Positions 1 to 64,000 of a stretch of DNA of 64,000 nucleotides are shown here, in pieces. How positions within the stretch are numbered: the first letter of the stretch is position 1; every line of letters starts with the position of its first letter. The position numbers and the translations under genes are program-made. Below the pieces are notes generated by a model. That model did no database searches, was not told where the DNA came from, and was given only the letters and a program-made list of their open reading frames with translations. Source of the stretch: a phage; the sequence record PZ386980.1. One strand, given 5' to 3'.

Positions 1-1
1 T

Positions 2-529
2 TCTGAACCAAAATTAATCTATGCTGCTAACATGATGACAGTTTCCACGAAATACGCTAAACGTAACAATAAAACTTTCGGTTGGATTCGTCGTAAACTC
101 TGGGAAATAGAAAAGAATAAAGAATTCTCCCAGGAGACACGAAAGAAAATGTCTGATGCAGTAGCTAATAAAGCAAGACTAACTTGTCCACATTGCGGTA
201 AGTCCGGATTAAGCGGGAATATGAATCGATGGCATTTTGATAACTGCCCGAATCACCCTAATCCTAAAGTTAGACCACCGATGTCTAAAGAACACAGAAA
301 TAATATCTCAAACGGGCTTAAAGCAATCATTCTTGAAGAAACATCCTGCGAATTCTGCGGAATGATAGGCAAGAAATGCGTTATTGCAGCGCATAGAAAT
401 TTCTGCAAGAAAAATCCAAATGGACGCAAGAAAACTGAAAAGACTGGTACTTGCGTCCATTGTGGTAAAGTTACCACTTTCGGAAATTTATCAAGGTGGC
501 ATAATGATAACTGTAAGCACAAACATTAA
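2..529 (+). CDS. Partial CDS (5' end probably outside window): zinc-knuckle repeat / NUMOD3-like DNA-binding protein, possibly the C-terminal region of a homing endonuclease
   Basis: ORF track 32..529; frame stays open upstream to nt 2; three copies of C-x2-C-G-x(8-12)-H-x(2-3)-C with SxE(T/H)RxxxS-like motifs between them; only plus-strand gene in a minus-strand early block. Confidence 0.5.
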   Translation, partial: SEPKLIYAANMMTVSTKYAKRNNKTFGWIRRKLWEIEKNKEFSQETRKKMSDAVANKARLTCPHCGKSGLSGNMNRWHFDNCPNHPNPKVRPPMSKEHRNNISNGLKAIILEETSCEFCGMIGKKCVIAAHRNFCKKNPNGRKKTEKTGTCVHCGKVTTFGNLSRWHNDNCKHKH

Positions 530-2214
530 TTAATAGTGGCAACACTAAATCTACCAACTTTTTCCATTTTAATATGCTGTCCATAATCCTGCGGATCATG
601 GTCTTTATGCGAAATTATGAAGAAGTTGGTATCCTTCAAACCATCTAAAATTTTAGCTACATTTTTAATGCCTTCAGCATCAAATGCACCGTCATACACT
701 TCATCAAGAAATAAACAACTTATTTTAACACCTGAAACTTTTTCAGCAATATCACGCCAAGTAAATAAAAGAGCAATATCAATTCGCGCTTTTTCACCTT
801 GACTGAATGAAGCATAACTAAAATCTTCACGACCACGGGATTTAATTGTCTCATTAAATTCTTCATCTAATGTAAACACATAATCCGCTTCCATTATTTT
901 AAGATAATGGTTAATCTGCTTATTAAATAATGGAATGTACTTTTTAATAATAGCACCTTTAATACCAGAATCTTTGAGCATATCAGTCAAAATTCCTCGG
1001 TGGTATTTTTCCATTACTAAATTAGTTTTTGTCTTAACAATTTTATCAAGTTCTTCTTGAAGCAGTGCTATTTCATCAGCATGGTCAATAAACTCAGAAG
1101 ATGCTTTTTCTATAGCTGCTTTAACTTTTTTAGCTTTATCTACCGTCGTGATTAGAGATTGCTTTTTATTGCGAATATCATTTGCCAACGACTGCTGAGT
1201 TTTAATATTATCTCGGTATTCATCAACAAGAACTTTTAAATTATCACGGTGTGTTGAAAGCTGTTCAAACGAATGCGTACATTCAGAAACTTTATCTTTA
1301 ATTTTAGAAACAACTTTATCACCGGAACTTAATTGTGACAAACAGGTTGGACATAATCCACCTTCGTGATACATATTAATGACTTTATTATACGAGTCAA
1401 TTTTTGATTTAATTAAAACTGCTTCTTGACCGATTTTATTAAACGCATCAGTCGGATCTTCATCCAAAACAATATTAACTAATCTTTCATTAGCTTCTTC
1501 TATTTCCGATTTTAGCGTTCTAGCTTCTTTTGCCAAATCATCATACATATTTTGCAGACGAGTAAGATTGTCACCCGTTAATTTTTTCTGGCGTTCAACG
1601 TTATCATTATATATTTTAATTTGTTGGATAATACTATCTTTTTTAACATCAAGCACTTGGTTCTGCGAATTTAATTCACGTATTAGTGCTTTATTAAGCT
1701 TATCCATTTCAGCTAATGTTCCTACCTCAAGCAGGTCTTCCACAAGCTTTCTTCGTGCAGGGGTCGACAAACCCATGAAAGGGGTATACCCTGCTGTACC
1801 AAGGACAACAATCTGCTTGAAACTGGCATATGACATTCCGATAAGCTGTTCAAATTCTGCTTGGAAATCTTTACTGCTGGCAGATTCATTAAGACGTGTA
1901 CCGTTAACGGTGATTTCGAAAACGTTTGGTTTTTGTCCTCTTTTGATATAGTACTTTTTCTCATCATATTCCATCCACAGTTCAACTAAAAGTTCTTTCT
2001 TATTTGTGCTGTTTATTAATTGACCTTTCTTTACATCACGAAATGGCTTACCAAAAAGCCCAAATGTGATGGCTTCTAACATAGTAGACTTACCACCGCC
2101 ATTTCGTCCAGTAATAAGAGTTTTTTGAACCTTATCTAATTGAATGTCAACTCCATTTTGACCAACTGACATTATATTTTTATATTTTACTCTATTAAGT
2201 TTAAATGATTTCAT
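526..2214 (-). CDS. 46: Recombination endonuclease subunit gp46 (Rad50/SbcC-like ATPase)
   Basis: 562 aa; N-terminal Walker A GRNGGGKST, long central coiled coil; matches recalled T4 gp46; directly downstream of gene 47. Confidence 0.92.
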   Translation of the reverse strand: MKSFKLNRVKYKNIMSVGQNGVDIQLDKVQKTLITGRNGGGKSTMLEAITFGLFGKPFRDVKKGQLINSTNKKELLVELWMEYDEKKYYIKRGQKPNVFEITVNGTRLNESASSKDFQAEFEQLIGMSYASFKQIVVLGTAGYTPFMGLSTPARRKLVEDLLEVGTLAEMDKLNKALIRELNSQNQVLDVKKDSIIQQIKIYNDNVERQKKLTGDNLTRLQNMYDDLAKEARTLKSEIEEANERLVNIVLDEDPTDAFNKIGQEAVLIKSKIDSYNKVINMYHEGGLCPTCLSQLSSGDKVVSKIKDKVSECTHSFEQLSTHRDNLKVLVDEYRDNIKTQQSLANDIRNKKQSLITTVDKAKKVKAAIEKASSEFIDHADEIALLQEELDKIVKTKTNLVMEKYHRGILTDMLKDSGIKGAIIKKYIPLFNKQINHYLKIMEADYVFTLDEEFNETIKSRGREDFSYASFSQGEKARIDIALLFTWRDIAEKVSGVKISCLFLDEVYDGAFDAEGIKNVAKILDGLKDTNFFIISHKDHDPQDYGQHIKMEKVGRFSVATIN

Positions 2215-2229
2215 TTTGTATCCAATTGT

Positions 2230-2550
2230 TCACAATGAAGAAAATTCTTTAACTAAAGCCTGTAATGAAGCCTCTATTGGATATCCATTCTTAACTAACA
2301 TTTTCCTAAACATTACATGTTTAGGACGATTATATGATATCCACAATTCATACAATTTATCTTTATTATCCCAATGATAGCCTTTTCGTCGAGATGCTAT
2401 ATGAGCTTTTCTAATCTCCGGATTTTTCCAACTAGCAGCTACTGAATTTGATATAGCTATTTTATATTCAGGTTTTGATAAAGCAGCACGAACAGCCTTT
2501 TGGTGTTTAATTTTATTTTCTTCGTTATTAAACCATTCCCTTGAAGCCAT
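2230..2550 (-). CDS. HNH homing endonuclease, C-terminal DNA-binding portion (second ORF overlapping the catalytic ORF; possible frameshift or decayed gene)
   Basis: 106-aa ORF overlapping 2457..2550 of the upstream HNH ORF in another frame; basic, NUMOD-like repeats (KIKHQKAVRAALSKPEYKIAISNSVAASWKNPEIRKAH). Confidence 0.45.
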   Translation of the reverse strand: MASREWFNNEENKIKHQKAVRAALSKPEYKIAISNSVAASWKNPEIRKAHIASRRKGYHWDNKDKLYELWISYNRPKHVMFRKMLVKNGYPIEASLQALVKEFSSL

Positions 2551-3083
2551 TGAAATTTTTGTTTTGTTTTAAAATTATTTAATCTTTCTTTATTATCTTT
2601 CCTATTTTTTGCTACTGAAAAATATTTTAATGCCCTTTCTCTAGCAGCATTTCTATTTTGCGGATTTGAATAATACTGTTGAAGCCTTTTTGATATTGTG
2701 TCACTTACATCTTGTTTTATAAAACTATATTCAGCAGCTATTAAATCAACTTCGGCTAAAGATAAATTTTTATATGTTTTTCCTGACATCATTCTATTTA
2801 AAGCATTTAGCATTTTTCCATTTTTACCTTTTGCTAATAAGAAGTGTGCTTTAAAATGATTAAAATGACTTAAATTAACTAAATTCCATGTAGATTTTAA
2901 ATATTCAGGAAATATTGATTTAGGAAGCACGTGGTGTGCTTCCGTTTTACCTGGAGTTTTAACAGTTGAATTCACAGAAATAAAATTAATGTAAGACTTG
3001 GCGTCTTCTTCACTCAACGCTAATTTTTCAACTAATTCCTTTATTAAAAATTCATCATTAATGTCAAGTTTAAAATTCTTCAC
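2457..3083 (-). CDS. Freestanding HNH homing endonuclease (mob-like), N-terminal catalytic portion
   Basis: 208 aa; motif EAHHVLPKS...NLVNLSHFNHFKAH fits HNH (HH...N...N...H); GTG start overlapping TGA stop of the upstream ORF; basic C-terminal half. Confidence 0.6.
   Translation of the reverse strand: MKNFKLDINDEFLIKELVEKLALSEEDAKSYINFISVNSTVKTPGKTEAHHVLPKSIFPEYLKSTWNLVNLSHFNHFKAHFLLAKGKNGKMLNALNRMMSGKTYKNLSLAEVDLIAAEYSFIKQDVSDTISKRLQQYYSNPQNRNAARERALKYFSVAKNRKDNKERLNNFKTKQKFQWLQGNGLITKKIKLNTKRLFVLLYQNLNIK
3048..3067. repeat. Direct repeat copy A (aaattcatcattaatgtcaa) at the 5' end of the HNH ORF
   Basis: 20-nt perfect match to 3251..3270, similarity extends about 16 nt further; gives both ORFs a shared DINDEF N-terminal peptide. 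Confidence 0.8.
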
Positions 3084-3343
3084 AAAAGATTCCTTTTAAT
3101 GTATCTTTTAGACCATTCTATCATATCATCATAATCTAAAAAGTATTCATCAAATTCAGCCATGCAAACAACGCCTTGTGCTGTTTTTGATGTAATATAA
3201 ATTATTCCAACATATCTAGAATCTTCTTCGGTATAATCAATATTTGCTATAAATTCATCATTAATGTCAAATGTCGAAAACTTCACAGTATGCATCCTTA
3301 ATACAAGATACAGCCATATCTCGTAATGATTTAGGTGTGTCAT
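3080..3343 (-). CDS. Hypothetical protein (start uncertain; internal ATG at 3295)
   Basis: ORF track; contains FSTFDINDEF peptide duplicated at the start of the HNH ORF; overlaps neighbours. Confidence 0.4.
   Translation of the reverse strand: MTHLNHYEIWLYLVLRMHTVKFSTFDINDEFIANIDYTEEDSRYVGIIYITSKTAQGVVCMAEFDEYFLDYDDMIEWSKRYIKRNLL
3251..3270. repeat. Direct repeat copy B (aaattcatcattaatgtcaa)
   Basis: Perfect 20-nt match to 3048..3067 on the same strand. Confidence 0.8.
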
Positions 3344-3530
3344 TATCTAAAATGTTGAAGTTAAAAGATACAGCCCAGTCAGTGCAGACCGTAACCTTTT
3401 TAATACAATTATCTTCAACCTCTAACGGTTCAAACCAATATTCAATAATTTCTTTATGCCCAATATCATCTTTTACTTCGCATTCAAAATGCTGACTCAT
3501 CATAACATTTTTAAATTCATCAAAAGTCAT
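3267..3530 (-). CDS. Hypothetical small acidic protein
   Basis: ORF track; ATGA-type overlap with gene 47 stop. Confidence 0.45.
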   Translation of the reverse strand: MTFDEFKNVMMSQHFECEVKDDIGHKEIIEYWFEPLEVEDNCIKKVTVCTDWAVSFNFNILDNDTPKSLRDMAVSCIKDAYCEVFDI

Positions 3531-4546
3531 TGTGTTGCCTCTACATATAACTGATTTGCATATTGAATAAGTGCTTCGCGGTCAGAATCAGTGATGTCTG
3601 GAATTGCATTAATGTATTCTTCCATCAACGTCTGAAGAGATTGAACTTCAACTTCTTCGCTTTCATCTGACTCGACAGAGTTATCAATTTTTGACACAAC
3701 TCGTAATGAATGCACAACTTTTTCTAGTTCAGATTCGAACTTCGTCAGATTTTTGTCTACCTCAGTTACTATAACACGTACTGATAGATTTGTAAAATCT
3801 TTATAGTCAATTTTTCCTTTAAATGGATAATGAATTCTACGATGCCAGGTAGTATTGTTTGGAATAAATTCCATTCGTTCTGTTTCTGTATCAAACATCC
3901 AGAACCCGCGAGGGTCATTCTCGTCACCTGCAGTTAGTGTCCATGGTGTCCCAATATATCTGACGTTTGCAGCCTCAGAAATAGTATGGAAGTGACCAGA
4001 CCACACTTCTTTATAAGTCTTAAGGAAATCAGGTTCAAGACCGTGAGATTTCATTCCTTTATAAAAATAAAATCCATTCAGTTCCCAGTGACCAACACAA
4101 AAAGAAGCAGATGAAGTTTTTATGTGCTCGAGAATTTCACCAGTATTTTCTTCACACATCCAAGGAATTAAATCAATTAAACATCCGTCAAAATCTACTG
4201 TAGTAGGCTTATCATATACTTTAACATTAGGATATTTAGCCAAAAGCTCAGTAGAGGCATTTGGAGTTAAAGTATTTTTAAAGTGCATATCATGGTTTCC
4301 TACAACAGTATGTAGGGTAATACCAGCATCATCAAGCATTTGAACTATTTCACGAGCGAACTCCATAGTTTTATGCGTGATTGCTTTTCGCACATCAAAA
4401 ATATCGCCATATTGAATCCAGGTAGTAATTCCATTTTTCTTAGAATATTCTATTGCTTGTTTAATTCCATCCAACTGAATGGATTGAACCCACTCGTCAT
4501 CGGCTTTAACGCCTAAATGCCAATCACCTAAATTTAAAATTTTCAT
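3527..4546 (-). CDS. 47: Recombination endonuclease subunit gp47 (Mre11-like metallophosphatase)
   Basis: 339 aa; phosphoesterase motifs GDWHLG, YGDIFD, GNHDMH; matches recalled T4 gp47 length and N-terminus. Confidence 0.92.
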   Translation of the reverse strand: MKILNLGDWHLGVKADDEWVQSIQLDGIKQAIEYSKKNGITTWIQYGDIFDVRKAITHKTMEFAREIVQMLDDAGITLHTVVGNHDMHFKNTLTPNASTELLAKYPNVKVYDKPTTVDFDGCLIDLIPWMCEENTGEILEHIKTSSASFCVGHWELNGFYFYKGMKSHGLEPDFLKTYKEVWSGHFHTISEAANVRYIGTPWTLTAGDENDPRGFWMFDTETERMEFIPNNTTWHRRIHYPFKGKIDYKDFTNLSVRVIVTEVDKNLTKFESELEKVVHSLRVVSKIDNSVESDESEEVEVQSLQTLMEEYINAIPDITDSDREALIQYANQLYVEATQ

Positions 4547-4706
4547 ATATCAAGAACCGTCATTGAAATGCAAAATAAAATTATTGAAATAAACCCATCT
4601 GGTGTGCTAAAGAACCCAATCCAACATGCTCTAGTGAATAGATAAAATGCAAGAAAAAGTATCACATATCCAAGAAATATCATTATATCAAACTCCGTAT
4701 AAAGCT

Positions 4707-4725
4707 AAAGGGCCGAAGCCCTTTA
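4707..4725 (-). terminator. GC stem-loop (GGGC-UUCG-GCCC) at the a-gt stop codon
   Basis: aaagggccgaagcccttta; UUCG tetraloop on the transcribed strand; U-run weak. Confidence 0.4.
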
Positions 4726-5925
4726 TTTTGTAATAATGTCAAACTGTTCTTTAAAGCAGAAGCTTGAATCTTGATGCTGATACAAAAATTCATAAGCTTT
4801 TTCGCGTTCGCGGTCATAAAGAGTTCGGTCAGATGACAGTTCTTTAATACGTTCAAATGTTGATTCCATGTCATTTTCATCAAACCAAATGATACCGCTA
4901 TCATGCGAGGTCAAAGGAGTATTATCAACACGGAATTTTAAATTTTCGCCAGTAGATTTCCAAAATACCGGAATTGTTCCACATGCACCAAGCTCGAGAT
5001 GAGTATATTCTAAAGAACGTTGTAGATATTTTTTATCCAACTTACTCAACTGATAACCAAAACCGGATTTACTCATACGTTCAAGCATTTCGCTATTTAC
5101 ATAACGGTCAAGAATTTGCGTTGGCAAATTAGGAGCAATTTTAATTTGGTCTACTTGATGAAGACGATAATACTCGTATGGAATTCCTTTTTCTTTAATA
5201 GGAATGAACGCTGGAGAACGTTCCAGACCTTCCATAATAGTACTTAGTCCTGCAGGTTTAAGATGTTTTTCGTGAAAATCAAACATCTGATAAAAACCTT
5301 TCCATGTAGTCGTACGACCAATCCAACGGTTGATATTCATGTTAATTTCAGAAACATCTTTCCAGTAAGTTGACCGAACCTTCGCAATATCCATAGGAGG
5401 CTGAAAGTTATATACGGTCGGTGCTTCTTCAATATCATCAAACAGAGAAACAGTTTCTGGATACCACTCTTTCATCAGAACTTTATTAAAATCACCATTA
5501 TCAGAATGGCTAAAAATAACATCAGCTCGACGAACAGTTTCTTCTAATCCCAAATTTCGACGCAAAGAAAGAGAAGAATGGTCATGCTGATAAACTACAA
5601 CACGAACAGAAGGTTTAATATTATCAATAATTTTTTTATAGTTATTAATAGTGTCTTCTTCAACCGAAGTAGCAGGAACTGAATTGATAATTAGAATATC
5701 ACAATCATTTACCAGCTTAAGTGTTTTATCGTATTCTTTTGCCAATAAAACCGGAATTGAAAATGATTTATAATCATGCGCGCAATTACGAGTAAATGAT
5801 TTATCTTTAGCATAAACCAAAGTCACTTCATGACCATTTTTAATAAACCAATCACGTTGCTCGAGTGAGAATTTTGTTACACCACAACCTTCAAGACCTC
5901 GAGCCATAAAAATACATACTTTCAT
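4723..5925 (-). CDS. a-gt: DNA alpha-glucosyltransferase
   Basis: 400 aa; matches recalled T4 AGT (MxxCIFMARGLEGCGVTKF...); located between 47 and 55 as in T4. Confidence 0.9.
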   Translation of the reverse strand: MKVCIFMARGLEGCGVTKFSLEQRDWFIKNGHEVTLVYAKDKSFTRNCAHDYKSFSIPVLLAKEYDKTLKLVNDCDILIINSVPATSVEEDTINNYKKIIDNIKPSVRVVVYQHDHSSLSLRRNLGLEETVRRADVIFSHSDNGDFNKVLMKEWYPETVSLFDDIEEAPTVYNFQPPMDIAKVRSTYWKDVSEINMNINRWIGRTTTWKGFYQMFDFHEKHLKPAGLSTIMEGLERSPAFIPIKEKGIPYEYYRLHQVDQIKIAPNLPTQILDRYVNSEMLERMSKSGFGYQLSKLDKKYLQRSLEYTHLELGACGTIPVFWKSTGENLKFRVDNTPLTSHDSGIIWFDENDMESTFERIKELSSDRTLYDREREKAYEFLYQHQDSSFCFKEQFDIITK

Positions 5926-5974
5926 TTAATATCCTCTTTGTTTTGGTTTATTTTACCAAAAATTTATAAAGCAA

Positions 5975-5994
5975 TATAGGAGCCGAAGCTCCTA
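5975..5994 (-). other. Intergenic stem-loop with UUCG tetraloop upstream of a-gt
   Basis: ataggagccgaagctcctat; followed on minus strand by TATAAATT-like sequence. Confidence 0.4.
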
Positions 5995-6168
5995 TCCACA
6001 TAATACGCCATACAGAGGCTCATTAGAACTTTTAAATTTTATACGCTTATATGTTATAGTTCCTTCTGCTTTAGCTTTATCATGAGACTCTTTAAAGCGT
6101 CTCATCATTTCCTCTTTAGAGGAACGAATTTTATTATAATCTATTTCAGAAGTCTGGATGTTCATCTT

Positions 6169-6375
6169 TCATAACTGCCACCATTTTTTGACTTGATAAG
6201 AATCAACCCACACTTTCATATTAGGGTCTGCTCTTACAATAGGAGGATTAACTTCTTTAATTGAACTATCATGGTATTCTTTTTCAGAAATTTTCACACA
6301 AAGATGACCATTCAAAGATTCAGTAAATCCTGCATTAATTTTAAGACGCTTGAATTTTACGTGTGTAAGCATCAA
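6169..6375 (-). CDS. Hypothetical protein
   Basis: ORF track; start overlaps upstream ORF, so boundaries uncertain. Confidence 0.3.
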   Translation of the reverse strand: MMLTHVKFKRLKINAGFTESLNGHLCVKISEKEYHDSSIKEVNPPIVRADPNMKVWVDSYQVKKWWQL

Positions 6376-6658
6376 TCATATCCTCAATCTGCGATCTAGT
6401 AGTCTTCCAAAGAATACTGATAAGTTCATCGTTATATGGCTGTTTTAGAATATCCCGACTTTTCTTGATAGCATATTCGTATTGAGCAAAATTATTATTT
6501 TCAGCCGCAATCTGAGCATGCTTATAAAGACGATTCAGTTCGCGTTTGTTTTTAGACAATAACTTATTTGCTTTTCTTTCTGCTTCAAGACGGTTCTTTT
6601 CTTCAATAGAAGAAATAAGCTTTTCCACTTCATCATTAATTTCGGGTTTATCAGTCAT
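6341..6658 (-). CDS. Hypothetical charged/coiled protein
   Basis: ORF track; tiles with neighbours. Confidence 0.5.
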   Translation of the reverse strand: MTDKPEINDEVEKLISSIEEKNRLEAERKANKLLSKNKRELNRLYKHAQIAAENNNFAQYEYAIKKSRDILKQPYNDELISILWKTTRSQIEDMIDAYTRKIQAS

Positions 6659-6659
6659 A

Positions 6660-6878
6660 TTATTTCTCTAATATAAAATAAAAATCATCATCTGTTAAAT
6701 GATACCGATAGTTTAATTCTACACCATTAGATTTAAAAGCGGTATCATACGGATTTTCTGGATCAATATCAATGTCAAGAGCTAAAACTTCCCTGAGATA
6801 CATTTTAAGTAAATAGGGAATAGCTTCAACTTCAGGTATTTCTTCCAAGAATCCGGAGAGGTTAATCGTTAGCCTCAT
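6660..6878 (-). CDS. Hypothetical acidic protein
   Basis: ORF track; overlaps gene 55 stop. Confidence 0.5.
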
Positions 6879-7419
6879 ATAAAAAATCCAAACTAGGAGA
6901 ATCGTCTACAACACTTTTCTTTTCAGCCCCCGGTGTTCTATAGGTTGATTCTTCGTAATGCGTCATTTTATCATAGATGTCTTGAATAAAAGTTTCATCT
7001 ACTAACGCAACCATATCGTCGTCACGACTGTCATAGACATTGTGAACGAAGTAACTATATTTCTTTGCAACTTCCTTACGTTCTTTTTTAATACGTTGGA
7101 CGAATGCATTAAAACAAGCTTGAGTTATATACGCATGTGGGTTTTTATATTTCGTTTCATCAAAATTGTGAAGCCCCTTAATAGAAGCTTCTATACCATC
7201 TGCAATCATTTCTTGTTTCCAAGACTGGGTGTATCCTGAAAAGTTGAAACGTTTAGATAAGCCTTCTGCAATAAGCATAATGGCTAATCCGATAGTATCA
7301 TTCTGACGAACTACTTTATTTGGGTCTTTATTATTTGCTAATTCTGTTTTCCAATCAATAATAGCTTGTAAAAGCTCTTTATTGTTTACGTAATTATATT
7401 TAGGCTTAGTTTCTGACAT
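6862..7419 (-). CDS. 55: Late-transcription sigma factor gp55
   Basis: 185 aa from ATG at 7419 (track start is GTG two codons upstream); [17 protein letters not shown] matches recalled T4 gp55; GAGGTG Shine-Dalgarno. Confidence 0.9.
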
Positions 7420-7497
7420 TTTCACCTCTTAGCTCAATTCATAGATCTATTATATCATAATATTTGAAGATCTATCTTAAAGCATAGAGGATATCAG

Positions 7498-7767
7498 TTA
7501 TCTAAGTAAACAGTATGCTTGGAACACTTTCTCCATCATCTTTTTAAATTCATGAATATCTATGTAATGACTAGTTAGTTCAGCATGATATAAAAAGTCT
7601 AAAAACTTTTCATGTGTACTAACATATTCACTTTCATTTAATTCAGAAACATGGCTTTCCCAGTATCCAACACCAGTCTTATTTGGGAAAAATGAAATTT
7701 TCATGTATTGGTCAACATAGAAAATGCCATAATTTTCAATAGTAATAGAAATATTAATAAATTTCAT
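7498..7767 (-). CDS. Hypothetical protein
   Basis: ORF track; stop/start overlap with neighbour. Confidence 0.45.
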   Translation of the reverse strand: MKFINISITIENYGIFYVDQYMKISFFPNKTGVGYWESHVSELNESEYVSTHEKFLDFLYHAELTSHYIDIHEFKKMMEKVFQAYCLLR

Positions 7768-7979
7768 ACATTCATCAACTTAGCCGCTTCAAGAGCTGCA
7801 TCTAGTGAATCAAATTGGTCAACGTATTCAATCAATTCGCCGTAATTGGCATATAACCACCATTGGCTAAATTCATACTCAAGGATGAATCCATTTCCTT
7901 CAATTTGAGTTAAACCATTGCCGTTTGTATTTACTTCATATCCGGCAAGACGCAAATCGTTAATAAGAGCTTCGTTCAT
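7764..7979 (-). CDS. Hypothetical acidic protein
   Basis: ORF track. Confidence 0.45.
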   Translation of the reverse strand: MNEALINDLRLAGYEVNTNGNGLTQIEGNGFILEYEFSQWWLYANYGELIEYVDQFDSLDAALEAAKLMNV

Positions 7980-7981
7980 AA

Positions 7982-8308
7982 TTATACCTTAGTAATTTTC
8001 AGGTCTGCAAATTTTTTCTTGCGTTGATTTTTCATGCGACGAATAGTTTTATCGGAAATTTCATGCTTTTGATAAGCTTTAGATTCTACACCAAAAGCTT
8101 TAACATCAAATTCTGACAAGATATATTGAACCAACAATTCACGGACAGTATTGCGTCCAATTTTCTGATCATTCTGTTTCATCGTCTGATGAAGTTCTTT
8201 TTCCCATTTATCCAAAATTTGAGGAGTTACAATATCGCCTTTTTCTAGCAAAGAAACTACTTTATCATATGCATAAGAATTAATGACGTTTTTAATCTGA
8301 ATAGTCAT
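7982..8308 (-). CDS. Hypothetical protein with basic C-terminus
   Basis: ORF track. Confidence 0.5.
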   Translation of the reverse strand: MTIQIKNVINSYAYDKVVSLLEKGDIVTPQILDKWEKELHQTMKQNDQKIGRNTVRELLVQYILSEFDVKAFGVESKAYQKHEISDKTIRRMKNQRKKKFADLKITKV

Positions 8309-8348
8309 ACATTATCCTCAATTACGTTAAAATTTTATTATCCAAAAA

Positions 8349-8360
8349 GGGCCGAAGCCC
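8349..8360 (-). terminator. Stem-loop GGGC-UUCG-GCCC followed by U-run
   Basis: gggccgaagccc directly after the stop of ORF 8361..8561, then UUUUUGG on the transcript. Confidence 0.5.
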
Positions 8361-8561
8361 TTAGCTAAACTTTTTGGCACCCTTCCAGCCTTCATACATC
8401 ATTGCGGCTGATATTAATATTGCTCCTGAGCAACTTGAATATTTGTGATTCCAAAACCAGTTTAGAAAAACTTCGTCATCAATACCTTGGGCTATCATAT
8501 TTTCAAAGAACTGACGACGAGCTTCGGCAATTCGCTGCGATAATTTAGATTCAGGATTCAT
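8361..8561 (-). CDS. Hypothetical protein
   Basis: ORF track. Confidence 0.45.
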   Translation of the reverse strand: MNPESKLSQRIAEARRQFFENMIAQGIDDEVFLNWFWNHKYSSCSGAILISAAMMYEGWKGAKKFS

Positions 8562-8777
8562 TTAAATTTCCCAATTGCCATTTTCATCAATAAATTTAAT
8601 CCAGTCATTTACTGACCACTTAGTTGTATCGCCTTTTGGAGTAACATTTAAAGTGTATAACCCCTGCTTAAAAAGCATTCGTTTAATATTCATATTTTCC
8701 TCAGCTGTAACGATAACATTCGTTTGATTTGCGCTTAGCAACTCGTTGAGATGTATTATAATCAAAATCATCGTCAA
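8562..8777 (-). CDS. Hypothetical protein (start uncertain)
   Basis: ORF track; N-terminal part overlaps upstream ORF. Confidence 0.3.
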   Translation of the reverse strand: MTMILIIIHLNELLSANQTNVIVTAEENMNIKRMLFKQGLYTLNVTPKGDTTKWSVNDWIKFIDENGNWEI

Positions 8778-8994
8778 TGTAAACTGATTTTTTCAACTTT
8801 CTTACTTCACCACGCAGTTGACGATTCAATTCATTCTTAACCTCTGAATCAACACCTCGCATACGTCGCCATTTATCTGAACGAAAAATGTTTTCAACCA
8901 TATCTTTATGACTTACCCCATCAGGAGCTTTACGCTTTCCGAAATAGTCATAATCACGAACTTTCAAGTCTTTACGACGATACGTTTTACCCAT
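8701..8994 (-). CDS. Hypothetical basic protein
   Basis: Track ORF 8701..9039 trimmed to internal Met (MGKTYRRKDL...); Lys/Arg-rich. Confidence 0.4.
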   Translation of the reverse strand: MGKTYRRKDLKVRDYDYFGKRKAPDGVSHKDMVENIFRSDKWRRMRGVDSEVKNELNRQLRGEVRKLKKSVYIDDDFDYNTSQRVAKRKSNECYRYS

Positions 8995-9169
8995 GGAGTT
9001 TAATTTCCTTAGCAACTGAACTAAATACAGCACGATCACAAATCATGTGTTTATGTAACTTAAGTATAAGATAATAAACATCATAACCATTTACGTAAGT
9101 AACACGAACAACATTACCATTAATAAAATAATATTGTCCCTTTTTAATTTCTTTATCAATCATAACCAT
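8987..9169 (-). CDS. Hypothetical protein
   Basis: ORF track; GAGGA Shine-Dalgarno; early promoter about 30 nt upstream. Confidence 0.45.
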   Translation of the reverse strand: MVMIDKEIKKGQYYFINGNVVRVTYVNGYDVYYLILKLHKHMICDRAVFSSVAKEIKLHG

Positions 9170-9196
9170 ATCAATTCCTCAAAGGCAATTCATGTG

Positions 9197-9250
9197 TTAA
9201 TAATACCACAGTTTGAGCTTGTTGTAAACAACTTTGTGAAAATTATTTTA
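9197..9250 (-). promoter_or_regulatory. T4-type early promoter
   Basis: Minus strand: A/T-rich UP region, -35 GTTTAC, ~18 nt spacer, -10 TATTAT. Confidence 0.5.
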
Positions 9251-9310
9251 GGGAATGATAAGAAGGGAACGATAGCTTAGAATGGTAATATACAGAATGT
9301 GAGAAAGAAA

Positions 9311-9324
9311 GGCCCAGAGGGCCC
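9311..9324 (-). terminator. GC stem-loop + U-rich tract after nrdH
   Basis: ggcccagagggccc directly after nrdH stop, followed by UUUCUUUCUC on the transcript. Confidence 0.5.
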
Positions 9325-9327
9325 GTC

Positions 9328-9651
9328 TTAGTCTTCTATGATATCTCTATCATATCCAAGTGAAATGAGAGTTTCTTTGAAGTGTTTAATGTTCTTTTGT
9401 CTAGAATCATTAATGAAAATGACTGGATAACGAATGTTAAGAGATGTGAATCCAGCGCGTTTAGCAAGAGATACAATCAGTGGGCGATCATACTCAATCT
9501 TACCATTATTTGTAAGAACTTTATAGAAAGTAAAAGGAGCATTAAGCTCCTTTAGAAGTTTTGTAACTGATTGACATCCAGGACAACGACCTACTTCATC
9601 TGGAATTCCATAGACTTCAATCTTATTCTTTAAGTTCGAGTTTTGTTCCAC
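9328..9651 (-). CDS. nrdH: Glutaredoxin-like protein NrdH
   Basis: About 107 aa from probable GTG start (AAGGA Shine-Dalgarno); CPGC redox motif; adjacent to nrdG/nrdD; track ORF extends further upstream only for lack of a stop. Confidence 0.75.
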   Translation of the reverse strand: MEQNSNLKNKIEVYGIPDEVGRCPGCQSVTKLLKELNAPFTFYKVLTNNGKIEYDRPLIVSLAKRAGFTSLNIRYPVIFINDSRQKNIKHFKETLISLGYDRDIIED

Positions 9652-9934
9652 GAGAAATAATTCCTTGGTAAGCCCAATAAGGAGGATTAACAGAATCCTC
9701 ACCAGAGTTTTCTTCAGGAAAATAAACCTGGATAACGAAGCCGGATTCATCAAAGGTGAAATAAGTAGTAGGCAGTTCACCTAACAAATCGGCACGAGCG
9801 TTGATTTCTTCGAGGTCTTGTTCACGTCCAGCCCAGAAGCTTGGGTTCAGACTACATTCATAGAAATAATAGTCATTACCGAACATATCAAAACCATTCC
9901 AACTCTCTACTACATACCGCTCAAAACTAATCAT
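9623..9934 (-). CDS. Hypothetical acidic protein
   Basis: ORF track. Confidence 0.5.
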   Translation of the reverse strand: MISFERYVVESWNGFDMFGNDYYFYECSLNPSFWAGREQDLEEINARADLLGELPTTYFTFDESGFVIQVYFPEENSGEDSVNPPYWAYQGIISRGTKLELKE

Positions 9935-9936
9935 AA

Positions 9937-10152
9937 TTAAGCCTTTTTATCAAGAACAGCATTCAGCTTGTTAGTAATTTTATCCAGACGCTTATTGAAC
10001 TCACTAGAAGATAAGCCCTTTTCTGGAGAAATTAAACTAATCACGAAAAATATAGCAATAAAAGGAATAAGGAAAATAGCTCCAACTGCCATAAACAGAA
10101 AGAATGTTACAGTTGTAAGAAAATCAGCTAAACCTTTACGAAATTTATACAT
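9937..10152 (-). CDS. Small membrane protein
   Basis: ORF track; hydrophobic helix LTTVTFFLFMAVGAIFLIPFIAIFFVISLI. Confidence 0.5.
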   Translation of the reverse strand: MYKFRKGLADFLTTVTFFLFMAVGAIFLIPFIAIFFVISLISPEKGLSSSEFNKRLDKITNKLNAVLDKKA

Positions 10153-10267
10153 ATTTTACCCTTAATTGATTAACCAAGCATTGATAAGCACTAAACTATA
10201 TTGCGAATAAAATTCTGGACCAAAATGAAAAATCATATCATTTATAGTATCCATAATGTAATTCAAT

Positions 10268-10738
10268 TTAATCATGTGTCCACACCCCATCGGTATTTGA
10301 CCAAAGTCGCTGATTATCTGATCCTCGCCACAGCTTTTTGGTCGGAAGATTTTTCTCATACTTCCCATCAATAATAACATCAACATATTTAAGCATTTCT
10401 AGTTGTTTAATATCTTCAAACTTATATCCTGTCCACAACCAAATGCTTTTATTGGGATAAAGATTTTTAATAGTTTGAACCACAGAGTGAATCACGTCTC
10501 TGTTATCAGGATAAAGAGGGTCACCTCCGGTTATAGTTAATCCTTCTATATAATCATTATTCAAACATTCAATCAATTGTTCTAGTGTTTCACCAGTGAA
10601 TGGAATACCATTTCTAGCATTCCATGTTGATTTATTATAACACCCTTCGCATTTATGCAAACAACCTGTAACGAAAAGAACGACCCTGCATCCAGGGCCA
10701 TTCACAAAATCACAGGGATAAAATCTATCGTAATTCAT
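10268..10738 (-). CDS. nrdG: Anaerobic ribonucleotide reductase activating protein (radical SAM)
   Basis: 156 aa; C-x3-C-x2-C cluster motif CLHKCEGC; overlaps nrdD stop. Confidence 0.92.
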   Translation of the reverse strand: MNYDRFYPCDFVNGPGCRVVLFVTGCLHKCEGCYNKSTWNARNGIPFTGETLEQLIECLNNDYIEGLTITGGDPLYPDNRDVIHSVVQTIKNLYPNKSIWLWTGYKFEDIKQLEMLKYVDVIIDGKYEKNLPTKKLWRGSDNQRLWSNTDGVWTHD

Positions 10739-12552
10739 TGGTGTTTAACCCTATGCATGATTTCTTTATTTTTACCGAGATTAAATCCGCGCTCGTTCGG
10801 ATTTCCCAAATAACCACATGTTCTTCTTATTGTGTTCATCTTTTTAGGATCAGTTTCTCCACAAATAGAACAAACAAATCCGTTTTCAGTAGGAGTCATT
10901 TCATGGGTACTTCCACATGTAAAACATTTATCTACTGGCATATTAACACCAAAATAATCTAAATGTTGTGCGGCATAATCCCATACAGCCTCAAGACCTT
11001 TTAAGTTATTTTTCATATCAGGAAGTTCAACATAAGAAATGTGACCACCTGTCGCAATGAAATGATATGGCGCTTCACGAGAAATCTTTTCAAACGGAGT
11101 AACATTTTCTTCTACTGAAACGTGGAAACTGTTAGTGTACCAGCCTTTATCAGTAACATCCTTTACACTTCCATATTTTTCTGTATCAAGTTTACAGAAG
11201 CGATAGCAAAGGTTTTCAGCAGGAGTAGAATACAAACTAAAAGCAAACCCAGTTCTTTCAGTCCACTGTTTAAGATGAGCATTCATTTTAGTTAAAATTT
11301 CTTGTCCAATATCACGACCGATAAGAATATTCAATTCGTGAATACCAATGTATCCTAAAGACACTGAACTTCTACCGTTTTTAAATAACTCAATTATATC
11401 GTCATCGGGTTTAAGACGAACCCCGAATGCACCTTCTTGGTAAAGAATAGGAGCAACAGTAGCTTTAACTCCTTTTAAGGAACTAATTCTACACATCAAA
11501 GCTTCAAAACATAAATCCATTCGTTCATTGAACAATTCGATAAATTTCTGTTCATTGAGCTGTGTTCCAATATAAGAATCTAATGCGATACGAGGAAGAT
11601 TCAGTGTTACAACACCGAGATTATTACGTCCATCAAGAATTTCATTGCCAGTCGAATCTTTCCATACGCTCAAGAAACTACGACAACCCATTGGAGAAAC
11701 AGGAACAGATGAACCAGTGATAGCTTTATTGTTCTTAGCTGAAATAATATCAGGATACATCCTTTTGCTTGCACACTCTAAAGCAAGCTGCTTAATATCA
11801 TAGTTCGGATCGTCTTTATAAAGATTAACACCTTCTTCAACAAACATAACAAGCTTAGGGAAAATAGGAGTTATCCCATCACGACCAAGACCTTTAATAC
11901 GATTTTTCAGAATTGCTTTCTGAATCATTCGTTCAGTCCAGTCAGTTCCTGTACCAAATGTAATTGTTACAAAAGGTGTTTGTCCGTTTGAACTAAAGAG
12001 AGTATTTACTTCATATTCATAAGCTTGGAATGCATCGTATACATCTTTTTCTGTTTTAGATTGAGCATAATTTAACGCATCAGCGATTTGCCATTTTTCT
12101 GCATCCTCAATATGTTTTGCATAGGTGCGTTTAACATAAGGAGAAAGTACTTTATCTACATTAGCAAAAGTCGTTCCGCCGTATTGATGGGAAGCAACCT
12201 GTGCAGTAATTTGTGCCATAATTGCAGTAGCAACACCGATTGATTTAGGAGTTTCAATCTGTGCATTACCAAGCTTAAATCCGTTCTCAAGCATTCCTTT
12301 TAAATCTACTAAACAACAATTAGTAAATGGAAGAGCAGGGGAATAATCAATATCATGGAAATGAATAATTCCGCTTTCATGCGCTTTCATAATAAAAGAC
12401 GGGACCATATTTTTGGCAATGTGTTTAGACACAATACCAGCCATAAGGTCCCGTTGAGTTGGAAAAACACGAGAATCTTTATTAGCATTCTCGTTTAAAA
12501 GGTCTTTATTAGTTTTATGAATCAATCCTTCAATTTCTTTTTCAATTGTCAT
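10735..12552 (-). CDS. nrdD: Anaerobic ribonucleoside-triphosphate reductase (class III, glycyl radical)
   Basis: 605 aa continuous ORF; C-terminal zinc ribbon CFTCGS...CSICG and glycyl-radical motif RRTCGYLG; matches recalled T4 NrdD. Confidence 0.95.
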   Translation of the reverse strand: MTIEKEIEGLIHKTNKDLLNENANKDSRVFPTQRDLMAGIVSKHIAKNMVPSFIMKAHESGIIHFHDIDYSPALPFTNCCLVDLKGMLENGFKLGNAQIETPKSIGVATAIMAQITAQVASHQYGGTTFANVDKVLSPYVKRTYAKHIEDAEKWQIADALNYAQSKTEKDVYDAFQAYEYEVNTLFSSNGQTPFVTITFGTGTDWTERMIQKAILKNRIKGLGRDGITPIFPKLVMFVEEGVNLYKDDPNYDIKQLALECASKRMYPDIISAKNNKAITGSSVPVSPMGCRSFLSVWKDSTGNEILDGRNNLGVVTLNLPRIALDSYIGTQLNEQKFIELFNERMDLCFEALMCRISSLKGVKATVAPILYQEGAFGVRLKPDDDIIELFKNGRSSVSLGYIGIHELNILIGRDIGQEILTKMNAHLKQWTERTGFAFSLYSTPAENLCYRFCKLDTEKYGSVKDVTDKGWYTNSFHVSVEENVTPFEKISREAPYHFIATGGHISYVELPDMKNNLKGLEAVWDYAAQHLDYFGVNMPVDKCFTCGSTHEMTPTENGFVCSICGETDPKKMNTIRRTCGYLGNPNERGFNLGKNKEIMHRVKHQ

Positions 12553-13022
12553 TTTAAACTCTTTCTAAGCTGCTTCTTAAATGAAGCTATTAATTGTGTT
12601 TTAGTGTCAGATTCATTATATTCAAATCCTCTTTGAAGCATCTCAGCCATCATTTCCTCTTTTCCTAAACGAGAAAATTCCTTTGATTTATCTCCAACAA
12701 AGTTAGGGTGAATATTATTTTGGGTGTAATCGGATTTTAAATAAGTAAGTAAATTTTCTAACCATTCAAGATAATCAACACCCTGTCCCTTTAAGCCAGA
12801 ACGATTAAATTTATGCTTCATTTGACCTTCTGCGGCATTGCAGAGATTACAAAGCAATCCACGTACCTTTCCTGCTTTTGGTCCATTTAATTCATGGTCA
12901 TGATCAAGATGATTAGCTTGAACATCAGGATTTAGTTCTCGTTGGCAAATTAAACATTTACCATTTTGTGCATCATAAAATTTCTGTTTTTCTTCTTTAT
13001 ATAATTTGCCAGTCAATAACAT
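12549..13022 (-). CDS. 49: Endonuclease VII (Holliday junction resolvase)
   Basis: 157 aa; MLLTGKLYKEEKQKFYDAQNGKCLICQREL...HLDHDHE...CNLCN matches recalled T4 gp49. Confidence 0.93.
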   Translation of the reverse strand: MLLTGKLYKEEKQKFYDAQNGKCLICQRELNPDVQANHLDHDHELNGPKAGKVRGLLCNLCNAAEGQMKHKFNRSGLKGQGVDYLEWLENLLTYLKSDYTQNNIHPNFVGDKSKEFSRLGKEEMMAEMLQRGFEYNESDTKTQLIASFKKQLRKSLK

Positions 13023-13063
13023 AATAAACCCTTACCTTAAATAGATAAGGGTATTTATTATTT

Positions 13064-13567
13064 TCAAGTATTGTAAAACATTTGATTCAATCGCTTATAT
13101 TGCCGAATCTTTTGGTCAGAAAAAGAAATTTGGGTTTCAAGCCATTCAATATATTCTGCCGCAGCTTGCATCAAATTTCCTTCATAGCCATCGTTATTTT
13201 CTTGTGCAGCTAATTTAGCTAATGCGTATGAAATACGTTCACCTTGAAAATCAGCTTTAGGCTTCTGAACAACTTGATTAGTTCTCTCTACAACTTCTTC
13301 AATTTCGCCATTTTCTACTGATTCAGTATTCCACAAGCACCAATACGTAATTGGCTTATCGTAGATGTTAATAATCTTTCCATCAGAAAGTTCAATTTCA
13401 ATAATTCCAGTATCAGGCTCTATATCATCTTCACATTCTTTTGCAAGTTCACGAACTTTAAAGACAGTACCTGCACTAAGTTCCGGCCAGTAATTACACA
13501 GCCCTATATCAGCACGATTAATTCTAAACCACTTATCTACTGTAATCATGTCCCATCTCCATATCAA
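13064..13567 (-). CDS. Hypothetical protein; possible pin (protease inhibitor) homologue
   Basis: 167 aa (161 aa from internal Met); only ORF of that size between 49 and nrdC; identity by position and length only. Confidence 0.4.
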   Translation of the reverse strand: MIWRWDMITVDKWFRINRADIGLCNYWPELSAGTVFKVRELAKECEDDIEPDTGIIEIELSDGKIINIYDKPITYWCLWNTESVENGEIEEVVERTNQVVQKPKADFQGERISYALAKLAAQENNDGYEGNLMQAAAEYIEWLETQISFSDQKIRQYKRLNQMFYNT

Positions 13568-13672
13568 TTAAGTCATTTATCGTCGGTTCATTATATATTG
13601 TTTCTTCATCAGTGTAAACCGGTTCTTCCGGCTCTGGCTCTACAGTTTCCCATCTAGCCGCCCACCAAGGTT

Positions 13673-13993
13673 TTATAGCGTAATCCATTCTCGTACTGTC
13701 TGAGTTACTACACGTTCATGGGGCTCGACTAGTTCAACAGTCGGAACTGCATAATACCAGTCAGAATGATAAGAACCTGACCGAGATTCATTTACCGCTA
13801 CATGTACATTATGTTTTGGACTAAAGTAAACACACTGACGATATTGACATTTACCATCTTGCACCCAGTCTTCTATTTCGACAGGTTTAAGATAATCGGA
13901 AAAATCGAAATCATAGTTTTCCGAAAATGCATCATGGTCTTCAATGATTTCGCTCAGAACTGCATCAACATCTAATTTATTTTCAATAGTCAT
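13673..13993 (-). CDS. Hypothetical acidic protein
   Basis: ORF track. Confidence 0.5.
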   Translation of the reverse strand: MTIENKLDVDAVLSEIIEDHDAFSENYDFDFSDYLKPVEIEDWVQDGKCQYRQCVYFSPKHNVHVAVNESRSGSYHSDWYYAVPTVELVEPHERVVTQTVREWITL

Positions 13994-14176
13994 TTTTCAC
14001 CAATTAATTTCGCAATTTATTAAGTTCTTCATCATCAATCCAGGATTCTAGTCCTGATGGCAGGGCACATTCAATTTCCCAAAGAAGTTCTTCAATTTTC
14101 TGAAGACGATCTAGTTCTTCGGCTGGAATAGTAACCATTGACGGAGCTCGTGATACATTAATATCGTAAATCATAT

Positions 14177-14392
14177 TTACCCCAATTTAACCATACAATC
14201 GCCGTATTTCCACTTAGAAATAGACTTTTCACCATTAGAATAATAAACTTCGAGTTTAGCACGATTATTTTTAATTTGAATAACCTTGGCTGTCATCAAA
14301 GTTCCATACCCATAATAAACTGCAACTTCATCACCTACATATACCGCGCTTCCGCGGTAATCATGAATATAGTCAGTTCCTTCGAGCATCAT
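14177..14392 (-). CDS. Hypothetical protein
   Basis: ORF track; overlaps nrdC stop. Confidence 0.45.
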   Translation of the reverse strand: MMLEGTDYIHDYRGSAVYVGDEVAVYYGYGTLMTAKVIQIKNNRAKLEVYYSNGEKSISKWKYGDCMVKLG

Positions 14393-14652
14393 TTAAAATA
14401 TTCTCGCAGTTGGTCAAATCCACCAATATGACTTCCATCAGGAGCAAATACCTGGGGCATTGTCAAGCCGATTTGAGTATCACGACCTAGTTTAGTCAGA
14501 AGCTCAGCGATTTTCTCATCATCAAAAACACCTTTTTCCGGCATAATGTTGATAAATTCAAACGGCTGTTTCTTCACGGTCAAAAGACGTTTTGCATTAT
14601 CGCAATACACACATTTATGAATGTTGCTATCATAACCATATACTTTAAACAT
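14389..14652 (-). CDS. nrdC: Glutaredoxin (phage thioredoxin)
   Basis: 87 aa; MFKVYGYDSNIHKCVYCDNAKRLL with CVYC active site; matches recalled T4 glutaredoxin. Confidence 0.93.
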   Translation of the reverse strand: MFKVYGYDSNIHKCVYCDNAKRLLTVKKQPFEFINIMPEKGVFDDEKIAELLTKLGRDTQIGLTMPQVFAPDGSHIGGFDQLREYFK

Positions 14653-14653
14653 A

Positions 14654-14896
14654 TTATTCCTTAATTCCTAGTACTTGTTTAAAAGTCTCGTCGTAATCAA
14701 GACTTTGGCCTGTTTGTTCTTTATGTTTGTATATAATATCACTTACTTCTGATAGCATATTTTTATATGAACGAGTTAAAGCAGATTTAAGTACGCTGTA
14801 CCTATCAGGAAATTTACCATGTTCATTATAATAAGCTATTGCTAATTCACGGACTGCCTTTTCAGCAGCCTCCATATATTCTTTACGCTTGGTCAT
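14654..14896 (-). CDS. Hypothetical protein
   Basis: ORF track. Confidence 0.5.
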
Positions 14897-14898
14897 TT

Positions 14899-15288
14899 TT
14901 AATCCAAAATATTATTAGGCATTGGTTGAACACTCACAAGTTCTTTAAAGAACTCAGTAGAGTCAGGCAATTTAACCATTTCCGGAGCATGCTTACTGAA
15001 TTTATGTTTACATTGACGGCATTTATATTCAAGCTCTGGTTTACGCCAGTTAATCAATTGAACTTGTTCAGTACCGCATTCAGGGCAATTAGGAACGTTT
15101 TTAGAAGCTCTTTCACGTCGTTCAACCATAGCCATAATAGCATCCCATGCTGGAGGTTTAAAATCTAAATCGTCGCAGCCGTGAATCTTTCCACGCATTT
15201 CCAAATCGTCTTCTTCACCAGCCATAATAATTTTAATTAGACTAGAATTACTTGAAGCTGCAATGTCTTCTAATAAACGCTTTTTCAT
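14899..15288 (-). CDS. Zinc-ribbon protein
   Basis: 129 aa; CPECG...x16...CRQCKHKF four-Cys ribbon. Confidence 0.55.
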
Positions 15289-16211
15289 TTCAATACCTCA
15301 ATAGCATTACGTAAACCATTTGCTTTGGCGGTTAAAGCCTTAAGAACTTTAGTATGCTCTTCAATCTGTTTTTCAACTTCAATCAAACGGGCACTGAGAT
15401 ATTCGCGTTCTTCTTTCATAGTATCATTTCCATGATTGGATTTTGGTGTAGGTTTAAATTCACTAGGGTCCTTTAATTTAATAACAAATTTAGTTTCAAA
15501 CAGTGAAAGACCATAATTCGTATTATCATCAAAGGATTTGACTACATCCATATCAGATAATAACACGCGCAAATTATAAGCCAAAGAACTAATAGTTTCA
15601 TTGTGTTTATTAGCTTCGCGTGGTTTCATATACGGAAGATTTTTATATATCTCATGCGGAGCGCAAACGATAATTGACAATTCAAATTGTCCATTCTGGG
15701 ACGATGGAGTGAATTTAGCCGTAACCCAGTCTTTTACATTCACATTAATAGTACGGTTATCACCATGACAAAACAGTCTACGAGAATGCTTAAAAAGCAT
15801 ATTCACGTTATTATTGAATTCGTGTGAAAATTCACTAGCAAATTTTTCTTTACTATCTTTAGAAAACCATTCTTCTAAATAAGTTCTTTTCACGTCGTTA
15901 ATAATATTAAATGTAACAACACTAGCATTTGATACATTAGTCTCAATGTAGCTTGGATACATAAATTTTTTAATATTATTAACAGCTATCACAGAAGATA
16001 GTAATCGGGAACGTTTGAACCACTCGAGCAAAGAACCAAGAGAATGTGAATACGCATTTTGTGTATCTTTACAAATATGGTTTTCCCATCCAATATAGTC
16101 TAAAAAATCACGAAGAATATTATTGATTACTTCTCTATGTCCTTTCTGATAATCACGATGTTTAGTAATAAGACTGTCAAAATAATCAATATAATGTTTA
16201 CGAGTTTTCAT
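15285..16211 (-). CDS. Uncharacterised protein, tandem paralog family member 1 (C-terminal coiled coil)
   Basis: 308 aa; N-terminus MKTRKHYIDYF resembles the two downstream paralogs; heptad-rich last ~45 aa. Confidence 0.6.
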   Translation of the reverse strand: MKTRKHYIDYFDSLITKHRDYQKGHREVINNILRDFLDYIGWENHICKDTQNAYSHSLGSLLEWFKRSRLLSSVIAVNNIKKFMYPSYIETNVSNASVVTFNIINDVKRTYLEEWFSKDSKEKFASEFSHEFNNNVNMLFKHSRRLFCHGDNRTINVNVKDWVTAKFTPSSQNGQFELSIIVCAPHEIYKNLPYMKPREANKHNETISSLAYNLRVLLSDMDVVKSFDDNTNYGLSLFETKFVIKLKDPSEFKPTPKSNHGNDTMKEEREYLSARLIEVEKQIEEHTKVLKALTAKANGLRNAIEVLK

Positions 16212-16265
16212 GTTCTTCTCACTTGGTTAATGATTTATACTCCGAGCCATCCTTGGCTTTAAATT

Positions 16266-17267
16266 TTACTTAATTAACTGTAAAGCTTGTTCCAGACGAT
16301 CAAGACGATTAACAGATTCTTCCCAAATCCTTTTAGCCTGCTCATATTCTTTCTGTGCTTTATTAGAAATTTCTAGAACTTCTTTATAAGCTTTTTCTAG
16401 TGCAATAACTTCTGGACGAATTTCTATCGGTTCAGGTGAATCATCAAGATTATCCATTAGTTCCTCAAGGGTAGTTTCTTCTTTAGGAGTATTCACAATT
16501 TCATCACATTTTTGTTGATAAATTTCTTTATCAGTAGGTGAGTACGCGCACTTTACTTCACGAAGACTAATTACAATTTTATATCCTTCCCAACCACCCA
16601 TATTTTTGAAAGGATATGTATGAATACTTTTTACAGTTTCCATACAATCCAAAGCCGTCTCTAATTGATGAGTTATAGTGCTAGCAATTGAGAAAAATTT
16701 ATTAATATTCTTTTGGTTAGCTTCTGGTGTAAAAAATTCGTAATTCACAAAAATAGCTACTTTATTTTTATCAAGCTCATATTCTTTTACGATAATCATA
16801 TCAGAAGCCAAAGGATGAATTTGACGATAATCGCCATAACATAATTTAGAAGCTGATTTTAGAATTTGTCCTTTAAAAAGTCTGAAATTGCTAATCCAAC
16901 GACGAGTAAAAATATTCTTAGGGTCTTCTTTGATATTAAGATGATAAGAATTAACATCACCGAACCAATTGTATCCTATTACACCTTTAGTTCGTTTAAT
17001 TTCTTTCCCAAAATTACCAAGAATATCCCGATTAACCAAATATGAAAGAAGACGAGACCCTTTAAAGATTATCTTAATATCATCTTTATCTACACGGCTA
17101 GAAATTTCACGAACTTCATGAATAAATTTACTGGAAGAAACAATACTTGCATCAATACTGCTGAGCCATTGATTGATAATAGAAAGAACAGCGTTCTGAC
17201 TAGACATGGGTTTAACTTTATCATCAATAACACTATTGAATGATTTGATATATTCGTTACGAGTCAT
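16266..17267 (-). CDS. Uncharacterised protein, tandem paralog family member 2
   Basis: Start moved to ATG at 17267 (GAGGAG Shine-Dalgarno; upstream ATG lies inside the promoter -10); MTRNEYIKSF N-terminus; C-terminal coiled coil. Confidence 0.6.
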   Translation of the reverse strand: MTRNEYIKSFNSVIDDKVKPMSSQNAVLSIINQWLSSIDASIVSSSKFIHEVREISSRVDKDDIKIIFKGSRLLSYLVNRDILGNFGKEIKRTKGVIGYNWFGDVNSYHLNIKEDPKNIFTRRWISNFRLFKGQILKSASKLCYGDYRQIHPLASDMIIVKEYELDKNKVAIFVNYEFFTPEANQKNINKFFSIASTITHQLETALDCMETVKSIHTYPFKNMGGWEGYKIVISLREVKCAYSPTDKEIYQQKCDEIVNTPKEETTLEELMDNLDDSPEPIEIRPEVIALEKAYKEVLEISNKAQKEYEQAKRIWEESVNRLDRLEQALQLIK

Positions 17268-17295
17268 AATAATCTCCTCAGTAGAAAGTAAGAAC

Positions 17296-17330
17296 ATTAT
17301 ACCACATCCTTGTGGTAAAGTAAACTAGTT
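17296..17330 (-). promoter_or_regulatory. T4-type early promoter
   Basis: Minus strand -35 GTTTAC, 17 nt spacer, -10 TATAAT; ~25 nt upstream of ATG 17267. Confidence 0.55.
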
Positions 17331-18350
17331 CAGTGCATTTAATGCATTGTTCAGTTTAGAACGTTGCTTCGTGAGATTTTTGACTTTTTCTTGTGCTTTT
17401 TCTAGCATCTTTTCAGCTTCTAACACTTCATTGGTCGCTTTAACGAGTTCATCATCTACTGCCTTGATAGACTTCTCAATCGCATCCGCGTGCCATTTTT
17501 CAACAGGTTTAAGACTCGGATTTTCAATAGGAAGAAAATTCACTTTATTGAATTTCCATGCATCCTTATTACCTGAACTATACATCCAAAATTTAGGATC
17601 GTTTGATGAGTAATTGGATAAATTTAAATTTAAGTTATCTTGCACTTCCTGCTTCTTCTCTTGCGTGACTTCGTCCTTTCTCAAAAAATCATATTTAAAT
17701 GAAACAATCATATCAAGTTCATATGTTGTTGTGTCTAATTTAAATCGTTCGAAATGCTGTGAAATCTTAGACTGAACAGCGGCAACAACATCCATATACT
17801 TAAATGCTTCTGTCAACTGTGATTTAAGGCATTCACAAATTGAAAGAGAATTTTTTGTATTAGGTTTAAAGCTAATTCGTGCAGTTCTATTATTTTCTTT
17901 TAATGGTCTTACTTCCATCTGAAGAGTATAACCATCAAATTTCAAGTTCTTTAAGTTAATATCAGAACCTTTTAATCGACTAGCAGTTGATAAAATTTGC
18001 TTTAATTGTCTACGGAACAGAGCAATAAATCTCCATTCAATACGATAATGATTTGGATTGAAAAATCCAGATGATAAATCGACCTTACTCTGACCAACAC
18101 CTTGAACAAATAGAGGATTTTTATAATCAATAGTTTTACAGAAATCGGTGAGCTGCTCACGAGCAGTCATTTGTGTAATATATCCCGCTTTACTAAAATG
18201 ACGTAACCATTCACTGCTATTCATATACTTAAAGTGAATGGAACTATTAACTCTATCAGGGTCTAAATTATTTTGGCACAAAAATGTCATAACATCACGA
18301 GTATAGCTGGCATTACGAACCATATCTTCAATTTGAGAACGAGTTTTCAT
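17325..18350 (-). CDS. Uncharacterised protein, tandem paralog family member 3
   Basis: 341 aa; MKTRSQIEDMV N-terminus; C-terminal coiled coil. Confidence 0.6.
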   Translation of the reverse strand: MKTRSQIEDMVRNASYTRDVMTFLCQNNLDPDRVNSSIHFKYMNSSEWLRHFSKAGYITQMTAREQLTDFCKTIDYKNPLFVQGVGQSKVDLSSGFFNPNHYRIEWRFIALFRRQLKQILSTASRLKGSDINLKNLKFDGYTLQMEVRPLKENNRTARISFKPNTKNSLSICECLKSQLTEAFKYMDVVAAVQSKISQHFERFKLDTTTYELDMIVSFKYDFLRKDEVTQEKKQEVQDNLNLNLSNYSSNDPKFWMYSSGNKDAWKFNKVNFLPIENPSLKPVEKWHADAIEKSIKAVDDELVKATNEVLEAEKMLEKAQEKVKNLTKQRSKLNNALNALN

Positions 18351-18358
18351 AGTGTTCC

Positions 18359-19264
18359 TTAAGATTTAAGTAAATCAACAATTTTAATTAATTTTTCACG
18401 CTCAGATTTAGCTTTATTACTCAATCCAGATAGTCTGAAAATTTCATCGTCATACTGTTGAATAGAAATATTCAGCTCTTCAATTTGCTTATTAAAATAA
18501 TCAATTTGCTCAGAATGTTTTTCGTTACTACGAACTGGTACAGGGTTTGTAGGCAATTTAGTTAAACTGGATTCATCCGGGCGATAAATTAAAATGCAAT
18601 TTGAACCAATCGGGCATTTAGCACCAGATGAATATTCTAACGTTCCAGCTTCTTTTAAAACTTCAAAAGCTAAACAGAGATGATGCCCCATATTAACATA
18701 ATCTGTAGAGTGAGCTCTGACGTAATAATCATCTCCACGAGTACTAAATTTAAAGCATTTAAGGTCTTCTGTATTATTAGTTTTAAAAATCATTTGTTTA
18801 TCTAGACCTTTAGCCAATCGAGCACCTAATGCTAATAATCGTCGTTGATTTTCCCACAAATCCGCAATCATTTGATCGAATGACAATTTCGGCATTAGTC
18901 GACCATAAAGGTCATATCCTTTATTATAATTGCGAAGAATTTCACTCGCGTTAATGCGAGACAATGCTCCAATTTTATTAAGGGCTTTCATGATGCGATT
19001 AGATAAACTCATTCCAGACCCATTTGTTCGCTGTAAATGTTTTTCTAATCCAAACCCAATATCAACTTTAAATTTATCTAAAATTTCAGCATGAACATCT
19101 CTGTCAATAACATTCAAATCCAAAGTTGGGTTAAATCTATGAAAAAATTTATCTGGCTCTCCACGACGAAATACAGTCCATTCATTCATCATTTTTTTAT
19201 TAACTAAAGATTTAATTACTGCATTGACATTATTAATTACTACTGACATATTTTTCTCACTCAA
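18359..19264 (-). CDS. Uncharacterised protein, tandem paralog family member 4 (more divergent)
   Basis: 301 aa; similar size and C-terminal coiled coil (EQIDYFNKQIEELNISIQQYDDEIFRL). Confidence 0.55.
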   Translation of the reverse strand: MSEKNMSVVINNVNAVIKSLVNKKMMNEWTVFRRGEPDKFFHRFNPTLDLNVIDRDVHAEILDKFKVDIGFGLEKHLQRTNGSGMSLSNRIMKALNKIGALSRINASEILRNYNKGYDLYGRLMPKLSFDQMIADLWENQRRLLALGARLAKGLDKQMIFKTNNTEDLKCFKFSTRGDDYYVRAHSTDYVNMGHHLCLAFEVLKEAGTLEYSSGAKCPIGSNCILIYRPDESSLTKLPTNPVPVRSNEKHSEQIDYFNKQIEELNISIQQYDDEIFRLSGLSNKAKSEREKLIKIVDLLKS

Positions 19265-19665
19265 TTTTCAATTTTACTAAATACACAGAATATGATGGAA
19301 AAGACTATATAAGCACCGCACACAGATTGAACTAATACCATTCCAAAGAACCAAATAATATTATCAAACAGTGTCTGTTTTACGTCGAAAGGACGTAAAC
19401 TTACAGTAATATTATCACCTTTTTCTATTGAAGAATACATCTCTGGTGAAATATATTCACTAAATCTATAACCGTCTTTGAGTTCATATACAGCAATAAA
19501 CGATAAACTAGACCCCTTTCCTTGAGTTCCTGTAAGGGTATTAACTACAGTAACATCATAATCTTTATAATGCATATAATCATTAATTGCGTAATAACCA
19601 TATGCAACTACTACACATAAACAACATATCAATAAATTCAATCTTTTAATTATCAACTGTTTCAT
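19261..19665 (-). CDS. Membrane protein with N- and C-terminal hydrophobic helices
   Basis: 134 aa; LNLLICCLCVVVAYGYYAI and IIWFFGMVLVQSVCGAYIVFSIIFCVF. Confidence 0.55.
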   Translation of the reverse strand: MKQLIIKRLNLLICCLCVVVAYGYYAINDYMHYKDYDVTVVNTLTGTQGKGSSLSFIAVYELKDGYRFSEYISPEMYSSIEKGDNITVSLRPFDVKQTLFDNIIWFFGMVLVQSVCGAYIVFSIIFCVFSKIEN

Positions 19666-19720
19666 AATAATCTCAATTAAAAGGGCTTAGAACCATTATA
19701 CCATCCTTGGTATAAAGCGG

Positions 19721-20248
19721 TTATGCGAGTACCGTCTTTAACCGTTCTTCAAACTTCCGAAGAGTATTCTGGCGTTCAGCTCTTTGCTTTTTGTAAGTTT
19801 CAATACGCTCTGAAATGAGATTGTATCGTTCATTTACTGTTTCTTTCATAAAATCAGGAATTTCACGAGAAGCTTTAATCTCGTCAAATTTATCAATAAC
19901 AGCTTGCTCTTCAGCAATTAAGTTATCATACATCAAAATATCTTTCTTGATGAACTCAATATCTTCTTGAGTTACACGAGATAACTTAGATGCTTTATCC
20001 TTTTTGTACTGTTCGTTAGTATCACGAGACCAGTGTAATGTACGATTTTTATTCGTATTCTTGTAAATTTCTACAATACCAATCTCATCGATAATAACGA
20101 TCCAATTCCAACGGGATTTGTAAATTTGTCCTCCATCAACAGTGATTTCACCACCGATTGAGACATCATTAAAGAACTTGCTTTGAGCTTCAGATTTAAA
20201 TTTACCATCATTGTAGTTTACCAAGTTGAAAATATCTTTAGCATTCAT
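19721..20248 (-). CDS. Hypothetical protein with charged C-terminal coiled coil
   Basis: 175 aa; GGAGGA Shine-Dalgarno; downstream of early promoter. Confidence 0.55.
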   Translation of the reverse strand: MNAKDIFNLVNYNDGKFKSEAQSKFFNDVSIGGEITVDGGQIYKSRWNWIVIIDEIGIVEIYKNTNKNRTLHWSRDTNEQYKKDKASKLSRVTQEDIEFIKKDILMYDNLIAEEQAVIDKFDEIKASREIPDFMKETVNERYNLISERIETYKKQRAERQNTLRKFEERLKTVLA

Positions 20249-20269
20249 TTTCTGTTCCTCCGTAGTTGA

Positions 20270-20320
20270 TAGTTGTATAGTATCACAGAGGAACAGTCTT
20301 GTAAACCACTAAAAGAAACT
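20270..20320 (-). promoter_or_regulatory. T4-type early promoter with conserved leader
   Basis: -35 GTTTAC, 18 nt spacer, -10 TACTAT, then ACAACTATCAACTAC shared with promoters at 22410, 25980, 37672. Confidence 0.5.
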
Positions 20321-20623
20321 TCTTTCACAATTTTTTCCACTGAACCACGCGCTCACTGCTTTCTTAGTCTCAGGAGCAGTGTTATCCATAAACCATTCAA
20401 AGGCAGCCTTTTTATGATTCTGGAGGGCTTCTCGGGCTTTAATCTGCTCACGGTCTATTAACACTAACATATGAGCCTTTCTTGTCACCAGGGGCTTCTT
20501 ATGATTTTTTGAATATTCCCAATCATTTGTCCATCGCATTGTTGTTGCGAACTGAAATACTGCTTCTTTAATTTTAGTTTCATAAATTTCACGAGCCTTT
20601 GAGTATAACATCATTACCTCCAT
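20309..20623 (-). CDS. Hypothetical protein
   Basis: ORF track (104 aa). Confidence 0.45.
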   Translation of the reverse strand: MEVMMLYSKAREIYETKIKEAVFQFATTMRWTNDWEYSKNHKKPLVTRKAHMLVLIDREQIKAREALQNHKKAAFEWFMDNTAPETKKAVSAWFSGKNCERSFF

Positions 20624-20693
20624 TTACCAGTTTAATTCTAGTCATCTTTTTGATGGCAGTCCATATAATCTATTTCTGAACTGCCTTTTTGTC

Positions 20694-21413
20694 TTAGGAT
20701 TCTTCTAAATGTCTTTTCTGAAAAGTTGATACCATACTACGATACGGTTCATTTGGATATCCGTGTTTTATAGCTTCCTTTGTAAATTTTCTCCATCCAT
20801 ATTTAGTTTCTTTCCAAAGCTCGAATAATTCATCTTCATATTGCCATATAGTTAAATGAGAACGCTTTGCAGCTTTAATTCCATTAATATGCTTTTCTTT
20901 TACTACAGGATTGCTTAGTTTCTTTTTAATAATATTACTAACTTTTCTAACAAAAACTGGGTCCTTATATCGTTGCGAAGTTTTTATTGAAGTGTTTAAT
21001 TTAGCTTCCGGCGTGGATGTGACCTCTTTCATCTTTTTCTTCATATGCTGTATATGATTAGGATTTTTCCATAAATTTATAGAATGCTTTTTGCATTTTA
21101 TCCTAGTTTCATCTGCAACCTTTCCTCCTTCACCCCCGTATGACAGGTTAACACAGTTTTTTCCATATTTCAATTTACCTGCCATGATATATAATATTTC
21201 AGCTTGTACCATTTTATCATAATTATCAAAAACTTCTAAAACCGTTTTTGATAATATGTGGTCATTTGACACTTTTACACGTTCTATATAATTTCCACTA
21301 CCAACATACGAATCATTGATGTTATTAGTTATATGTCGACCATAATAGTATTTCTTAATACCTGTCTTTAAATTTAATATTTCAGTTTTATAGATAGTAA
21401 AATATTTTTTCAT
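20694..21413 (-). CDS. GIY-YIG homing endonuclease (Seg-like)
   Basis: 239 aa; N-terminal FTIYKTE...KKYYYGRH...SYVGSG GIY-YIG motifs; basic C-terminal half; ATGA overlap with upstream AAA ATPase gene. Confidence 0.7.
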   Translation of the reverse strand: MKKYFTIYKTEILNLKTGIKKYYYGRHITNNINDSYVGSGNYIERVKVSNDHILSKTVLEVFDNYDKMVQAEILYIMAGKLKYGKNCVNLSYGGEGGKVADETRIKCKKHSINLWKNPNHIQHMKKKMKEVTSTPEAKLNTSIKTSQRYKDPVFVRKVSNIIKKKLSNPVVKEKHINGIKAAKRSHLTIWQYEDELFELWKETKYGWRKFTKEAIKHGYPNEPYRSMVSTFQKRHLEES

Positions 21414-22378
21414 TTTAATAATACCGTTTCAGCGATTTCTTCCCAACCGTTTTTGTCGGTCATAATAAAGTCAGCAAGATAAAGTGCAGTACGCAGTGAA
21501 ACATTACGTAAACGATTAACATTGACTTTCATCCATGATAATGCTTTATAAGTTTCTTCATCAGAAAGACCGCGCTTTTGCATCATGTCGGTTGAAAGAA
21601 TAACATCTTCAACCCTGACCATAATTTCTTCATTAGTGTGAACACCCAAATCCAAATAAACTGAGCGGGACACTAATGCTTGTAAATGTGGAGCAAGTTT
21701 AGTACCACGGTCTAATTCGCGGTCAATGTCAACGTTTGTGATAAAAACAATCGTTCCTTTAAATTCAAACTCACGCTCAATGCCTTTTTCTTCTAAGTAA
21801 GAAGATGCGGTGCTCCAGCAGACTTTACGGGTCTCTCCAGTGTCCAGAGCAGCTTTCAGAAGATTAAGAATGTCCATATCAGAGAAAACATCCACATCAT
21901 CAATCAAAAGGACAGAATTCTCTTCACGATTATTCCAAAGCTGTTCATAAAGACCAATACCAGAGATTTTACCATTAATGCTTTTATACTCAATGTATCC
22001 AATATCATTTGCTTTATTTAAAGCTTTATCTAAAGAATACGTTTTACCAATACCTGCTGCTCCCGAGATAATTAATGAACGAATGTTTCCGTTAATAATA
22101 CCATTCGTCATCATTCCCATAACATTAAATCTTTTATTAATGCGGGTTTTCATATCTTCATACGATTCTTTAACTTCTTCAACTTTTACACCATCATATG
22201 AAATGTCTGATTTGTAAACCCAAACACCGCGACGCTTACCGTCAATTTCAACAAAAACTTTACCATCTCCTTGTGCATCTACCGGAGCATTATCTGGGAA
22301 CCATTCGCCTAAGAGCTCAAAAGTTCCAGAGATTTCTTTACCGAAGTAGATACCCTTATTGATAGTTACAGTTTTCAT
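21410..22378 (-). CDS. AAA-type P-loop ATPase
   Basis: Start moved to ATG 22378 (GGAG Shine-Dalgarno; track start is TTG inside the promoter); Walker A GAAGIGKTY, Walker B VLLIDDVD. Confidence 0.7.
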   Translation of the reverse strand: MKTVTINKGIYFGKEISGTFELLGEWFPDNAPVDAQGDGKVFVEIDGKRRGVWVYKSDISYDGVKVEEVKESYEDMKTRINKRFNVMGMMTNGIINGNIRSLIISGAAGIGKTYSLDKALNKANDIGYIEYKSINGKISGIGLYEQLWNNREENSVLLIDDVDVFSDMDILNLLKAALDTGETRKVCWSTASSYLEEKGIEREFEFKGTIVFITNVDIDRELDRGTKLAPHLQALVSRSVYLDLGVHTNEEIMVRVEDVILSTDMMQKRGLSDEETYKALSWMKVNVNRLRNVSLRTALYLADFIMTDKNGWEEIAETVLLK

Positions 22379-22409
22379 TTTATTCTCCAAATCTGTATCA
22401 GTTGATAGT

Positions 22410-22465
22410 TGTATAGTACCATAAAGCTTTATGCTTGTAAACAACTTTGTGAAAAATTTTTGAAA
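22410..22465 (-). promoter_or_regulatory. T4-type early promoter (promoter part of a stem-loop/promoter cassette)
   Basis: UP element, -35 GTTTAC, TGg extended -10 TACTAT, conserved ACAACTATCAAC leader; directly downstream of hairpin 22473..22490. Confidence 0.55.
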
Positions 22466-22472
22466 TAAAAAA

Positions 22473-22490
22473 GGGAGCCCGAAGGCTCCC
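22473..22490 (-). terminator. Rho-independent terminator
   Basis: gggagcccgaaggctccc (UUCG loop on transcript) followed by UUUUUUAUUU. Confidence 0.6.
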
Positions 22491-22492
22491 TA

Positions 22493-23506
22493 TCATTTAT
22501 AATAACTTCGATGGTTTTCGAGATACACCTTCTCAAGGAAGTCATCCCAGAAACCCATGTCTACTTTTTGCTGCATACCGTTCTTAGAAGCTTCAGTAGA
22601 TGCTGCTTCTACTTGATCGACCACATCTTCCAAAAACTCTTGAACTGTTTTAAATGGATGTTTACCCAACTTCACGTCGAGAATAAATGGAGCATCTTGG
22701 AGTGGATAAATCAAGTCGCCAGTTTTGTAAATTTCCAATAGTTGAAGTCCACCACGACAAGCATGACTTAGTGCTTTCCAATCAATGCCTTCATTGGCTT
22801 CGGCCTTACGAGCACGTTCACCATATTCAGCATCTAATTTGTTCAGTGACTGCTTAAGCTCAATAAGAGAAAGCGTTGTCTGATATTTACGACCCAACAC
22901 AGTGTAGAACGTTTGCGGGCCTGTTTTCTCGTGATTATGGAACACCCATTCACAGAATTCGTTTTCTGGAAGACGATGCTTAATATCTTCAATTTTAGTG
23001 CGACGTTGTCCTTGTGTTCCATCTTCTCGGTAGACATTCCGTTGATCAGGAATTTGATTAACTACTTTCAATACATCACGTAATGCAGCCAAACGAGAAC
23101 CCTTGACACCGTATTTAGAAGCTTGCTTGCGAACATATCCTAAATAGGATTTCATGTTAGTCGTATAAAAACGAGAACGGTTGTCTTGAATAAACTTCCA
23201 CACATCAGGCAAATCTGATTTAACTACTAGCTCAGGTGGAGTGTGAAGCATATCCAATGCTACGGTTTCACCATCTGCTGCTAATTTAAAGAAATATTTA
23301 AGACTGTATAGTTCATGGTCAATATCATCTTTAGTGTTTTTAGATGATGTGTTGTTAGTGTTTTTACTCATGTGCTCTTTGACATTTCCGATAAGAATAT
23401 CACGAGCAGGAGGAACAAAGATTTCTTTAAAATCTACATCAGATTCTGGGGTAGAAGTTCCATAAAGATGACTACCAAAATAGCTTTTCATTACTGTTTT
23501 CATCAT
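22493..23506 (-). CDS. Predicted nucleotidyltransferase (Pol-beta superfamily) with C-terminal helical domain
   Basis: 337 aa; N-terminal GSHLYGTSTPESDVDF fits the G[SG]x9-13D[hx]D NTase motif. Confidence 0.65.
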   Translation of the reverse strand: MMKTVMKSYFGSHLYGTSTPESDVDFKEIFVPPARDILIGNVKEHMSKNTNNTSSKNTKDDIDHELYSLKYFFKLAADGETVALDMLHTPPELVVKSDLPDVWKFIQDNRSRFYTTNMKSYLGYVRKQASKYGVKGSRLAALRDVLKVVNQIPDQRNVYREDGTQGQRRTKIEDIKHRLPENEFCEWVFHNHEKTGPQTFYTVLGRKYQTTLSLIELKQSLNKLDAEYGERARKAEANEGIDWKALSHACRGGLQLLEIYKTGDLIYPLQDAPFILDVKLGKHPFKTVQEFLEDVVDQVEAASTEASKNGMQQKVDMGFWDDFLEKVYLENHRSYYK

Positions 23507-23964
23507 TCAGCCTTATATTCAATAACAGGACATACTTTAGCTTTACGAGCTTTTAAAAATTCAACGATAATCGATTTCTTGGGTTGAATAGGAGGTAAAC
23601 CTTTATACGCCCTATCAATATTTTCTACGTGTAAAGCATAATCCTTTTTCCATTTATAATCTTTATATTTTTCACGCAAATGTGCAGGAATAACAAATGA
23701 ACCGATAATAAGTAAAACAACCAAAAGCGCAAGTATAAATGCTGATGGAAGCAAAGTCCATAAACTACCGAAAATAAGCCAACGTTGTAGGCTTTCTGCA
23801 CAAATAATTGTTAACCCTACGAGTATAGCACACCCAAAAATAGAAACGAAAAATGTAGGTATGGCAATAGACCAAAAATATGCGCATAGTGTCTTAGGTC
23901 GTTGCCATTCGTCGTTAAACAATTTGAATAATTTATAATGCCAAGAGTTTTCATTAATAATCAT
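23503..23964 (-). CDS. Membrane protein (2-3 predicted TM helices)
   Basis: 153 aa; long hydrophobic stretches. Confidence 0.55.
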   Translation of the reverse strand: MIINENSWHYKLFKLFNDEWQRPKTLCAYFWSIAIPTFFVSIFGCAILVGLTIICAESLQRWLIFGSLWTLLPSAFILALLVVLLIIGSFVIPAHLREKYKDYKWKKDYALHVENIDRAYKGLPPIQPKKSIIVEFLKARKAKVCPVIEYKAE

Positions 23965-23966
23965 AA

Positions 23967-24488
23967 TTATCCTTTCATTGAAGGCGTAACGGTTGTTAAA
24001 TACTTAATCATAGCTTCAGCTTCTGATTTTGATAATGAAATTTCTCCATTGCTTTGACGAATAGAAATAAAATCCGGATGACGGTCACCACCAGCTTTTA
24101 AAACACACATATAAGTATCAACTTCGCCTTCAATATTTGAAATGATTGAAGCAGTTCCACATGAATGCGGTTTTTGATAAATCAATACAGCTTTTCTTCC
24201 ACCATTTGACTGTTCATAGGCTTTTAATACATCAAACAAATCAGTTCTTTTATCAATAGCTAAAATGTTATTTTCATCTTCAATGTTAAATCCTTCGGAT
24301 ACTTCATAAAGCGTTACCCATAAATCACCGATGTCAATAACAGCATTTACTTTTCCACAGCTTTCAAGAGTATGACAAATTTTCTTGATTTCGTCATAAC
24401 TCATTTTAATAATATCATCTCCTTGGCTAAGAAAGATGTCATTTTTAAATTCAACACGAATTAAACCACTTCCACTTGAAATAAACAT
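23967..24488 (-). CDS. Uncharacterised protein, paralog pair member A
   Basis: 173 aa; shares GFNIE... and C-terminal SKSEAEAMIKYLTTVTPSM motif with 24495..25040. Confidence 0.55.
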   Translation of the reverse strand: MFISSGSGLIRVEFKNDIFLSQGDDIIKMSYDEIKKICHTLESCGKVNAVIDIGDLWVTLYEVSEGFNIEDENNILAIDKRTDLFDVLKAYEQSNGGRKAVLIYQKPHSCGTASIISNIEGEVDTYMCVLKAGGDRHPDFISIRQSNGEISLSKSEAEAMIKYLTTVTPSMKG

Positions 24489-24494
24489 ATTTCC

Positions 24495-25040
24495 TCACTT
24501 TGAAATCATAGTTGGAATAACAGAATCAAGATAAGTCTTTAGTGCAATAGCTTCGTCTTTGGTAAATGTAATGATATGTGATCGAAAATCGTCAATTTGA
24601 CGAATAGATACTACATCTCCCTCTTCATAGCATTTTGACACATTTAAAATAGTTTCATCATTCTGATTGCAAGCGTTAGTAATAATAGCATTGCAATTTT
24701 TAAACCATTTTAAACTATGTTTTCTTTCATTAGAATAATAAAAATATTTAATCTTATCTATAAAACTATCCCAATGGATAACTGATAAGCATATTGACTC
24801 GCTTTCAATATTAAATCCTGGGCATGAAGAATAAAAATGAATTTTATGCTCATCATTAATGCTTACAATTTTATCAGTATAAGGATTTTCAATTTTGGTT
24901 AAATGAATGATTTCACTAGGCGTAAAATACAGCATATCGTCTTCTTGTGTCAAACGATACATATTATTTACTTTTTCTATAGCCAATTCACCAAAAAGTG
25001 AACTAACTTCTAATACTAATCGTTTCGCCTCGCTCATCAT
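24495..25040 (-). CDS. Uncharacterised protein, paralog pair member B
   Basis: 181 aa; C-terminal TKDEAIALKTYLDSVIPTM matches the paralog. Confidence 0.55.
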   Translation of the reverse strand: MMSEAKRLVLEVSSLFGELAIEKVNNMYRLTQEDDMLYFTPSEIIHLTKIENPYTDKIVSINDEHKIHFYSSCPGFNIESESICLSVIHWDSFIDKIKYFYYSNERKHSLKWFKNCNAIITNACNQNDETILNVSKCYEEGDVVSIRQIDDFRSHIITFTKDEAIALKTYLDSVIPTMISK

Positions 25041-25169
25041 TACATACTCCTTTGAACCATATCAATAATGTTATTCACCAGATTATAAGTAAACATTGGG
25101 TAATTATATTGAATCATCACATACACAACAAACAAAACTTTCATTCTCTTCTCCTTGGCAGTTGACAAG

Positions 25170-25215
25170 ATTACTATACCATAACCTTGCCAACTTGTAA
25201 ACCATTAAATGGCGT
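25170..25215 (-). promoter_or_regulatory. Possible early promoter
   Basis: -35 GTTTAC with -10 TATAGT-like. Confidence 0.45.
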
Positions 25216-25367
25216 TTTCAATAAAATTCTGAAGCTTTGTGTGAGCATCAACCATGATTTTCATTTCTTCTTTGGCGAAAGCTGTACCTCTTTCCCGAGA
25301 AGAACATTCATAGTCAGAAACTGCATTAGCATATTCTTCGATTAGTTTCATTAAAAACATCTGTTTT

Positions 25368-25562
25368 TCAGTTTTCATTATTCCACCTAATCATTTCAAG
25401 ATATTGAACTAACTTAGCTTTAGATTTATCCAAATCCTTTTTAGCTGCTTCTATACCGTCGTATGAATATCCTTCACAATGCTCAACTGCTAATTGATAT
25501 GAATCTATTTCAATATCACGTGCTAATTTAATGATTTTTTCAAACTGTTCGCGTGTTAGCAT
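25368..25562 (-). CDS. Hypothetical small protein
   Basis: ORF track. Confidence 0.45.
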   Translation of the reverse strand: MLTREQFEKIIKLARDIEIDSYQLAVEHCEGYSYDGIEAAKKDLDKSKAKLVQYLEMIRWNNEN

Positions 25563-25564
25563 AC

Positions 25565-25804
25565 TTACACTCTCGTATTATGATCGATAATTTCATCAAG
25601 AAACATATCTAACGCTTCTATAGCATTATCCACTTTAGTTTCAAAGTCTTTAATGCCTTTATTCGAAATACCCGATGAATACCAAGCAAAGTCAATCAGC
25701 TCTTCATCTGCTTTACGAATTGAAGCCACTAATTCCTTGATTTTATCTGCTTGCTCTATACTAATCATTATTCCACCACATATGACAGAGAGAATATTGC
25801 ACAC
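25565..25804 (-). CDS. Hypothetical small protein
   Basis: ORF track. Confidence 0.45.
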
Positions 25805-25956
25805 GCCATGTGAGTTGCAACTTCATCACACATATTATAACGTTTCTTAAGAAGTTCTACAAGTTCTTCACTAGTAACTTCATCCATGTCGACGAAAAAA
25901 TCACCATTAATGATGACGTAGATATTTCCTTCTTGATTGAGTGCTTCAATTTTCAT
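25768..25956 (-). CDS. Hypothetical small acidic protein
   Basis: Track ORF trimmed to first ATG with GAGGAG Shine-Dalgarno. Confidence 0.4.
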
Positions 25957-25979
25957 GATGTTCTCCTCTTTATCTGATA

Positions 25980-26030
25980 GTTGTATAGTATCACAGCTCA
26001 AACGGAAAGTAAACCGGTAAAATGAAAAAA
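25980..26030 (-). promoter_or_regulatory. T4-type early promoter (promoter part of a stem-loop/promoter cassette)
   Basis: -35 GGTTTAC, -10 TACTAT, conserved ACAACTATCA leader; directly downstream of hairpin 26031..26046. Confidence 0.5.
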
Positions 26031-26046
26031 GTCTCCCGAAGGAGAC
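26031..26046 (-). terminator. Rho-independent terminator
   Basis: gtctcccgaaggagac followed by UUUUUUCAUUUU. Confidence 0.6.
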
Positions 26047-26051
26047 TAATG

Positions 26052-26438
26052 TTATTCGAGGGAAAGAAGATACTTACTCTGGTAAAACATTCCAGTAATA
26101 TCATCTATCGTGCTTTGAATGGCTGGAGGCATTTCTTTATAAATGCTGTTAGATTGGTCTAGTATGCGATCAATCATTTTAATTGTGTCGGTAGGAAGTT
26201 TACTGGCATCTGGAATTGAAGGTGTGTATTTTCTACCAGAATACCCCAAATATTGCTCACCAAATTTATCAATCAAATCTGGCAACTCGGAGAAAATAAA
26301 ATCGTATGCTTTGTGTCTAGCATAACTTTTAGTTTCAAAATGTGCAGAATGAAAATAAGCTTGTGCAGCCATTAATAAACCTAAGTATTCATCTGCCTTT
26401 GAAGGTTTTCCACTTTGTGAAAAGTCGCTGAATTTCAT
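26052..26438 (-). CDS. Hypothetical protein upstream of rI (rI.-1 position)
   Basis: 128 aa; overlaps rI stop. Confidence 0.5.
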
Positions 26439-26728
26439 TCAGTCTCCAATTTAATGTTCATAATTCTAGCGTATGATTGTGCCATCTCCGCGCCTCGTTC
26501 TATACATTCAAAATCAGAAGAGCACGGGTCATTTTTATAGGTCGTTCTCATAAAACTATAGAACTGTTCAGATGATTCTACGCTTTTATTTTCAAAAAGC
26601 ATATAAACATGTCTAATACCAGATTCCATAAATTTATCAAAATGAGGATCGACATTCGCTTCAATTGGTGGAGATAAAGCAAATGACAATCCTAGCATGG
26701 CAAAAAGTGCCGTTGCTTTTAAGGCCAT
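26435..26728 (-). CDS. rI: Lysis-inhibition regulator rI
   Basis: 97 aa; MALKATALFAMLGLSF signal anchor; matches recalled T4 RI; sits just before tk. Confidence 0.85.
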   Translation of the reverse strand: MALKATALFAMLGLSFALSPPIEANVDPHFDKFMESGIRHVYMLFENKSVESSEQFYSFMRTTYKNDPCSSDFECIERGAEMAQSYARIMNIKLETE

Positions 26729-26740
26729 AAAGGCCTCCTA

Positions 26741-26953
26741 TCATTTTTGTCCTGTATTTACTTTATGCCGATGCACGGCCTTAACTTTATCAAGGTATTT
26801 TTCAAAATTTCGCAATCTAGTATAGTCTGCCGGAGATTGGTTGAGTGATACTTCTCGACGCAAAGCTGAAATGATATTTCCAACTTCCCTACGAATTTCA
26901 TCTAATTGAAGCACAGTAAGATTGCGAAGTTGCTTTTCAGTTAATTGTAGCAT
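26741..26953 (-). CDS. Hypothetical protein
   Basis: ORF track (70 aa). Confidence 0.5.
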
Positions 26954-26995
26954 ATATACCCCTTTAGTTAGATAAACCTATTTATAACTTTTGCA

Positions 26996-27577
26996 CTAAC
27001 CGAGCTTTTTAGTTAATTCATTCCAATGTTTTCTACACAAAGAAACATAAATTTCATCACCAATACAGATTTGATTACCTTCTTTAACTGGTGTTCCATC
27101 TTCCATTAATCGAGCTGTCATAATCGCTTTTTTGCCGCAATGACAAACTGCCTTTAGTTCAATAAGTTTATCTGCAATCGCTAAAAGTTCTTTAGAACCT
27201 TCAAACAATTTTCCAGCGAAATCAGTCCTTAATCCATAAGCCATAACAGGAACATTATATGTATCAACAATTCGGCTCAATTGATGCACTTGTTCAGTTT
27301 TTAAAAACTGAGCTTCATCTACAAATACACAATGAATATCTTTTTGTGCTTCAGCCCATTTATAGAACTCGAAAATATCCATATCATCTGTAATAATATT
27401 CGCTTCCTGTTTAATTCCAATGCGAGAAACAACTTCACAGACAGAATCGCGAGTATCAATAGCAGGCTTAAGAACTAATACACTCATTCCACGTTCTTTA
27501 TAATTATGTGCAGCAGTCAAAAGAGAAGCAGATTTTCCAGCATTCATTGCTGCATAAGTAAAAATTAAACTCGCCAT
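26996..27577 (-). CDS. tk: Thymidine kinase
   Basis: 193 aa; P-loop AAMNAGKS, C-terminal Cys cluster CHCGKKA...C; matches recalled T4 Tk. Confidence 0.93.
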   Translation of the reverse strand: MASLIFTYAAMNAGKSASLLTAAHNYKERGMSVLVLKPAIDTRDSVCEVVSRIGIKQEANIITDDMDIFEFYKWAEAQKDIHCVFVDEAQFLKTEQVHQLSRIVDTYNVPVMAYGLRTDFAGKLFEGSKELLAIADKLIELKAVCHCGKKAIMTARLMEDGTPVKEGNQICIGDEIYVSLCRKHWNELTKKLG

Positions 27578-27586
27578 ATCACCTTC

Positions 27587-27772
27587 TTAAAGCGTATTCA
27601 CATAAGCTATTAATTCATTTTCTTTCTTATCAAACCGATCAGCAAATTCTTCCTGCTGTTCAGGAGATAGCGGGCCGTATTCATCATAAAAGGTGTTTGC
27701 TTCTGTATGCTCATCTAGAAGTTCATGGATAAGCTCAAACAATTTATCTTTTTGTTCTTTACTCAGACTCAT
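27587..27772 (-). CDS. Hypothetical small acidic protein
   Basis: ORF track. Confidence 0.5.
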   Translation of the reverse strand: MSLSKEQKDKLFELIHELLDEHTEANTFYDEYGPLSPEQQEEFADRFDKKENELIAYVNTL

Positions 27773-27942
27773 ATATTAATTTCCAGGAGTTTTAAAATAA
27801 TTCGCTTTTGCTTAAATATTTCCATAGTTAAATGACTAGTATCTTTTTGACCGATTCCAATGGCAAAACCTTTATTAACAGCGAGTTCAATTAAATTATC
27901 AAGCTCACGTAACACTTCGTATTGTAACTCAAAACTATTCAT
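27769..27942 (-). CDS. Hypothetical small protein (57 aa, below track cutoff)
   Basis: Hand-translated MNSFELQYEVLRELDNLIELAVNKGF...; ATGA overlaps at both ends. Confidence 0.45.
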   Translation of the reverse strand: MNSFELQYEVLRELDNLIELAVNKGFAIGIGQKDTSHLTMEIFKQKRIILKLLEINI

Positions 27943-28166
27943 TTTGGTTTACCTTCTTTAACGAAATCAGGATAAGGATAAAATCCTGAATAAAATCCTT
28001 CACCTTTATGATTGATGCATCCTTTATTAGAACAATAGCACCAATAATCGAAATCACAAGCCATTTCATCATTACATAAAGCAAAAACAACCGGCCACTT
28101 ACACTTTTCACAATGGGCATTTTTAAGAATACTAGTTTGGCTCATAACCATGTCACCTTCAAGCAA
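27939..28166 (-). CDS. Cys-rich small protein (probable zinc binding)
   Basis: 75 aa; HCEKCKW...C...C..C.CSNKGC. Confidence 0.5.
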   Translation of the reverse strand: MLEGDMVMSQTSILKNAHCEKCKWPVVFALCNDEMACDFDYWCYCSNKGCINHKGEGFYSGFYPYPDFVKEGKPK

Positions 28167-28369
28167 TATTCTTCTACATGCTGTTTACGACCTTTCTTAT
28201 CAATAAAGGTATATTCAACGAATGTTCCAATGTAGTCTTTATCTACATCATGTGGACTATTAATTGGGCATTTAGTACGACAAATGCGTTCCCATTGACG
28301 AATAATTACTGCTTTGTTTTTAGGATCAAATGGATGTGGGTAATGTACTTTCATAATAATGGTTCCCAA
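28142..28369 (-). CDS. Hypothetical small protein
   Basis: ORF track. Confidence 0.45.
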   Translation of the reverse strand: MGTIIMKVHYPHPFDPKNKAVIIRQWERICRTKCPINSPHDVDKDYIGTFVEYTFIDKKGRKQHVEEYCLKVTWL

Positions 28370-28818
28370 TCAACAATCACAATTTCTAATTTAGAGGAAT
28401 ATGTATCTAAAATCCCCTCAATAATATCCCAGTTCCCTTTACCTATGCCTGCACCAATCCTAGGCATATAGATTGTAGGTTTAATCAGTTTATTTTCACC
28501 AAACTCATTTAATTCTAACATACAATTCATTAAAGCGGAATACTCAAAATTTGGCCCTGGTTGAAATTGAGTATAAAGATTAAAGCAGTAAGCTTTATGA
28601 GTCCTAAAGTATTTTTCATAAACTGAATAAGAACCAAGTTTAGTTACATCACCCCATTCAGTCTGTAATTTATCAGCTTCCAAAATTTTAGGAAAAGCTT
28701 TAGTTAATTGACCTGCGACTCCAGCTTTCATCGTATGAAAACAATTGCATCCATGCGCAATATTTTTACCTTCAGCGAAAAGGGCGACAATATCGCCCTT
28801 GATATATTTTACAATCAT
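28351..28818 (-). CDS. Macro-domain-like protein (putative ADP-ribose binding/hydrolysing)
   Basis: 155 aa; IKGDIVALFAEGKNIAHGCNCFHTMKAGVAGQL resembles the GDIT...NAAN...GGGVdgAI pattern of macro domains; by eye only. Confidence 0.45.
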   Translation of the reverse strand: MIVKYIKGDIVALFAEGKNIAHGCNCFHTMKAGVAGQLTKAFPKILEADKLQTEWGDVTKLGSYSVYEKYFRTHKAYCFNLYTQFQPGPNFEYSALMNCMLELNEFGENKLIKPTIYMPRIGAGIGKGNWDIIEGILDTYSSKLEIVIVDWEPLL

Positions 28819-29156
28819 CTAGTACTCAATCCTCGATTATAAGAATCTACCAAACGGTCAACCATTGAATGACAAGCGGCTTTATCTTTCTCCTCCGCAA
28901 CTGAACATTCTAAAGTATTCCACTTTTTAGCATATCGTTTTAATAATGTATCGTTTTTGTATCTGCTTGATTTATCTCTTTCTCCGTCTTTGTATGCATA
29001 TATTAATTTCTGTGCAAATTCAGCTTGGCATGCTTTATTTTTCCCACAATAATCTGCCGCAGTGCGGTTTACATACTCTCTAATTTCAGTATATGATGTA
29101 TCTGCTAACGCAGAAAATGAAATTAATCCTATACATAAAACCAAAATTTTAGTCAT
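28815..29156 (-). CDS. Secreted Cys-containing small protein
   Basis: 113 aa; signal peptide MTKILVLCIGLISFSALA. Confidence 0.5.
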   Translation of the reverse strand: MTKILVLCIGLISFSALADTSYTEIREYVNRTAADYCGKNKACQAEFAQKLIYAYKDGERDKSSRYKNDTLLKRYAKKWNTLECSVAEEKDKAACHSMVDRLVDSYNRGLSTR

Positions 29157-29694
29157 TTACTATTTCCAAAAGTTTATTATTTTTAAGGTAATTAGCCTTT
29201 TCTAGGACTTCAGAAGCATATTTAGAACCTGCTTTAACATTCCATCCCGAATTATAAGAGGATATTGCTTTTCTTATATCGCCCTTATGTATATTTAACC
29301 AATAAGAAAGTTCAATGTACGCCCAGGAAGCTGAATTGGACCGTTTATTCAACATTCTTTTTATTTCAGCATCGGTCATATTATAACCAAGTTCCTTAAC
29401 TCTTGCTCGCATAGTAGGCAAATAATTTTGGAACATTCCATAAGCGTGATGCTTTGGTTTAGATTTTAAATTAACTCCGCCAGAGCTTTCTTGCCATAAA
29501 ATAGCAGCCATTATATGACCTAATCCACTCTTGTGGATGTTTTTGTGTGTTTTATATTTTCCATCCTTAGAAAATTGTTCCCCGAATTGATACGCGTAAC
29601 GCATGTTATCGAGTTGGACATTACTGAAAGTATGCTCGGAGCTATGTGCCATCATTGAAATGGCCAATAGACCAGCGAGTAGTGCTTTTCTCAT
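29149..29694 (-). CDS. Secreted lytic-transglycosylase-like protein
   Basis: 181 aa; signal peptide MRKALLAGLLAISMMAHS; SLT-type motifs WQESSGG and AYGMFQ. Confidence 0.6.
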   Translation of the reverse strand: MRKALLAGLLAISMMAHSSEHTFSNVQLDNMRYAYQFGEQFSKDGKYKTHKNIHKSGLGHIMAAILWQESSGGVNLKSKPKHHAYGMFQNYLPTMRARVKELGYNMTDAEIKRMLNKRSNSASWAYIELSYWLNIHKGDIRKAISSYNSGWNVKAGSKYASEVLEKANYLKNNKLLEIVND

Positions 29695-29701
29695 GCTTAC
29701 C

Positions 29702-30163
29702 TCATTGAGTTTTAATTACTGCTTTAGAAGCCTTTCCTGGTAAACGACGACTGTTAATAATTGCCATCCTACATTGGAGTGACGGGTCTTTGAACTTCTC
29801 ATTAGGTTTACAAACCGTAAATCCAAGCCAAAGATTTCCATCTGTGATTTCTAAACGTCCAGGACGATATTCAACCCCATCAATAAAATCCTCGTCAATG
29901 TCAGGACGCGGAGGCATACTCAGAAATTCATTAACTTCTAAAACATGGTCTTTTATTTTATGGAATAATTCAAAAACGTATGTCTCATCAATCTCCCGTT
30001 GAATTGCGCGATCAAGAAGATGCTGAGAATATTTTAGATGAAACGATGAGACCCCTGCTGCTTTTGATGCCTCACGAATCTCATTGTTAATTTGACGAAA
30101 CTCCGACTCAAAGTGACGACGAAGCTTATTTCGACGGATAAAAACTTCTGTATTGATAGTCAT
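29702..30163 (-). CDS. regB: Endoribonuclease RegB
   Basis: 153 aa; same length and position (after tk block, before denV) as T4 RegB; early promoter directly upstream. Confidence 0.8.
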   Translation of the reverse strand: MTINTEVFIRRNKLRRHFESEFRQINNEIREASKAAGVSSFHLKYSQHLLDRAIQREIDETYVFELFHKIKDHVLEVNEFLSMPPRPDIDEDFIDGVEYRPGRLEITDGNLWLGFTVCKPNEKFKDPSLQCRMAIINSRRLPGKASKAVIKTQ

Positions 30164-30188
30164 GTTATTCTCCTCTTAACTGATAGAA

Positions 30189-30236
30189 AAATTATACCAC
30201 AGTCAAGAGGAAAAGTAAACAGTTATTCTTTAAATC
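30189..30236 (-). promoter_or_regulatory. T4-type early promoter
   Basis: -35 GTTTAC, 18 nt spacer, -10 TATAAT; ~28 nt upstream of regB ATG. Confidence 0.55.
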
Positions 30237-30543
30237 TAATCAATTTATTCATAGACTTTGAAACTTCTGCACGAACCTCATGTAAGTTTTTAAGCTGTTC
30301 AAGACGCTGCGTATAGTAAGCAATTTCATCTTCTTCGAGACAGTCCTGTGAATCTTCTTTAAGATAACGCGCATAGTCCTGGAAAGCTTTACGGACTACT
30401 TCCTGGAAGTCATCAAGACTTTGAATTTTCTTAGGAGCGGCAGATACACGACGAGGTGCAGTATAATACTCATAACCAAACCCTGCGCTTAATTGAGCCA
30501 TTAGTATTTTTCCTCTGGTTGGAACACTGCGCGACAAGCCCAC
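30223..30543 (-). CDS. Hypothetical protein
   Basis: ORF track; probable start at internal Met. Confidence 0.45.
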
Positions 30544-30818
30544 ATACTAGCTTCTTTGAGTTTAGACTTGGCCTTTTGAATGCAGTCAATAGAATTCATA
30601 GCTTCATCTAACTTAGAGTCTGACACTTCTTCATTTCCACCTAATGTGCTGTAGATTTCAATATACTCGTCTTCTAAAGCCTTTAAAATAAGTCCTAAAC
30701 GAACTTCAGCGTCTTTGATAGCATTCACTTTACCGATTTTCTCTTCAGTATGCGGCTTATAACCTTTAATGTCTTCAATCATATTTGACTTCCTCACCAG
30801 TACATAAATCATATTCAA
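30501..30818 (-). CDS. Hypothetical small protein; speculative Acb2 (vs.4)-like cyclic-nucleotide sponge
   Basis: 94 aa from internal Met; position after regB as for T4 vs.4; no motif-level support. Confidence 0.3.
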
Positions 30819-30996
30819 CTAAACGAATAGGTTCATGAATGCCATATCCTTGAACAGAAATTTCTGTCGTAGGATAAATTCCATCAATATCACCCATATT
30901 CCAGGCTTCATTAAATTGCTGTTCGCCTGAATTACTAAACCACTCGGCGAAAGCATTTAGCACATCTTTAGAACCTTCAATAATTATCTTTGCCAT
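30775..30996 (-). CDS. Hypothetical small acidic protein
   Basis: ORF track. Confidence 0.45.
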   Translation of the reverse strand: MAKIIIEGSKDVLNAFAEWFSNSGEQQFNEAWNMGDIDGIYPTTEISVQGYGIHEPIRLVEYDLCTGEEVKYD

Positions 30997-31358
30997 TACA
31001 AACTCTCAGTAAAGGTACGAGCGATAACGTCGCGCTGCTGTTCCGGAGTCAGAGAGTTAAAGCGAACTGCATAACCGGATACACGGATGGTCAGCTGCGG
31101 ATATTTTTCCGGATGCTTAACTGCATCTTCCAGAGTTTCACGACGCAGAACGTTAACGTTCAGGTGTTGACCACCTTCAATTTTAACTGTAGGTTGTGTT
31201 TCAATTTCAATTTCACGGGCATGCAAACCGTAGAAAATTTCTGGGTCTACAAAAGAGTCCTCTTTAAAGGTTTTAGAGACAATAATTCGTGCTTGAATAC
31301 CATCTTCAAAATAAATAGTACCTTTATGTGTGCCTTCAAGAATTTGATATGCTTTCAT
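30996..31358 (-). CDS. Autonomous glycyl-radical cofactor (GrcA/YfiD-like)
   Basis: 120 aa; C-terminal ~60 aa essentially the E. coli GrcA sequence as recalled, incl. RVSGYAVRF glycine-radical motif. Confidence 0.85.
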
Positions 31359-31365
31359 ATAAACC

Positions 31366-31695
31366 TCAATTAGAAAATAAATTTATCCAAGATTGTTCTT
31401 TAATTAAAAATGGCTCAGAATCATATGCCATTAAACTTTGGGTGATTAGTCCTTTAAAAGGTCCATCAATAAATTCCATGGTAAAATATGGAATTTTATT
31501 CATTAACTGCGCGTTAGGAGCAGTGCACAAAACTCTGCATCCTTTGAATACGCCTTTTTGTAATTTGTATTGCTTGGGATAAAATTCGCTCAAAATGTTA
31601 TTATTTGCCAAAATTTCAAAATGATTCACCAATTTATTTTTAATAGTTTTTGGCGAAAAATAAAGATATTCGAAAAGCTGTGTGTCTGTCATCAT
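31366..31695 (-). CDS. Hypothetical protein
   Basis: ORF track (109 aa). Confidence 0.5.
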
Positions 31696-32282
31696 TGCAT
31701 TCCAATCACAAAAAATTGAGGACGAACTGTTTCACCTGTTTCAGCATTATAGCTTCGACAACAGTGTTGTACCGTTTTAATATGGATATTGTAAATCTTA
31801 TCCATATCAGGAGCTTTAATAGGTTCGTCAATTATGTACAAGATACGAGAAAGCGATAACCCACGGAATTTATGACCTTCATTACCGATAAAACTACGGA
31901 CAGAATCAGTAAATAAACGGAATCGAATATCATCGCTAGAATAACGAGAAAATTCTTTTTCAATGTTGCCAGCAGAAATTTTAGCGTAAGCTGAAGTATT
32001 AGAAAGAACAATAACTGTTCCGCCATCATACAGCCAATTAGCAGCAAAGTTAGTCACAGCAATTGATTTACCGGATTGACGTCCACCATCTATACGAAGT
32101 GTGCAGTACTGTTTGAGCACATCTTCCATTGGTGGAAGATAATCATTCTTACAAATTTCTTCTACTCTAGCATCAGAATGGTGTGTAAAAGCATTCATCA
32201 GGGATAGATAAGGACCAGTTAAAAATGTTCTCATTTTATTCTCTCTAAGTTTGGGCCATTCCGTGGCGCATGAATTGTCCAT
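31692..32282 (-). CDS. Small P-loop NTPase
   Basis: Walker A GGRQSGKS and Walker B ILYIIDE. Confidence 0.55.
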   Translation of the reverse strand: MDNSCATEWPKLRENKMRTFLTGPYLSLMNAFTHHSDARVEEICKNDYLPPMEDVLKQYCTLRIDGGRQSGKSIAVTNFAANWLYDGGTVIVLSNTSAYAKISAGNIEKEFSRYSSDDIRFRLFTDSVRSFIGNEGHKFRGLSLSRILYIIDEPIKAPDMDKIYNIHIKTVQHCCRSYNAETGETVRPQFFVIGMQ

Positions 32283-32375
32283 TTCTGTATTTACCCATTA
32301 CCGCACTTGGGCTCGACCTTATCACAGGTTGGCGGGAATCCCTCATAGAATCATGAGGTCCAGGTTGTTCCCATA

Positions 32376-32849
32376 TTATTTGAACGATTTAACGTACTGA
32401 ATAGAACCCTTACTATTCACAAAGGCAATTTTACCATTTTTATTATACATGGTAGCAGTACGCTGATAACCATAGGTTTGTTTACCAGATTGATAACCAA
32501 CTAATGCAAAATTATCTTCACCCATTTTATTCTGTTTAGCGCGAATGCGTTCATGACCATGTGCCATAAGAACCTTAGCATCACCAGTTGCAATGGATCG
32601 ACGAGTTTTTTCATCTTCAACTGCATTAACAAAGTCGTCAAATGAATCAAATTTAGCATGAGATTTATTATACAATTTTCCATCTACTGCATAATTATAT
32701 CCCTGTACATCCATCTCAACTTCTGTACCATCATCCAATACAGCAGTAATTTTTTGACCTTTTTTAAATTTCAAAAGATCAGTAAAAGATTCAGCAATAA
32801 TTTGAGAATTAATAGCTGCTTCAGTGATAAATTCTTGATATGTTTTCAT
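32376..32849 (-). CDS. Internal (head-packaged) protein with capsid-targeting sequence
   Basis: 157 aa; N-terminus MKTYQEFITEA matches the T4 internal-protein targeting pattern; lies upstream of denV rather than between denV and e. Confidence 0.7.
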   Translation of the reverse strand: MKTYQEFITEAAINSQIIAESFTDLLKFKKGQKITAVLDDGTEVEMDVQGYNYAVDGKLYNKSHAKFDSFDDFVNAVEDEKTRRSIATGDAKVLMAHGHERIRAKQNKMGEDNFALVGYQSGKQTYGYQRTATMYNKNGKIAFVNSKGSIQYVKSFK

Positions 32850-32858
32850 GGGTTTCCT

Positions 32859-33275
32859 TTAAATGTAAATATTTTTACCGTAATACTTATACCAATGTGG
32901 TTTCATTAAAATTTTTTCATCAAGTCGTTGTTGACTCAATTTAATAGCTGATTTGCATGGATTATAATCATTTTTCCATTCTATTGGAATATCGCTGATG
33001 TCAGGAACTTCAGTATCTTTTATACTGAACCCGCGTTTTAAGCATTCCGTTATAATGTCTAATTGACGCTTTCGCAAAAATTCTAACTTATCGTAAAAGA
33101 ACGTAACATGACCAGAACCTAAAATAAACTCGGAAGATATTTTAAAATCTTTAACGCGCTTACCGTTTGCCACATGCTTACGAACTATACCAAAAACACG
33201 CGGCAATTCACGGTATTCTGCGATTAAATGTTGATCAGCAAGTTCAGATACTAAAGTCAAATTAATACGAGTCAT
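32859..33275 (-). CDS. denV: Endonuclease V (pyrimidine-dimer DNA glycosylase)
   Basis: 138 aa; [29 protein letters not shown] matches recalled T4 DenV. Confidence 0.93.
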
Positions 33276-33297
33276 TTTATCCCTCCAAGTAACTGTG

Positions 33298-34303
<1,006 letters not shown>

Positions 34304-34322
<19 letters not shown>

Positions 34323-34792
34323 TCAGTGATAAAGTTATTTAAATTTTGAGTATATTTCTTTTCATCAAAAATCTTTTGTTGTCTGCGTAGCCGCCATGGC
34401 ATTTCAATGAACGTGTACCATATCCCAGATAATATTGCTGCAGTAAAAATATTAACAAGTATGGTTAAAAGAATCCAATCTCCTATTCTGTCCATTGGAT
34501 TTTTTATAAAAAAGTAAAATACGAATGATGTCACAGGAAGACTAATAATATACCACAGAATCATAATTTTATCTGTGAACCAATCAGCGTTCGTTAACTT
34601 AGCGCGACCATTATGAATACACACGAATTTATCATCTGTTATAATAGATGGCTTAGCTGCTTGATATCCCATTCTAAACTCCCTAATCAACAAATTTTTC
34701 ATATCTTCGGAACAACCATTCCAGTCAACTCTATCAACTGAAATGCCATCATCCCCATCATCTAAATCATACCAGCGAGTTTTTAAAATCAT
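34304..34792 (-). CDS. Membrane protein, CRK-tail family member
   Basis: 162 aa; two hydrophobic helices; ends FITECRKLK. Confidence 0.55.
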
Positions 34793-35163
34793 TTAATTTT
34801 CCTACAATCACTCACAAACTCTTCCATTGATTCTTTTTCAATATAAGACATGTAGCTATTATATTCCTTTAATTGTATTTTGTAATCTTTTTTTCTTTGC
34901 CAATTTATTTTAAAATTATCATAATGAAAATATAACATGGTACCAAAGAATGAAAATAATGAAATCGCTATAGTATAATGAAGTTCACTCCAAACTTCTA
35001 TTATATCTATTATACCGCTGACGTTACTACGGATGTTTAAAATAAGACAGTCAATTAACAATCCAAAAAGACTACCCGCAAGAGCTGCAGCCAACGCTAC
35101 AGCAAAAATTAAAAATGACTCAGGAAGAGAATATTTGACTTTATTTAGTTTTGGCTTTTGCAT
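34789..35163 (-). CDS. Membrane protein, CRK-tail family member
   Basis: 124 aa; two hydrophobic helices; ends FVSDCRKIK. Confidence 0.55.
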   Translation of the reverse strand: MQKPKLNKVKYSLPESFLIFAVALAAALAGSLFGLLIDCLILNIRSNVSGIIDIIEVWSELHYTIAISLFSFFGTMLYFHYDNFKINWQRKKDYKIQLKEYNSYMSYIEKESMEEFVSDCRKIK

Positions 35164-35558
35164 CGCGATTCCTTAACAAATTTCATAATTTCATCAAATT
35201 CATGCGCAGCAAGTTTAAGCTGATGTTCCTTTTTAATCTTTTTACACTGAGCTTTCCAATCACGTACACGTTTACGATAGTGTCTTCCTTGATACCAATA
35301 TCCTATCCAATTTATAGGTACTAATAAAAGCGGAACTACCAACGGAAGAATTAGTGTTGCTCCAAATATTGCACCAGATTCAATATCAGTCATAACGTCT
35401 ATAACCATTCCAGCAATCACCAGAATCACAAATGATACAACTACCACAGGACCTATTAACACATCAGTAGAAATTATCTGACGCTTTAATTCATACTTCA
35501 ACGGTTTACTTGGAAGGTATAGTGATGGTTTTGACATATTCTCTACATTCCTTAACAA
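35145..35558 (-). CDS. Membrane protein, CRK-tail family member
   Basis: 137 aa; two hydrophobic helices; ends KFVKESRCKSQN. Confidence 0.55.
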   Translation of the reverse strand: MLRNVENMSKPSLYLPSKPLKYELKRQIISTDVLIGPVVVVSFVILVIAGMVIDVMTDIESGAIFGATLILPLVVPLLLVPINWIGYWYQGRHYRKRVRDWKAQCKKIKKEHQLKLAAHEFDEIMKFVKESRCKSQN

Positions 35559-36114
35559 ATTTTTCTAATAATAAATCGCTTTCAAAATTGGGATTTTCTA
35601 CGAATTTATCAAAAAGATCATCGACAATAGTTAAGATATTCTTTTTACTAAGAATACGTTTATTTTCATATTTTGTTTCAGAGTCAACTATAAGAGTAAA
35701 GAAATATTTCTTGCCCTGAAATTTTACAGTAGTATCAATATAGAATAAATTTGACTTTTGTAAATTACGTTTAAACCATGCATCACTTAAACTATAAACG
35801 CCAAGATAATCATAATCGTCGTTTAAATAACAGACCGTCCATTCAGGAGAAACAAAATCAGTAAATTCAACGTCAAAATCGCATGTTAATAAATGAATTG
35901 ATTCAATACTGTTAATAAGTATTCCAGGACGTATTAAAGACTTTTTACCTCTAAAAAATCTTCCAGAAAGACTTTCAACAGTTTCATATGAAGAACCCCA
36001 ATAATAATTACGTCCTTCTGCCATACGTTTAAGAGCATTTAATAATTGGTCTGGAACATCAACCTGTCTTTGGAACTCTTCAAACATTGAATTGAAATCA
36101 CTTTGCATTTTCAT
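35506..36114 (-). CDS. Hypothetical soluble protein with related C-terminal motif
   Basis: 202 aa; C-terminal region EKFVKECREYVK. Confidence 0.5.
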   Translation of the reverse strand: MKMQSDFNSMFEEFQRQVDVPDQLLNALKRMAEGRNYYWGSSYETVESLSGRFFRGKKSLIRPGILINSIESIHLLTCDFDVEFTDFVSPEWTVCYLNDDYDYLGVYSLSDAWFKRNLQKSNLFYIDTTVKFQGKKYFFTLIVDSETKYENKRILSKKNILTIVDDLFDKFVENPNFESDLLLEKFVKECREYVKTITIPSK

Positions 36115-36134
36115 TCCTACTTACTCCAAGTAAT

Positions 36135-36150
36135 AGGGGCCGAAGCCCCT
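36135..36150 (-). terminator. Stem-loop GGGGC-UUCG-GCCCC after PspA-like gene
   Basis: aggggccgaagcccct directly after stop; no clear U-run. Confidence 0.4.
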
Positions 36151-36155
36151 TATCA

Positions 36156-36749
36156 TTATTTCAGAGAATTAATATATTCCTGAACATCGGCAGAGGTAGT
36201 TTCAACCCCAGAAATATTACCATTAAAGGTTTCAACTCGAGCAAGAGTATCTTCAATATCAACCTTAGTCAGTGCTGCAATTTCAACTACATCATCAGCA
36301 GTACTAATTCCAAGGGCATTCGCGGCGCGAGTTTCACGGATATATTCCAATTTAACTGCAAGTTCTTGGCGAGCATCATCTAACTCAACTACTTTCTTGG
36401 CAATTTCAATTCGCATTTCAGCATAACCATCAGCTTTAGTAGTCAACTGCTCAGCTGTTCGACGATATAGTAAACCAAGTTTAGCATGCATTGTTACATC
36501 TTGACCTTCCGAAAGGAGCTTGCGAATTTCACGCTCTTTTGATTCGGCCTGCTTATTCTTTTCGACAATAAGTTCACGAATACGCTTTTCTTCATTAATA
36601 GATTTAACAGAAGCAGTTTTTAGATCTTTAATTTTATCAAGCAATTTTGCTGCTGCGGCAGTATACTGCTCTTCAACAGATAGATTTTTAGCCATAGCAG
36701 AACCAAGTTTAGTGCGAATAAACTCAACAATTTTCTTCAGTGTGTTCAT
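36156..36749 (-). CDS. PspA/IM30-like coiled-coil protein (tentative)
   Basis: 197 aa, almost entirely heptad-like charged helix; pattern resembles phage-shock protein A; by eye only. Confidence 0.4.
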
Positions 36750-36792
36750 AGTATTTCCTTAGGTTGATTAGAAATTAAAATCTGCAGAAGAA

Positions 36793-37326
36793 TTATATCA
36801 TGCTACTTAAGAGATGTAAACTATTTTTAATTTTACAAATTCGTTCAGCTTCTTCAACAGCGGCAGTGATAATGCTTTTAGCTATAGGAGTACTAATATT
36901 AGTAGCTTTTACACTTAACACGATTTCTTTATCTTTACCAGGCCAACCCCACGATTTTTCACCATGAGTGCCTTTAATTACAGCAGACACCTCAAGTGAG
37001 CATCCATTATCGCATGTTTTTACATTAACAACCCAAGTGTCACTTTTCTCAACCGGTTTATCCCAGTAAATATTAAGAATACGTGGGACATCAAATTTAG
37101 CAGGGCAAATCTTAACCGTAAGACCTTCGCTTTCTAGCCAATTAATAAGAGGGCGTTCATACATGCGGCGATGTGGGCTTTGAACTCGACAAGCTTTGTA
37201 CCCATTGCTTGCGGCTTCACTAAGCTCTTCTAATACATGCTTTTGCATTATTGATAAGATACCATCAAAAGATTTTTCGGAAGTTTCATTCAGTTCGGTA
37301 TAAAGAGACATAACAGTTTTCCTCAA
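36793..37326 (-). CDS. Hypothetical protein
   Basis: ORF track (177 aa). Confidence 0.5.
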   Translation of the reverse strand: MRKTVMSLYTELNETSEKSFDGILSIMQKHVLEELSEAASNGYKACRVQSPHRRMYERPLINWLESEGLTVKICPAKFDVPRILNIYWDKPVEKSDTWVVNVKTCDNGCSLEVSAVIKGTHGEKSWGWPGKDKEIVLSVKATNISTPIAKSIITAAVEEAERICKIKNSLHLLSSMI

Positions 37327-37367
37327 ATTATAGGCTCATAATATCTCAATCATGAGCCTATGTAAAC

Positions 37368-37631
37368 TTATTTCATATTATTGAAATATTCTTCTGCGAT
37401 TTCGTCGTTATCATGGTAAACTTTAGAAGACAGTTTAACATAACCTTCAGCAGTGAACATGTTAATCACAACCTTTACAGTATACCACTGACCATCTTCA
37501 TTACCCATTACTGCGTAAGTTTCAAACATCGGATGATCAGGACCGATAACTTTAATATCATTCACTGTACGACCAAAATCTTCTGAAACACATTTCATAA
37601 AGAAGTTGAACAGTTCACCGTAATTATCCAT
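37368..37631 (-). CDS. Hypothetical small protein
   Basis: Trimmed to first ATG (GGAGAA Shine-Dalgarno); downstream of early promoter. Confidence 0.5.
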   Translation of the reverse strand: MDNYGELFNFFMKCVSEDFGRTVNDIKVIGPDHPMFETYAVMGNEDGQWYTVKVVINMFTAEGYVKLSSKVYHDNDEIAEEYFNNMK

Positions 37632-37671
37632 TTCATTCTCCAAGTTGTTTTCTGTATCAGTAGTTGATAGT

Positions 37672-37730
37672 TGTATAGTACCATAGAAGAACAGGGATGT
37701 AAACAGTTTTGTGAAAAAATTTTTAAAAAG
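37672..37730 (-). promoter_or_regulatory. T4-type early promoter with conserved leader
   Basis: UP element, -35 GTTTAC, -10 TACTAT, ACAACTATCAACTAC leader. Confidence 0.55.
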
Positions 37731-37833
37731 TTTTGGGGAATTCTAGGGCAGGGAGGGGAAATCAAAGGATAGGATAATATATTATAAAGGGTAGAAACTA
37801 AATGATGTCTAGAGAGGCCTGGAAAGGCCTAGA

Positions 37834-37868
37834 TACCAAAAAGCCCCAACCTTTCGGCTAGGGCTAAG
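37834..37868. repeat. 35-nt direct repeat, copy 1 (hairpin-forming) just 3' of ip gene
   Basis: taccaaaaagccccaacctttcggctagggctaag; 32/35 identical to 38393..38427. Confidence 0.75.
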
Positions 37869-37872
37869 AATG

Positions 37873-38346
37873 TTATTTGATTTGTTTAGCAGACCAAATG
37901 CGGTCTTTAATAATTTTTTGAATGTCTTCAACATACTCAAGAGAGTGAGCATGTGGGTTATCTTTGAAACTATAAGCACGAGCTAGTTTTTGGCCTTCAG
38001 TTTTGATTACTAAAAGCTCTTTAAGGATAGCTTCATATTTGGAGATAATTCCTTTAACAATATTTTTCTCTTGTGCGACTTTAGGATCTGCTTTAGGAGC
38101 AGGTTTACCCGAAGCCTTTGCAAAAGCAGCGCCAGTAGCAACTAAACTTTTCCAGGCCATACTAACTGCATTTCCCGTAAATCCTTCCGCTTTCATGTCG
38201 CGTGCGAACTGGAATCGCGATTCATCAGAAGCATCTTTGTAAGAATATTTACCCGCTGCAATGGCTGCTTTTGCGACAGCTTGAATTTCGGTGCTAGATG
38301 CTTCATTTAACACCGCTTCATTTAAAAATTGAGTATATGATTTCAT
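37873..38346 (-). CDS. Internal (head-packaged) protein with capsid-targeting sequence
   Basis: 157 aa; N-terminus MKSYTQFLNEA; Ala/Lys-rich; flanked by direct repeats; TATAAATA late promoter upstream. Confidence 0.7.
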   Translation of the reverse strand: MKSYTQFLNEAVLNEASSTEIQAVAKAAIAAGKYSYKDASDESRFQFARDMKAEGFTGNAVSMAWKSLVATGAAFAKASGKPAPKADPKVAQEKNIVKGIISKYEAILKELLVIKTEGQKLARAYSFKDNPHAHSLEYVEDIQKIIKDRIWSAKQIK

Positions 38347-38386
38347 CTTATTTCCTGTTTTAATTCGTGGATTTAATATACTACTA

Positions 38387-38394
38387 TATTTATA
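38387..38394 (-). promoter_or_regulatory. Late promoter TATAAATA for ip gene
   Basis: Exact TATAAATA on minus strand ~40 nt upstream of start. Confidence 0.5.
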
Positions 38395-38427
38395 CCAAAA
38401 AGCCCCAACCTTTCGGTCGGGGCTAAG
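38393..38427. repeat. 35-nt direct repeat, copy 2, 5' of ip gene
   Basis: taccaaaaagccccaacctttcggtcggggctaag. Confidence 0.75.
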
Positions 38428-38439
38428 CCTTGCGGCAAC

Positions 38440-38730
38440 CTTGTCGGGGTTCCACCTGCTAAGGCAAGTGTTTGTACGAAACGCCGGGATTCGAACCCGG
38501 TTATCAAGCAGTTGACGCTACTCAATATTTTTAAAAGGCCATATCTCGACCATATCCGAACGTTCCGTCAAAAACGCTACTCGGCTTACGGCAAAGATAT
38601 TTCCTCGAATCGATAATTCGGTGCGCCGTTTCTGCTGTGATATAAGGGGCATTAACAAAACATAAAGATTTATTAATGCCAGTCCTTAAACAGGGAACAT
38701 CAGTCCGACGACTTACCGGTAGCGACCCGG
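38440..38730 (-). ncRNA. Candidate stable RNA region (tRNA-like T-arm, several hairpins)
   Basis: Non-coding, GC-richer than surroundings; CCGGGTTCGAATCCCGG T-arm-like element at 38482..38500 without a full cloverleaf; position resembles T4 species 1/2 RNA genes. Confidence 0.25.
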
Positions 38731-38734
38731 TTTC

Positions 38735-39085
38735 TTAATATTCTTTTAAAGCATCAATTTGTTCACGGCGTTTACGCCATAAATCAATTGCTTCATAAGC
38801 AGATTCAGCATTTCGAATTAGCCGACATTTATGTAAAGACTTATGATTTTGATATTGTGTAGATAACGGAATTTTATCTAAAAGGTCTTTACGTTCAAAA
38901 TATTCGTAACCATCTAAACCAAATGAACGATTTTTGAGAAATTGCCAATGACCAAATTCGTTTTCGACATAAACATAATCTGCATGCTGATAAAGCAAAT
39001 TAATTACACGTTCAGAAATAACAGTATCATTATGATTAAAATAGAATGTTAAATCATGAACTACTAAATAAACATTGCCTTTCAT
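38735..39085 (-). CDS. Hypothetical protein between stable-RNA region and tRNA-Arg
   Basis: Trimmed to first ATG (track TTG start would overlap tRNA-Arg); 116 aa. Confidence 0.4.
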   Translation of the reverse strand: MKGNVYLVVHDLTFYFNHNDTVISERVINLLYQHADYVYVENEFGHWQFLKNRSFGLDGYEYFERKDLLDKIPLSTQYQNHKSLHKCRLIRNAESAYEAIDLWRKRREQIDALKEY

Positions 39086-39103
39086 ATTTTCCTCACTTAT
39101 AAT

Positions 39104-39180
<77 letters not shown>

Positions 39181-39184
39181 TATT

Positions 39185-39259
39185 TGGCGGACATGCATGG
39201 ATTCGAACCATGGACCAATTGATTAACAGTCAACTGCTCTACCACTGAGCTACACATCC
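39185..39259 (-). tRNA. tRNA-Asn (anticodon GTT)
   Basis: Manual cloverleaf: anticodon loop CTGTTAA, T-arm CATGG-TTCGAAT-CCATG, encoded CCA; acceptor stem has two G-U pairs. Confidence 0.7.
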
Positions 39260-39263
39260 AAAT

Positions 39264-39350
39264 TGGTGGGGAGTGATGGAGTCGAACCACCCGAGTCGCA
39301 ATGACAATGAATTTACAGTCCACACCGCTACCTCTACGGGATAACTCCCC
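39264..39350 (-). tRNA. tRNA-Tyr (anticodon GTA), class II with long variable arm
   Basis: 87 nt; perfect 7-bp acceptor stem GGGGAGT/ACTCCCC, anticodon loop CTGTAAA, 15-nt variable arm, encoded CCA. Confidence 0.7.
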
Positions 39351-39362
39351 TAATTCATAATT

Positions 39363-39437
39363 TGGTGGCCCTGGGTGGAATTGAACCACCATCTGGCGAT
39401 TATGAGTCGCTTGCTTGAACCTTCCAGCTACAGGGCC
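39363..39437 (-). tRNA. tRNA with CAT anticodon (Met, or Ile if lysidine-modified)
   Basis: Acceptor GGCCCTG/CAGGGCC, anticodon loop CTCATAA, T-loop TTCAATT, encoded CCA. Confidence 0.75.
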
Positions 39438-39438
39438 T

Positions 39439-39514
39439 TGGTGCTGATTGACGGAATCGAACCGCCGACCTTCTCATTACAAGTGAGTTGCTCTACCTAC
39501 TGAGCTAAATCAGC
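39439..39514 (-). tRNA. tRNA-Thr (anticodon TGT)
   Basis: Acceptor GCTGATT/AATCAGC, anticodon loop CTTGTAA, T-loop TTCGATT, encoded CCA. Confidence 0.85.
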
Positions 39515-39519
39515 AAAAC

Positions 39520-39609
39520 TGGCGGAGGTGATAGGATTCGAACCTATGAATCGCCGGAGCGACTGCCGGTTTTCAAGACCGGTGCATTCAACCACTCTGC
39601 CACACCTCC
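39520..39609 (-). tRNA. tRNA-Ser (anticodon TGA), class II
   Basis: 90 nt; anticodon arm CCGGT-CTTGAAA-ACCGG, long variable arm, T-loop TTCGAAT, encoded CCA. Confidence 0.85.
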
Positions 39610-39615
39610 AAATAT

Positions 39616-40266
39616 TTATATATTGTTAATTTGATTTAGAATTCTTTTTGCTTGAGTATGACTTACGCCAATATGCTTAGCATATTTAGATAATTCACCA
39701 CGCTTAGAAAAATCATATAATTTAGAAATTTCTATTCTTCTTTTTCTTTCATCCGCAGAAACTTTTGCTTCGTTTGCTTTTGCTATTTTACGTTTAGCTT
39801 CTTGAGAATGAGTTTTACCAGCAAAGCCATTCTTCATTAATCCATTTGAAGACCATCCTTTTAATTTTCCGTTAGAATGTGCCTTTTTAACACCCAATGA
39901 AATTAATTCGCGCTGCTGATCTGTCATAGGATAATTATTTATATGATCCCATCCACCTTCACCGCCAAGTTTTAAATTATACACATCTGGTCTATTTAAA
40001 AACTCTTCTGTAACAATATTTTTCTCGGCTTCAAGCATAGATTCTTTATCATCAAAATACTCTAATATTTCTTTAGAAAAATTTTCTATACCATATTTAT
40101 CTTGGGCTCTTTTTAATAATTTACCAGAACCCATATATCCATCATCTAAATTTTCGGTAGAATGCACACCAATATAAATTTTATTATTAATTTTATTTGT
40201 TATTTTATAAAGATAAAAATGCATATCAGTCCCTAATAAAGAACTGAGCGTCTCACGACGAGTCAT
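39616..40266 (-). CDS. segB: GIY-YIG homing endonuclease (SegB-like) inside the tRNA cluster
   Basis: 216 aa; FYLYKIT...KIYIGVHS...GYMGSG GIY-YIG motifs, basic C-terminal half; sits between tRNA-Gly and tRNA-Ser. Confidence 0.7.
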   Translation of the reverse strand: MTRRETLSSLLGTDMHFYLYKITNKINNKIYIGVHSTENLDDGYMGSGKLLKRAQDKYGIENFSKEILEYFDDKESMLEAEKNIVTEEFLNRPDVYNLKLGGEGGWDHINNYPMTDQQRELISLGVKKAHSNGKLKGWSSNGLMKNGFAGKTHSQEAKRKIAKANEAKVSADERKRRIEISKLYDFSKRGELSKYAKHIGVSHTQAKRILNQINNI

Positions 40267-40270
40267 AAAT

Positions 40271-40344
<74 letters not shown>

Positions 40345-40349
40345 AAATT

Positions 40350-40436
40350 TGGTGCGAGAAGTGGGACTCGAACCCACAAGGAAATCATTCCGCAGCATTT
40401 TAAGTGCTGTGCCTTTACCAATTTGACCATTCTCGC
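40350..40436 (-). tRNA. tRNA-Leu (anticodon TAA), class II
   Basis: 87 nt; anticodon arm CAGCA-CTTAAAA-TGCTG, long variable arm, encoded CCA. Confidence 0.85.
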
Positions 40437-40437
40437 G

Positions 40438-40510
40438 CTGGGAATAAAGGACTCGAACCTTTGCATCCTGGAATCAAAATCCAGTGCCTTACCAACTTGG
40501 CTAATTCCCA
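40438..40510 (-). tRNA. tRNA-Gln (anticodon TTG); 3' CCA not encoded
   Basis: Acceptor TGGGAAT/ATTCCCA, anticodon arm CTGGA-TTTTGAT-TCCAG, T-loop TTCGAGT; only 2 nt separate it from tRNA-Leu. Confidence 0.8.
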
Positions 40511-40607
40511 ATTATTAACAAAGGCTCTCAAGCAAGAACCCTTGATGATAGAGGGTATTAATCAGTGCGGTATGAGTTAATAATAACAAATAATTCTTAA
40601 AGCATAT

Positions 40608-40895
40608 TTACCATTTATGATAATACATATTTACGATGCACTCAAGACCCAAAGGATTCTTGAAAATATCATATTCAAGAGGACCTTTTTCTGTTTCAAT
40701 AAAGAAATCAAAATTTACTGTATTAAATTTATGGTCTTCCTTCACTAATTTAACTTGAGAAGATGAACGGTCAATGTAAACTTTTTCAACTTCAAAACAT
40801 GTTAAAATACCATAATCATCAATCAAGGCTTTAGCTGCTTCTTGATCATATTTATATCCATTTTCAATGGATGATACTTTTGCATAAAGAATCAT
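40608..40895 (-). CDS. Hypothetical protein
   Basis: ORF track (95 aa). Confidence 0.5.
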   Translation of the reverse strand: MILYAKVSSIENGYKYDQEAAKALIDDYGILTCFEVEKVYIDRSSSQVKLVKEDHKFNTVNFDFFIETEKGPLEYDIFKNPLGLECIVNMYYHKW

Positions 40896-40898
40896 TAT

Positions 40899-41318
40899 TT
40901 ACCCTTCATCAACAATAGTATGAGTGTGGGCATTTACAATTTGCCACCAATCAAAGCGATTAGAACCATACATTGGTTTGTTCTCATTTTCTTTGATAAT
41001 GTCACGGAGTTCATCTTCGGTAGCGGCTTTCGCGATTAAATCAGCATATCCACCGCGAGGATAATAATTATCACCTGCAAAAAGTAAAAAGTTTGGTTTA
41101 ATGTTATTGAACTCTTCAAGAGTAATAACTGTTCCACCAGGTTGAACAATATCTACATAACTATATCCTAATTTTTGAGCAGCATCTACTGCTTCAAGCA
41201 GGGTATCATGAGCCCATCCAATTTGGCAATCTGGCTTTTCAGATGGATTAGCCTGATAATCTGCATATACTTTATACATTCTACTCACCTTTAGAAATTT
41301 TATCCATAACGATAGCAA
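40899..41318 (-). CDS. Hypothetical protein (start probably at an internal Met)
   Basis: ORF track (139 aa); N-terminus overlaps upstream ORF. Confidence 0.5.
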   Translation of the reverse strand: MLSLWIKFLKVSRMYKVYADYQANPSEKPDCQIGWAHDTLLEAVDAAQKLGYSYVDIVQPGGTVITLEEFNNIKPNFLLFAGDNYYPRGGYADLIAKAATEDELRDIIKENENKPMYGSNRFDWWQIVNAHTHTIVDEG

Positions 41319-41466
41319 TTAAACCAATTAAAAATGCTACTACAAGTGAAAATACATTTTCTGCTGTAGTTAATAATCCGCATATAAATCCAACAAACAT
41401 TGAAAAACTAAAAGCGGAAGCAGAAATTGCAATAGCAACATTTCGAATTAATTCACAACGTTTCAT
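41281..41466 (-). CDS. Small membrane protein
   Basis: 61 aa, two hydrophobic helices; early promoter directly upstream. Confidence 0.45.
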   Translation of the reverse strand: MKRCELIRNVAIAISASAFSFSMFVGFICGLLTTAENVFSLVVAFLIGLIAIVMDKISKGE

Positions 41467-41492
41467 TTTATTCTCCTCAGTAGTTGATAGGG

Positions 41493-41550
41493 TAATAGTA
41501 TCACAACTAAAACCCTATGTAAACAACTTTGTGAAATTATTTTAAATCTT
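41493..41550 (-). promoter_or_regulatory. T4-type early promoter
   Basis: UP element, -35 GTTTAC, -10 TACTAT. Confidence 0.5.
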
Positions 41551-41794
41551 CTAATCGTTTCTTCATCTTAGAACCATTTTTAGCGATTTCTCCTGCGTCA
41601 GAGCATAATGCTAAAAGTGCTTTAACTTTAGTTTGGTCTCCTTTAAAAGACGAAGGATCGACTGCAGCAGCAAGTTCTTTAATACGAGAGAAAAGACGCT
41701 CAGCTTCAGCTAAAGCCATTCCAAGCTTTACTTCCATACCATGAGAAGATTCAGTGATAATAGTTTCTGTAGCAAACTCTTTATAAGTTTTCAT
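41537..41794 (-). CDS. ipI: Internal protein I-like (capsid-targeted, candidate anti-restriction)
   Basis: 85 aa; N-terminus MKTYKEFATE; position between tRNA cluster and 57B as for T4 ipI. Confidence 0.7.
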   Translation of the reverse strand: MKTYKEFATETIITESSHGMEVKLGMALAEAERLFSRIKELAAAVDPSSFKGDQTKVKALLALCSDAGEIAKNGSKMKKRLEDLK

Positions 41795-41821
41795 TTTATT
41801 TTTCCTAATTAATTTTGATGA

Positions 41822-42564
<743 letters not shown>

Positions 42565-42565
<1 letters not shown>

Positions 42566-43290
42566 TATAGTACCTTTAGTGTATTTTTAATTTTAGAAAA
42601 AAGTTCTTCAAGAGAACCATCGTTTGTAATTACTAAATCACCATCACGAATTGGCAATCCAGCTTCTGTAATATGTGTATCATTGGATTTTTGACCAGGA
42701 CGAACTACATGAATTACTGTAGCACCCATCGCCCTAGCCGCATCCATTTCATGATCTTGACGAGTATCAGAAACGATATAATAATCATAACCTGAGTTAA
42801 ATTTATCAAGATAATCTAAAGCAAATAATTTTACCCAGTACATGCGGTCGAAGTTATTAACAATCAAATCCGTACCTAGGGCTTGCATCAGACGACGGAC
42901 TGACCATTGATCTTCAATATTATTTATAACGTCAATAATCTTGTTAAATGCTACGGAATTAACTGATTCTTTTCCTTCGTCATCAAAAACAAACACACCT
43001 TTAATTGGGCTTTTACCATTAAGATAGCAAAATGCTTGTTCCATAATCGTGATTACTTCTAATTTAGTCAGATTTAAATTAGTCTCACGATCATAGTCAA
43101 TTCCTTCAAACTCTTTACGGGTTAAGCAAGGATAGTCAGTGTTTGCCGCAAATACTCCCCATGCATAAGCCAATGCATCCTTAATAGGACCAGCAAGTTG
43201 GTATTTAACTGCAGAATAATTGCTCATGATAAAATCAGCAGTAGTATCTTTTCCACTACGCTTTACACCGCTTAAAAAGATTAGTTTCAT
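42565..43290 (-). CDS. 1: Deoxynucleoside monophosphate kinase gp1
   Basis: 241 aa from ATG 43290 (GAGGAG Shine-Dalgarno; track start is an upstream TTG); P-loop GVKRSGKDT; matches recalled T4 gp1. Confidence 0.9.
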
Positions 43291-43339
43291 GTGTTTCTCC
43301 TCAAATTTAATTAAGATTATAACACACAAAACTGAAGCA

Positions 43340-43870
43340 TTAAACTTCCGCTATAATTTTTCCATCTTTTTCTACTTGAAAATAGGTGTAAGGAATCGTT
43401 GCAGTACATACTAAAGCCGGGTCTGAATCTTCTGTGTAGCTAAATTCTACTTCAGATAGGTCAGAAACCCAAGGCTTATAAAAATTTATTGACATCACTA
43501 TTTCAGTTTTGCTATTATCTAAGATGTAAAGCGTAATGTACTCAGGACCTGTTTTTTGGGCAGTATTTTCACCTGTAAGATAGTTGCTAGTTCCTAGCAT
43601 CCATTCATACATTCCTATCCACGACTTAAGTTCTTCATCAACTATAAATCTCACAATGAGTGGATCATACTCAAATGTAACACCTGGACGTTGTGCTCGG
43701 CCCAGTCCAAACGGCCCAGTCACGGTATCAGTAACAGGTATTCTAATTCCTGGAATAGGAACTGACTGAGCATTTAAAGTAAAAGCAGATGTAGTATTAC
43801 TATGTGGTATTGATACTACAAAGTTAGTTGTATTTGCTTGGTTAAAAATTTGTTGCAGAGCTTGCGACAT
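43340..43870 (-). CDS. 3: Tail completion / sheath stabiliser protein gp3
   Basis: 176 aa from internal Met (recalled T4 gp3 length); track ORF continues 27 codons upstream to 43951; start not certain. Confidence 0.75.
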   Translation of the reverse strand: MSQALQQIFNQANTTNFVVSIPHSNTTSAFTLNAQSVPIPGIRIPVTDTVTGPFGLGRAQRPGVTFEYDPLIVRFIVDEELKSWIGMYEWMLGTSNYLTGENTAQKTGPEYITLYILDNSKTEIVMSINFYKPWVSDLSEVEFSYTEDSDPALVCTATIPYTYFQVEKDGKIIAEV

Positions 43871-43976
43871 ATATTCCTCATAATGCTTTATAACTGTTGG
43901 TGGTATAATGGGTCTAAGTCCCTTCCATTCAATTTCATTTAGAACAAACAACAGAAAAGAATGGAAGATAATAGAA

Positions 43977-44801
43977 TTAGATATTTGACCAGACTTTGTT
44001 TGCAGAGAAACGTTTTCCTTTTGAAACGAACTGCTGAAGTGGCATTAACACAACGTTCGCCCAGTCTTTCGGGGCGATTTCAACAAGGCTACCCATAATA
44101 TTACCGGGTATATATGCCTTAATCATTTGATCTGCACCCCTAAATCCTTTCACTTGACTCCAATCAATTTTTAATTTCGTTTTATTAGTAATAGTAGGTG
44201 TATTTGCATATTGCTTTAAAAGCTCTTCTAGGAATTGCTGACGAGCTTTAGGTGGAATATAGTGCAAGTTTAATCCGTACATTAAATTATGCTTACCTAA
44301 ACCAAGGTAAATTATCAAAGGAAATTTATCCCAGTAAGGAAGAGTTTCCTTGTGTTTAGCATCATAAGCAAAAGCATATATTCGCCCCGGCTGCGGGCGA
44401 ACAACTTTATGTCCTTTTACTTGCTTAATAGTTTCGGCAAACCATTTTCTGGTTTTATTATTAATTGCTGCACCTTCATTACGAATTTTATCGCGCAATG
44501 TTTGTCTGAATGAATTTATCATAAGCAGTTGTCTTTCTTGCTTATTGAGCTTATTCATTGGTTTTGATTCAAGCTTTTGAATCTTTTCAGCCGTTTTAAT
44601 TCCTGAAGCATATTTTGACATTGCTGAAGTAAACGTAGAGTATTTGATTCCTCTTTCTTCAGCAAATTGCTTTCCTGTCATTCCTTTTGCTTTGGCCTTT
44701 TTATATTCAAGACCTATCTGAATCCATTTCTTTTCGTTTAATGATTGCTTAACCTTTGGAACTTGGGGTGTGCTTTCATTAATTATTTGAAAAATAGCCA
44801 T
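43977..44801 (-). CDS. 2: DNA end-protector protein gp2
   Basis: 274 aa; [11 protein letters not shown]...; TAATG overlap with gene 4. Confidence 0.85.
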
Positions 44802-45253
44802 TATGCCCCCTTAAAGCCAAGAGCTCGTAATCCATCTTCTGTTAGAATTCTAAATTTTATTCCACGCTTTTCAGCTAAAGATTGTGCTGCTTTCCATTTG
44901 TCAGTGTTCACAGACCAGGTATAAATTTCATTCATAAATCTTTTCTTCGCTGCAGTTGTTAGATGTGCTGGTTTAACTGGTGGTTGTGTTTCTTTTTTAG
45001 GTTTTATTTCAATAAAAAATTCTTGTCCAGAAGAATCTTTCATCCAAATATCCATGAAGTATCTACGTTTTTTCCCTTCGGCATTACAAAAATAAGGAAT
45101 TACTGCTGTTTCACTACCCCATGCAATAATTTCTGGATTTTTATCTAACCATTCAAAAAAGAATTTTTCCCAATTTGATCTATACGTAATTTTTTTAGGG
45201 TCACCTCTATATTTTGATATATTTTTAGGAACCCATTTTCCAGAATATGCCAT
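44801..45253 (-). CDS. 4: Head completion protein gp4
   Basis: 150 aa; first gene of the minus-strand 4-2-3 late unit; late promoter upstream. Confidence 0.85.
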
Positions 45254-45264
45254 TGGATTCTCCT

Positions 45265-45272
45265 TATAAATA
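45265..45272 (+). promoter_or_regulatory. Late promoter TATAAATA for gene 53
   Basis: Exact TATAAATA ~28 nt upstream of gene 53 ATG. Confidence 0.55.
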
Positions 45273-45279
45273 GATAATA

Positions 45280-45287
45280 TATTTATA
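45280..45287 (-). promoter_or_regulatory. Late promoter TATAAATA for gene 4 (divergent)
   Basis: Exact TATAAATA on minus strand ~27 nt upstream of gene 4 ATG. Confidence 0.55.
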
Positions 45288-45300
45288 AACAGGAGGGCCC

Positions 45301-45891
45301 ATGCTCTTTACATTTTTTGATCCGATTGAATATGCGGCCAAAACGGTGAATAAAAACGCGCCGACTATTCCTATGACAGATATTTTTAGAAACTATAAAG
45401 ACTATTTCAAACGTGCTCTTGCGGGATACCGCTTACGTACTTATTATATTAAAGGTTCACCACGCCCGGAAGAATTAGCAAATACTATATATGGAAATCC
45501 GCAGTTGTATTGGGTTTTATTGATGTGTAATGATAATTATGACCCGTATTATGGATGGATTACTTCACAAGAAGCTGCTTATCAAGCATCTATACAAAAA
45601 TACAAAAACGTAGGTGGAGACCAAATAGTATATCATGTGAATGAAAACGGTGAAAAATTTTATAATTTAGTATCATACGATGATAATCCATATGTTTGGT
45701 ATGATAAAGGCGATAAAGCTAAAAAATATCCTCAATATGAAGGAGCGCTTGCTGCGGTCGATACGTATGAAGCTGCTGTTCTTGAAAATGAAAAACTTCG
45801 TCAAATAAAAATAATAGCAAAATCAGACATCAATTCATTTATGAACGACCTTATACGTATAATGGAGAAATCTTATGGAAATGATAAGTAA
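45301..45891 (+). CDS. 53: Baseplate wedge protein gp53
   Basis: 196 aa; MLFTFFDPIEYAAKTVNKNAPTIPMTDIF matches recalled T4 gp53. Confidence 0.9.
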   Translation: MLFTFFDPIEYAAKTVNKNAPTIPMTDIFRNYKDYFKRALAGYRLRTYYIKGSPRPEELANTIYGNPQLYWVLLMCNDNYDPYYGWITSQEAAYQASIQKYKNVGGDQIVYHVNENGEKFYNLVSYDDNPYVWYDKGDKAKKYPQYEGALAAVDTYEAAVLENEKLRQIKIIAKSDINSFMNDLIRIMEKSYGNDK

Positions 45892-47602
45892 TAACCTTAA
45901 TTGGTTTGTTGGTGTTGTTGAAGATAGAATGGACCCATTAAAATTAGGTCGTGTTCGTGTTCGTGTGGTTGGTCTGCATCCACCTCAAAGAGCACAAGGT
46001 GATGTAATGGGTATTCCAACTGAAAAATTACCATGGATGTCAGTTATTCAACCTATAACTTCTGCAGCAATGTCTGGAATTGGAGGCTCCGTTACTGGAC
46101 CGGTAGAAGGAACTAGAGTTTATGGTCATTTTTTAGACAAATGGAAAACCAACGGAATTGTCCTTGGCACGTATGGTGGAATAGTTCGCGAAAAACCGAA
46201 TAGACTTGAAGGATTTTCTGATCCAACTGGACAATATCCTAGACGTTTAGGAAATGATACTAACGTACTAAACCAAGGCGGTGATGTAGGATATGATTCC
46301 TCTTCTAATGTTATTCAAGATAGTAACTTAGACACTGCAATAAATCCTGATGATAGACCACTATCAGAGATTCCAACTGATGATAATCCAAACATGTCAA
46401 TGGCTGAAATGCTTCGCCGTGATGAAGGATTAAGACTAAAAGTTTATTGGGATACTGAAGGATATCCGACAATTGGTATTGGTCATCTTATCATGAAGCA
46501 GCCAGTTCGTGATATGGCTCAAATTAATAAAGTTTTATCAAAACAAGTTGGTCGTGAAATTACAGGAAATCCAGGTTCTATTACAATGGAAGAAGCGACG
46601 ACTTTATTTGAGCGTGATTTGGCTGATATGCAACGTGACATTAAATCACATTCTAAAGTAGGACCAGTCTGGCAAGCTGTCAACCGTTCTCGTCAAATGG
46701 CATTAGAAAATATGGCATTTCAGATGGGTGTTGGCGGTGTAGCTAAATTTAACACAATGTTAACTGCTATGTTAGCAGGAGATTGGGAAAAAGCATATAA
46801 AGCCGGTCGTGATTCATTGTGGTATCAACAAACAAAAGGCCGTGCATCCCGTGTTACCATGATTATTCTTACGGGGAATTTGGAATCATATGGTGTTGAA
46901 GTGAAAACTCCAGCTAGGTCTTTATCGGCAATGGCTGCGACTGTAGCTAAATCTTCTGACCCTGCTGACCCTCCTATTCCAAATGACTCGAGAATTTTAT
47001 TCAAAGAACCAGTTTCTTCATATAAAGGCGAATATCCGTATGTTCACACAATGGAAACTGAAAGCGGTCATATTCAGGAATTTGATGATACCCCTGGGCA
47101 AGAACGATACAGATTAGTTCATCCAACTGGAACTTATGAAGAAGTATCACCGTCAGGAAGAAGAACAAGAAAAACTGTTGATAATTTGTATGATATAACA
47201 AATGCTGATGGTAATTTTTTGGTAGCCGGCGATAAAAAGACTAACGTCGGTGGATCAGAAATTTATTACAACATGGATAATCGTCTTCACCAAATAGATG
47301 GAAGCAATACGATATTTGTGCGTGGAGATGAAACTAAGACAGTTGAAGGTAATGGAACTATCCTAGTTAAAGGTAATGTTACTATTGTAGTTGAAGGTAA
47401 TGCTGACATTACAGTTAAAGGAGATGCTACCACTTTAGTTGAAGGAAATCAAACTAATACAGTAAATGGAAATCTTTCTTGGAAAGTTGCTGGGACAGTT
47501 GATTGGGACGTTGGTGGTGATTGGACAGAAAAAATGGCATCTATGAGTTCTATTTCATCTGGTCAATACACAATTGATGGATCGAGGATTGACATTGGCT
47601 AA
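45875..47602 (+). CDS. 5: Baseplate hub / tail lysozyme (cell-puncturing device) gp5
   Basis: 575 aa; OB-fold N-terminus, central lysozyme domain (MAEMLRRDEGLRLKVYWDTEGYPTIGIGH), C-terminal VxGxxxxx beta-helix repeats. Confidence 0.95.
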   Translation: MEMISNNLNWFVGVVEDRMDPLKLGRVRVRVVGLHPPQRAQGDVMGIPTEKLPWMSVIQPITSAAMSGIGGSVTGPVEGTRVYGHFLDKWKTNGIVLGTYGGIVREKPNRLEGFSDPTGQYPRRLGNDTNVLNQGGDVGYDSSSNVIQDSNLDTAINPDDRPLSEIPTDDNPNMSMAEMLRRDEGLRLKVYWDTEGYPTIGIGHLIMKQPVRDMAQINKVLSKQVGREITGNPGSITMEEATTLFERDLADMQRDIKSHSKVGPVWQAVNRSRQMALENMAFQMGVGGVAKFNTMLTAMLAGDWEKAYKAGRDSLWYQQTKGRASRVTMIILTGNLESYGVEVKTPARSLSAMAATVAKSSDPADPPIPNDSRILFKEPVSSYKGEYPYVHTMETESGHIQEFDDTPGQERYRLVHPTGTYEEVSPSGRRTRKTVDNLYDITNADGNFLVAGDKKTNVGGSEIYYNMDNRLHQIDGSNTIFVRGDETKTVEGNGTILVKGNVTIVVEGNADITVKGDATTLVEGNQTNTVNGNLSWKVAGTVDWDVGGDWTEKMASMSSISSGQYTIDGSRIDIG

Positions 47603-47636
47603 TATACTTCCAATGAGCGCTGATTTAGGAGAATCC

Positions 47637-48131
47637 ATGGAAGGTTCTTCTATCGACGTCACCTTTACCGCTCAATTAGAAACGGGTGAAACGTTAGTAT
47701 CTATAAATATAACTAGTTACGAAGAAACTCCTGGGGTTTTAGTAGAAGAAAATCGCTTATATGGAACATATGAATCTGTATTTGGTTTCGGAAATGACGC
47801 GTTGAAATATCGTTTAGGCGATGAATTTAAAACTGCTGCTTCATGGGAAGAACTTCCTACTGATTCTGATACTCAGTTGTATTTGTGGAAAGCTCCTCAA
47901 AATCTCCAGAAGACATTCACTTACGAAGTAACATTAATATATGACTACCAAGAACAAAGTGAATCTGGAGGTTCTGGCAGTAATTCTAGGTCATCTTCTG
48001 ATGCTACTGAACCAACCGATCCTCCAGCTCCAATAAGAAAAACTCTTGTTAAAAATTACACAAAAACTATAGTTGGAAATTGGAGCCGTTGGGCTAATAA
48101 ATTGAGAAGCTACGTATATGAGAGGCAATAA
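47637..48131 (+). CDS. 5.1: gp5.1-like protein
   Basis: Track ORF 47574..48131 trimmed to ATG after gene 5 stop with GGAG Shine-Dalgarno; Ser/Gly-rich. Confidence 0.55.
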
Positions 48132-48424
48132 TGTCAGGATTAAGTTATGATAAATGTGTTACTGCTGGTCATGAAGCGTGGCCTCCAACAGTTGTGAATG
48201 CTACACAAAGTAAAGTATTCACTGGAGGAATTGCTGTTCTAGTAGCAGGCGATCCAATTACAGAACATACAGAAATTAAAAAGCCATATGAAACACATGG
48301 CGGAGTGACACAACCCAGAACTTCTAAGGTATATGTCACTGGAAAGAAAGCTGTTCAAATGGCTGATCCAATATCATGCGGTGATACTGTGGCTCAGGCA
48401 TCATCTAAAGTATTCATTAAATAG
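48131..48424 (+). CDS. 5.4: PAAR-repeat spike-tip protein gp5.4
   Basis: 97 aa; position after 5/5.1; small beta-rich PAAR-like protein. Confidence 0.8.
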
Positions 48425-48432
48425 GATTTAAA

Positions 48433-50415
48433 ATGGCAAATACCCCTGTAAATTATCAATTAACAAGAACAGCAAATGCTATTCCCGAGATATTCGTCGG
48501 GGGTACGTTTGCTGAAATAAAACAAAACCTCATTGAATGGCTTAATGGCCAAAATGAATTTTTGGATTATGATTTTGAAGGCTCAAGATTAAACGTTCTG
48601 TGTGACCTTTTAGCTTATAATACATTATACATTCAGCAGTTTGGTAATGCTGCTGTGTATGAAAGCTTTATGCGTACTGCTAACTTACGAAGTTCAGTTG
48701 TTCAAGCTGCACAAGATAACGGATATTTACCTACTTCAAAATCCGCTGCGCAGACCGAAATTATGTTAACATGCACCGACGCATTGAATAGGAATTACAT
48801 TACAATTCCTCGCGGAACTCGCTTTTTAGCATATGCAAAAGATACTTCTGTTAATCCATACAACTTCGTTTCTACCGAAGACGTTATTGCTATTCGTGAT
48901 AAAAATAACCAATATTTTCCGCGTTTAAAATTGGCCCAGGGACGTATAGTAAGAACTGAAATCATTTATGATAAATTAACACCTATTATCATTTATGATA
49001 AAAATATTGATAGAAACCAGGTTAAATTATATGTTGATGGAGCGGAATGGATTAACTGGACGAGAAAGTCAATGGTTCATGCTGGTTCAACATCAACGAT
49101 TTACTATATGCGTGAAACTATTGATGGAAACACTGAATTCTATTTTGGCGAAGGTGAAATTTCTGTTAATGCTTCTGAAGGAGCTTTGACCGCTAATTAT
49201 ATCGGAGGTCTTAAACCTACCCAGAACTCTACGATTGTTATTGAGTACATCAGTACTAACGGTGCAGATGCGAATGGCGCAGTCGGATTTTCATATGCAG
49301 ATACATTAACAAATATAACTGTCATCAATATTAATGAAAATCCAAACGACGACCCAGATTTTGTCGGAGCAGATGGCGGCGGTGATCCAGAAGATATTGA
49401 ACGTATTCGTGAATTGGGTACTATTAAGCGTGAAACTCAGCAGCGATGTGTAACTGCGACAGATTATGATACATTTGTCTCAGAAAGATTTGGTTCTATT
49501 ATTCAAGCCGTTCAGACTTTCACTGATTCTACTAAACCTGGTTATGCATTTATTGCTGCTAAACCTAAATCAGGATTGTATTTAACTACTGTGCAGCGTG
49601 AAGATATTAAAAATTATCTCAAAGATTATAATTTAGCACCTATTACACCATCAATTATTTCTCCTAATTATCTTTTTATTAAGACTAATTTAAAAGTCAC
49701 ATATGCTTTAAATAAGCTGCAAGAATCTGAACAGTGGCTTGAAGGTCAAATAATTGATAAAATTGACCGCTATTATACTGAAGATGTAGAAATTTTTAAC
49801 TCATCTTTCGCTAAGTCTAAGATGTTAACTTATGTAGATGATGCAGATCATTCTATCATTGGTTCATCAGCGACAATTCAAATTGTTCGTGAAGTACAAA
49901 ACTTCTATAAAACGCCTGAAGCAGGTATTAAATACAATAATCAAATAAAAGATCGTTCTATGGAATCTAATACGTTTTCATTTAATTCTGGACGAAAGGT
50001 TGTAAATCCTGATACTGGTTTAGAAGAAGATGTATTATACGATGTTCGTATAGTATCAACTGACAGAGATTCTAAAGGAATTGGTAAAGTTATTATCGGT
50101 CCATTTGCTCCTGGCGATGTTACAGAAAATGAAAACATTCAGCCGTATACAGGCAACGATTTTAACAAATTAATAAACTCCACCGGACGCGACAAATACT
50201 ATGTTATCGGTGAAATAAACTATCCAGCCGATACAATTTATTGGAATATCGCTAAAATTAATTTAACATCTGAAAAATTTGAAGTTCAGACTATTGAATT
50301 ATATTCTGACCCAACCGATGATGTTATCTTTACTCGCGATGGTTCACTGATTGTATTTGAAAATGACTTACGTCCACAATACTTAACTATCGATTTGGAG
50401 CCTATATCACAATGA
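48433..50415 (+). CDS. 6: Baseplate wedge protein gp6
   Basis: 660 aa; size and synteny. Confidence 0.93.
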   Translation: MANTPVNYQLTRTANAIPEIFVGGTFAEIKQNLIEWLNGQNEFLDYDFEGSRLNVLCDLLAYNTLYIQQFGNAAVYESFMRTANLRSSVVQAAQDNGYLPTSKSAAQTEIMLTCTDALNRNYITIPRGTRFLAYAKDTSVNPYNFVSTEDVIAIRDKNNQYFPRLKLAQGRIVRTEIIYDKLTPIIIYDKNIDRNQVKLYVDGAEWINWTRKSMVHAGSTSTIYYMRETIDGNTEFYFGEGEISVNASEGALTANYIGGLKPTQNSTIVIEYISTNGADANGAVGFSYADTLTNITVININENPNDDPDFVGADGGGDPEDIERIRELGTIKRETQQRCVTATDYDTFVSERFGSIIQAVQTFTDSTKPGYAFIAAKPKSGLYLTTVQREDIKNYLKDYNLAPITPSIISPNYLFIKTNLKVTYALNKLQESEQWLEGQIIDKIDRYYTEDVEIFNSSFAKSKMLTYVDDADHSIIGSSATIQIVREVQNFYKTPEAGIKYNNQIKDRSMESNTFSFNSGRKVVNPDTGLEEDVLYDVRIVSTDRDSKGIGKVIIGPFAPGDVTENENIQPYTGNDFNKLINSTGRDKYYVIGEINYPADTIYWNIAKINLTSEKFEVQTIELYSDPTDDVIFTRDGSLIVFENDLRPQYLTIDLEPISQ

Positions 50416-53400
50416 CAGTAAAAGCACCTTCAGTCACTAGTCTCAGAATTTCCAAGTTATCCGCAAATCAGGTGCAAGTACGCTGGGATGACGTTGGTGC
50501 TAATTTCTACTACTTTGTAGAAATCGCTGAGACAAAATCAAACTCGGGAGAAAATCTCCCGAGTAATCAATATCGTTGGATTAATTTAGGATATACAGCA
50601 AATAATAGTTTCTTTTTTGATGATGCTGATCCATTGACATCATACATTATCAGAGTAGCTACAGCTGCGCAAGATTTTGAGCAGTCTGATTGGATTTATA
50701 CAGAAGAGTTTGAAACTTTTGCTACAAATGCTTATACATTTCAAAACATGATTGAAATGCAATTAGCTAATAAATTCATTCAGGAAAAGTTCACTCTTAA
50801 TAATTCTAATTATGTCAATTTCAATAATGACACAATAATGGCTGCGTTGATGAATGAATCATTTCAGTTTAGCCCATCGTATGCTGATGTCTCATCAATC
50901 AGTAATTTTATTATTGGTGAAAACGAGTATCATGAAATACAAGGTTCTATTCAGCAAGTATGTAAGGATATTAACCGAGTTTATTTGATGGAATCAGAAG
51001 GGATTCTATATCTTTTTGAGCGTTATCAACCCGTAGTTAAAGTATCAAATGATAAAGGACAAACTTGGAAAGCTGTAAAGCTCTTCAATGACCGTGTAGG
51101 ATATCCTTTATCTAAGACTGTATATTACCAATCTGCAAACACAACATACGTTCTAGGATACGACAAGATTTTCTATGGTCGCAAATCTACTGATGTTAGA
51201 TGGTCAGCAGATGATGTCAGATTCAGTTCGCAGGATATAACATTTGCTAAATTAGGAGACCAACTTCATTTAGGATTCGATGTTGAAATCTTCGCTACTT
51301 ATGCGACTTTACCAGCGAATGTATATCGTATAGCTGAAGCCATTACTTGTACGGATGATTATATCTATGTTGTTGCCAGAGATAAAGTTAGATATATAAA
51401 AACGAGTAATGCACCTATAGATTCTGACCCATTATCACCAACATACTCGGAAAGACTTTTTGAACCTGATACAATGACTATAACTGGAAATCCTAAAGCT
51501 GTATGCTATAAAATGGATTCTATTGGTGATAAAGTTTTTGCTCTTATTATTGGTGAAGTTGAAACATTAAATGCTAATCCTAGAACATCAAAAATAATTG
51601 ATTCCGCTGATAAAGGAATATATGTTTTAAATCAAGACACAAAAACATGGAAAAGAGTTTTCGGTAATACCGAAGAAGAAAGAAGACGTATTCAACCTGG
51701 ATACGCAAACATGTCAACTGATGGTAAATTAGTTTCTCTGTCTTCGAGTAATTTTAAATTTTTAAGTGATAACGTTGTTAATGACCCTGAAACTGCTGTA
51801 AAATACCAGTTAATCGGTGCTGTTAAATATGAATTTCCTCGCGAATGGTTAGCTGATAAACATTATCATATGATGGCGTTTATAGCGGATGAAAAATCTG
51901 ATTGGGAGACTTTTACTCCTCAACCGATGAAATACTACGCAGAACCGTTCTTTAATTGGTCTAAAAAATCTAACACTCGTTGTTGGATAAACAACTCTGA
52001 TAAAGCTGTTGTAGTTTATGCAGATTTGAAATACACCAAAGTTATTGAAAATATTCCAGAAACGTCACCAGATAGATTAGTGCATGAATACTGGGATGAT
52101 GGCGATTGCACTATAGTAATGCCAAATGTTAAATTCACCGGATTTAAAAAATACGCATCAGGAATGCTTTTCTACAAATCTTCTGGCGAAATAATTTCTT
52201 ATTATGATTTTAACTATCGTGTGAGAGATACAGTAGAAATTATTTGGAAACCAACTGAAGTATTTTTAAAAGCATTTTTACAAAACCAAGAGCGCGAAAC
52301 TCCTTGGTCACCAGAAGAAGAACGTGGATTAGCTGACCCTGATTTAAGACCATTAATTGGCACAATGATGCCTGATTCTTATTTGTTACAAGATTCTAAT
52401 TTTGAGGCATTTTGTGAAGCATATATTCAATATCTTTCTGACGGATATGGAACTCAGTATAACAATTTACGAAATTTAATTCGTAACCAATATCCGCGAG
52501 AAGAGCATGCGTGGGAATATTTATGGTCAGAAATATATAAAAGAAACATTTATTTAAATGCTGACAAACGCGATGCTGTTGCAAGATTTTTTGAATCACG
52601 TAGCTATGATTTTTATTCTACTAAAGGAATTGAAGCATCATATAAATTTCTTTTTAAAGTTCTTTATAATGAAGAAGTTGAAATTGAAATTGAATCGGGA
52701 GCAGGTACTGAATATGATGTAATCATTCAATCTGATTCTCTTACAGAAGATTTAGTAGGACAAACGATTTATACAGCTACAGGAAGATGTAATGTTACTT
52801 ATATAGAAAGAAGCTATTCTAATGGTAAATTGCAATGGACCGTGACTATTCATAATCTTTTGGGGCGGTTAATAGCAGGACAAGAAGTTAAAGCAGAAAG
52901 ACTTCCAGGTTTTGAAGGCGAAATTATTCGCGGGGTTAAAGGAAAGGATTTGCTTCAAAATAATATAGACTATATTAATAGAAGTCGATCATATTATGTA
53001 ATGAAAATTAAATCCAATTTACCTTCTTCTCGTTGGAAATCTGACGTTATTCGTTTTGTTCATCCAGTAGGATTTGGATTTATAGCAATTACACTTTTAA
53101 CGATGTTTATTAATGTTGGTTTAACTCTTAAACACACAGAGACTATAATTAATAAATACAAAAACTATAAATGGGATTCTGGATTGCCTACTGAATATGC
53201 TGATAGAGTAGCTAAATTGACTCCAACTGGTGAAATTGAGCATGATTCGGTAACAGGCGAAGCAATTTATGAGCCTGGCCCAATGGCTGGTGTAGAATAT
53301 CCTCTTCCTGATGACTATAATGCTGAAAATAACAATTCAATATTTCAAGGTCAATTGCCATCTGAACGACGTAAATTAATGAGTCCTTTATTTGATGCAT

Positions 53401-53510
53401 CTGGAACAACATTTGCGCAATTTAGAGATTTAGTTAATAAACGTCTAAAAGACAATATAGGAAATCCAAGAGACCCTGAAAATCCAACACAGGTTAAAAT
53501 AGATGAATGA
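50412..53510 (+). CDS. 7: Baseplate wedge initiator gp7
   Basis: 1032 aa; size and synteny. Confidence 0.93.
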   Translation: MTVKAPSVTSLRISKLSANQVQVRWDDVGANFYYFVEIAETKSNSGENLPSNQYRWINLGYTANNSFFFDDADPLTSYIIRVATAAQDFEQSDWIYTEEFETFATNAYTFQNMIEMQLANKFIQEKFTLNNSNYVNFNNDTIMAALMNESFQFSPSYADVSSISNFIIGENEYHEIQGSIQQVCKDINRVYLMESEGILYLFERYQPVVKVSNDKGQTWKAVKLFNDRVGYPLSKTVYYQSANTTYVLGYDKIFYGRKSTDVRWSADDVRFSSQDITFAKLGDQLHLGFDVEIFATYATLPANVYRIAEAITCTDDYIYVVARDKVRYIKTSNAPIDSDPLSPTYSERLFEPDTMTITGNPKAVCYKMDSIGDKVFALIIGEVETLNANPRTSKIIDSADKGIYVLNQDTKTWKRVFGNTEEERRRIQPGYANMSTDGKLVSLSSSNFKFLSDNVVNDPETAVKYQLIGAVKYEFPREWLADKHYHMMAFIADEKSDWETFTPQPMKYYAEPFFNWSKKSNTRCWINNSDKAVVVYADLKYTKVIENIPETSPDRLVHEYWDDGDCTIVMPNVKFTGFKKYASGMLFYKSSGEIISYYDFNYRVRDTVEIIWKPTEVFLKAFLQNQERETPWSPEEERGLADPDLRPLIGTMMPDSYLLQDSNFEAFCEAYIQYLSDGYGTQYNNLRNLIRNQYPREEHAWEYLWSEIYKRNIYLNADKRDAVARFFESRSYDFYSTKGIEASYKFLFKVLYNEEVEIEIESGAGTEYDVIIQSDSLTEDLVGQTIYTATGRCNVTYIERSYSNGKLQWTVTIHNLLGRLIAGQEVKAERLPGFEGEIIRGVKGKDLLQNNIDYINRSRSYYVMKIKSNLPSSRWKSDVIRFVHPVGFGFIAITLLTMFINVGLTLKHTETIINKYKNYKWDSGLPTEYADRVAKLTPTGEIEHDSVTGEAIYEPGPMAGVEYPLPDDYNAENNNSIFQGQLPSERRKLMSPLFDASGTTFAQFRDLVNKRLKDNIGNPRDPENPTQVKIDE

Positions 53511-54507
53511 TTCAAGTGTTATCTATCGTGCGATAGTTACTTCAAAATTTAGAACAGAAAAAATGTTGAATTTTTATAATTCAATTGGAAGTGGTCCGGA
53601 TAAAAACACTATCTTTATCACATTTGGAAGATCAGAACCGTGGTCATCAAATGAAAATGAGGTGGGCTTTGCCCCACCTTATCCTACCGATTCTGTATTA
53701 GGTGTAACTGACATGTGGACTCATATGATGGGAACAGTAAAAGTTCTTCCATCTATGCTTGATGCAGTTATTCCTCGTCGAGATTGGGGAGATACTAGAT
53801 ATCCGGATCCATACACATTTAGAATTAACGATATTGTAGTGTGCAACTCAGCTCCTTACAACGCTACTGAATCAGGCGCGGGATGGTTAGTGTATCGCTG
53901 TTTAGATGTTCCTGATACTGGAATGTGCTCAATAGCATCTTTAACTAATAAGGATGAATGCCTTAAATTAGGTGGAAAATGGACTCCTTCTGCTAGGTCA
54001 ATGACTCCTCCTGAAGGCCGAGGAGATGCTGAAGGAACAATTGAACCCGGCGATGGATATGTATGGGAATATCTTTTTGAGATTCCGCCTGATGTATCTA
54101 TAAATAGATGCACGAATGAGTATATTGTAGTTCCTTGGCCTGAGGAATTAAAAGAAGACCCGACTAGATGGGGGTATGAAGATAATCTCACTTGGCAGCA
54201 AGATGATTTTGGGTTAATTTATCGTGTTAAAGCTAATACAATTCGTTTTAAAGCATATTTAGATTCAGTTTATTTTCCTGAAGCTGCATTGCCGGGAAAT
54301 AAAGGATTTAGACAAATATCGATAATTACAAATCCTCTTGAAGCTAAAGTTCATCCAAATGATCCAAACGTTAAAGCTGAAAAGGATTATTATGATCCTG
54401 AAGATTTAATGAGGCATTCGGGTGAAATGATTTATATGGAAAATAGGCCACCTATTATTATGGCAATGGATCAGACAGAAGAAATCAATATTCTGTTTAC
54501 ATTTTAA
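53503..54507 (+). CDS. 8: Baseplate wedge protein gp8
   Basis: 334 aa; size and synteny. Confidence 0.93.
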   Translation: MNDSSVIYRAIVTSKFRTEKMLNFYNSIGSGPDKNTIFITFGRSEPWSSNENEVGFAPPYPTDSVLGVTDMWTHMMGTVKVLPSMLDAVIPRRDWGDTRYPDPYTFRINDIVVCNSAPYNATESGAGWLVYRCLDVPDTGMCSIASLTNKDECLKLGGKWTPSARSMTPPEGRGDAEGTIEPGDGYVWEYLFEIPPDVSINRCTNEYIVVPWPEELKEDPTRWGYEDNLTWQQDDFGLIYRVKANTIRFKAYLDSVYFPEAALPGNKGFRQISIITNPLEAKVHPNDPNVKAEKDYYDPEDLMRHSGEMIYMENRPPIIMAMDQTEEINILFTF

Positions 54508-54512
54508 ATTAA

Positions 54513-54535
54513 GGGAGCCCATGGGCTCCCTTTTT
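54513..54535 (+). terminator. Rho-independent terminator after gene 8
   Basis: gggagcccatgggctccc (perfect 7-bp stem) followed by TTTTT. Confidence 0.65.
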
Positions 54536-54538
54536 CTT

Positions 54539-54546
54539 TATAAATA
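54539..54546 (+). promoter_or_regulatory. Late promoter TATAAATA for gene 9
   Basis: Exact TATAAATA ~25 nt upstream of gene 9 ATG. Confidence 0.6.
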
Positions 54547-54570
54547 CTATAAACTCATAAGGAAACCGCT

Positions 54571-55437
54571 ATGTTCATTCAAGAACCAAAGAAATTGATT
54601 GATACCGGCGAAATTGGTAACGCTTCTACTGGTGATATCTTATTCGACGGTGGTAATAAAATTAATAGTGATTTTAACGCAATTTATAACGCGTTTGGCG
54701 ATCAACGTAAAATGGCAGTAGCAAATGGCACTGGAGCTGATGGTCAAATTATCCATGCTACTGGATATTATCAAAAACACTCTATCGCGGAGTACGCAAC
54801 TCCAGTAAAAGTTGGCACTAGACATGATATTGATACTTCTACCGTAGGTGTTAAAGTTATCATTGAAAGAGGCGAACTTGGCGACTGCGTTGAATTTATT
54901 AACTCGAATGGATCAATATCAGTTACTAATCCTTTAACGATTCAAGCTATTGATTCAATTAAAGGCGTTTCAGGTAATTTAGTAGTAACTAGTCCATATA
55001 GTAAAGTTACTTTACGTTGTATTTCATCTGATAATTCTACGTCAGTTTGGAATTATTCTATTGAAAGTATGTTTGGGCAAAAGGAATCACCAGCTGAAGG
55101 TACATGGAATATTTCTACATCTGGATCAGTTGACATTCCACTATTTCATCGCACTGAATACAATATGGCTAAATTGCTAGTTACGTGCCAATCAGTAGAT
55201 GGAAGAAAAATTAAAACAGCAGAAATAAATATTCTTGTGGATACTGTTAATTCAGAGGTCATTTCTTCTGAATATGCTGTCATGCGAGTTGGGAATGAAA
55301 CCGAAGAAGACGAAATCGCTAATATTGCATTTAGTATTAAAGAAAATTACGTAACGGCGACTATAAGTTCTTCAACTGTCGGTATGAGAGCAGCAGTTAA
55401 AGTTATCGCTACGCAGAAAATCGGGGTGGCTCAATAA
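54571..55437 (+). CDS. 9: Baseplate protein gp9 (long-tail-fibre socket)
   Basis: 288 aa; MFIQEPKKLIDTGEIGNASTGDILFDGGNKINSDFNAIYNAFGD matches recalled T4 gp9. Confidence 0.93.
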   Translation: MFIQEPKKLIDTGEIGNASTGDILFDGGNKINSDFNAIYNAFGDQRKMAVANGTGADGQIIHATGYYQKHSIAEYATPVKVGTRHDIDTSTVGVKVIIERGELGDCVEFINSNGSISVTNPLTIQAIDSIKGVSGNLVVTSPYSKVTLRCISSDNSTSVWNYSIESMFGQKESPAEGTWNISTSGSVDIPLFHRTEYNMAKLLVTCQSVDGRKIKTAEINILVDTVNSEVISSEYAVMRVGNETEEDEIANIAFSIKENYVTATISSSTVGMRAAVKVIATQKIGVAQ

Positions 55438-57242
55438 TGAAACAAAATATTAATATCGGTAATGTTGTAGATGATGGTACAGGTGACTACCTGCGTAAAG
55501 GTGGTATAAAAATAAATGAAAACTTTGATGAGCTTTATTATGAACTCGGTGATGGTAATGTTCCATATTCAGCCGGTGCTTGGAAAACTTATAATGCTTC
55601 ATCTGGGCAAACATTAAAAGCTGAATGGGGAAAATCATACACTATTAATACTTCGTCTGGAAGAGTAACACTGCAACTTCCTAAAGGAACTGTTAATGAT
55701 TATAATAAAGTAATTAGAGCTAGGGATGTATTTGCAACATGGAATGTTAATCCAGTTACTTTAGTAGCCGCTTCTGGTGATACTATCAAAGGATCATCGT
55801 CATCGGTTGAAATTAACGTTCAATTTAGTGATTTAGAGCTAGTTTATTGCGCTCCGGGCCGTTGGGAATATGTCAAAAATAAACAAATTGACAAAATTAT
55901 TAGTTCAGACATTAGCAATGTAGCTCGTAAAGAATTTTTAGTCGAAGTTCAAGGACAAACAGACTTTTTAGATATTTTCCGTGGAACTAGTTATAATGTT
56001 AATAACATCAGAGTAAAACACCGCGGTAATGAATTGTATTACGGCGATGTTTTTAGCGAAAACAGTGACTTTGGCTCTCCAGGGGAAAATGAAGGAGAAT
56101 TGGTTCCTCTTGATGGATTTAATATTAGATTAAGACAGCCTTGTAATGTTGGTGACACTGTTCAAATTGAAACATTTATGGATGGTGTATCGCAGTGGAG
56201 AAGTTCATACACAAGACGTCAAATAAAAATATTAGATTCAAAATTAACATCAAAAACTTCTTTGGAAGGAAGTATTTACGTTACTGATTTATCGGCAATG
56301 AAATCAATTCCATTCTCCGCATTTGGATTAATTCCAGGAGAACCTATTAATCCTAATTCTCTTGAAGTTCGTTTTAATGGAATTTTACAACAACAAGCTG
56401 GAACAGCCGGATATCCTCTGTTTTTATGTGAAGGTGCTAATTCAGATACGCAAGAAGGATGTATATCTCTTGGCGGTGAATGGAAAGAATCAAACACAGA
56501 TTATTCTATAGAATATGAAGATGGAAAACCGATCAGTCTTTTATTTGATAGAAAATTTGAATCAGGCGATATAATCGTTATAACGTGGTTCAATAATGAT
56601 TTAGGAACTCTTTTGGAAAAAGATGACATTATTGAATTAACTGATGAACGCTATGTTAGCAAAGGATCATCTACTGAAGTTACTGGTGATGTAGCCTTAA
56701 CTGATTTTGATAAAATCGGTTGGCCAAATGTTGAAAAAGTTGATTCTTATACTAGAACGTATAATTCAATATCATCTATTTTCGATAGCATTTATCCCAT
56801 TGGTTCAATTTATGAAAATGCTATAAACCCAAATAATCCAGTAACTTATATGGGATTTGGTTCATGGAAATTATTTGGTAAAGGGCAGGTTTTAGTAGGA
56901 TGGAATGATGATGTCACAGATCCAAACTTTGCATTAAACAATAATGATTTAGATTCTAGCGGAAATCCTTCACATACCGCCGGTGGAACAGTTGGTACAA
57001 CATCAGTAACGCTTGAAAACGCAAATCTTCCTGCGACTAAAACTGATGAAAGAGTTTTAATTGAAGACGAAAATGGATCAGTTATTATTGGAGGATGTCA
57101 ATATGACCCAGACGAAACTGGTCCTATATATACAAAATATCGTGAAGACTACGCAACAACAAACTCTTCACATACTCCTCCTGCTAATATTAGTAATATT
57201 CAACCGTCTATTACTGTATACCGTTGGATAAGGATTGCATAA
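55437..57242 (+). CDS. 10: Baseplate wedge protein gp10
   Basis: 601 aa; size and synteny. Confidence 0.93.
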
Positions 57243-57901
57243 TGAGTTTACTTAATAATAAAGCGGGAGTTATTTCCCGCTTAGCAGATTTTCTTGGTTT
57301 TAGAACTAAGAAAAATGATATTTCGGTTATGAATAATCAGCCAGTAGGTGCTGTAACAATTTCACAAATAGCAAAAGGTTTTTATGACCCAAATGTAGAA
57401 TCTGCTATCAATGATGTTAGAAATATGGCAGAGCAACAGGTTGGAGCTGTATTAGTTAATATAAGTGGCGTATCTCCTACTGGCGTGCAGCAAACAGACT
57501 ATTGGTCATTTGAAGGAACTGTTACTGATACTTCAGCCAAACCAGGTGACCCAGTTATTGTTAATATGTTTGGCATTCCTGTTAAAGCTACTAATGGAAT
57601 GACTTCAATCGAATTTACCAGTGCCGTTAGAACAGCTCTGCAGGAAATGGTTGCAAAATTTATTGCAATTGATTCATTTGAAGACCATCCTACCATAGGA
57701 AATAAAATACAAGTTAAGTATTTAGATAACCAAGAACATATCTTAGAACAATACTCTGATAAAGGAATTACTTTCAAACAAGAAATAATTTCTCCTTCTA
57801 AACCTGGATACGGAACTTGGCAATTATTAGGTGCGCAAACTGTCACGCTAGATAGTCACACACAACCTACGGTATTTTATTATTTTGAGAGAATAGCATG
57901 A
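57242..57901 (+). CDS. 11: Baseplate wedge protein gp11 (short-tail-fibre attachment)
   Basis: 219 aa from ATG 57242 (TAATG overlap with gene 10 stop); [21 protein letters not shown] matches recalled T4 gp11. Confidence 0.9.
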
Positions 57902-59454
57902 GTAACAATACATATCAGCACGTATCAAATGAATCAAAATATGTTAAATTCGATCCAGTAGGATCGAATTTTCCTGACACTGTCACGACAGTGCAGTCTG
58001 CATTATCAAAAATAAGTAATATCGGCGTAAATGGTATTCCTGATGCAACTATGGAAGTTAAAGGAATAGCAATGATTGCGTCAGAGCAAGAGGTTTTAGA
58101 TGGAACTAATAATTCTAAAATCGTTACACCAGCTACATTAGCAACAAGATTATTGTATCCAAATGCTACTGAAACTAAGTATGGTTTAACGCGCTATTCA
58201 ACAAATGAAGAAACATTAGAAGGCTCAGATAATAATTCATCAATAACGCCGCAAAAACTGAAATACCATACTGACGATGTGTTCCAAAATAGATATTCGT
58301 CTGAGTCATCAAACGGGGTTATTAAAATATCATCTACACCTGCAGCTTTAGCTGGAGTTGATGATACTACGGCAATGACTCCATTAAAAACGCAAAAACT
58401 TGCAATAAAATTAATTTCACAAATAGCTCCTTCCGAAGATACTGCATCAGAATCTGTGAGAGGTGTAGTTCAATTATCTACTGTTGCGCAAACTCGTCAA
58501 GGAACTCTCCGCGAAGGATATGCAATTTCTCCGTATACCTTTATGAATTCTGTTGCAACACAAGAATATAAGGGTGTTATACGTTTAGGAACACAATCGG
58601 AAATTAACAGTAATTTGGGAGATGTTGCAGTAACGGGTGAAACGCTAAATGGTCGAGGAGCTACTGGTTCTATGCGTGGAGTAGTTAAATTAACGACGCA
58701 AGCCGGTATTGCCCCTGAAGGTGATAGCTCTGGTGCATTAGCATGGAACGCAGATGTAATTAATACTCGTGGTGGACAAACTATTAATGGTTCTTTAAAT
58801 TTAGACCATCTTACAGCAAACGGAATTTGGTCGCGCGGCGGAATGTGGAAAAATGGCGATCAACCTGTTGCCACTGAAAGATACGCGTCCGAAAGGGTTC
58901 CAGTTGGAACTATTATGATGTTTGCTGGAGATTCAGCACCTCCGGGTTGGATTATGTGCCACGGCGGAACCGTGTCAGGAGATCAATATCCTGATTATAG
59001 AAACACAGTTGGAACGAGATTTGGTGGCGATTGGAATAATCCTGGCATTCCTGATATGCGAGGTCTTTTTGTTAGAGGAGCGGGCACCGGCGGTCATATT
59101 TTAAATCAACGAGGACAAGATGGTTATGGGAAGGATAGACTTGGTGTAGGATGTGATGGAATGCATGTTGGTGGTGTTCAAGCACAACAAATATCATACC
59201 ATAAACATGCTGGTGCCTGGGGGGAAAATGGAAATAACAGAGGTTATGCACCGTTTGGCGCATCTAATGGCAATGGATATTTGGGCAATGGTAAAAGCGC
59301 CGACTGGGACAACCATTTGTTCTTTACTAATGACGGATTTGAAATGGGTGGTCCTCGTGACTCGTTCGGCACGTTAAATCGCGAAGGATTAATTGGTTAT
59401 GAAACTAGACCATGGAATATATCATTAAACTATATTATTAAAATTCATTACTAA
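57898..59454 (+). CDS. 12: Short tail fibre gp12
   Basis: 518 aa (recalled T4 gp12 is 527 aa); position after gene 11. Confidence 0.9.
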
Positions 59455-59463
59455 GGATTACAA

Positions 59464-60921
59464 ATGATTGAATTAAAAGAGTTACCTTTTGTTGATAGCG
59501 TTCCTGGCGAAGGTCAGGAACGTATTTCATGGATTAAAAATGGTGAAGAAATACTAGGAGCTAGTACTAAGTATGGAAACGATGGATCAATGAATAGACC
59601 AACTGTTTCCGTGTTTAAAAACGTCGAAGTTCTTGATGAAAATGTGGGAATTCTTAAAACTGCTGTTGAAACATCACAGGAAGATATTAAAACAATTCAA
59701 GGCATTTTAGATGTATCAGGAGATATAGAAGCGCTATCACAAATCAGCGTTAATAAAAATGACATATCAAATTTAAAAACGCTTACGAGTGAACATACTG
59801 ATATATTAAATGGTACAAATACTACGGTTGATAATATTCTTTCTGATATTGGTCCATTTAATTCGCAAGCAAATTCAGTTTATAGAACGATTAGAAATGA
59901 TTTGTTATGGATTAAAAGGGAATTAGGACAATATGCTGGGCAAGATATTAATGGTCTTCCTGTTGTAGGAAATAGCAGCACGGGGATGAAGCACCGTATC
60001 ATTAATAATACAGATGCTATAACTTCCCAAGGAATACGTCTAAGTGATTTGGAAGAAAAATTTATTGAATCTGATGTAGGTTCACTGACAATTGAAGTTG
60101 GAAATCTTAGACAAGAACTTGGACAAAGACCATCTTCATTTAGTGAAAGCATATATTCACGTATGCATAATTTAGATCAATCGCAGATTAATCTTAGTTC
60201 CGAAATTAAATCTATCAAAACTTCTATTGGATATCCAGGAAATACTTCAATAATCACAGATGTCAATGTCAATAGTCAAGAAATTTCAGCTTTAAATGAT
60301 GAACTAAATAAAAGTGGCGGCGTTAAACAGCGATTAACTGTTATTGAAACATCGATTGGTTCAGATGATATTCCTTCTAGTATTAAAGGTCAAATTAAAG
60401 ATAATACCACTTCTATTGAATCTTTAAATGGAATTGTAGGTGAAAACACCTCGTCCGGTTTAAGAGCTAACGTTTCATGGCTAAATCAGATAGTTGGAAC
60501 TGATTCTAGCGGAGGTCAGCCTTCTCCTCCTGGGTCTCTTTTAAATAGGGTTTCAACTGTTGAAACCTCTGTTAATAGACTTAACAATGATGTTCAAAAC
60601 TTACAGGTTGAAATTGGTAATAACAATTCCGGAATTAAAGGGCAAGTTGTAACACTAAATAAATTAGTAAATGGAACAAATCCGAATGGTTCAACTGTCG
60701 AAGAACGCGGATTGACTAATTCAATAAAAGCTAATGAGACTAACATTTCTTCAATTAATCAAGAGATTCGTAGTATTAAAGGTAATGTGTCCTCATTACA
60801 GAGGGATGTCCAGACTTTACAAGAAGCTGGTTATATTCCTGAAGCTCCAAAAGATGGTCAAGCTTACGTTCGTAAAGACGGCGAATGGGTATTGCTTTCT
60901 ACCTTTTTATCACCAGCATAA
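59464..60921 (+). CDS. wac: Fibritin (whisker antigen control) with C-terminal foldon
   Basis: 485 aa; coiled-coil body; C-terminal [27 protein letters not shown] foldon; N-terminal and central parts diverge from T4 as recalled. Confidence 0.92.
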
Positions 60922-60924
60922 CAT

Positions 60925-60939
60925 GGGGCCGCAAGGCCC
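60925..60939 (+). terminator. Stem-loop (GGGCC-GCAA-GGCCC) after wac
   Basis: GNRA-loop hairpin immediately after wac stop; weak T-run. Confidence 0.4.
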
Positions 60940-60952
60940 TAAAGGATTTTAA

Positions 60953-62654
<1,702 letters not shown>

Positions 62655-62695
62655 TAAATATTATAAACTAATTAAAGCCCAGATTAGGAGAAATC

Positions 62696-64000
<1,305 letters not shown>

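Follow-up and report, generated by a model that had tools for sequence, protein, structure and literature searches.

A probable free-standing HNH homing endonuclease gene of the Mob type, with predicted I-TevIII-type zinc fingers, beside gene 46 of phage RB51

The RB51ORF057 locus

The window (the whole stretch of 64,000 nt that was analysed) corresponds to positions 32146-96145 of the phage RB51 record NC_012635, and the 2300 nt that we compared are 100% identical to RB51 32146-34445. At its left edge, a reading frame on the plus strand is open over 175 codons (2-529) and ends at a TAA at 527-529. These are the C-terminal 175 codons of a 237-amino-acid protein, RB51ORF057 (also RB32ORF054w), the first 62 codons of which lie outside the window (NC_012635 31961-32145). 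The ATG is 185 nt 5' of window position 1 and is preceded by AAGGA; a start at the window ATG at nt 32 was rejected, as that codon is the internal Met73. Residues are numbered throughout on the full-length protein, with residue n at window nt 2+3(n-63).

Gene 46 lies on the minus strand at 526-2214. Because the plus-strand frame runs to 529, the two convergent stop codons overlap by 4 nt in the palindrome TTAA. Genes 43, regA, 62, 44, 45, rpbA, 45.2, 46, 46.1, 46.2, 47 and a-gt are all on the minus strand in the RB51 record. An earlier reading of the window (the original prediction) had singled out a plus-strand frame among minus-strand neighbours that converges on the gene 46 stop, and on both points it was right. 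The features discussed below are as follows.

2..529, plus strand: predicted HNH homing endonuclease gene RB51ORF057 / RB32ORF054w, residues 63-237 and stop (translation, RB51 record, PHROG 655)
128..154, plus strand: NUMOD3-like motif 1, SQETRKKMS (residues 105-113, N-terminal end of predicted helix 106-117) (Pfam NUMOD3, sub-threshold)
185..247, plus strand: predicted zinc finger 1, CX2CX12HX3C, with C124, C127, H140 and C144 (sequence, alignment, AF2 model)
284..310, plus strand: NUMOD3-like motif 2, SKEHRNNIS (residues 157-165, N-terminal end of predicted helix 158-170) (sequence, alignment columns)
347..406, plus strand: predicted zinc finger 2, CX2CX11HX3C, with C178, C181, H193 and C197, followed by the linker KKNPN (alignment with I-TevIII)
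452..514, plus strand: predicted zinc finger 3, CX2CX12HX3C, with C213, C216, H229 and C233 (67-sequence alignment, I-TevIII alignment)
526..529, no strand assigned: TTAA, overlapping convergent stops, formed by the endonuclease TAA (527-529, plus) and the gene 46 TTA (526-528, read on the minus strand)
526..600, minus strand: gene 46 3' end beside the insertion, with substitutions between carriers and non-carriers of the gene (sequence comparison)

We rejected a chance antisense frame opposite an early transcript, because the protein belongs to a homing endonuclease family: PHROG 655 ('homing endonuclease') is matched at 2.3e-23 by the window fragment on its own and at 2e-68 by the full protein, and 2304 database proteins match at E<=1e-5. 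RefSeq annotates the gene as "homing endonuclease, similar to mobB". It is a known selfish mobile element that is already annotated, and not a new kind of gene.

A predicted HNH nuclease domain encoded mostly outside the window

The original prediction had suggested that a catalytic domain of the GIY-YIG or HNH type may lie just beyond the window edge. Translation of the upstream frame met no early in-frame stop, and the 62 upstream codons do encode a catalytic motif, of the HNH type: residues 1-62 contain ESHHIIPRC..G..D..N41..L..EH50..AH54, in which E24, H26, H27, N41, H50 and H54 are all intact. The 67-sequence family alignment is invariant at these six positions and at P30, G35 and L45. 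A profile built from this alignment and compared with the PDB matches the HNH motif of Escherichia coli McrA (6ghc; E=3.9e-4), as well as Cas8-HNH, IscB and a group II intron maturase in their HNH regions.

Pfam HNH is matched by 42 of the 67 family members, and RB51ORF057 itself reaches 17.0 bits, below the curated cut-off of 21.4. Pfam and NCBIfam scans with the fragment and the full protein gave sub-threshold matches only (HNH, NUMOD3, Lar_restr_allev and the IscB HNH region), and a single-sequence search of the PDB with RB51ORF057 yielded no significant match.

An AF2 model was built for database protein P0001, which is 98% identical to the RB51 protein. Its mean pLDDT is 93 (97 in the HNH region), and the HNH motif is modelled as a strand at 24-27, a strand at 42-45 and a helix at 47-60. 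Foldseek comparison of the whole model with the PDB returned weak local HNH matches to Cas8-HNH and IscB (E 0.56-0.6, probability 0.30-0.87), the best E value (0.03) falling to proteins with arrays of C2H2 fingers in tandem, such as CTCF. We infer that residues ~1-95 form a Mob-type HNH (beta-beta-alpha-metal) nuclease domain with predicted activity.

A predicted DNA-binding region with zinc fingers and NUMOD3-like helices

The part of the protein encoded in the window is predicted from its sequence to bind DNA, through two helices that resemble NUMOD3 and three I-TevIII-type CCHC zinc fingers. All 12 putative zinc ligands are intact. The four ligands of zinc finger 3 are invariant across the 67-sequence alignment; zinc finger 1 is kept in close orthologues, and many distant family members have extra NUMOD3 repeats instead. 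Each Cys/His unit is modelled by AF2 as a beta-hairpin and a helix. Spacing and predicted fold together identify the units as probable I-TevIII-type fingers that would bind zinc, with the spacing of zinc finger 2 (CX2CX11HX3C) one residue below the published I-TevIII range of CX2CX12-13HX3C. A retroviral-type zinc knuckle was rejected because its spacing is wrong. The three Cys/His units described in the original prediction are all present, and 'zinc finger' is a more accurate name for them than 'knuckle'.

The same prediction had the units alternating with SxE(T/H)RxxxS motifs. This is two-thirds true: there are only two such motifs, one before zinc finger 1 and one before zinc finger 2, and none ahead of zinc finger 3. 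Their proposed likeness to NUMOD3 is weak for the RB51 protein and clear for the family. Motif 1 matches Pfam NUMOD3 at E=0.011 and 16.1 bits in the fragment and at 12.6 bits in the full protein, both scores below the cut-off of 20.4, and motif 2 has no Pfam match of its own; 42 of the 67 aligned homologues match NUMOD3 in the same columns, the best at 1.7e-29. As the RB51 matches are sub-threshold and the homologues match in the same columns, the motifs are best named divergent NUMOD3-like helices.

Distribution and insertion junctions

Genes of the RB51ORF057 type are present in 60 phage records, and ~590 records lack it and have an uninterrupted 45.2-46 junction with just a 55-nt spacer; carriers make up ~9% of Tequatrovirus-like records. 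The T4 spacer between 45.2 and 46 is 55 nt long and contains no open reading frame, and a 55-nt spacer also occupies the site in T2, SHFML-26, IsaacDaniel, AV122 and KMB22. The suggestion that a mobile gene has been inserted in what is the 45.2/rpbA region of T4 is borne out by the spacer and by the distribution of the gene.

The flanking genes differ between carriers and non-carriers. The adjacent 251 nt of gene 46 are at least 95% identical in 59 records and at most 81% identical in all others except the recombinant KMB22, and this flanking haplotype is linked to the endonuclease gene in 59 of 59 natural carriers. The gp46 C terminus reads ...GRFSVATIN* in RB51 and ...GRFTVMV* in T4. On the other side, 45.2 is 192 nt long and starts GTG-GCA in carriers, compared with 189 nt and an ATG start in non-carriers. 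We propose the gene 46 3' end (526..600), which contains substitutions between carriers and non-carriers, as a candidate part of a homing site that is disrupted or immune in RB51.

Orthologues with 42-64% protein identity lie at the same 45.2/46 junction in Mosigvirus ST0 and in the Klebsiella phages Roth67 and Squirrel_ER27. All three share the architecture of the RB51 protein (HNH, two NUMOD3-like motifs and three fingers) as well as the convergent orientation with an overlapping gene 46 stop. The ST0 orthologue is unannotated in its record. Comparison of ST0 with the non-carrier Mosigvirus G53 reveals the same junctions as in RB51: the left junction lies inside 45.2, with an extra Ala codon after the start, and the terminal codons of gene 46 are replaced. 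In this genus, gene 46 of carrier and non-carrier is identical up to the last three codons, so any 'immunity' substitutions there are minimal.

Close copies of the gene differ by 10-21 synonymous and 2-4 non-synonymous changes (dN/dS ~0.04-0.07), and the gene is under purifying selection. The Roth67 orthologue is interrupted by an in-frame stop and appears in its record as two genes. Such a stop is consistent with a selfish endonuclease gene that has entered its expected phase of decay.

Expression signals

A T4-type late-promoter box, TATAAATA, lies 33 nt 5' of the RB51ORF057 ATG (NC_012635 31920-31927, outside the window). It is the sole copy on either strand in 10 kb (L001 4921-4928). The box is conserved 5' of the Roth67 and ST0 orthologues, and the Squirrel_ER27 orthologue has CTTAAATA where the others have TATAAATA. 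As a consensus match, we regard it as a putative late promoter. Between the box and the ribosome-binding site is a conserved leader, GTTTATCA...GC(T/A)GTATCA. A scan around the gene for sigma-70-like promoters found fewer sites than in shuffled controls and none positioned to drive RB51ORF057, and a scan for intrinsic terminators around RB51ORF057 found none.

Proposed homing mechanism and alternative explanations

We consider RB51ORF057, of which the window holds the 3' two-thirds, to be a free-standing Mob-like HNH homing endonuclease gene, with a probability of roughly 0.8 that covers its predicted activity and homing mechanism. The gene would be transcribed late from its own TATAAATA promoter, giving a transcript antisense to early/middle transcription from 46 into 45.2. 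When RB51 and a relative without the gene infect the same cell, the enzyme would nick or cut the DNA of that relative, probably at or near the junction of the gene 46 3' end and the 46-45.2 spacer, the position to which the differences between carriers and non-carriers point. Recombinational repair would then copy the endonuclease gene, with some flanking sequence, from RB51 into the relative. The RB51 copy would be protected, the insertion having replaced the spacer and the last gene 46 codons. Cleavage may be either a single-strand nick, as by MobE, or a double-strand break made by a dimer, as by I-TevIII. A literature search by the locus tag of the gene found no experiment on its protein. 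One might expect an efficient homing element to be commoner than the ~9% of records in which the gene occurs, and this counts against homing.

That frequency also fits a gene that is defunct or domesticated, no longer homing and retained either because the insert supplies parts of the neighbouring genes or because its fingers serve only as a DNA-binding regulator. The junctions fit the former possibility, as the insert provides 45.2 with its GTG start, its extra Ala codon and its ribosome-binding region (hence 192 nt in carriers versus 189 nt), and the junction sequence encodes the gp46 C terminus, including the last codons and the stop. Embedded host-gene signals are a recognized retention route for such genes in T4 (PMC2988022), and the Roth67 copy is already broken. 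The conserved leader between promoter box and ribosome-binding site also speaks for a defunct or domesticated gene. As for a regulatory role, I-TevI doubles as an autorepressor. However, the HNH catalytic positions are intact together with all 12 zinc ligands, and dN/dS is ~0.05 over the whole protein, nuclease domain included. The distinct gene 46 haplotype is tightly linked to the gene in a manner that resembles co-conversion, and the presence of the same cassette and junctions in a different genus is easier to explain by active spread. We consider a defunct or domesticated gene unlikely.

Still less probable, in our view, is that the protein is a site-specific nuclease used mainly in competition between phages, damaging or excluding relatives or boosting recombination or replication, rather than propagating its own gene. 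The T6 homing endonuclease SegB is reported to promote the amplification of anti-defence loci (PMC13096335), and RB51ORF057 adjoins gene 46, an essential recombination nuclease gene that is present in all relatives. Yet competition would work through the molecular mechanism that homing uses, with identical signatures left in the sequence, so that the two are not separated by the present data; the searches of Pfam, NCBIfam and PHROG found endonuclease families only, and no defence or exclusion domain. A GIY-YIG (Seg-type) endonuclease like those of the T4 seg genes, the other catalytic type originally suggested, has next to no probability. Although NUMOD3 motifs and zinc fingers do occur in GIY-YIG enzymes such as I-TevI (PMC2988022), residues 1-62 carry the HNH motif and no GIY...YIG sequence, which refutes that reading, and no GIY-YIG family was matched in Pfam, NCBIfam, PHROG or PDB searches.

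A more specific version of the homing reading can be offered tentatively, as one that we think more likely wrong than right. The gene would represent a distinct lineage, with a Mob-type HNH domain and three I-TevIII-type fingers, that homes specifically to the gene 46 3' end across several T4-like genera. It would be expressed only late, from the antisense-oriented late promoter, with the conserved leader possibly acting as an operator. In RB51 it would act with a second HNH gene, which flanks gene 46 at its opposite end, so that the entire gene 46 allele is carried along as cargo. The break repair on which homing depends itself requires gene 46.

Beyond its correct annotation the gene matters little, because annotations and counts already include it: it has been labelled a putative homing or site-specific endonuclease since the RB32 and RB51 genome records, and the published RB51 inventory contains two HNH genes, one of them mob-like (PMC2993671, Table 5). 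Our analysis adds that 'similar to mobB' is valid for the nuclease domain only, the DNA-binding half being of the I-TevIII zinc-finger type; that the insertion site and junctions are kept in at least four T4-like lineages; and that the likely target, judged from sequence comparison, is the gene 46 end and the 46-45.2 spacer. If active, the enzyme would bring a new specificity to the few characterized phage HNH homing enzymes and an additional marker-exclusion locus to crosses of RB51-type with T4-type phages.

Comparison with I-TevIII and the T4 Mob enzymes

I-TevIII of phage RB3 comes from the same host group, the T-even phages, but is encoded in the nrdB group I intron, whereas the RB51 gene is free-standing and intergenic. 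Both proteins have an HNH motif within approximately the first 50 residues and tandem C-terminal zinc fingers with a K-x-NPN linker between them. Fingers 2 and 3 of the RB51 protein align with I-TevIII fingers 1 (C211/C214) and 2 (C242/C245) at 38% identity over 63 amino acids, and RB51 finger 1 is 50% identical to I-TevIII finger 2 over 28 amino acids. I-TevIII has two fingers (CX2CX12-13HX3C), in contrast to the three fingers and additional NUMOD3-like helices of the RB51 protein. In I-TevIII, DNA binding and cleavage are both reduced when either finger is mutated (PMC1865063). RB51 residues H26, H27, N41 and H50 correspond to I-TevIII H26, H27, N39 and H48, and the substitutions H26A, H27A, N39A and H48A abolish cleavage by I-TevIII with binding kept (Robbins et al. 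2007, PMC1865063). The two N-terminal nuclease domains have no BLAST similarity, and the I-TevIII dimerization region (residues 194-241) has no demonstrated counterpart in the RB51 protein.

The nuclease domain resembles that of the Mob family, with which the protein shares PHROG 655 and an architecture in which a Mob-type HNH domain at the N terminus is followed by a C-terminal domain that varies. BLASTP identity to T4 MobB is 43% over residues 2-110 and to RB3 MobE 36% over residues 1-125, and Foldseek comparison of the RB51-family model with viral models (BFVD) matched T4 MobB at 5e-11 and T4 MobC at 2e-9. The C-terminal halves of the RB51 protein and MobB or MobE are unrelated, and MobB lacks CCHC fingers, in agreement with the published view that each Mob protein has its own specific C-terminal domain.

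Like the RB51 gene, the T4 mob genes are free-standing between conserved T4-like genes, and T4 MobE makes a strand-specific nick in T2 nrdB and causes co-conversion of flanking markers (Wilson & Edgell 2009, PMC2790892). By contrast, the RB51 gene is opposite in strand to its neighbours, and it appears to own a putative late promoter, whereas mobE is promoterless (PMC2790892). No T4 mob gene shares its insertion site between 45.2 and 46 (Table 1, PMC2988022).

An HNH endonuclease gene converging on gene 46

Over its first 2,300 nt the window matches positions 32146–34445 of Enterobacteria phage RB51 (NC_012635 / FJ839693) at 100% identity, and RB68 equally, so window position 1 corresponds to RB51 record position 32146. 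The plus-strand frame open at the window edge comprises 175 stop-free codons (window 2–529, closing with TAA at 527–529). In the public record it belongs to a gene of 714 nt and 237 amino acids (RB51ORF057 / RB32ORF054w; record 31961–32674) that starts 185 nt ahead of the window. As originally noted, it converges on gene 46, the two stop codons overlapping in TTAA at 526–529, and every annotated neighbouring gene, 43 through a-gt, lies on the minus strand. A chance reading frame is ruled out: the portion inside the window is by itself enough to match PHROG 655 ‘homing endonuclease’ at 2.3e-23. The full protein matches this family at 2e-68, and 2,304 database proteins match it at E ≤ 1e-5.

Principal features (residues are those of the full-length protein):
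Window 2214 down to 526, minus strand: gene 46, 562 aa
C124, C127, H140, C144, plus strand: zinc finger ZF1, CX2CX12HX3C
C178, C181, H193, C197, plus strand: zinc finger ZF2, CX2CX11HX3C
C213, C216, H229, C233, plus strand: zinc finger ZF3, CX2CX12HX3C

The 62 residues upstream of the window, MNYKLIYEKLISNAKSRKLDCYTESHHIIPRCLNGSDDASNLVDLTPEEHYVAHQLLVKIYP, contain an HNH motif and so place the catalytic domain just beyond the window edge, where it had been suspected; of the GIY-YIG/HNH assignment, the HNH part holds and the GIY-YIG part does not. Taken singly, the protein scores 17.0 bits against Pfam HNH, under the 21.4 cut-off, and its sole NCBIfam match is to the HNH region of IscB. In an alignment of 67 family members, 42 match Pfam HNH at E ≤ 0.01, and E24, H26, H27, P30, G35, N41, L45, H50 and H54 are invariant. 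The profile built from this alignment matches the HNH motif of McrA (6ghc; E = 3.9e-4) and also matches Cas8-HNH, a group II intron maturase and IscB. An AlphaFold2 model of a database protein that is 98% identical to the RB51 enzyme (mean pLDDT 93) has strands at 24–27 and 42–45 followed by a helix at 47–60, which is the expected beta-beta-alpha order. Foldseek matched viral models of T4 MobB (5e-11) and MobC (2e-9); whole-model searches against solved structures gave no informative match.

Translation places all three of the Cys/His units first described in the C-terminal half. They were thought to alternate with SxE(T/H)RxxxS motifs, which is true ahead of ZF1 (SQETRKKMS) and ZF2 (SKEHRNNIS), although there are two such motifs, not three. 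Their likeness to NUMOD3 is borne out in homologues, 42 of 67 of which match that domain (best 1.7e-29), but the RB51 protein itself falls under the Pfam cut-off. In many NUMOD3-matching homologues, additional NUMOD3 repeats take the place of ZF1 and ZF2, and ZF3 is the only finger invariant across the 67 sequences. In the AlphaFold2 model every finger is predicted to fold as a beta-hairpin followed by a helix, and each NUMOD3-like motif starts a predicted helix.

Insertion between 45.2 and gene 46

T4 has only a 55-nt spacer, without any gene, separating 45.2 from 46. Pairwise alignment reveals an RB51-specific block of ~720 nt at this position, and the site is empty, as in T4, in T2, SHFML-26, IsaacDaniel, AV122 and KMB22; the gene is thus an inserted one, as had been supposed of a mobile element. 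We found it in 60 records of the phage collection, 59 of them at ≥96.5% DNA identity. With the T4 45.2–46 junction as query, 591 records cover at least 80% of it, and some of the lowest-ranked of these are carriers of the insertion matched as two pieces.

Junction features (L001, RB51 locus; L003, T4; L008, Mosigvirus ST0; L013, Mosigvirus G53):
L001 4908–4919 (record 31907–31918, ~230 nt upstream of window position 1) and L008 2415–2430: start of 45.2 in carriers
L003 7259–7294 and L013 797–819: spacer inverted repeats

At the left junction, 45.2 is 192 nt long in carriers and starts with GTG-GCA (RB51-type) or ATG-GCG (ST0), whereas in non-carriers it is 189 nt long and starts with ATG-GAA. 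The mobile segment therefore supplies 45.2 with its initiation codon and one additional Ala codon, and this holds in two genera. At the right junction, gene 46 ends in GRFSVATIN* in RB51, GRFSLAKIS* in RB32-type carriers and GRFTVMV* in T4. In T4-type non-carriers the spacer has a perfect inverted repeat of 9 bp, AGAGATTAT...ATAATCTCT, that is missing in carriers, and the spacer of the non-carrier G53 has its own perfect 8-bp inverted repeat, GATGTGGT/ACCACATC. In early or middle transcripts these repeats may fold into a hairpin; alternatively, they may belong to the homing site. The two repeats are unlike in sequence and alike in position.

The insertion is linked to a distinct gene 46 haplotype. 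Over the 251 nt of gene 46 beside it, identity to RB51 is at least 95% in 59 records, 93.7% in one and at most 81% in all the others (441 of 501). The record at 93.7%, KMB22 (OR539217.1), lacks the endonuclease gene and is a natural recombinant (KMB22 locus L018, 1436–1600): it is T4-like across the 46–45.2 spacer and on into the 3′ end of gene 46 for ~65 nt, and RB51-like, nearly identical, through the remainder of the gene. It represents either a pre-invasion allele or loss of the endonuclease gene through recombination, and its breakpoint narrows the carrier-specific differences to the spacer and the ~12 terminal codons of gene 46. The linked flank is the pattern that co-conversion during homing would produce, although it falls short of proof.

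Orthologues in other lineages

Proteins 42–64% identical to the RB51 enzyme occur at the same locus, with the same convergent orientation and domain order, in Mosigvirus ST0 and in the Klebsiella phages Roth67 and Squirrel_ER27. Weaker relatives (≤38% identity) lie elsewhere in genomes, for example beside nrdA.

L008 2501–3211 (Mosigvirus ST0, NC_041990.1), between 45.2 and gene 46: intact orthologue, 236 aa, 59% identity
L007 2501–3235 (Klebsiella phage Roth67): orthologue with an in-frame TAG at the invariant W90 position

Comparison of ST0 with the non-carrier G53 repeats the Tequatrovirus junctions, with an additional Ala codon behind the 45.2 start and the last three codons of gene 46 swapped. 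The ST0 RefSeq record has no annotated feature at the orthologue. The Roth67 orthologue, which its annotation splits into two ‘homing endonuclease’ genes, is probably in decay.

Selection and expression

The gene is under purifying selection: close copies differ by 10–21 synonymous versus 2–4 non-synonymous changes (dN/dS ~0.04–0.07), which indicates that the protein is functional at present or was until recently. The T4 late-promoter consensus, TATAAATA, occurs once in the 10-kb region when both strands are scanned, at L001 4921–4928 on the plus strand, 33 nt ahead of the ATG. With ~1.7 copies expected per 10 kb by chance on both strands, chance is an unlikely reason for a single copy to fall just 5′ of the ORF and in the matching orientation. 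Both this box and the leader that follows it, GTTTATCA...GC(T/A)GTATCA, are also conserved ahead of the gene in Roth67 and ST0; in Squirrel_ER27 the sequence is CTTAAATA instead. A scan around the gene found no sigma-70-like promoter placed to serve it and no intrinsic terminator. From the placement and conservation of the box, and the lack of a suitable sigma-70-like promoter, we infer late expression.

L001 4929–4955, between TATAAATA and the ribosome-binding site, with equivalents in L007 and L008: leader

By analogy with autorepression by I-TevI, the leader could serve as an operator or other regulatory site; it could also act as an RNA element. It is conserved in RB51, Roth67 and ST0 despite protein identities of only ~60%.

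A second HNH gene and the Ac3 record

Window 2230–3083, minus strand, between gene 46 and 46.1: second HNH homing-endonuclease-like gene

This segment contains a 208-aa ORF (window 2457–3083, minus strand) with the HNH motif HHVLPK..N..H and a PHROG 655 match at 3.9e-36, and a 106-aa ORF in another frame (window 2230–2550, minus strand) that overlaps it by 94 nt, so that the gene looks frameshifted or split. As it lies on the opposite side, RB51 gene 46 has mobile endonuclease genes on both flanks; in T4, 46 and 46.1 are directly adjacent. Only 11 records extend through the segment. The RB51 annotation has no CDS for it, and the ORF059 and ORF060 tags are absent from the feature table.

Except for one block of 3.26 kb, the GenBank record of phage Ac3 (OK040907.1) is identical to RB51.

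L019 4967–8227 (Ac3 record 31966–35226), equivalent to window 1–3081 plus 180 nt upstream: divergent block

Beginning at codon 2 of the endonuclease gene, the block takes in gene 46 and stops where the second HNH ORF ends. It carries 836 substitutions, and every one that falls in the endonuclease gene or in gene 46 is synonymous. Third codon positions account for 358 of 423 counted changes in gene 46, and the endonuclease gene has a GC content of 48%, against 36% in RB51. Natural divergence is ruled out by so many substitutions with the 237-aa endonuclease and 562-aa gp46 unchanged and the flanks identical to RB51. The block looks like deliberate codon recoding or synthetic-construct contamination of the assembly.

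Proposed mechanism and comparison with known systems

The RB51 gene is a known kind of element, already annotated in the record as a homing endonuclease, ‘similar to mobB, putative site-specific intron-like DNA endonuclease’. A published inventory credits RB51 with one mob-like HNH gene and one other HNH gene (Petrov et al. 2010, PMC2993671, Table 5), and our literature search found no experimental work on the endonuclease gene. Drawing on MobE (PMC2790892), I-TevIII (PMC1865063) and the T4 homing literature (PMC2988022), we propose that the enzyme would act late in mixed infections, using its zinc fingers and NUMOD3-like helices to bind the DNA of a phage without the gene at the spacer and the conserved gene 46 end. 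Near the bound site the HNH domain would then either nick, as MobE does, or make a double-strand break as a dimer, as I-TevIII does, and recombination-dependent repair would copy the endonuclease gene and its flanks. RB51 would be immune to its own enzyme because the insertion replaces the site.

Known relatives resemble the RB51 enzyme in different halves. Likeness to T4 MobB is confined to residues 2–110 (43% identity), and the C-terminal half of MobB, unlike that of the RB51 enzyme, has no CCHC fingers. RB3 MobE likewise shows N-terminal likeness only (36% identity over residues 1–125). In phage RB3, I-TevIII has two zinc fingers, and these align with the C-terminal 63 residues of the RB51 protein, which hold ZF2 and ZF3 (38% identity); a K-x-NPN linker inside the aligned region is common to both. 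I-TevIII makes a double-strand break as a dimer (PMC1865063). Its fingers are described as CX2CX12-13HX3C motifs, and mutation of either reduces both DNA binding and cleavage, whereas H26A, H27A, N39A and H48A abolish cleavage and leave binding intact (Robbins et al. 2007, PMC1865063).

Follow-up and report, generated by a model that had tools for sequence, protein, structure and literature searches.

The region beside gene 46 is very probably a free-standing Mob-type HNH homing-endonuclease gene of T-even phages, which has become a young pseudogene in phages RB51 and RB68. The window (the whole stretch of DNA analyzed, 64,000 nt) was compared with these two phages and was 100% identical to both over positions 2100..3650. 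On the minus strand, the gene order was 47, 46.2, 46.1, the endonuclease gene, and 46. An earlier note on this DNA had placed the gene between 46 and 47; it does lie beside 46, but its exact place is between 46.1 and 46. The genes at the locus are:

526..2214, minus strand: gene 46, a Rad50/SbcC-like recombination nuclease subunit, the 5' end of which is occupied by the element.
2230..3083, minus strand: the whole homing-endonuclease pseudogene, 854 nt here versus 855 nt (284 aa) in intact alleles.
3080..3286, minus strand: gene 46.1 (DUF5487, 68 aa, GTG start), the resident gene immediately upstream of the endonuclease gene.

The gene is already labeled "homing endonuclease" by RefSeq in RB68, PP01, and T6, and a 2010 review probably included it as the "other HNH" gene listed for T2, T6, and RB51. 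No paper characterizing the endonuclease gene beside gene 46 was found in the literature. Within 2100..4700, no T4 late promoter (TATAAATA) was detected, sigma-70-like promoter matches were at the chance-expected level, and no dedicated promoter was assigned.

The pseudogene consists of two ORFs that overlap by 94 nt (2457..2550), as the earlier note had described. These, and the site that separates their frames, are:

2457..3083, minus strand: ORF-a, 208 aa, GTG start, the RefSeq RB68 'homing endonuclease' YP_009167427.1.
2230..2550, minus strand: ORF-b, 106 aa, shifted to the -1 frame with respect to ORF-a; it encodes the helical-repeat, putatively DNA-binding C-terminal part.
2556..2560, minus strand: the frameshift site, a coding-strand A5 run where at least 55 other records have A6.

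In PP01, a single 855-nt ORF occupies the same position, and end-to-end alignment showed that the window differs from it by one substitution and by A5 in place of A6. At least 55 related records, T6 and PP01 included, carry the intact 855-nt, 284-aa gene at this position. When the 86 nt around the site were matched, 59 records were retrieved, 55 having A6 and four (all RB51/RB68) having A5. Residues 1-175 of ORF-a are authentic and contain the N-terminal HNH nuclease domain and the helical linker, and its last 33 residues are out of frame. Loss of one A from the A6 run in RB51/RB68 takes translation out of the authentic frame after residue 175, and the stop reached 33 codons further on detaches the DNA-binding half from the nuclease domain. 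Being a single base, the lesion is very recent.

Other phages and contigs break the gene at other places. T2 and SV76 have a -2 deletion at position 609-610 of the endonuclease gene, on which all seven listed records agree (six T2 deposits and SV76); MLP2 has -1 at 727, and G2133 a +7 tandem duplication at 268. Metagenome contigs showed +1 at 474, +1 at 312, -1 at 474, and the nonsense change R167*, and one variant had a C-terminal frameshift. The breakpoints of the other decayed alleles all differ (residues ~90, 104, 158, 167, 203, and 243), and the broken alleles are for this reason the outcome of random decay, not of programmed frameshifting. Of the two readings that the earlier note had offered, a frameshifted, decaying endonuclease gene is thus borne out by the single-A deletion relative to the gene intact in most relatives and by the differing lesions elsewhere; programmed frameshifting is not.

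It is very improbable that CAA-AAA-T serves as a site of programmed -1 ribosomal frameshifting or of transcriptional slippage, allowing regulated low expression of the full-length protein. A -1 slip of lysine-tRNA on AAA, or an extra A added by RNA polymerase, would restore ...KTKQK-ISMASREW, and both frames are open over 2459..2568. Yet the two-frame state is derived and private to the RB51/RB68 lineage, the relatives with A6 encoding a continuous frame, so that the site is not conserved as a two-frame site. There is neither an X-XXY-YYZ heptamer (CAAAAAT has only five A's) nor a Shine-Dalgarno-like stimulator upstream, and the 77 nt downstream folded no better than shuffled sequences (z = +0.88), which argues against a stimulatory RNA structure. 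A run of five A's is too short for efficient transcriptional slippage. The +7 duplication and the nonsense codon, moreover, lie at unrelated sites and could not be repaired by slippage.

The frameshift could also be a homopolymer sequencing or assembly error, with the gene intact in the real phage, and the chance of this is slight. Single-base changes in A/T homopolymers are a classic kind of error, and the lesion is confined to the RB51/RB68 records. A5 is, however, common to two separately deposited genomes, the RB51 record FJ839693 being the earlier deposit, and the RB68 genome is a de novo assembly of MiSeq data with 3,187x coverage (PMC4293622); a sequencing error in RB51/RB68 is unlikely given this deep assembly and the separate RB51 deposit. 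Illumina reads runs of 5-6 nt reliably, and similar lesions, at other sites, are real in T2, MLP2, and G2133.

Still less credible is that ORF-a and ORF-b are separate functional genes, an HNH nuclease and a small DNA-binding protein that possibly form a split enzyme. ORF-a does retain the whole catalytic domain, and ORF-b opens with an ATG of its own, which encodes an internal Met when the gene is intact. This ATG is not preceded by a Shine-Dalgarno sequence (AAAACAAAAATTTCAATG), the relatives have a single fused gene rather than two independent conserved ones, and no split is conserved among the decayed alleles. The RB51/RB68 frameshift is nothing unusual for a decaying element of this kind and is annotated already. 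Its direct importance is small, the gene having been annotated before and a frameshifted copy being expected from the selfish-gene life cycle.

The HNH-like motif that the earlier note had pointed to, EAHHVLPKS...NLVNLSHFNHFKAH, is present in ORF-a and marks the following feature:

2832..2951, minus strand: HNH catalytic core, residues 45-84 (GKTEAHHVLPKS...WNLVNLS...H..AH).

The conserved His...Asn...His catalytic motif of the HNH superfamily reads here as EAHHVLPKS..WNLVNLS..H..AH. Across 94 homologues, H50, H51, P54, H76, and H80 were invariant and N67 was nearly so (at least 90% conserved). PHROG 655 ('homing endonuclease') matched with 7.8e-45 and PHROG 12434 ('HNH endonuclease') with 4e-15. 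The HMM search for HNH and NUMOD domains proposed in the earlier note had a divided outcome: neither HNH nor NUMOD was matched when the two ORFs and the intact protein were scanned with Pfam and NCBIfam models, but the PHROG HNH families and Pfam-HNH-positive homologues did match. The family was therefore assigned via PHROGs and homologues. Among the 94 homologues, Pfam NUMOD3 was found in 50, Pfam HNH (PF01844) in 13, and an I-HmuI NUMOD-like domain in three. The NUMOD3 motifs were C-terminal to the HNH core in the homologues checked (P0087 and P0115), and the Pfam HNH match of P0087, the one homologue checked for this, aligned with residues 45-71 of the protein. As judged by profiles, the putative membership in the HNH superfamily rests on transitive homology.

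Named Mob proteins were also recovered, in addition to PHROG 655: tblastn aligned MobD (29.6% identity, 4e-11) and MobE (25% identity, 7e-5) over about 80% of the endonuclease length. Searches of PDB sequences with the endonuclease (phmmer and profiles) returned nothing relevant, and Foldseek with the full-length model returned helical-bundle noise only. In the AlphaFold model, the HNH core was formed by a strand (47-51), a second strand (68-72), and a helix (73-86), and the N-terminal domain, containing this strand-strand-helix element, had a pLDDT of 92. On these comparisons, the product is predicted to be a free-standing Mob-type HNH homing endonuclease with an N-terminal HNH domain and a C-terminal helical-repeat, putative DNA-binding region.

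The closest known systems are T4 MobD and MobE, the latter being a characterized free-standing 'Mob' HNH homing endonuclease (PMC2790892). They belong to the same family and have the same layout, with the HNH motif at the N-terminus and a repeat region at the C-terminus; like the gene studied here, they stand free between conserved T-even genes, are patchy in close relatives, and have no promoter of their own. The present gene differs in its locus, which is upstream of gene 46 and not near nrd or the other Mob sites, in its capture of the start codon and first six codons of an essential neighbor, for which it supplies a spare start, and in that the copy in the window is frameshifted. In architecture it resembles I-HmuI and related enzymes of Bacillus phages, in which NUMOD-type DNA-binding modules come after the HNH catalytic motif. 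I-HmuI, in contrast, is an intron-encoded nicking enzyme, and its solved structure gives no detectable direct sequence match to the endonuclease.

As to decay, the several independent lesions across relatives resemble the homing-endonuclease decay cycle reportedly modeled by Goddard and Burt. Both in that cycle and in I-TevIII, which is defunct in the T4 nrdB intron (PMC2790892), an endonuclease gene that still occupies its site is disabled through small lesions. The difference from I-TevIII is that the RB51/RB68 lesion is a single base and that the majority of sequenced carriers still have the gene intact.

The element is best read as an insert of 869 nt that follows codon 6 of gene 46. Its junctions contain the following features:

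3066..3083, minus strand: the captured original gene 46 start, GTGAAGAATTTTAAACTT, which agrees with T4 gene 46 at each of its first 18 nt.
2215..2229, minus strand: the spacer from the endonuclease stop to the new gene 46 ATG, 15 nt, ACAATTGGATACAAA.
2197..2214, minus strand: the replacement gene 46 start (MKSFKL), ATGAAATCATTTAAACTT, brought by the 3' end of the insert.

T4 is without the insert, and its gene 46.1 stop overlaps the GTG start of gene 46. In the window, the captured gene 46 start and the upstream Shine-Dalgarno AAGGA begin the endonuclease ORF and overlap the gene 46.1 stop. For its translation the endonuclease uses what were originally the Shine-Dalgarno sequence, the GTG start, and the first six codons belonging to gene 46; gene 46 in turn receives a new ribosome site, ATG, and first six codons from the 3' end of the insert. 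The new ribosome-binding region of gene 46, carried by the 15-nt spacer, is the weaker one. The replacement and captured starts are identical at 13 of 18 positions, and the first 15 nt of the replacement match the gene 46 start of RB69/PNJ-6. The 9-nt sequence TTTAAACTT at 2197..2205 recurs perfectly, in direct orientation, at 3066..3074. The earlier note had suggested that the cassette was inserted with duplication of a resident gene start; a duplication is indeed present, but the gene concerned is 46 (3066..3083 versus 2197..2214), not 46.1. The locus cleanly illustrates how a mobile gene can take the translation start of an essential neighbor and bring a replacement.

The distribution of the insert is patchy: it was present in approximately 72 of 518 matching records, and the 46.1/46 junction was uninterrupted in the other 446. 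The flanks were 95-100% identical between records with and without the gene, i.e., presence and absence are polymorphic at one precise site in near-identical genomes. Immediately inside gene 46, a further feature is linked to the gene:

2139..2197, minus strand: the variant patch, gene 46 nt 18-76, 59 nt, protein NRVKYKNIMSVGQNG, which travels with the endonuclease gene.

In the commonest endonuclease-free allele (Sf22 type), the patch protein reads NRVRYQNIMSVGGNP. Within Tequatrovirus, the Sf22-type allele differed from T4 and the gene-carrying alleles at 14 positions, all of them inside gene 46 nt 18-76, beginning exactly at the insertion point. Orthologues of the endonuclease (44% identity) were found immediately upstream of gene 46, in place of 46.1, in Mosigvirus PNJ-9 and Gelderlandvirus UoN_LG358_1. 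In these two genera, nearly all differences between carriers and their gene-free congeners fell in the first ~60 nt of gene 46, where the carriers resemble the Tequatrovirus sequence. In Tequatrovirus, Mosigvirus, and Gelderlandvirus alike, a patch of 40-60 nt at the beginning of gene 46 goes with the endonuclease gene, as expected if flanking sequence is co-converted with it.

In the 'intronless homing' of T4 SegF, SegG, and MobE-type enzymes, the target lies in a neighboring gene and flanking markers are co-converted (PMC2988022, PMC2993671). The inheritance of a short variant tract in an adjacent essential gene together with the endonuclease gene, in three genera, is alike; the difference is that the pattern described here comes from sequence comparison. 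The 59-nt patch probably marks the cleavage target and immunity to cleavage, although it could reflect plain linkage instead of immunity. We infer that in mixed infections the intact alleles (T6, PP01) cut endonuclease-free genomes within the 5' portion of gene 46, and that recombinational repair would copy the gene across with the short protective patch, gene 46 nt 18-76. The target predicted by the comparison is the ancestral form of gene 46 codons about 7-22.

A second homology, apart from the duplicated gene 46 start, links the endonuclease gene to gene 46.1. It is the perfect 20-nt direct repeat AAATTCATCATTAATGTCAA with the shared peptide DINDEF, which the earlier note had reported correctly:

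3048..3067, minus strand: copy 1, the last two bases of endonuclease codon 6 and codons 7-12 (DINDEF).
3251..3270, minus strand: copy 2, at the same offset in gene 46.1.

The 20-mer had exactly two copies in the 64-kb window and no further ones even at three mismatches, so that it is not a common motif of this genome, which the earlier note had named as a ground for refutation; none of the three refuting conditions in that note overturns its finding outright. In PP01, T2, and T4, the gene 46.1 copy matched at only 19 of 20 nt. DINDEF occupies codons 7-12 of both genes in exact register, and is N-terminal in gene 46.1 only if translation starts at the GTG at 3286 and not at the ATG at 3343. The annotated GTG is favored by the Pfam DUF5487 model and the RefSeq annotation, and PHROG 2327 matched the GTG-start product end to end. 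The 5' end of the endonuclease gene is consequently a mosaic, in which 18 nt of the gene 46 start are joined via a 2-nt overlap to 46.1 codons 7-12. In Mosigvirus PNJ-9, the endonuclease begins with MTKTDYE, the first seven codons of Mosigvirus 46.1.

It is possible, although doubtful, that the mosaic 5' end records a move of the gene from replacing 46.1 to a place inside the first codons of an essential gene, with T4 as a 'scar' allele. We infer the repeat to be a relic of an earlier endonuclease gene that replaced 46.1 and kept its first codons, an arrangement still visible in Mosigvirus. A later join through short imperfect homology, from codon 6 of the recipient gene 46 to codon 7 of the 46.1-endonuclease fusion, would yield the present mosaic.

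The repeats might instead be transposase-like target-site duplications, or the 20-nt repeat a chance match or a later gene-conversion patch of no historical meaning; together, these readings are unlikely. The perfect 9-nt repeat flanking the 869-nt insert is superficially like a target-site duplication, but the flanking similarity extends to the 13/18 nt noted above with the same peptide, MK(N/S)FKL, and the downstream copy corresponds to the way gene 46 natively begins in a different genus (RB69: ATGAAATCATTTAAA), so that it is a homologous gene start acquired from outside rather than the product of a staggered cut. The 20-mer may be a product of local gene conversion. Chance is opposed by the shuffling of 2101..3600, in which an exact 20-nt repeat arose in 0 of 300 shuffles and the longest direct repeat never exceeded 17 nt, by the common codon register, and by the same kind of fusion to the 46.1 5' end in the Mosigvirus orthologue. 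In favor of these alternatives, the ancestral Tequatrovirus arrangement (46.1 N-terminus fused to the endonuclease, complete 46.1 absent) was found in no record examined. Viral contigs contained zero copies of the ancestral junction (46.1 codons 1-12 and endonuclease), but the control with the present-day junction was also zero; a metagenome scan with an endonuclease-specific 32-mer gave zero as well, these collections being without the element and uninformative on the ancestral junction.

If the move from 46.1 into gene 46 did take place, it would have occurred by break repair through short imperfect homology, capturing the gene 46 translation start and delivering a substitute. In T4, a deletion between the 9-nt repeats would then have removed the endonuclease gene and left the protective gene 46 patch in place. 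On this basis, T4 is predicted to be resistant to the enzyme and approximately 370 Sf22-type phage records to be susceptible. The comparison also sorts T-even phages into predicted carrier, immune-scar (T4), and susceptible classes, a sorting of relevance to marker exclusion during mixed infection and to phage cocktails.

The following features were placed between genes 47 and 46:

3527..4546, minus strand, gene 47
3267..3530, minus strand, gene 46.2
3080..3286, minus strand, gene 46.1, GTG start
2457..3083, minus strand, ORF-a, N-terminal HNH part of the endonuclease gene, 208 aa, GTG start
2556..2560, plus-strand positions, frameshift run, A5 in the window and A6 in PP01
2230..2550, minus strand, ORF-b, C-terminal part of the same gene, 106 aa
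526..2214, minus strand, gene 46

ORF-a and ORF-b were present as the earlier note described them, including the 94-nt overlap. For gene 46.1, the supported start was GTG at 3286 (68 aa, with 20 nt shared with the gene 46.2 end), and the 87-aa mechanical ORF at 3080..3343 is too long. No T4 late promoter and no convincing sigma-70 promoter was found near the endonuclease gene, and it is presumably transcribed on an mRNA spanning genes 47 to 46. The 208-aa ORF of RB68 is labelled "homing endonuclease" in RefSeq. In the RB51 GenBank record the interval has no annotation and ORF numbers 059 and 060 are skipped across it, so the annotators apparently dropped the two fragments.

Window positions 2100..3650 were 100% identical to RB51 and RB68. 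PP01 has one continuous 855-nt "homing endonuclease" gene (284 aa) at the same position, from which the window differed in the alignment by one substitution and one missing A. Of 59 records with a match to the 86 nt that surround the run, 55 had A6, and A5 was found only in the four RB51/RB68 records. The RB68 genome is a de novo MiSeq assembly with 3,187x coverage (PMC4293622), and RB51 was deposited separately and earlier; the loss of the single A is therefore almost certainly a genuine change inherited in the RB51/RB68 lineage. ORF-a of these phages keeps the nuclease domain, with the last 33 residues out of frame, and ORF-b, the presumed DNA-binding part, lacks a ribosome-binding site of its own.

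The gene was intact in T6 and most other carriers, and elsewhere it was broken differently and at scattered sites: two A's were missing at gene position 609-610 in T2 and SV76, one A was missing at 727 in MLP2, and G2133 had a 7-nt tandem duplication at 268. Metagenome contigs encoding the exact ORF-b protein had one additional A at 474, one additional A at 312, one A fewer at 474 (two contigs), or a nonsense codon (R167*), and the protein cluster included one variant with a frameshifted C-terminus. The frameshifted, decaying gene proposed in the earlier note was thus borne out. Its alternative, programmed frameshifting that joins ORF-a and ORF-b, was not: the lesions elsewhere were scattered and several lay beyond rescue by slippage. 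In principle, a −1 slip at the A5 run would recover the wild-type sequence exactly, but programmed frameshifting was rated as highly improbable, because the run has no canonical slippery heptamer, no Shine-Dalgarno-like element lies upstream, and the downstream 77 nt folded no better than shuffled sequence (z = +0.88). At most, a trace of spontaneous slippage could occur in RB51/RB68.

The HNH assignment held. Pfam and NCBIfam scans gave no direct match to the endonuclease protein, which, taken literally, counts against it, but PHROG profiles and homologues supported it firmly. PHROG 655 ("homing endonuclease") matched residues 1-282 (7.8e-45) and PHROG 12434 ("HNH endonuclease") also matched (4e-15). 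In tblastn against phage genomes, MobD was found (29.6% identity over residues 47-281, 4e-11), together with MobE and many genes annotated as Mob-like, HNH or NUMOD3. A profile search gathered 129 homologues; of 94 aligned, 50 had Pfam NUMOD3 and 13 Pfam HNH. The Pfam HNH match of one homologue, P0087 (30.4 bits, its residues 21-45), aligned with residues 45-71 here. H50, H51, P54, H76 and H80 were invariant and N67 nearly so. By homology, and functionally as predicted from sequence, the protein belongs with the free-standing HNH homing endonucleases of Mob type. The codons of the catalytic TEAHHVLP motif coincide exactly with an inverted repeat, GGAAGCAC-GTGGT-GTGCTTCC (2923..2943); it has 8-bp arms, to which the scan adds a ninth G-T pair, was flagged as terminator-like on the plus (antisense) strand, and may have arisen from the HH codons by chance.

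T4 has no endonuclease gene, and its gene 46.1 stop overlaps the GTG start of gene 46. In the T4/window alignment, the ORF-a start, GTGAAGAATTTTAAACTT, was the same as nt 1-18 of T4 gene 46, and the AAGGA before it and its overlap with the stop of 46.1 were shared too. In the window, gene 46 starts differently, with ATGAAATCATTTAAACTT (MKSFKL); this start follows a 15-nt spacer and lies where the insert ends on its 3' side. The 869-nt insert has a copy of TTTAAACTT, a perfect 9-nt repeat, on either side (3066..3074 and 2197..2205). The earlier note had proposed an insertion that duplicated the resident start. A start is indeed duplicated, but since the endonuclease ORF opens with the T4 gene 46 start and gene 46 was given another, the gene concerned is 46. 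Over its first 15 nt the substitute agrees with the gene 46 start native to Mosigvirus RB69 and PNJ-6, so it is an imported homologous start, and transposase-type target duplication was rejected. As read from these alignments, the element has taken over the gene 46 translation signals and brought a substitute. A natural variant from Logan assemblies, P0134 (290 aa), has a frameshift near the 3' end (...KEFLHCEQLDTK). Judged from the window sequence, this would put its stop on the gene 46 ATG (ATGA overlap), which, if true, would couple translation of endonuclease and gene 46.

The 20-nt perfect direct repeat was confirmed: AAATTCATCATTAATGTCAA occurs exactly at 3048..3067 and 3251..3270, with no further copies in the 64 kb at up to three mismatches, and direct repeats longer than 17 nt never arose in shuffles of 2101..3600. 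On its coding strand, the endonuclease gene begins with gene 46 nt 1-18 and continues with a stretch that equals gene 46.1 nt 17-36; two nucleotides (TT) belong to both pieces. In both genes the repeat spans codons 6-12 and lies equally far from a GTGAAG start. It matches at 19/20 positions in PP01, T2 and T4, with one more synonymous change in T2, and is thus old and not maintained at the DNA level. Mosigvirus PNJ-9 and Gelderlandvirus UoN_LG358_1 have orthologues of 44% identity directly before gene 46, in both cases in place of 46.1. The first seven codons of the PNJ-9 endonuclease (MTKTDYE) are those of Mosigvirus 46.1 (start in RB69 and PNJ-6, MTKTDYEIHRHEF). By analogy, the Tequatrovirus gene may once have formed a fusion with codons 1-12 of 46.1; codon 6 of a recipient gene 46 would then have joined codon 7 of the fusion via short imperfect homology, giving the present arrangement and retaining a complete 46.1. 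The two start regions are 12/18 identical, with similar Shine-Dalgarno contexts. This history of fusion and joining is tentative, at somewhat below an even chance, and later local gene conversion is another possible origin of the repeat. Public contig collections gave no match to the intermediate fusion and proved uninformative on this point.

The insert was found in ~72 records and an uninterrupted junction, of two classes, in 446. The commoner class, the Sf22 type (~370 records), had 14 differences from T4, all in gene 46 nt 18-76, from the exact insertion point onward; the preceding 60 nt and nt 77-150 showed none (T4 locus L005 1726..1845, Sf22 locus L021 301..420). Its protein, NRVRYQNIMSVGGNP, is shared by Mosigvirus genomes that lack the gene and is close to that of Gelderlandvirus S16; NRVKYKNIMSVGQNG is the reading in T4 and all genomes with the endonuclease gene. 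T4 and ~75 other records have this gene-linked patch and no endonuclease gene; the ~370 Sf22-type records have the patch in its ancestral form. In Mosigvirus and Gelderlandvirus, carriers differ from non-carrier congeners almost only at gene 46 nt ~9-66, where they resemble the Tequatrovirus version; identity was 35/60 in the first 60 nt of gene 46 and ~99% beyond. On sequence grounds, intronless homing that co-converts a short tract would be expected to leave such a pattern. The pattern points to the ancestral form of gene 46 codons ~7-22 as the predicted target of the enzyme, and suggests that carriers are protected by the patch. Since the T4 allele is the carrier allele minus the 869-nt insert, as deletion between the 9-nt repeats would leave it, T4 may have lost the insert in this way and be an immune "scar" allele.

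T4 MobD and MobE are of the same kind, free-standing Mob-type HNH homing endonucleases (MobE characterised in PMC2790892; reviews, PMC2988022 and PMC2993671). The one "other HNH" gene given each for T2, T6 and RB51 (Table 5, PMC2993671) is probably this gene, and the literature search found no paper characterising the endonuclease gene upstream of gene 46. The finding is real but ordinary, an annotated selfish gene in a recently inactivated copy. What it adds is small and directly testable: a captured start codon, a mosaic 5' end, and a predicted target and immunity patch.

A second homing-endonuclease gene, RB68_055 (237 aa; window 1..529, plus strand; in full at 31961..32674 of the RB68 record), converges on the gene 46 3' end from the opposite strand, overlapping its stop by 4 nt, so that endonuclease genes lie on both sides of gene 46. 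T4 has nothing at this position. The part in the window is C-terminal only, with CxxC/CxxH zinc-finger-like repeats and weak NUMOD3 and PHROG 655 matches. In 60-nt blocks, the adjoining last ~300 nt of gene 46 (526..834, minus strand) had only 73-92% identity to T4, compared with 92-100% for the remainder, and may be another exchanged or co-converted tract.

What the first reader, a model, noticed from the sequence alone, without database searches (positions are those of the whole stretch)
15285..19264. Array of four tandem paralogous ~300-340-aa proteins with C-terminal coiled coils
Four consecutive minus-strand ORFs have similar sizes (308/333/341/301 aa). The first three share related N-termini (MKTRKHYIDYF / MTRNEYIKSF / MKTRSQIEDMV), and all four end in a ~45-aa heptad-rich charged helix. 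A tandem, diversifying family in an early accessory region is typical of host-takeover or anti-defence genes. An early promoter (17296..17330) sits inside the array, so members may be expressed independently.
Basis: seen in the sequence. Interest (0 to 1): 0.6.

Follow-up and report, generated by a model that had tools for sequence, protein, structure and literature searches.

The report
Tandem phage counter-defence paralog array
Four neighbouring early genes of a T4-like phage (nrdC.3 to nrdC.6) are very divergent copies of one phage-only protein, and because the T4 version of one copy is already known to disarm a bacterial immune enzyme (Dsr1), the other three become concrete candidates for further anti-immunity factors.

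Summary
The window is phage RB51, a T4-like Tequatrovirus.

- **nrdC.3 / nrdC.4:** clear paralogs (BLASTP E = 2e-5; hhalign 98%, E = 1e-13; same PHROG).
- **nrdC.5:** joins them at profile level only (hhalign 80%, E = 1.5e-5, collinear). It shares the N-terminal (K)TRxEYI motif and gives reciprocal best non-self HMM hits within the window.
- **nrdC.6:** has no sequence link to the others. Its AlphaFold model has the same order of elements as nrdC.4, and both models hit the same distant Foldseek targets.

All four have a roughly 240-residue alpha/beta body, a disordered linker and a roughly 45-residue heptad helix ending L-x-x-A-phi-x-phi-L-K. Relatives occur across many T4-like genera. Copy number varies from two to four, and natural deletions exist.

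The internal early promoter is real-looking. It is conserved across three genera and fits the published PeSL cassette.

T4 nrdC.5 (93% identical) counteracts the Dsr1 SIR2 defence (eLife 2022). So the anti-defence reading is supported for one member and inferred for the rest.

Gene-wide dN/dS stays below 1, but is 3–5 times that of neighbours for nrdC.3, nrdC.4 and nrdC.5.

This is a known kind of system with new candidate members, of moderate interest.

The parts
15285..16211 (-). nrdC.3, 308 aa. Youngest paralog, a duplicate of nrdC.4. Found in Tequatrovirus and one Mosigvirus and absent from Gaprivervirus and Dhakavirus. Occurs in classes at about 93-100%, 60% and 55% identity to the RB51 protein.
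   Evidence: phrog_1435; hhalign vs nrdC.4 98.1%, E = 1e-13
15288..15425 (-). C-terminal heptad helix of nrdC.3 (about residues 263-308), ending [10 protein letters not shown]
16212..16265 (-). nrdC.4-nrdC.3 spacer. Degenerate promoter-hairpin cassette (TTTAAA-18-TATAAA) with the hairpin GCCAAGGATGGC, followed by a Shine-Dalgarno.
16266..17267 (-). nrdC.4, 333 aa. AlphaFold model (pLDDT 84.5): helical N-terminus, alpha/beta body to about residue 245, disordered linker 260-283, helix 285-332.
16272..16415 (-). C-terminal helix of nrdC.4 (residues 285-332), ending RLEQALQLIK
17296..17324 (-). Early-type promoter in the nrdC.5-nrdC.4 spacer: (G)TTTACT, 17 nt, TATAAT, with TG upstream. The spacer holds the hairpin TACCACAAGGATGTGGTA (PeSL-type cassette).
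   Evidence: conserved in three genera; published consensus
17325..18350 (-). nrdC.5, 341 aa, Pfam DUF7235. Ortholog (93% identity) of T4 nrdC.5, the published Dsr1 counter-defence gene. The fastest-diverging member between genera (23-28%).
   Evidence: (405 bits)
17328..17492 (-). C-terminal heptad helix of nrdC.5 (about residues 287-341), ending KLNNALNALN. It has the strongest heptad score of the four.
18359..19249 (-). nrdC.6, 296 aa from ATG (301 aa from the TTG at 19264). No sequence link to the other three, but its AlphaFold model (pLDDT 77) has the same order of elements as nrdC.4 and hits the same distant structural relatives.
18365..18514 (-). C-terminal helices of nrdC.6 (residues 246-272 and 278-295), ending KLIKIVDLLKS
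20277..20305 (-). Promoter-like site (TTTACA-17-TACTAT, with TG) upstream of nrdC.8. Probable start of the unit nrdC.8-nrdC.7-nrdC.6-nrdC.5, because the gaps 7->6 and 6->5 are only 11 and 8 nt.
   Evidence: the transcription unit is inferred

Best explanation
**What it is.** nrdC.6, nrdC.5, nrdC.4 and nrdC.3 are four anciently to recently duplicated copies of one protein superfamily restricted to T4-like phages. Each copy has three parts:
- an alpha/beta body of about 240 residues, most variable in its second half;
- a flexible linker;
- a C-terminal amphipathic helix of about 45 residues with a conserved end.

**How it is expressed.** The genes are transcribed early, from a promoter upstream of nrdC.8 and from an internal promoter in front of nrdC.4.

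**What it most likely does.** The array is a battery of counter-defence proteins. nrdC.5 neutralises the Dsr1 SIR2 NADase, which is shown for the T4 ortholog. It probably does so by binding Dsr1 and keeping it from being switched on by its trigger, the major capsid protein (this step is inferred). The paralogs would use the same scaffold with different body surfaces against other host immune proteins (inferred). The conserved terminal helix would serve oligomerisation or a shared partner (inferred).

**How it changes.** The array grows and shrinks by recombination between the repeated promoter-hairpin cassettes and the homologous 5' ends of the genes. Natural variants show the losses. The original duplication is inferred.
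For: **Identity.** 100% DNA match to RB51, annotated nrdC.3 to nrdC.6.

**Paralogy of nrdC.3 and nrdC.4.**
- BLASTP E = 2e-5.
- Both fall in phrog_1435.
- hhalign gives 98.1%, E = 1e-13.

**nrdC.5.**
- hhalign against nrdC.3+4 gives 79.7%, E = 1.5e-5 over 248 collinear columns. Body-only gives E = 1.7e-4. Controls are at or below 2%.
- With the window's ORFs as the database, the best non-self hit of the nrdC.3+4 HMM is nrdC.5 (0.0058, next 0.32). The best non-self hit of the nrdC.5 HMM is nrdC.3 (0.0014).
- In a 1,856-sequence database with decoys, the top four non-self hits of the nrdC.5 HMM are Mineola-326, fHe-Yen9-313, nrdC.4 and nrdC.3, at 5e-3 to 1e-2. The best decoy is 0.42.
- Mineola-326 is itself a Foldseek hit of the nrdC.4 model (E = 1.9e-6) and sits at the same genomic position.
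- The N-terminal motif is shared.

**nrdC.6.**
- Its model has the same order of elements as nrdC.4. The secondary-structure order alignment gives z = 3.6, with 0 of 200 shuffles reaching it.
- The two models hit the same distant BFVD proteins: IME523, PM2, fHyAci03, Acj9, fHe-Yen9-01 and fPS-65. In Acj61 they hit adjacent accessions.

**Function.** T4 nrdC.5 alone rescues plating on dsr1 (PMC9391042). Dsr1 senses the major capsid protein through a TPR sensor (PMC12803255).

**Evolution.**
- Divergence is fast relative to neighbours.
- The variable region lies in the second half of the body and the linker, while the termini are conserved.
- Copy number is 4, 3 or 2 by genus.
- Natural losses occur in LYE-01, ACG-C40 and Ec_YwIITB1.
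- The LYE-01 junction lies at the shared ACTCGTAA of the paralogs' 5' ends.

**Promoter.**
Against: - No member other than nrdC.5 has any functional data. The nrdC.5 experiment was done with T4, not RB51.
- The mechanism of Dsr1 inhibition is unpublished in the searchable literature.
- nrdC.5 was not modelled, so its fold is inferred.
- Iterative searches linked nrdC.5 to nrdC.4 only at E about 1e-3. A reversed decoy family was recruited at the same level in one run, so that line of evidence is borderline.
- nrdC.6 has no significant sequence link. Its membership rests on two AlphaFold models of moderate confidence and on transitive Foldseek hits with TM 0.3-0.5. The two models could not be superposed directly.
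- Gene-wide dN/dS is below 1 everywhere, and nrdC.6 (0.08) behaves almost like a housekeeping neighbour.
- The deletion in the T4 clone rescued by nrdC.5 is not specified in the text or the held supplements. It is therefore unknown whether nrdC.5 acted without its paralogs.
Confidence: 0.6

Rival explanations
1. The four proteins are subunits of one hetero-oligomeric complex with a single function. They would be held together by their similar C-terminal helices, rather than acting as independent inhibitors with different targets.
For: - All four share the same terminal helix end motif, which occurs in no other ORF of the window.
- They are adjacent and apparently co-transcribed in two units.
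- The helix ends are among the most conserved parts of each family.
Against: - Copy number differs between genera (4, 3 or 2).
- Viable natural phages lack nrdC.4 (LYE-01). Others lack nrdC.5, nrdC.4 and nrdC.3 (ACG-C40) or have a broken nrdC.5 (Ec_YwIITB1).
- Plasmid-borne nrdC.5 alone restores plating on dsr1, although the state of the paralogs in that clone is unknown.
Confidence: 0.15
2. The paralogs are host-takeover or physiological accessory proteins unrelated to immunity. Possible roles are modulators of host metabolism, of nucleotide supply near the nrd genes, or of transcription. The Dsr1 effect of nrdC.5 would then be indirect, for example through NAD+ metabolism.
For: - The genes lie among nucleotide-metabolism genes (nrdC, nrdD, nrdG, tk).
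- Several phage countermeasures to NADase defences act metabolically, such as the NARP pathways.
- nrdC.6 is conserved like a housekeeping gene within Tequatrovirus.
Against: - No enzymatic domain or catalytic motif appears in Pfam, NCBIfam or PDB sequence searches.
- There is no CxxC motif, so the 'thioredoxin' label is name propagation.
- Rapid divergence and presence/absence variation are typical of host-specific interaction surfaces.
Confidence: 0.13
3. Only nrdC.3 and nrdC.4 are paralogs. nrdC.5 and nrdC.6 are unrelated genes that share size, position and a compositionally similar coiled coil by chance or by convergence.
For: - BLASTP finds nothing significant beyond nrdC.3 vs nrdC.4.
- The nrdC.6 profiles give at most 4% hhalign probability against the others.
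- The iterative nrdC.5 to nrdC.4 link enters at the same E-value as a decoy.
- Coiled coils inflate similarity scores.
Against: - Body-only hhalign, with the coiled coil removed, still gives E = 1.7e-4 for nrdC.3+4 vs nrdC.5. Controls give 0.03-0.8.
- Best non-self hits in the window are reciprocal.
- The N-terminal motif is shared.
- The nrdC.6 and nrdC.4 models share the order of elements and six distant Foldseek targets at E from 1e-7 to 5e-3.
- nrdC.8 also ends in a heptad helix but is never linked to the family.
Confidence: 0.1

Closest known systems
T4 NrdC.5 (anti-Dsr1 counter-defence gene; Srikant, Guegler and Laub, eLife 2022, PMC9391042)
   Same: The window's nrdC.5 is its ortholog: 93% identity, the same position between nrdC.6 and nrdC.4, and the same Pfam family DUF7235.
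   Different: Activity against Dsr1 was shown for the T4 allele only. The paper treats nrdC.5 as a single uncharacterised gene and does not describe its paralogy with nrdC.3, nrdC.4 and nrdC.6 or its architecture.
DSAD1, the SPbeta-encoded inhibitor of the DSR2 SIR2 defence (PMC10981675, PMC11087589 and others)
   Same: It is a functional analogue. It is a phage protein that silences a defence-associated sirtuin that would otherwise be switched on by a virion structural protein. I take it as the working model for how NrdC.5 may act.
   Different: The host, defence protein (DSR2, not Dsr1) and trigger (tail tube, not capsid) all differ. No sequence or fold relation was found or tested, and the binding mode of NrdC.5 is unknown.
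PeSL promoter-stem-loop cassettes and the hyperplastic regions of T4-type genomes (Arbiol et al. 2010, PMC2839356; Comeau et al. 2014, PMC4122927)
   Same: - The spacer before nrdC.4 fits the PST/T4 consensus TTTACW-N17-TAYWAT and has a stem-loop in the spacer.
- Related hairpins precede nrdC.3 and nrdC.7.
- The flanked genes vary in presence between phages.
   Different: - The stem sequence here (CCA..TGG around AGGA) is not the AGNA/TCNT form quoted for the PST pair.
- The one deletion junction I could map (LYE-01) lies just downstream of the cassette, in the homologous first codons, not in the hairpin itself.
Other clustered T4 counter-defence loci: the internal-protein locus (ipI, ipIII) and the dmd-tifA-adfA anti-toxin island (PMC9391042)
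   Same: These are also early or injected accessory genes in variable regions. They are dispensable on laboratory hosts, and each is needed on hosts with a particular defence.
   Different: As far as the cited text says, those loci hold unrelated small proteins. Here the cluster is one diverged paralog family of about 300-aa proteins with a common three-part architecture.
Phage tail terminator proteins (lambda gpU-like; e.g. 3fz2, 6tba, 8q01, 9oab)
   Different: - Z never reaches 8 and identity is 2-12%.
- Only about a third of the protein is covered.
- Generic alpha/beta folds (nitroreductases, ribosomal proteins) score almost as well.
- The proteins are early, non-virion and twice as long.

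Membership tests
Pfam DUF7235 (PF23882) | Score above the curated gathering cut-off (30 bits) | tested here: met
   nrdC.5 scores 405.3 bits, E = 2.5e-121, full length. The Gaprivervirus nrdC.5-like protein scores 436.6 bits.
Pfam DUF7235 (PF23882), applied to nrdC.3, nrdC.4 and nrdC.6 | Score above the curated gathering cut-off (30 bits) | tested here: not met
   nrdC.3 scores 11.8 bits, on the C-terminal helix only. nrdC.4 and nrdC.6 give no hit. They carry other precomputed accessions, PF26897 and PF26899, which the local Pfam copy lacks.
PHROG 1435 | Full-length match to the family profile | tested here: met
   nrdC.3 gives E = 6e-100 and nrdC.4 gives E = 8e-166, both end to end. nrdC.5 falls in phrog_2351 and nrdC.6 in phrog_2257.
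Orthologs of the T4 anti-Dsr1 gene nrdC.5 | High identity to T4 NrdC.5 and the same genomic position | tested here: met
   93% identity to the T4 protein. The order nrdC.6 - nrdC.5 - nrdC.4 is identical in T4 and RB51.
Orthologs of the T4 anti-Dsr1 gene nrdC.5 | Restores phage growth on cells expressing Dsr1 | not testable with these tools
   Shown for the T4 allele in PMC9391042. It needs a plating assay with the RB51 allele.
One structural superfamily comprising nrdC.3, nrdC.4, nrdC.5 and nrdC.6 | Common fold of the globular body | tested here: inconclusive
   - nrdC.4 and nrdC.6 were modelled (pLDDT 84.5 and 77). They share the order of elements (z = 3.6) and six distant Foldseek targets.
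- nrdC.3 is tied to nrdC.4 by sequence.
- nrdC.5 was not modelled and is tied only by profiles.
- No direct model-to-model superposition was possible.
Coiled-coil proteins | Heptad periodicity of hydrophobic residues in a long helix | tested here: met
   The heptad score of each C-terminus exceeds residue shuffles. Helices 285-332 (nrdC.4) and 246-295 (nrdC.6) appear in the models.
Coiled-coil proteins | Helices actually pair into an oligomer | not testable with these tools
   Only monomer predictions were available. This needs multimer prediction or SEC-MALS.
PeSL cassette (T4-type promoter-early stem-loop) | Promoter fitting TTTACW-N17-TAYWAT (PST/T4 group) | tested here: met
   TTTACT-17-TATAAT at 17324..17296. 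The consensus is quoted from PMC4122927.
PeSL cassette (T4-type promoter-early stem-loop) | Stem-loop associated with the promoter | tested here: met
   A 7-bp hairpin, UACCACAAGGAUGUGGUA, lies in the spacer. Its folding energy is not exceptional against shuffles (z = -0.96). The stem covaries between loci: CCAC/GTGG, GCCA/TGGC, ACCA/TGGT and TCCA/TGGA.
PeSL cassette (T4-type promoter-early stem-loop) | Mediates gain or loss of the flanked genes by recombination | tested here: inconclusive
   LYE-01 lost nrdC.4 and joins the nrdC.4 cassette to the nrdC.3 body. The crossover maps to the shared ACTCGTAA in the first codons, not to the hairpin.
Thioredoxin / glutaredoxin (the label these ORFs carry in many GenBank records) | Thioredoxin-fold domain with a CxxC active site | tested here: not met
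   No Pfam thioredoxin or glutaredoxin hit. None of the four has CxxC, whereas true NrdC has it at residue 14.

The most novel reading that the evidence does not exclude
The family descends from a virion-type fold resembling tail terminators. It would have been re-deployed as early-expressed, oligomeric look-alikes of phage structural proteins. These would occupy, without activating, the shape-sensing receptors of bacterial immunity, such as the TPR sensor that Dsr1 shares with Avs7, and perhaps terminator- or capsid-sensing Avs proteins. Each paralog would be tuned to a different receptor. The coiled coil would supply the multivalency of an assembled virion surface.
Probability: 0.1. Interest if true: 0.8.

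Novelty: new member of a known kind. Interest (0 to 1): 0.5.

Why it matters
T4 is the reference phage, yet most of its roughly 130 accessory genes have no known function. This analysis shows that the one recently assigned gene, nrdC.5 (anti-Dsr1), has three neighbours built on the same plan, with relatives in T4-like phages of Klebsiella, Acinetobacter, Yersinia, Serratia, Pectobacterium and others.

That turns three orphan genes into specific, cheap-to-test candidates for new counter-defence factors. It also suggests a modular design, with a variable body on a constant oligomerising helix, that could be used to map which bacterial immune systems limit therapeutic T4-like phages.

As a side result, it gives a worked natural example (LYE-01) of how such arrays contract. 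It also flags a widespread 'thioredoxin' misannotation.

Tried and rejected
**1. Plain pairwise BLASTP** is significant only for nrdC.3 vs nrdC.4. On its own it is insufficient for the family claim.

**2. Iterative jackhmmer on a local database.**
- The first run was contaminated by a natural nrdC.5::nrdC.3 fusion protein (P0224) that could bridge the families.
- After removing it, the families still merged with no decoys.
- In the body-only version one query recruited 79 reversed decoys. The real nrdC.5 to nrdC.4 step entered at the same E of about 1e-3. I therefore do not count iteration as independent proof.

**3. Exhaustive HMMER search with an nrdC.5 profile** found only 13 representatives among 1.84 billion proteins. 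It added two useful distant members but no bridge to the other families.

**4. P0230** carries the nrdC.5 helix on an unrelated N-terminus and looked like a natural body swap. Its N-terminal part is absent from deposited phages, so I dropped it as unverified and possibly an assembly chimera.

**5. P0224 and ACG-C40** were considered as in-register paralog recombinants. Both are out-of-register deletions.

**6. Sequence searches of PDB and NCBIfam** gave only noise.

**7. The deletion extent in the T4 evo 3 clone** was sought in the paper and its supplements and not found.

**8. The hairpin motif CCAAGGATGG** is not statistically enriched window-wide (4 matches against 1.9 expected; 16 of 100 shuffles reach 4). 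The hairpin energies are also unexceptional. The case for the cassette rests on position, conservation and the published consensus.

**9. Gene-wide positive selection** is rejected, because every dN/dS is below 1.

**Not run:** PADLOC.

Full report
**Identity of the region.** The 3,980 bases are 100% identical to Enterobacteria phage RB51 (FJ839693), a T4-like Tequatrovirus, where the four ORFs are annotated nrdC.3, nrdC.4, nrdC.5 and nrdC.6. 462 deposited phage genomes cover at least 80% of the stretch at 90% identity or more. The neighbouring 87-aa ORF is the thioredoxin NrdC. All genes here lie on the minus strand, so transcription runs nrdC.8, nrdC.7, nrdC.6, nrdC.5, nrdC.4, nrdC.3, nrdC.2, nrdC.1, nrdC.

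**The observation.** Two starts need comment.
- The mechanical 343-aa form of nrdC.4 begins at an ATG that lies inside the TATAAT of the upstream promoter. The 333-aa form follows a GAGGAG Shine-Dalgarno and is the real one.
- nrdC.6 is 296 aa from the ATG at 19249, as in nearly all database homologs, rather than 301 aa from the TTG.

**Are they paralogs? nrdC.3 and nrdC.4.** Yes, without doubt. BLASTP gives E = 2e-5 at 24% identity over 266 residues. Both match phrog_1435 end to end. hhalign of the family alignments gives 98.1% probability and E = 1e-13.

**nrdC.5.** This gene is Pfam DUF7235 (405 bits) and is not linked to the others by BLAST (best 0.045). Five lines of evidence at profile level agree.
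- hhalign of nrdC.3+4 against an nrdC.5 alignment, enriched with distant members from the exhaustive search, gives 79.7% and E = 1.5e-5 over 248 collinear columns running to both C-termini. With the coiled coils cut off it still gives E = 1.7e-4. Six control comparisons with neighbouring genes stay at or below 2%.
- Using the window's own 131 long ORFs plus reversed decoys as the database, the best non-self hit of the nrdC.3+4 HMM is nrdC.5 (0.0058, next 0.32). The best non-self hit of the nrdC.5 HMM is nrdC.3 (0.0014).
- In a larger local database, the top four non-self hits of the nrdC.5 HMM are Mineola-326, fHe-Yen9-313, nrdC.4 and nrdC.3, at 5e-3 to 1e-2. The best decoy is 0.42.
- Mineola-326 is a 326-aa protein of Klebsiella phage Mineola that sits immediately upstream of the nrdC.2-like gene. 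It matches DUF7235 in its body at E = 0.005. It is also a Foldseek hit of the nrdC.4 model at E = 1.9e-6.
M1, T2, R3, E5, Y6 and I7 are invariant in the nrdC.4 family. M1, T3, R4 and E8 are invariant in the nrdC.5 family. Distant nrdC.5-like proteins read MNIKTRKEYS or MITREEFIAS.

Against this stands a failed control. Iterative searches merged the families with no decoys, but the first cross-family step entered at about 1e-3. In one body-only run a reversed decoy family entered at the same level. I treat iteration as non-decisive and put nrdC.5 membership at roughly 85%.

**nrdC.6.** It shows no significant sequence similarity to the other three. Its AlphaFold2 model (pLDDT 77, pTM 0.65) nevertheless repeats the layout of the nrdC.4 model (pLDDT 84.5, pTM 0.69). 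The shared order of elements is:
- N-terminal helices;
- short strands;
- a helix-helix-short-helix unit (119-148 in nrdC.4, 124-151 in nrdC.6);
- a beta-hairpin (158-174 vs 166-179);
- a long helix (185-208 vs 187-200);
- a second hairpin (212-235 vs 205-222);
- a low-confidence linker;
- a terminal helix (285-332 vs 246-295).

A crude alignment of the two secondary-structure strings beats all 200 shuffles of element order (z = 3.6). More objectively, Foldseek searches of the two models against BFVD return the same distant proteins at 9-19% identity. The table gives the E-values.

| BFVD target | nrdC.4 model | nrdC.6 model |
|---|---|---|
| Enterobacter phage IME523 | 8.5e-8 | 5.9e-7 |
| Pectobacterium phage PM2 | 2.8e-7 | 8.9e-7 |
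| Acinetobacter phage fHyAci03 | 8.9e-7 | 2.2e-6 |
| Acinetobacter phage Acj9 | 1.5e-6 | 8.6e-5 |
| Yersinia phage fHe-Yen9-01 | 2.6e-5 | 6.5e-4 |
| Tequatrovirus fPS-65, 308 aa (length of nrdC.3) | 1.9e-7 | 4.9e-3 |

In Acj61 the two models hit the consecutive accessions E5E4A1 and E5E4A2. The nrdC.6 HMM's best non-self hit is the 292-aa fHe-Yen9-01 protein (4.5e-3, best decoy 1.3), which in turn recruits nrdC.3. I could not superpose the two models directly, and TM-scores to the shared targets are modest (0.3-0.5). I put nrdC.6 membership at about 80-85%.

**Common architecture.** Each protein has a body of about 240 residues, a disordered linker and a C-terminal helix of about 45 residues.
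- Heptad periodicity of the C-termini exceeds residue shuffles in all four: 0, 16, 0 and 0 of 500 shuffles reach the observed score.
- The helices end alike: [30 protein letters not shown] and KLIKIVDLLKS.
- The distant relatives end similarly: KLQESLRTLK, NLKTAMDLL and AFIRALTALDAI.
- A regular expression written after the fact finds this end in exactly these four of 140 ORFs.
- Within each family the first 20 residues and the extreme C-terminus are the best conserved. The stretch from about residue 160 to 280 is the most variable.

**Distribution and dynamics.** tblastn finds nrdC.3 in 654, nrdC.4 in 554, nrdC.5 in 582 and nrdC.6 in 742 phage records, out of about 1,280 that carry NrdC.

Copy number depends on the genus.
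- Tequatrovirus: 6-5-4-3.
- Gaprivervirus and Dhakavirus: 6, a small ORF, a 5-like gene, then 4.
- One Mosigvirus: a 6-like and a 3-like gene.

Identity to RB51 between genera:

| Gene | Identity to RB51 |
|---|---|
| NrdC | 83-91% |
| nrdC.10 | 76-78% |
| nrdC.8 | 67-85% |
| nrdC.6 | 34-51% |
| nrdC.4 | 38-53% |
| nrdC.5 | 22-28% |

Within Tequatrovirus, nrdC.3 occurs at about 93-100% or about 60% identity. A 55% class occurs where I could check it in a Mosigvirus.

dN/dS within Tequatrovirus:

| Gene | dN/dS |
|---|---|
| Neighbours | 0.03-0.06 |
| nrdC.6 | 0.08 |
| nrdC.5 | 0.17 |
| nrdC.4 | 0.19 |
| nrdC.3 | 0.26 |

All four genes are therefore kept by selection. Three of them change 3-5 times faster at the protein level, and none shows gene-wide positive selection.

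Natural losses occur.
- ACG-C40 has an out-of-frame deletion from early nrdC.5 to late nrdC.3.
- Ec_YwIITB1 has a broken nrdC.5.
- LYE-01 lacks nrdC.4.
- In LYE-01 the nrdC.3 body follows the complete nrdC.4-type promoter, Shine-Dalgarno and ATG. The switch lies at the ACTCGTAA that both paralogs share in codons 2-4. This is an in-register crossover between the homologous 5' ends, the reverse of a duplication.

**Promoter.** Between the nrdC.5 stop and the nrdC.4 start lies GTTTACTTTACCACAAGGATGTGGTATAATG. The two hexamers and their spacing are conserved in all Tequatrovirus, Gaprivervirus and Dhakavirus loci examined, while the neighbouring bases differ. It fits the consensus TTTACW-N17-TAYWAT published for PeSL cassettes of the PST/T4 group (PMC4122927). 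It also contains a 7-bp hairpin in the spacer. Related hairpins (GCCAAGGATGGC, ACCAAGGATGGT, and TCCAAGGATGGA in other genera) precede nrdC.3 and nrdC.7. Within this window they occur only in this array. Their folding energies are unremarkable. The gaps nrdC.7-nrdC.6 and nrdC.6-nrdC.5 are 11 and 8 nt. I therefore infer two units: nrdC.8 to nrdC.5 from the site at 20305..20277, and nrdC.4 onward from the internal promoter.

**Function.** Srikant, Guegler and Laub (eLife 2022, PMC9391042) found that an evolved T4 clone with compensatory deletions no longer plated on ECOR17. Deleting dsr1 from ECOR17 restored plating, and cloned dsr1 protected MG1655 against the clone. [quoted passage not shown]

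A 2026 preprint reports that the TPR sensor of E. coli Dsr1, shared with Avs7, is triggered by the phage major capsid protein (PMC12803255). I found no paper on how NrdC.5 works or on its paralogs. A 2026 paper still calls DSR1 poorly characterised.

By analogy with DSAD1 and DSR2, I propose that NrdC.5 binds Dsr1 and prevents its activation. I further propose that the paralogs apply the same scaffold to other immune proteins. Both steps are inference.

**Annotation note.** Many GenBank records label these four genes 'thioredoxin'. None has a CxxC motif or a thioredoxin-domain hit. The label comes from the gene names.

**Verdict.**
- **Already known:** the genes themselves, the anti-Dsr1 role of T4 nrdC.5, the grouping of nrdC.3 with nrdC.4 in PHROGs, and PeSL cassettes.
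- **Added here:**
  - evidence that all four genes are one diverged family with a shared three-part architecture;
  - the finding that the family extends by structure across many T4-like genera;
  - a picture of how it varies and contracts in nature.

The paralogs of a proven counter-defence gene are good, testable candidates for further counter-defence functions. I rate it a new member of a known kind, with moderate interest (0.5).

Noticed in passing
L026:4925-5010 (Escherichia phage LYE-01), compared with window 17255-17340 and 16200-16280: LYE-01 lacks nrdC.4. Its nrdC.3 gene carries the complete nrdC.4-type promoter, Shine-Dalgarno and ATG. The junction lies at the ACTCGTAA shared by codons 2-4 of both paralogs, which makes it an in-register crossover between paralog 5' ends.
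   Followed up: yes
L020:4802-5213 (phage vB_EcoM_ACG-C40); L027:3938-4779 (Ec_YwIITB1); protein P0224: Further natural damage to the array. ACG-C40 has an out-of-frame deletion from about codon 68 of nrdC.5 to about codon 240 of nrdC.3. Ec_YwIITB1 has nrdC.5 split into 180-aa and 86-aa ORFs. P0224 is a metagenomic ORF fusing nrdC.5 residues 145-273 to nrdC.3-like residues 134-308.
   Followed up: yes
window 20694-21413 (-): A 239-aa ORF lies between nrdC.9 and nrdC.10, and its homolog is annotated as a homing endonuclease in a related phage. It is present in RB51 and two related loci but absent at this position in T4 and three others. This is a presence/absence polymorphism typical of a mobile endonuclease gene.
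   Followed up: partly
window 19721-20248 (-), nrdC.8: This 175-aa protein two genes upstream also ends in a strong heptad helix (score 0.76). No profile or iterative search links it to the family, and it is much better conserved between genera (67-85%).
   Followed up: partly
window 16247-16256, about 17303-17316, and 19701-19710 (-): The short hairpin CCA(C)AAGGATG(T)GG sits in or next to the promoter spacers before nrdC.3, nrdC.4 and nrdC.7, and is found nowhere else in the window in this form. The stems differ by paired changes between spacers and genera (CCAC/GTGG, GCCA/TGGC, ACCA/TGGT, TCCA/TGGA). Its role is unknown, beyond fitting the PeSL description.
   Followed up: partly
GenBank records under hits H5, H7, H8, H10 and others; clusters P0064, P0070, P0174: nrdC.3 to nrdC.6 are widely annotated as 'thioredoxin', in some records six times in a row. 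The proteins have no CxxC motif and no thioredoxin-domain match, so the label is propagated from the gene names.
   Followed up: yes
window 14899-15288 (-), nrdC.2: nrdC.2 is 129 aa in RB51 but 104 aa in T4. It has a zinc-ribbon-like CxxC pair region. Its last 20 residues match a family that is a separate small ORF ('hydrolase') in Klebsiella phage Mineola, which suggests a gene fusion or read-through in RB51.
   Followed up: no
protein P0230 (173 aa, from the exhaustive search): It carries the exact 53-residue C-terminal helix of RB51 NrdC.5 on an N-terminal part that matches nothing in deposited phages. It is either a natural body swap or an assembly chimera.
   Followed up: partly
L019:6253-6666 (Mosigvirus vB_EcoM_G2285): The nrdC.7-like membrane protein gene lies between nrdC.2 and nrdC in this phage, rather than upstream of nrdC.6 as in Tequatrovirus. 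This shows gene-order shuffling within the same variable region.
   Followed up: no
P0064 (Shigella phage Sf25, 378 aa): This nrdC.6 homolog is about 80 residues longer at the N-terminus than all others. It may be a fusion with the upstream gene or a mis-called start.
   Followed up: no

Follow-up and report, generated by a model that had tools for sequence, protein, structure and literature searches.

A seg-like gene between nrdC.10 and nrdC.9

The locus considered here belongs to a stretch of 64,000 nucleotides of phage DNA (record PZ386980.1), henceforth the window. On the minus strand, an ORF of 239 amino acids with an ATG start and a TAA stop spans exactly positions 20694..21413, the coordinates flagged by an earlier sequence-only reading. 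When 4.1 kb of the region (window 19500-23600) was used as query, a 100% match to Enterobacteria phages RB51 and RB68 was found; window positions equal RB51 positions minus 32145. The genes of the locus are the following:

20694..21413, minus strand: Seg-like free-standing homing endonuclease gene (239 aa; RB51ORF100 = RB32ORF093c), assigned from the ORF, 100% identity in RB51 and RB68, PHROG 314, and Seg paralogues found by tblastn
21410..22378, minus strand: nrdC.10, AAA-type NTPase-like, host gene and presumed target gene (Pfam; RB51 annotation; 74% identical orthologue upstream of the homologue in phage Merci)
20309..20611, minus strand: nrdC.9 (DUF7203), downstream neighbor of the seg gene (Pfam, RB51 annotation)

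Location between nrdC.10 and nrdC.9 makes the seg gene free-standing. An intron-borne gene was considered and rejected, as an Rfam scan of the window at gathering threshold detected tRNAs only and no group I intron. A chance ORF is ruled out by the existence of identical or near-identical proteins in 67 phage records. The Pfam matches of nrdC.10 are weak, of the AAA/P-loop NTPase type, and all of them fall under the curated cut-offs (AAA_14, E 6.5e-5). Upstream of nrdC.10, nrdC.11 encodes an RlaP nucleotidyltransferase (Pfam, E 2.5e-11).

The gene is already annotated as seg-like in GenBank records, yet it is uncharacterized so far; no experimental paper on the seg gene that follows nrdC.10 or on its protein, and no cleavage or homing experiment, was found in the literature. 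The RefSeq label in RB51 is 'DNA endonuclease, similar to seg putative site-specific intron-like DNA endonuclease', and similar labels are found in the RB32, RB14 and T6 records. The RB68 and AR1 records name the gene 'segE', which is a misnomer. Correction is thus possible in several records where the gene is currently 'segE' or 'hypothetical protein'. Annotation noise is also found nearby: nrdC.6 to nrdC.11 are named 'thioredoxin' in many GenBank/RefSeq records, and mobD.1 and mobD.4 of RefSeq RB51 are named 'molybdopterin-guanine dinucleotide biosynthesis protein MobD', a collision of gene names.

Sequence and predicted fold point to a diverged Seg endonuclease

SegA to SegG of phage T4 and SegH of T6/U5 are free-standing GIY-YIG homing endonucleases of T-even phages. 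The motifs that had suggested a protein of this kind are present (FTIY8KTE, KKY-Y23-Y-G25-RH, and SY36VG38SG), and the basic tail described along with them corresponds to 140 C-terminal residues rich in K/R. Three regions can be distinguished:

21123..21413, minus strand: N-terminal GIY-YIG catalytic domain, residues 1-97, with Y8, Y23, G25, H27, Y36, G38-S39-G40, E72 and N89
20856..21116, minus strand: five tandem helices of ~17 residues, each after a Pro, residues ~100-186, NUMOD3-like DNA-binding repeats (model and Pfam matches of homologues)
20697..20855, minus strand: C-terminal three-helix, helix-turn-helix-like module, residues 187-239

The HMM check proposed in the sequence-only reading, with GIY-YIG and NUMOD profiles, gave a negative result for the protein itself. 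No Pfam match was obtained at E<=0.1, either to PF01541 GIY-YIG, PF19835 SegE_GIY-YIG or PF07460 NUMOD3; no NCBIfam family was found at E<=10, and phmmer detected no match among PDB sequences. Because the query lacks a direct profile match, the GIY-YIG assignment was established indirectly. The protein matches PHROG 314 'homing endonuclease' (1.8e-30), and an exhaustive HMMER search of a representative library retrieved 1,419 homologues at E<=1e-3, while a separate homologous-protein search yielded 2 proteins only. Among 101 homologues, Pfam matches were obtained to PF19835 (46), PF01541 (34) and PF07460 NUMOD3 (37). By tblastn, the protein is related to named Segs: T4 SegB (1e-5), T6 SegH (2e-5), the VR26 'segA' gene (1e-13) and nt-1 SegD (1e-4). 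A SegB-like protein encoded elsewhere in the window, which passes PF01541, is 37% identical over residues 21-97 (E 3e-11).

Alignment of 101 relatives revealed that Y8, G25, Y36, G38, E72 and N89 are invariant, and that Y23 (99%), H27, T29, D34, S39, G40, G93 and G94 are nearly so. A weak match of the family profile to I-TevI (1LN0; E 0.21) pairs Y8, Y23/G25, E72 and N89 with Y6, Y17/G19, E75 and N90. The catalytic arginine of I-TevI, R27, lacks a clearly conserved counterpart. The query has R26, but K, M and R alternate in that column across the clade; it is H27 that is near-invariant. At positions 44-45, basic residues reach just ~50-60% conservation, and the segment between the YIG motif and the next helix is ~8 residues shorter in the Seg clade than in I-TevI.

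An AlphaFold model built from a single sequence was unusable (pLDDT 41.7), and a model based on an alignment was used instead (pLDDT 95.4). The predicted fold is the GIY-YIG alpha/beta fold, with a three-stranded sheet flanked by helices, and the repeat helices span residues 101-116, 118-132, 135-149, 152-166 and 169-185. Structure matches in BFVD include many Seg-like entries and the T4 entry P04523, named 'DNA replication protein', which we take to be gp69/SegF. The Seg-like GIY-YIG reading is thus upheld by PHROG 314, tblastn to Segs, conserved residues and the MSA-based fold. Judged by sequence and modelled fold, the protein is to be grouped with the free-standing Segs of T-even phages, as a diverged lineage that escapes Pfam and NCBIfam.

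Comparison with known enzymes reveals both likeness and difference. With the T4 Segs and SegH, the protein shares the signature Y-x-G-x-H-x-T...D-x-Y-x-G-S-G...E...N-L..GG and an architecture in which a basic helical DNA-binding region comes after the N-terminal GIY-YIG domain, with significant similarity to T4 SegB, T6 SegH and the SegB-like protein of the window; the gene is likewise intergenic and sporadic among close relatives. In contrast, identity with the named Segs is 27-37% and covers part of the length only, the protein has diverged beyond the reach of the Pfam GIY-YIG and SegE_GIY-YIG models, and its gene overlaps the stop codon of the host gene and brings along a recoded host 3' end. 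The locus, nrdC.10/nrdC.9, is also missing from the T4 table of PMC2988022. Differences from I-TevI, which is encoded in the T4 td intron (PDB 1LN0/1MK0), are larger: the present gene is free-standing, identity is 18%, the R27-bearing helix is replaced by a shorter segment, and inspection of the linker by eye revealed no Zn-finger motif.

Putative coupling to nrdC.10 expression

The overlap with the upstream gene, noticed previously as ATGA, was verified: TCAT is found on the plus strand at 21410-21413, with the seg ATG (21413-21411) lying over the nrdC.10 TGA (21412-21410). Two features may be relevant for expression:

21410..21413, minus strand: ATGA start/stop overlap of nrdC.10 and seg (sequence; kept in 11/11 carriers of the gene and in the metagenomic contig L056)
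22413..22441, minus strand: sigma-70-like promoter match TTTACA-17-TACTAT with TG, upstream of nrdC.10, from a consensus scan only

Signals that might drive the seg gene separately were not detected. No T4 late promoter TATAAATA exists within 5 kb on the coding strand, and the total of promoter-like sites in the sigma-70 scan is not above the shuffled expectation. The 26 nt ahead of the seg ATG contain no Shine-Dalgarno sequence of the AGGAG/GAGG type, and no significant RNA structure was found at the seg start (z -0.49). A dedicated promoter or regulatory hairpin was rejected on these grounds. The match at 22413..22441 is a probable source of a transcript containing nrdC.10, seg and nrdC.9, and transcription of seg would probably occur together with nrdC.10 from this early-type promoter; a terminator-like hairpin (22472-22491) lies upstream of both the promoter match and nrdC.10. 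As the seg gene lacks a ribosome-binding site of its own, translation is probably achieved by termination-reinitiation at ATGA. Co-transcription with nrdC.10 followed by reinitiation would be the simplest reading of the sequence, and is backed by conservation of ATGA in a homologue with 41% identity.

Another hairpin, GGCAGTTC...GGACTGCC, with 8 bp including one G-U pair, is conserved just past the seg stop and ahead of the ribosome-binding site of nrdC.9 (window 20655-20685, minus strand). It is found in carriers and non-carriers and is not followed by a T-run, so that it is not an obvious terminator.

Presence, absence and junctions in Tequatrovirus

Absence of the gene from T4, which the sequence-only reading had tentatively put forward, was borne out: nrdC.10 and nrdC.9 are 94 bp apart in T4, with no gene between them. 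A review of T4 mobile elements includes no seg gene at this locus either (PMC2988022). Comparison with relatives was carried out in two ways. When the protein was searched by tblastn in 50,697 phage records, 67 had it at >=95% identity, and the next best matches fell to 46%. When probes were used, a 131-nt sequence over the empty site of T4 matched end to end in 435 records, and an 86-nt sequence over the carrier junction matched end to end in exactly 67, a figure equal to the gene count. The 86-nt probe also hit 381 other records; in the 34 of them that were listed, T2 among them, the match is always lost at base 45-47, which is the break point. Hence, carriers make up roughly 13-15% of Tequatrovirus-type records (about one in seven), while T4 and ~380-435 others have an empty site. 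The locus may thus be viewed as a natural experiment, with 67 carriers and hundreds of empty sites in near-identical flanks.

The junctions were examined in a panel made of 11 carriers (RB51, RB14, RB32, T6, AR1, RB3, G157lw, BF15, KMB22, W143 and ZN18) and 11 non-carriers (T4, wV7, PP01, slur02, ACG-C40, G10400, Ec_MI-02, SF7 and three IMG/VR contigs). Two features were delimited:

21410..21430, minus strand: recoded last six nrdC.10 codons plus stop, carried with the element (alignment, 11 carriers vs 11 non-carriers)
20694..20715, minus strand: right junction, last seg codons plus stop (panel alignment)

Carriers have ~730 bp in place of ~40 bp that comprise the last six nrdC.10 codons and part of the spacer, and the boundaries are identical in all 11. 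On the left side, identity stops after ...GAAGAAATYGCTGA (window 21429). On the right side, the last fixed difference is at 20698, and identity with empty sites is unbroken from 20697 onwards (...TAAGACAAAAAGG); the ~17 nt that precede 20697 seem to be what is left of the native spacer, in diverged form. The end of nrdC.10 reads GAA ACG GTA TTA TTA AAA TGA (ETVLLK*) in carriers and GAG GTT ACT CTT CTG AAA TAA (EVTLLK*) in empty sites; thus 12 of 21 nucleotides differ, while the peptide is nearly unchanged. Alleles with the recoded tail and without the gene ('immune empty' alleles) were not found among the matches listed, and the junction count equals the gene count.

The nrdC.10 gene of T4 has a peculiarity at this place (locus L001, ~8337-8374, ~window 21430). 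One extra G (ACGGGT vs ACGGT/GAGGT in other Tequatroviruses) causes a frameshift, and the tail becomes longer, reading TGYSSEINS* where the others have (E/T)VTLLK*. This variable spot coincides exactly with the left junction of the seg insertion. A scar left by repair, a change conferring resistance and an oddity of the T4 sequence are all conceivable explanations of the extra G.

Variation is also found at neighboring sites. T4 has an HNH gene, mobD, just downstream of nrdC.11 (L001 10430-11209); in RB51, RB32, RB14 and T6, mobD is replaced by two unrelated ORFs, RB32ORF096c/097c ('replaces mobD'; window 23503-24488, minus strand). The two neighboring spacers of this gene block thus harbor alternative mobile endonuclease genes, depending on the phage. 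The spacer between nrdC.11 and nrdC.10 (window ~22445-22492) is variable too, with an extra ORF of 66 aa in KMB22 (L009 3437-3637) and of 161 aa in W143 (L010 3509-3994). In ACG-C40 (L049 1-1030), the usual place of nrdC.11 upstream of nrdC.10 is taken by small ORFs and a ModB-like ADP-ribosylase.

Flanking variation

Comparison of the 11 carriers with the 11 non-carriers revealed no fixed or strongly associated difference outside 21430..20698. Divergence between groups equals divergence within groups in every 100-bp bin (~1-4%), and the panel alignment yielded no signal of co-conversion or hitch-hiking in the flanks. On the left side, polymorphisms common to both groups occur at distances of 4 bp (21434 C/T) and 17-19 bp (21447-21448) from the junction; on the right side, the distance is 45 bp. 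Natural SNPs in the flanks are located at 21434, 21447-21449, 21485 and 20652. The existence of such shared polymorphisms indicates that one element with the same junctions resides in several flanking haplotypes that are also known empty. Diversity of the insert among carriers is 0.98%, below that of the flanks. In non-carriers, the replaced 40-bp segment is 5.5% polymorphic vs 1.7-2.8% in the flanks, a figure obtained with a small sample of 11 genomes.

Haplotype sharing is the pattern that repeated homing with short conversion tracts would predict. Very frequent ordinary recombination among co-circulating phages could, however, be an alternative or contributing cause of the unlinked SNPs in the flanks. 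As no fixed difference exists in the flanks, the distinction between recipient and donor must lie in the replaced 40 bp. This argument has a weak side: cleavage by known Seg enzymes often takes place tens to hundreds of bp away from where the gene is inserted, and weak cleavage of the enzyme's own genome also occurs, so that the argument could fail. As for the proposal that the gene biases inheritance of the flanking ATPase and nucleotidyltransferase genes in mixed infections, such a bias would be reasonable by analogy, although natural populations show no sign of it.

The same site in other T4-like lineages

An alignment search of viral contigs with nrdC.10 provided 30 loci from several T4-like genera, and a search with nrdC.9 provided 4. 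The seg gene is missing from 29 of the 30 nrdC.10 loci, and each lineage has its own typical spacer in these empty alleles. The nrdC.10 tail follows the rule IAEVT(L/M/Q)L(K/R)* among the 30 loci, with IATVTLLK* in a Tequatrovirus locus (L014) and ETVLLK* in the sole carrier only. At the nucleotide level, a core of roughly GAAATYGCTGARGTWACNNTNCTGAAATAA is common to the empty alleles of these genera. The end of nrdC.10 is CTGAAATAA in most of the empty alleles listed and CTTAAATAA, CTGAAGTAA or TTGAAATAA in a few, while empty alleles of Acinetobacter phages (L036/L037) depart further from CTGAAATAA. The CTGAAATAA end is missing from every carrier allele.

In two or three further T4-like lineages, this site is filled by homologues whose identity is 41-46%:

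(i). Klebsiella phage vB_KaeM_Merci (Jiaodavirus) has an intact homologue, 46% identical over 98% of the query, directly after an nrdC.10 gene that is 74% identical. Compared with relatives that lack the gene, Merci has 739 bp in place of 49 bp, and the break occurs four codons ahead of the nrdC.10 stop. The tail is EVTQLRG* where relatives have EVTMLK*. The seg ATG lies 8 nt past the nrdC.10 stop, and hence the ATGA overlap is not universal.

(ii). Serratia phage 92A1 harbors, in the same place, a 45% identical copy (98% of the query) with an in-frame stop codon.

(iii). In the JS98-like metagenomic contig L056, a homologue with 41% identity over 77% of the query is found between nrdC.10 and nrdC.9, with 750 bp in place of 39 bp. 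Both the ATGA overlap and the AETVLLK* tail are as in RB51. The gene caller picked an internal ATG (197 aa), but the true frame (L056 2872-3594) opens at ATGA and includes the whole GIY-YIG domain.

These three homologues resemble the RB51 gene in that they lie directly after nrdC.10 and replace its last 4-10 codons and the spacer. They differ in belonging to other genera, in the 8-nt gap and the EVTQLRG* tail of Merci, and in the in-frame stop of 92A1. From these alignments, we predict that the clade recognizes the conserved 3' end of nrdC.10, and the prediction is specific: the target would be the conserved last codons ending in CTGAAATAA.

Proposed homing and alternative explanations

The interpretation that we favor, with a probability of about 0.8, is that the gene encodes a free-standing Seg-type endonuclease, probably coupled to nrdC.10 at the translational level, with the conserved 3' end of nrdC.10 as its homing site. 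The NUMOD3-like repeats and the helix-turn-helix-like module would together read a long DNA site. Upon mixed infection with an empty phage such as T4 or T2, the enzyme would cut the empty allele at or beside the conserved 3' end of nrdC.10, with the break predicted at or near GTTACTCTTCTGAAATAA. The seg-bearing genome would then serve as template when the phage recombination machinery mends the break, so that ~730 bp are copied into the recipient. The element would supply a recoded nrdC.10 terminus, ETVLLK* for EVTLLK*, with little change in the host protein, and carriers would be protected because the recoded terminus removes the presumed recognition sequence. If so, this is one more T-even homing endonuclease, and the understanding of such elements is unchanged. 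What deserves attention is that the element would overlap an essential-looking host reading frame without damage, by supplying a recoded terminus.

One may also consider that the gene is a defunct or domesticated remnant, transmitted vertically or by ordinary recombination without a site-specific nuclease, and perhaps persisting as a DNA-binding protein. Three of the 11 sampled Tequatrovirus copies are disrupted by frameshifts (AR1, -1 in a T5 run; G157lw, -1 in an A6 run; RB3, +7 in a G5 run), as is the copy of Serratia phage 92A1 by its stop codon; the catalytic domain lacks a Pfam match, and the arginine has no clearly conserved equivalent. We nonetheless find a remnant unlikely. The other eight copies are intact and have few substitutions, the RB51 copy is full length with the clade-invariant Y8, Y23, G25, H27, E72 and N89 all intact, and several flanking haplotypes carry the gene with identical junctions. 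Furthermore, the three frameshifts occur in homopolymer runs and may be sequencing errors, and decayed copies would be a normal stage in the life of homing endonuclease genes. Ancestry of the gene at the nrdC.10 site of T4-like phages, followed by deletion in T4 and most relatives, seems very improbable even if the occurrence of 41-46% identical homologues at the same site in several genera can be read as ancient vertical inheritance. Loss would involve many independent deletions, each restoring the same conserved tail, and the 29 empty loci of the 30 found in viral contigs combine that common tail with lineage-typical spacers. The interleaved haplotypes of carriers and non-carriers, and an insert less diverse than its flanks, also argue against deletion.

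Homing might even be secondary, if the enzyme were selected mainly for producing breaks around nrdC.10/nrdC.11 that lead to segmental amplification or to the exclusion of competitor markers. A study of T6 (PMC13096335) reports that SegB, in cis as well as in trans, causes anti-defence loci to be amplified, gp49.1-nrdC.1 being one of the amplified segments. This segment lies in the same region of the T6 genome, and T6 also possesses the seg gene described here. However, the effect is credited to SegB in that study (PMC13096335), no sign of amplification or of nrdC.10/nrdC.11 as anti-defence genes was seen here, and a clean, precise presence/absence polymorphism is the prediction of plain homing; such a role is, in our view, the most improbable of all. 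A broader version of the homing interpretation is doubtful as a whole. It would involve a site-faithful Seg clade for the nrdC.10 3' end, present in >=3 T4-like genera, that moves with a recoded terminus, relies on translation of the host gene (ATGA reinitiation), and makes breaks that maybe promote nrdC.10/nrdC.11 amplification or marker exclusion as SegB does.

Other homing endonuclease genes in the window

The only other GIY-YIG gene detected in the window by tblastn encodes the SegB-like endonuclease mentioned above (216 aa; 39616-40266, minus strand), which passes Pfam GIY-YIG. It sits within a cluster of eight tRNA genes (39107-39609 and 40274-40510).

A broken HNH homing endonuclease gene lies between genes 46 and 46.1 (window 2230-3083, minus strand), where nothing is annotated in RefSeq RB51. 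One of its fragments (2457-3083, 208 aa) matches an HNH PHROG and just the first half of phrog_655 'homing endonuclease' (3.9e-36). The other (2230-2550, 106 aa) overlaps it out of frame and is 31% identical over 84 aa to the C-terminal DNA-binding part of the seg protein, a similarity that suggests a DNA-binding module common to GIY-YIG and HNH endonucleases.
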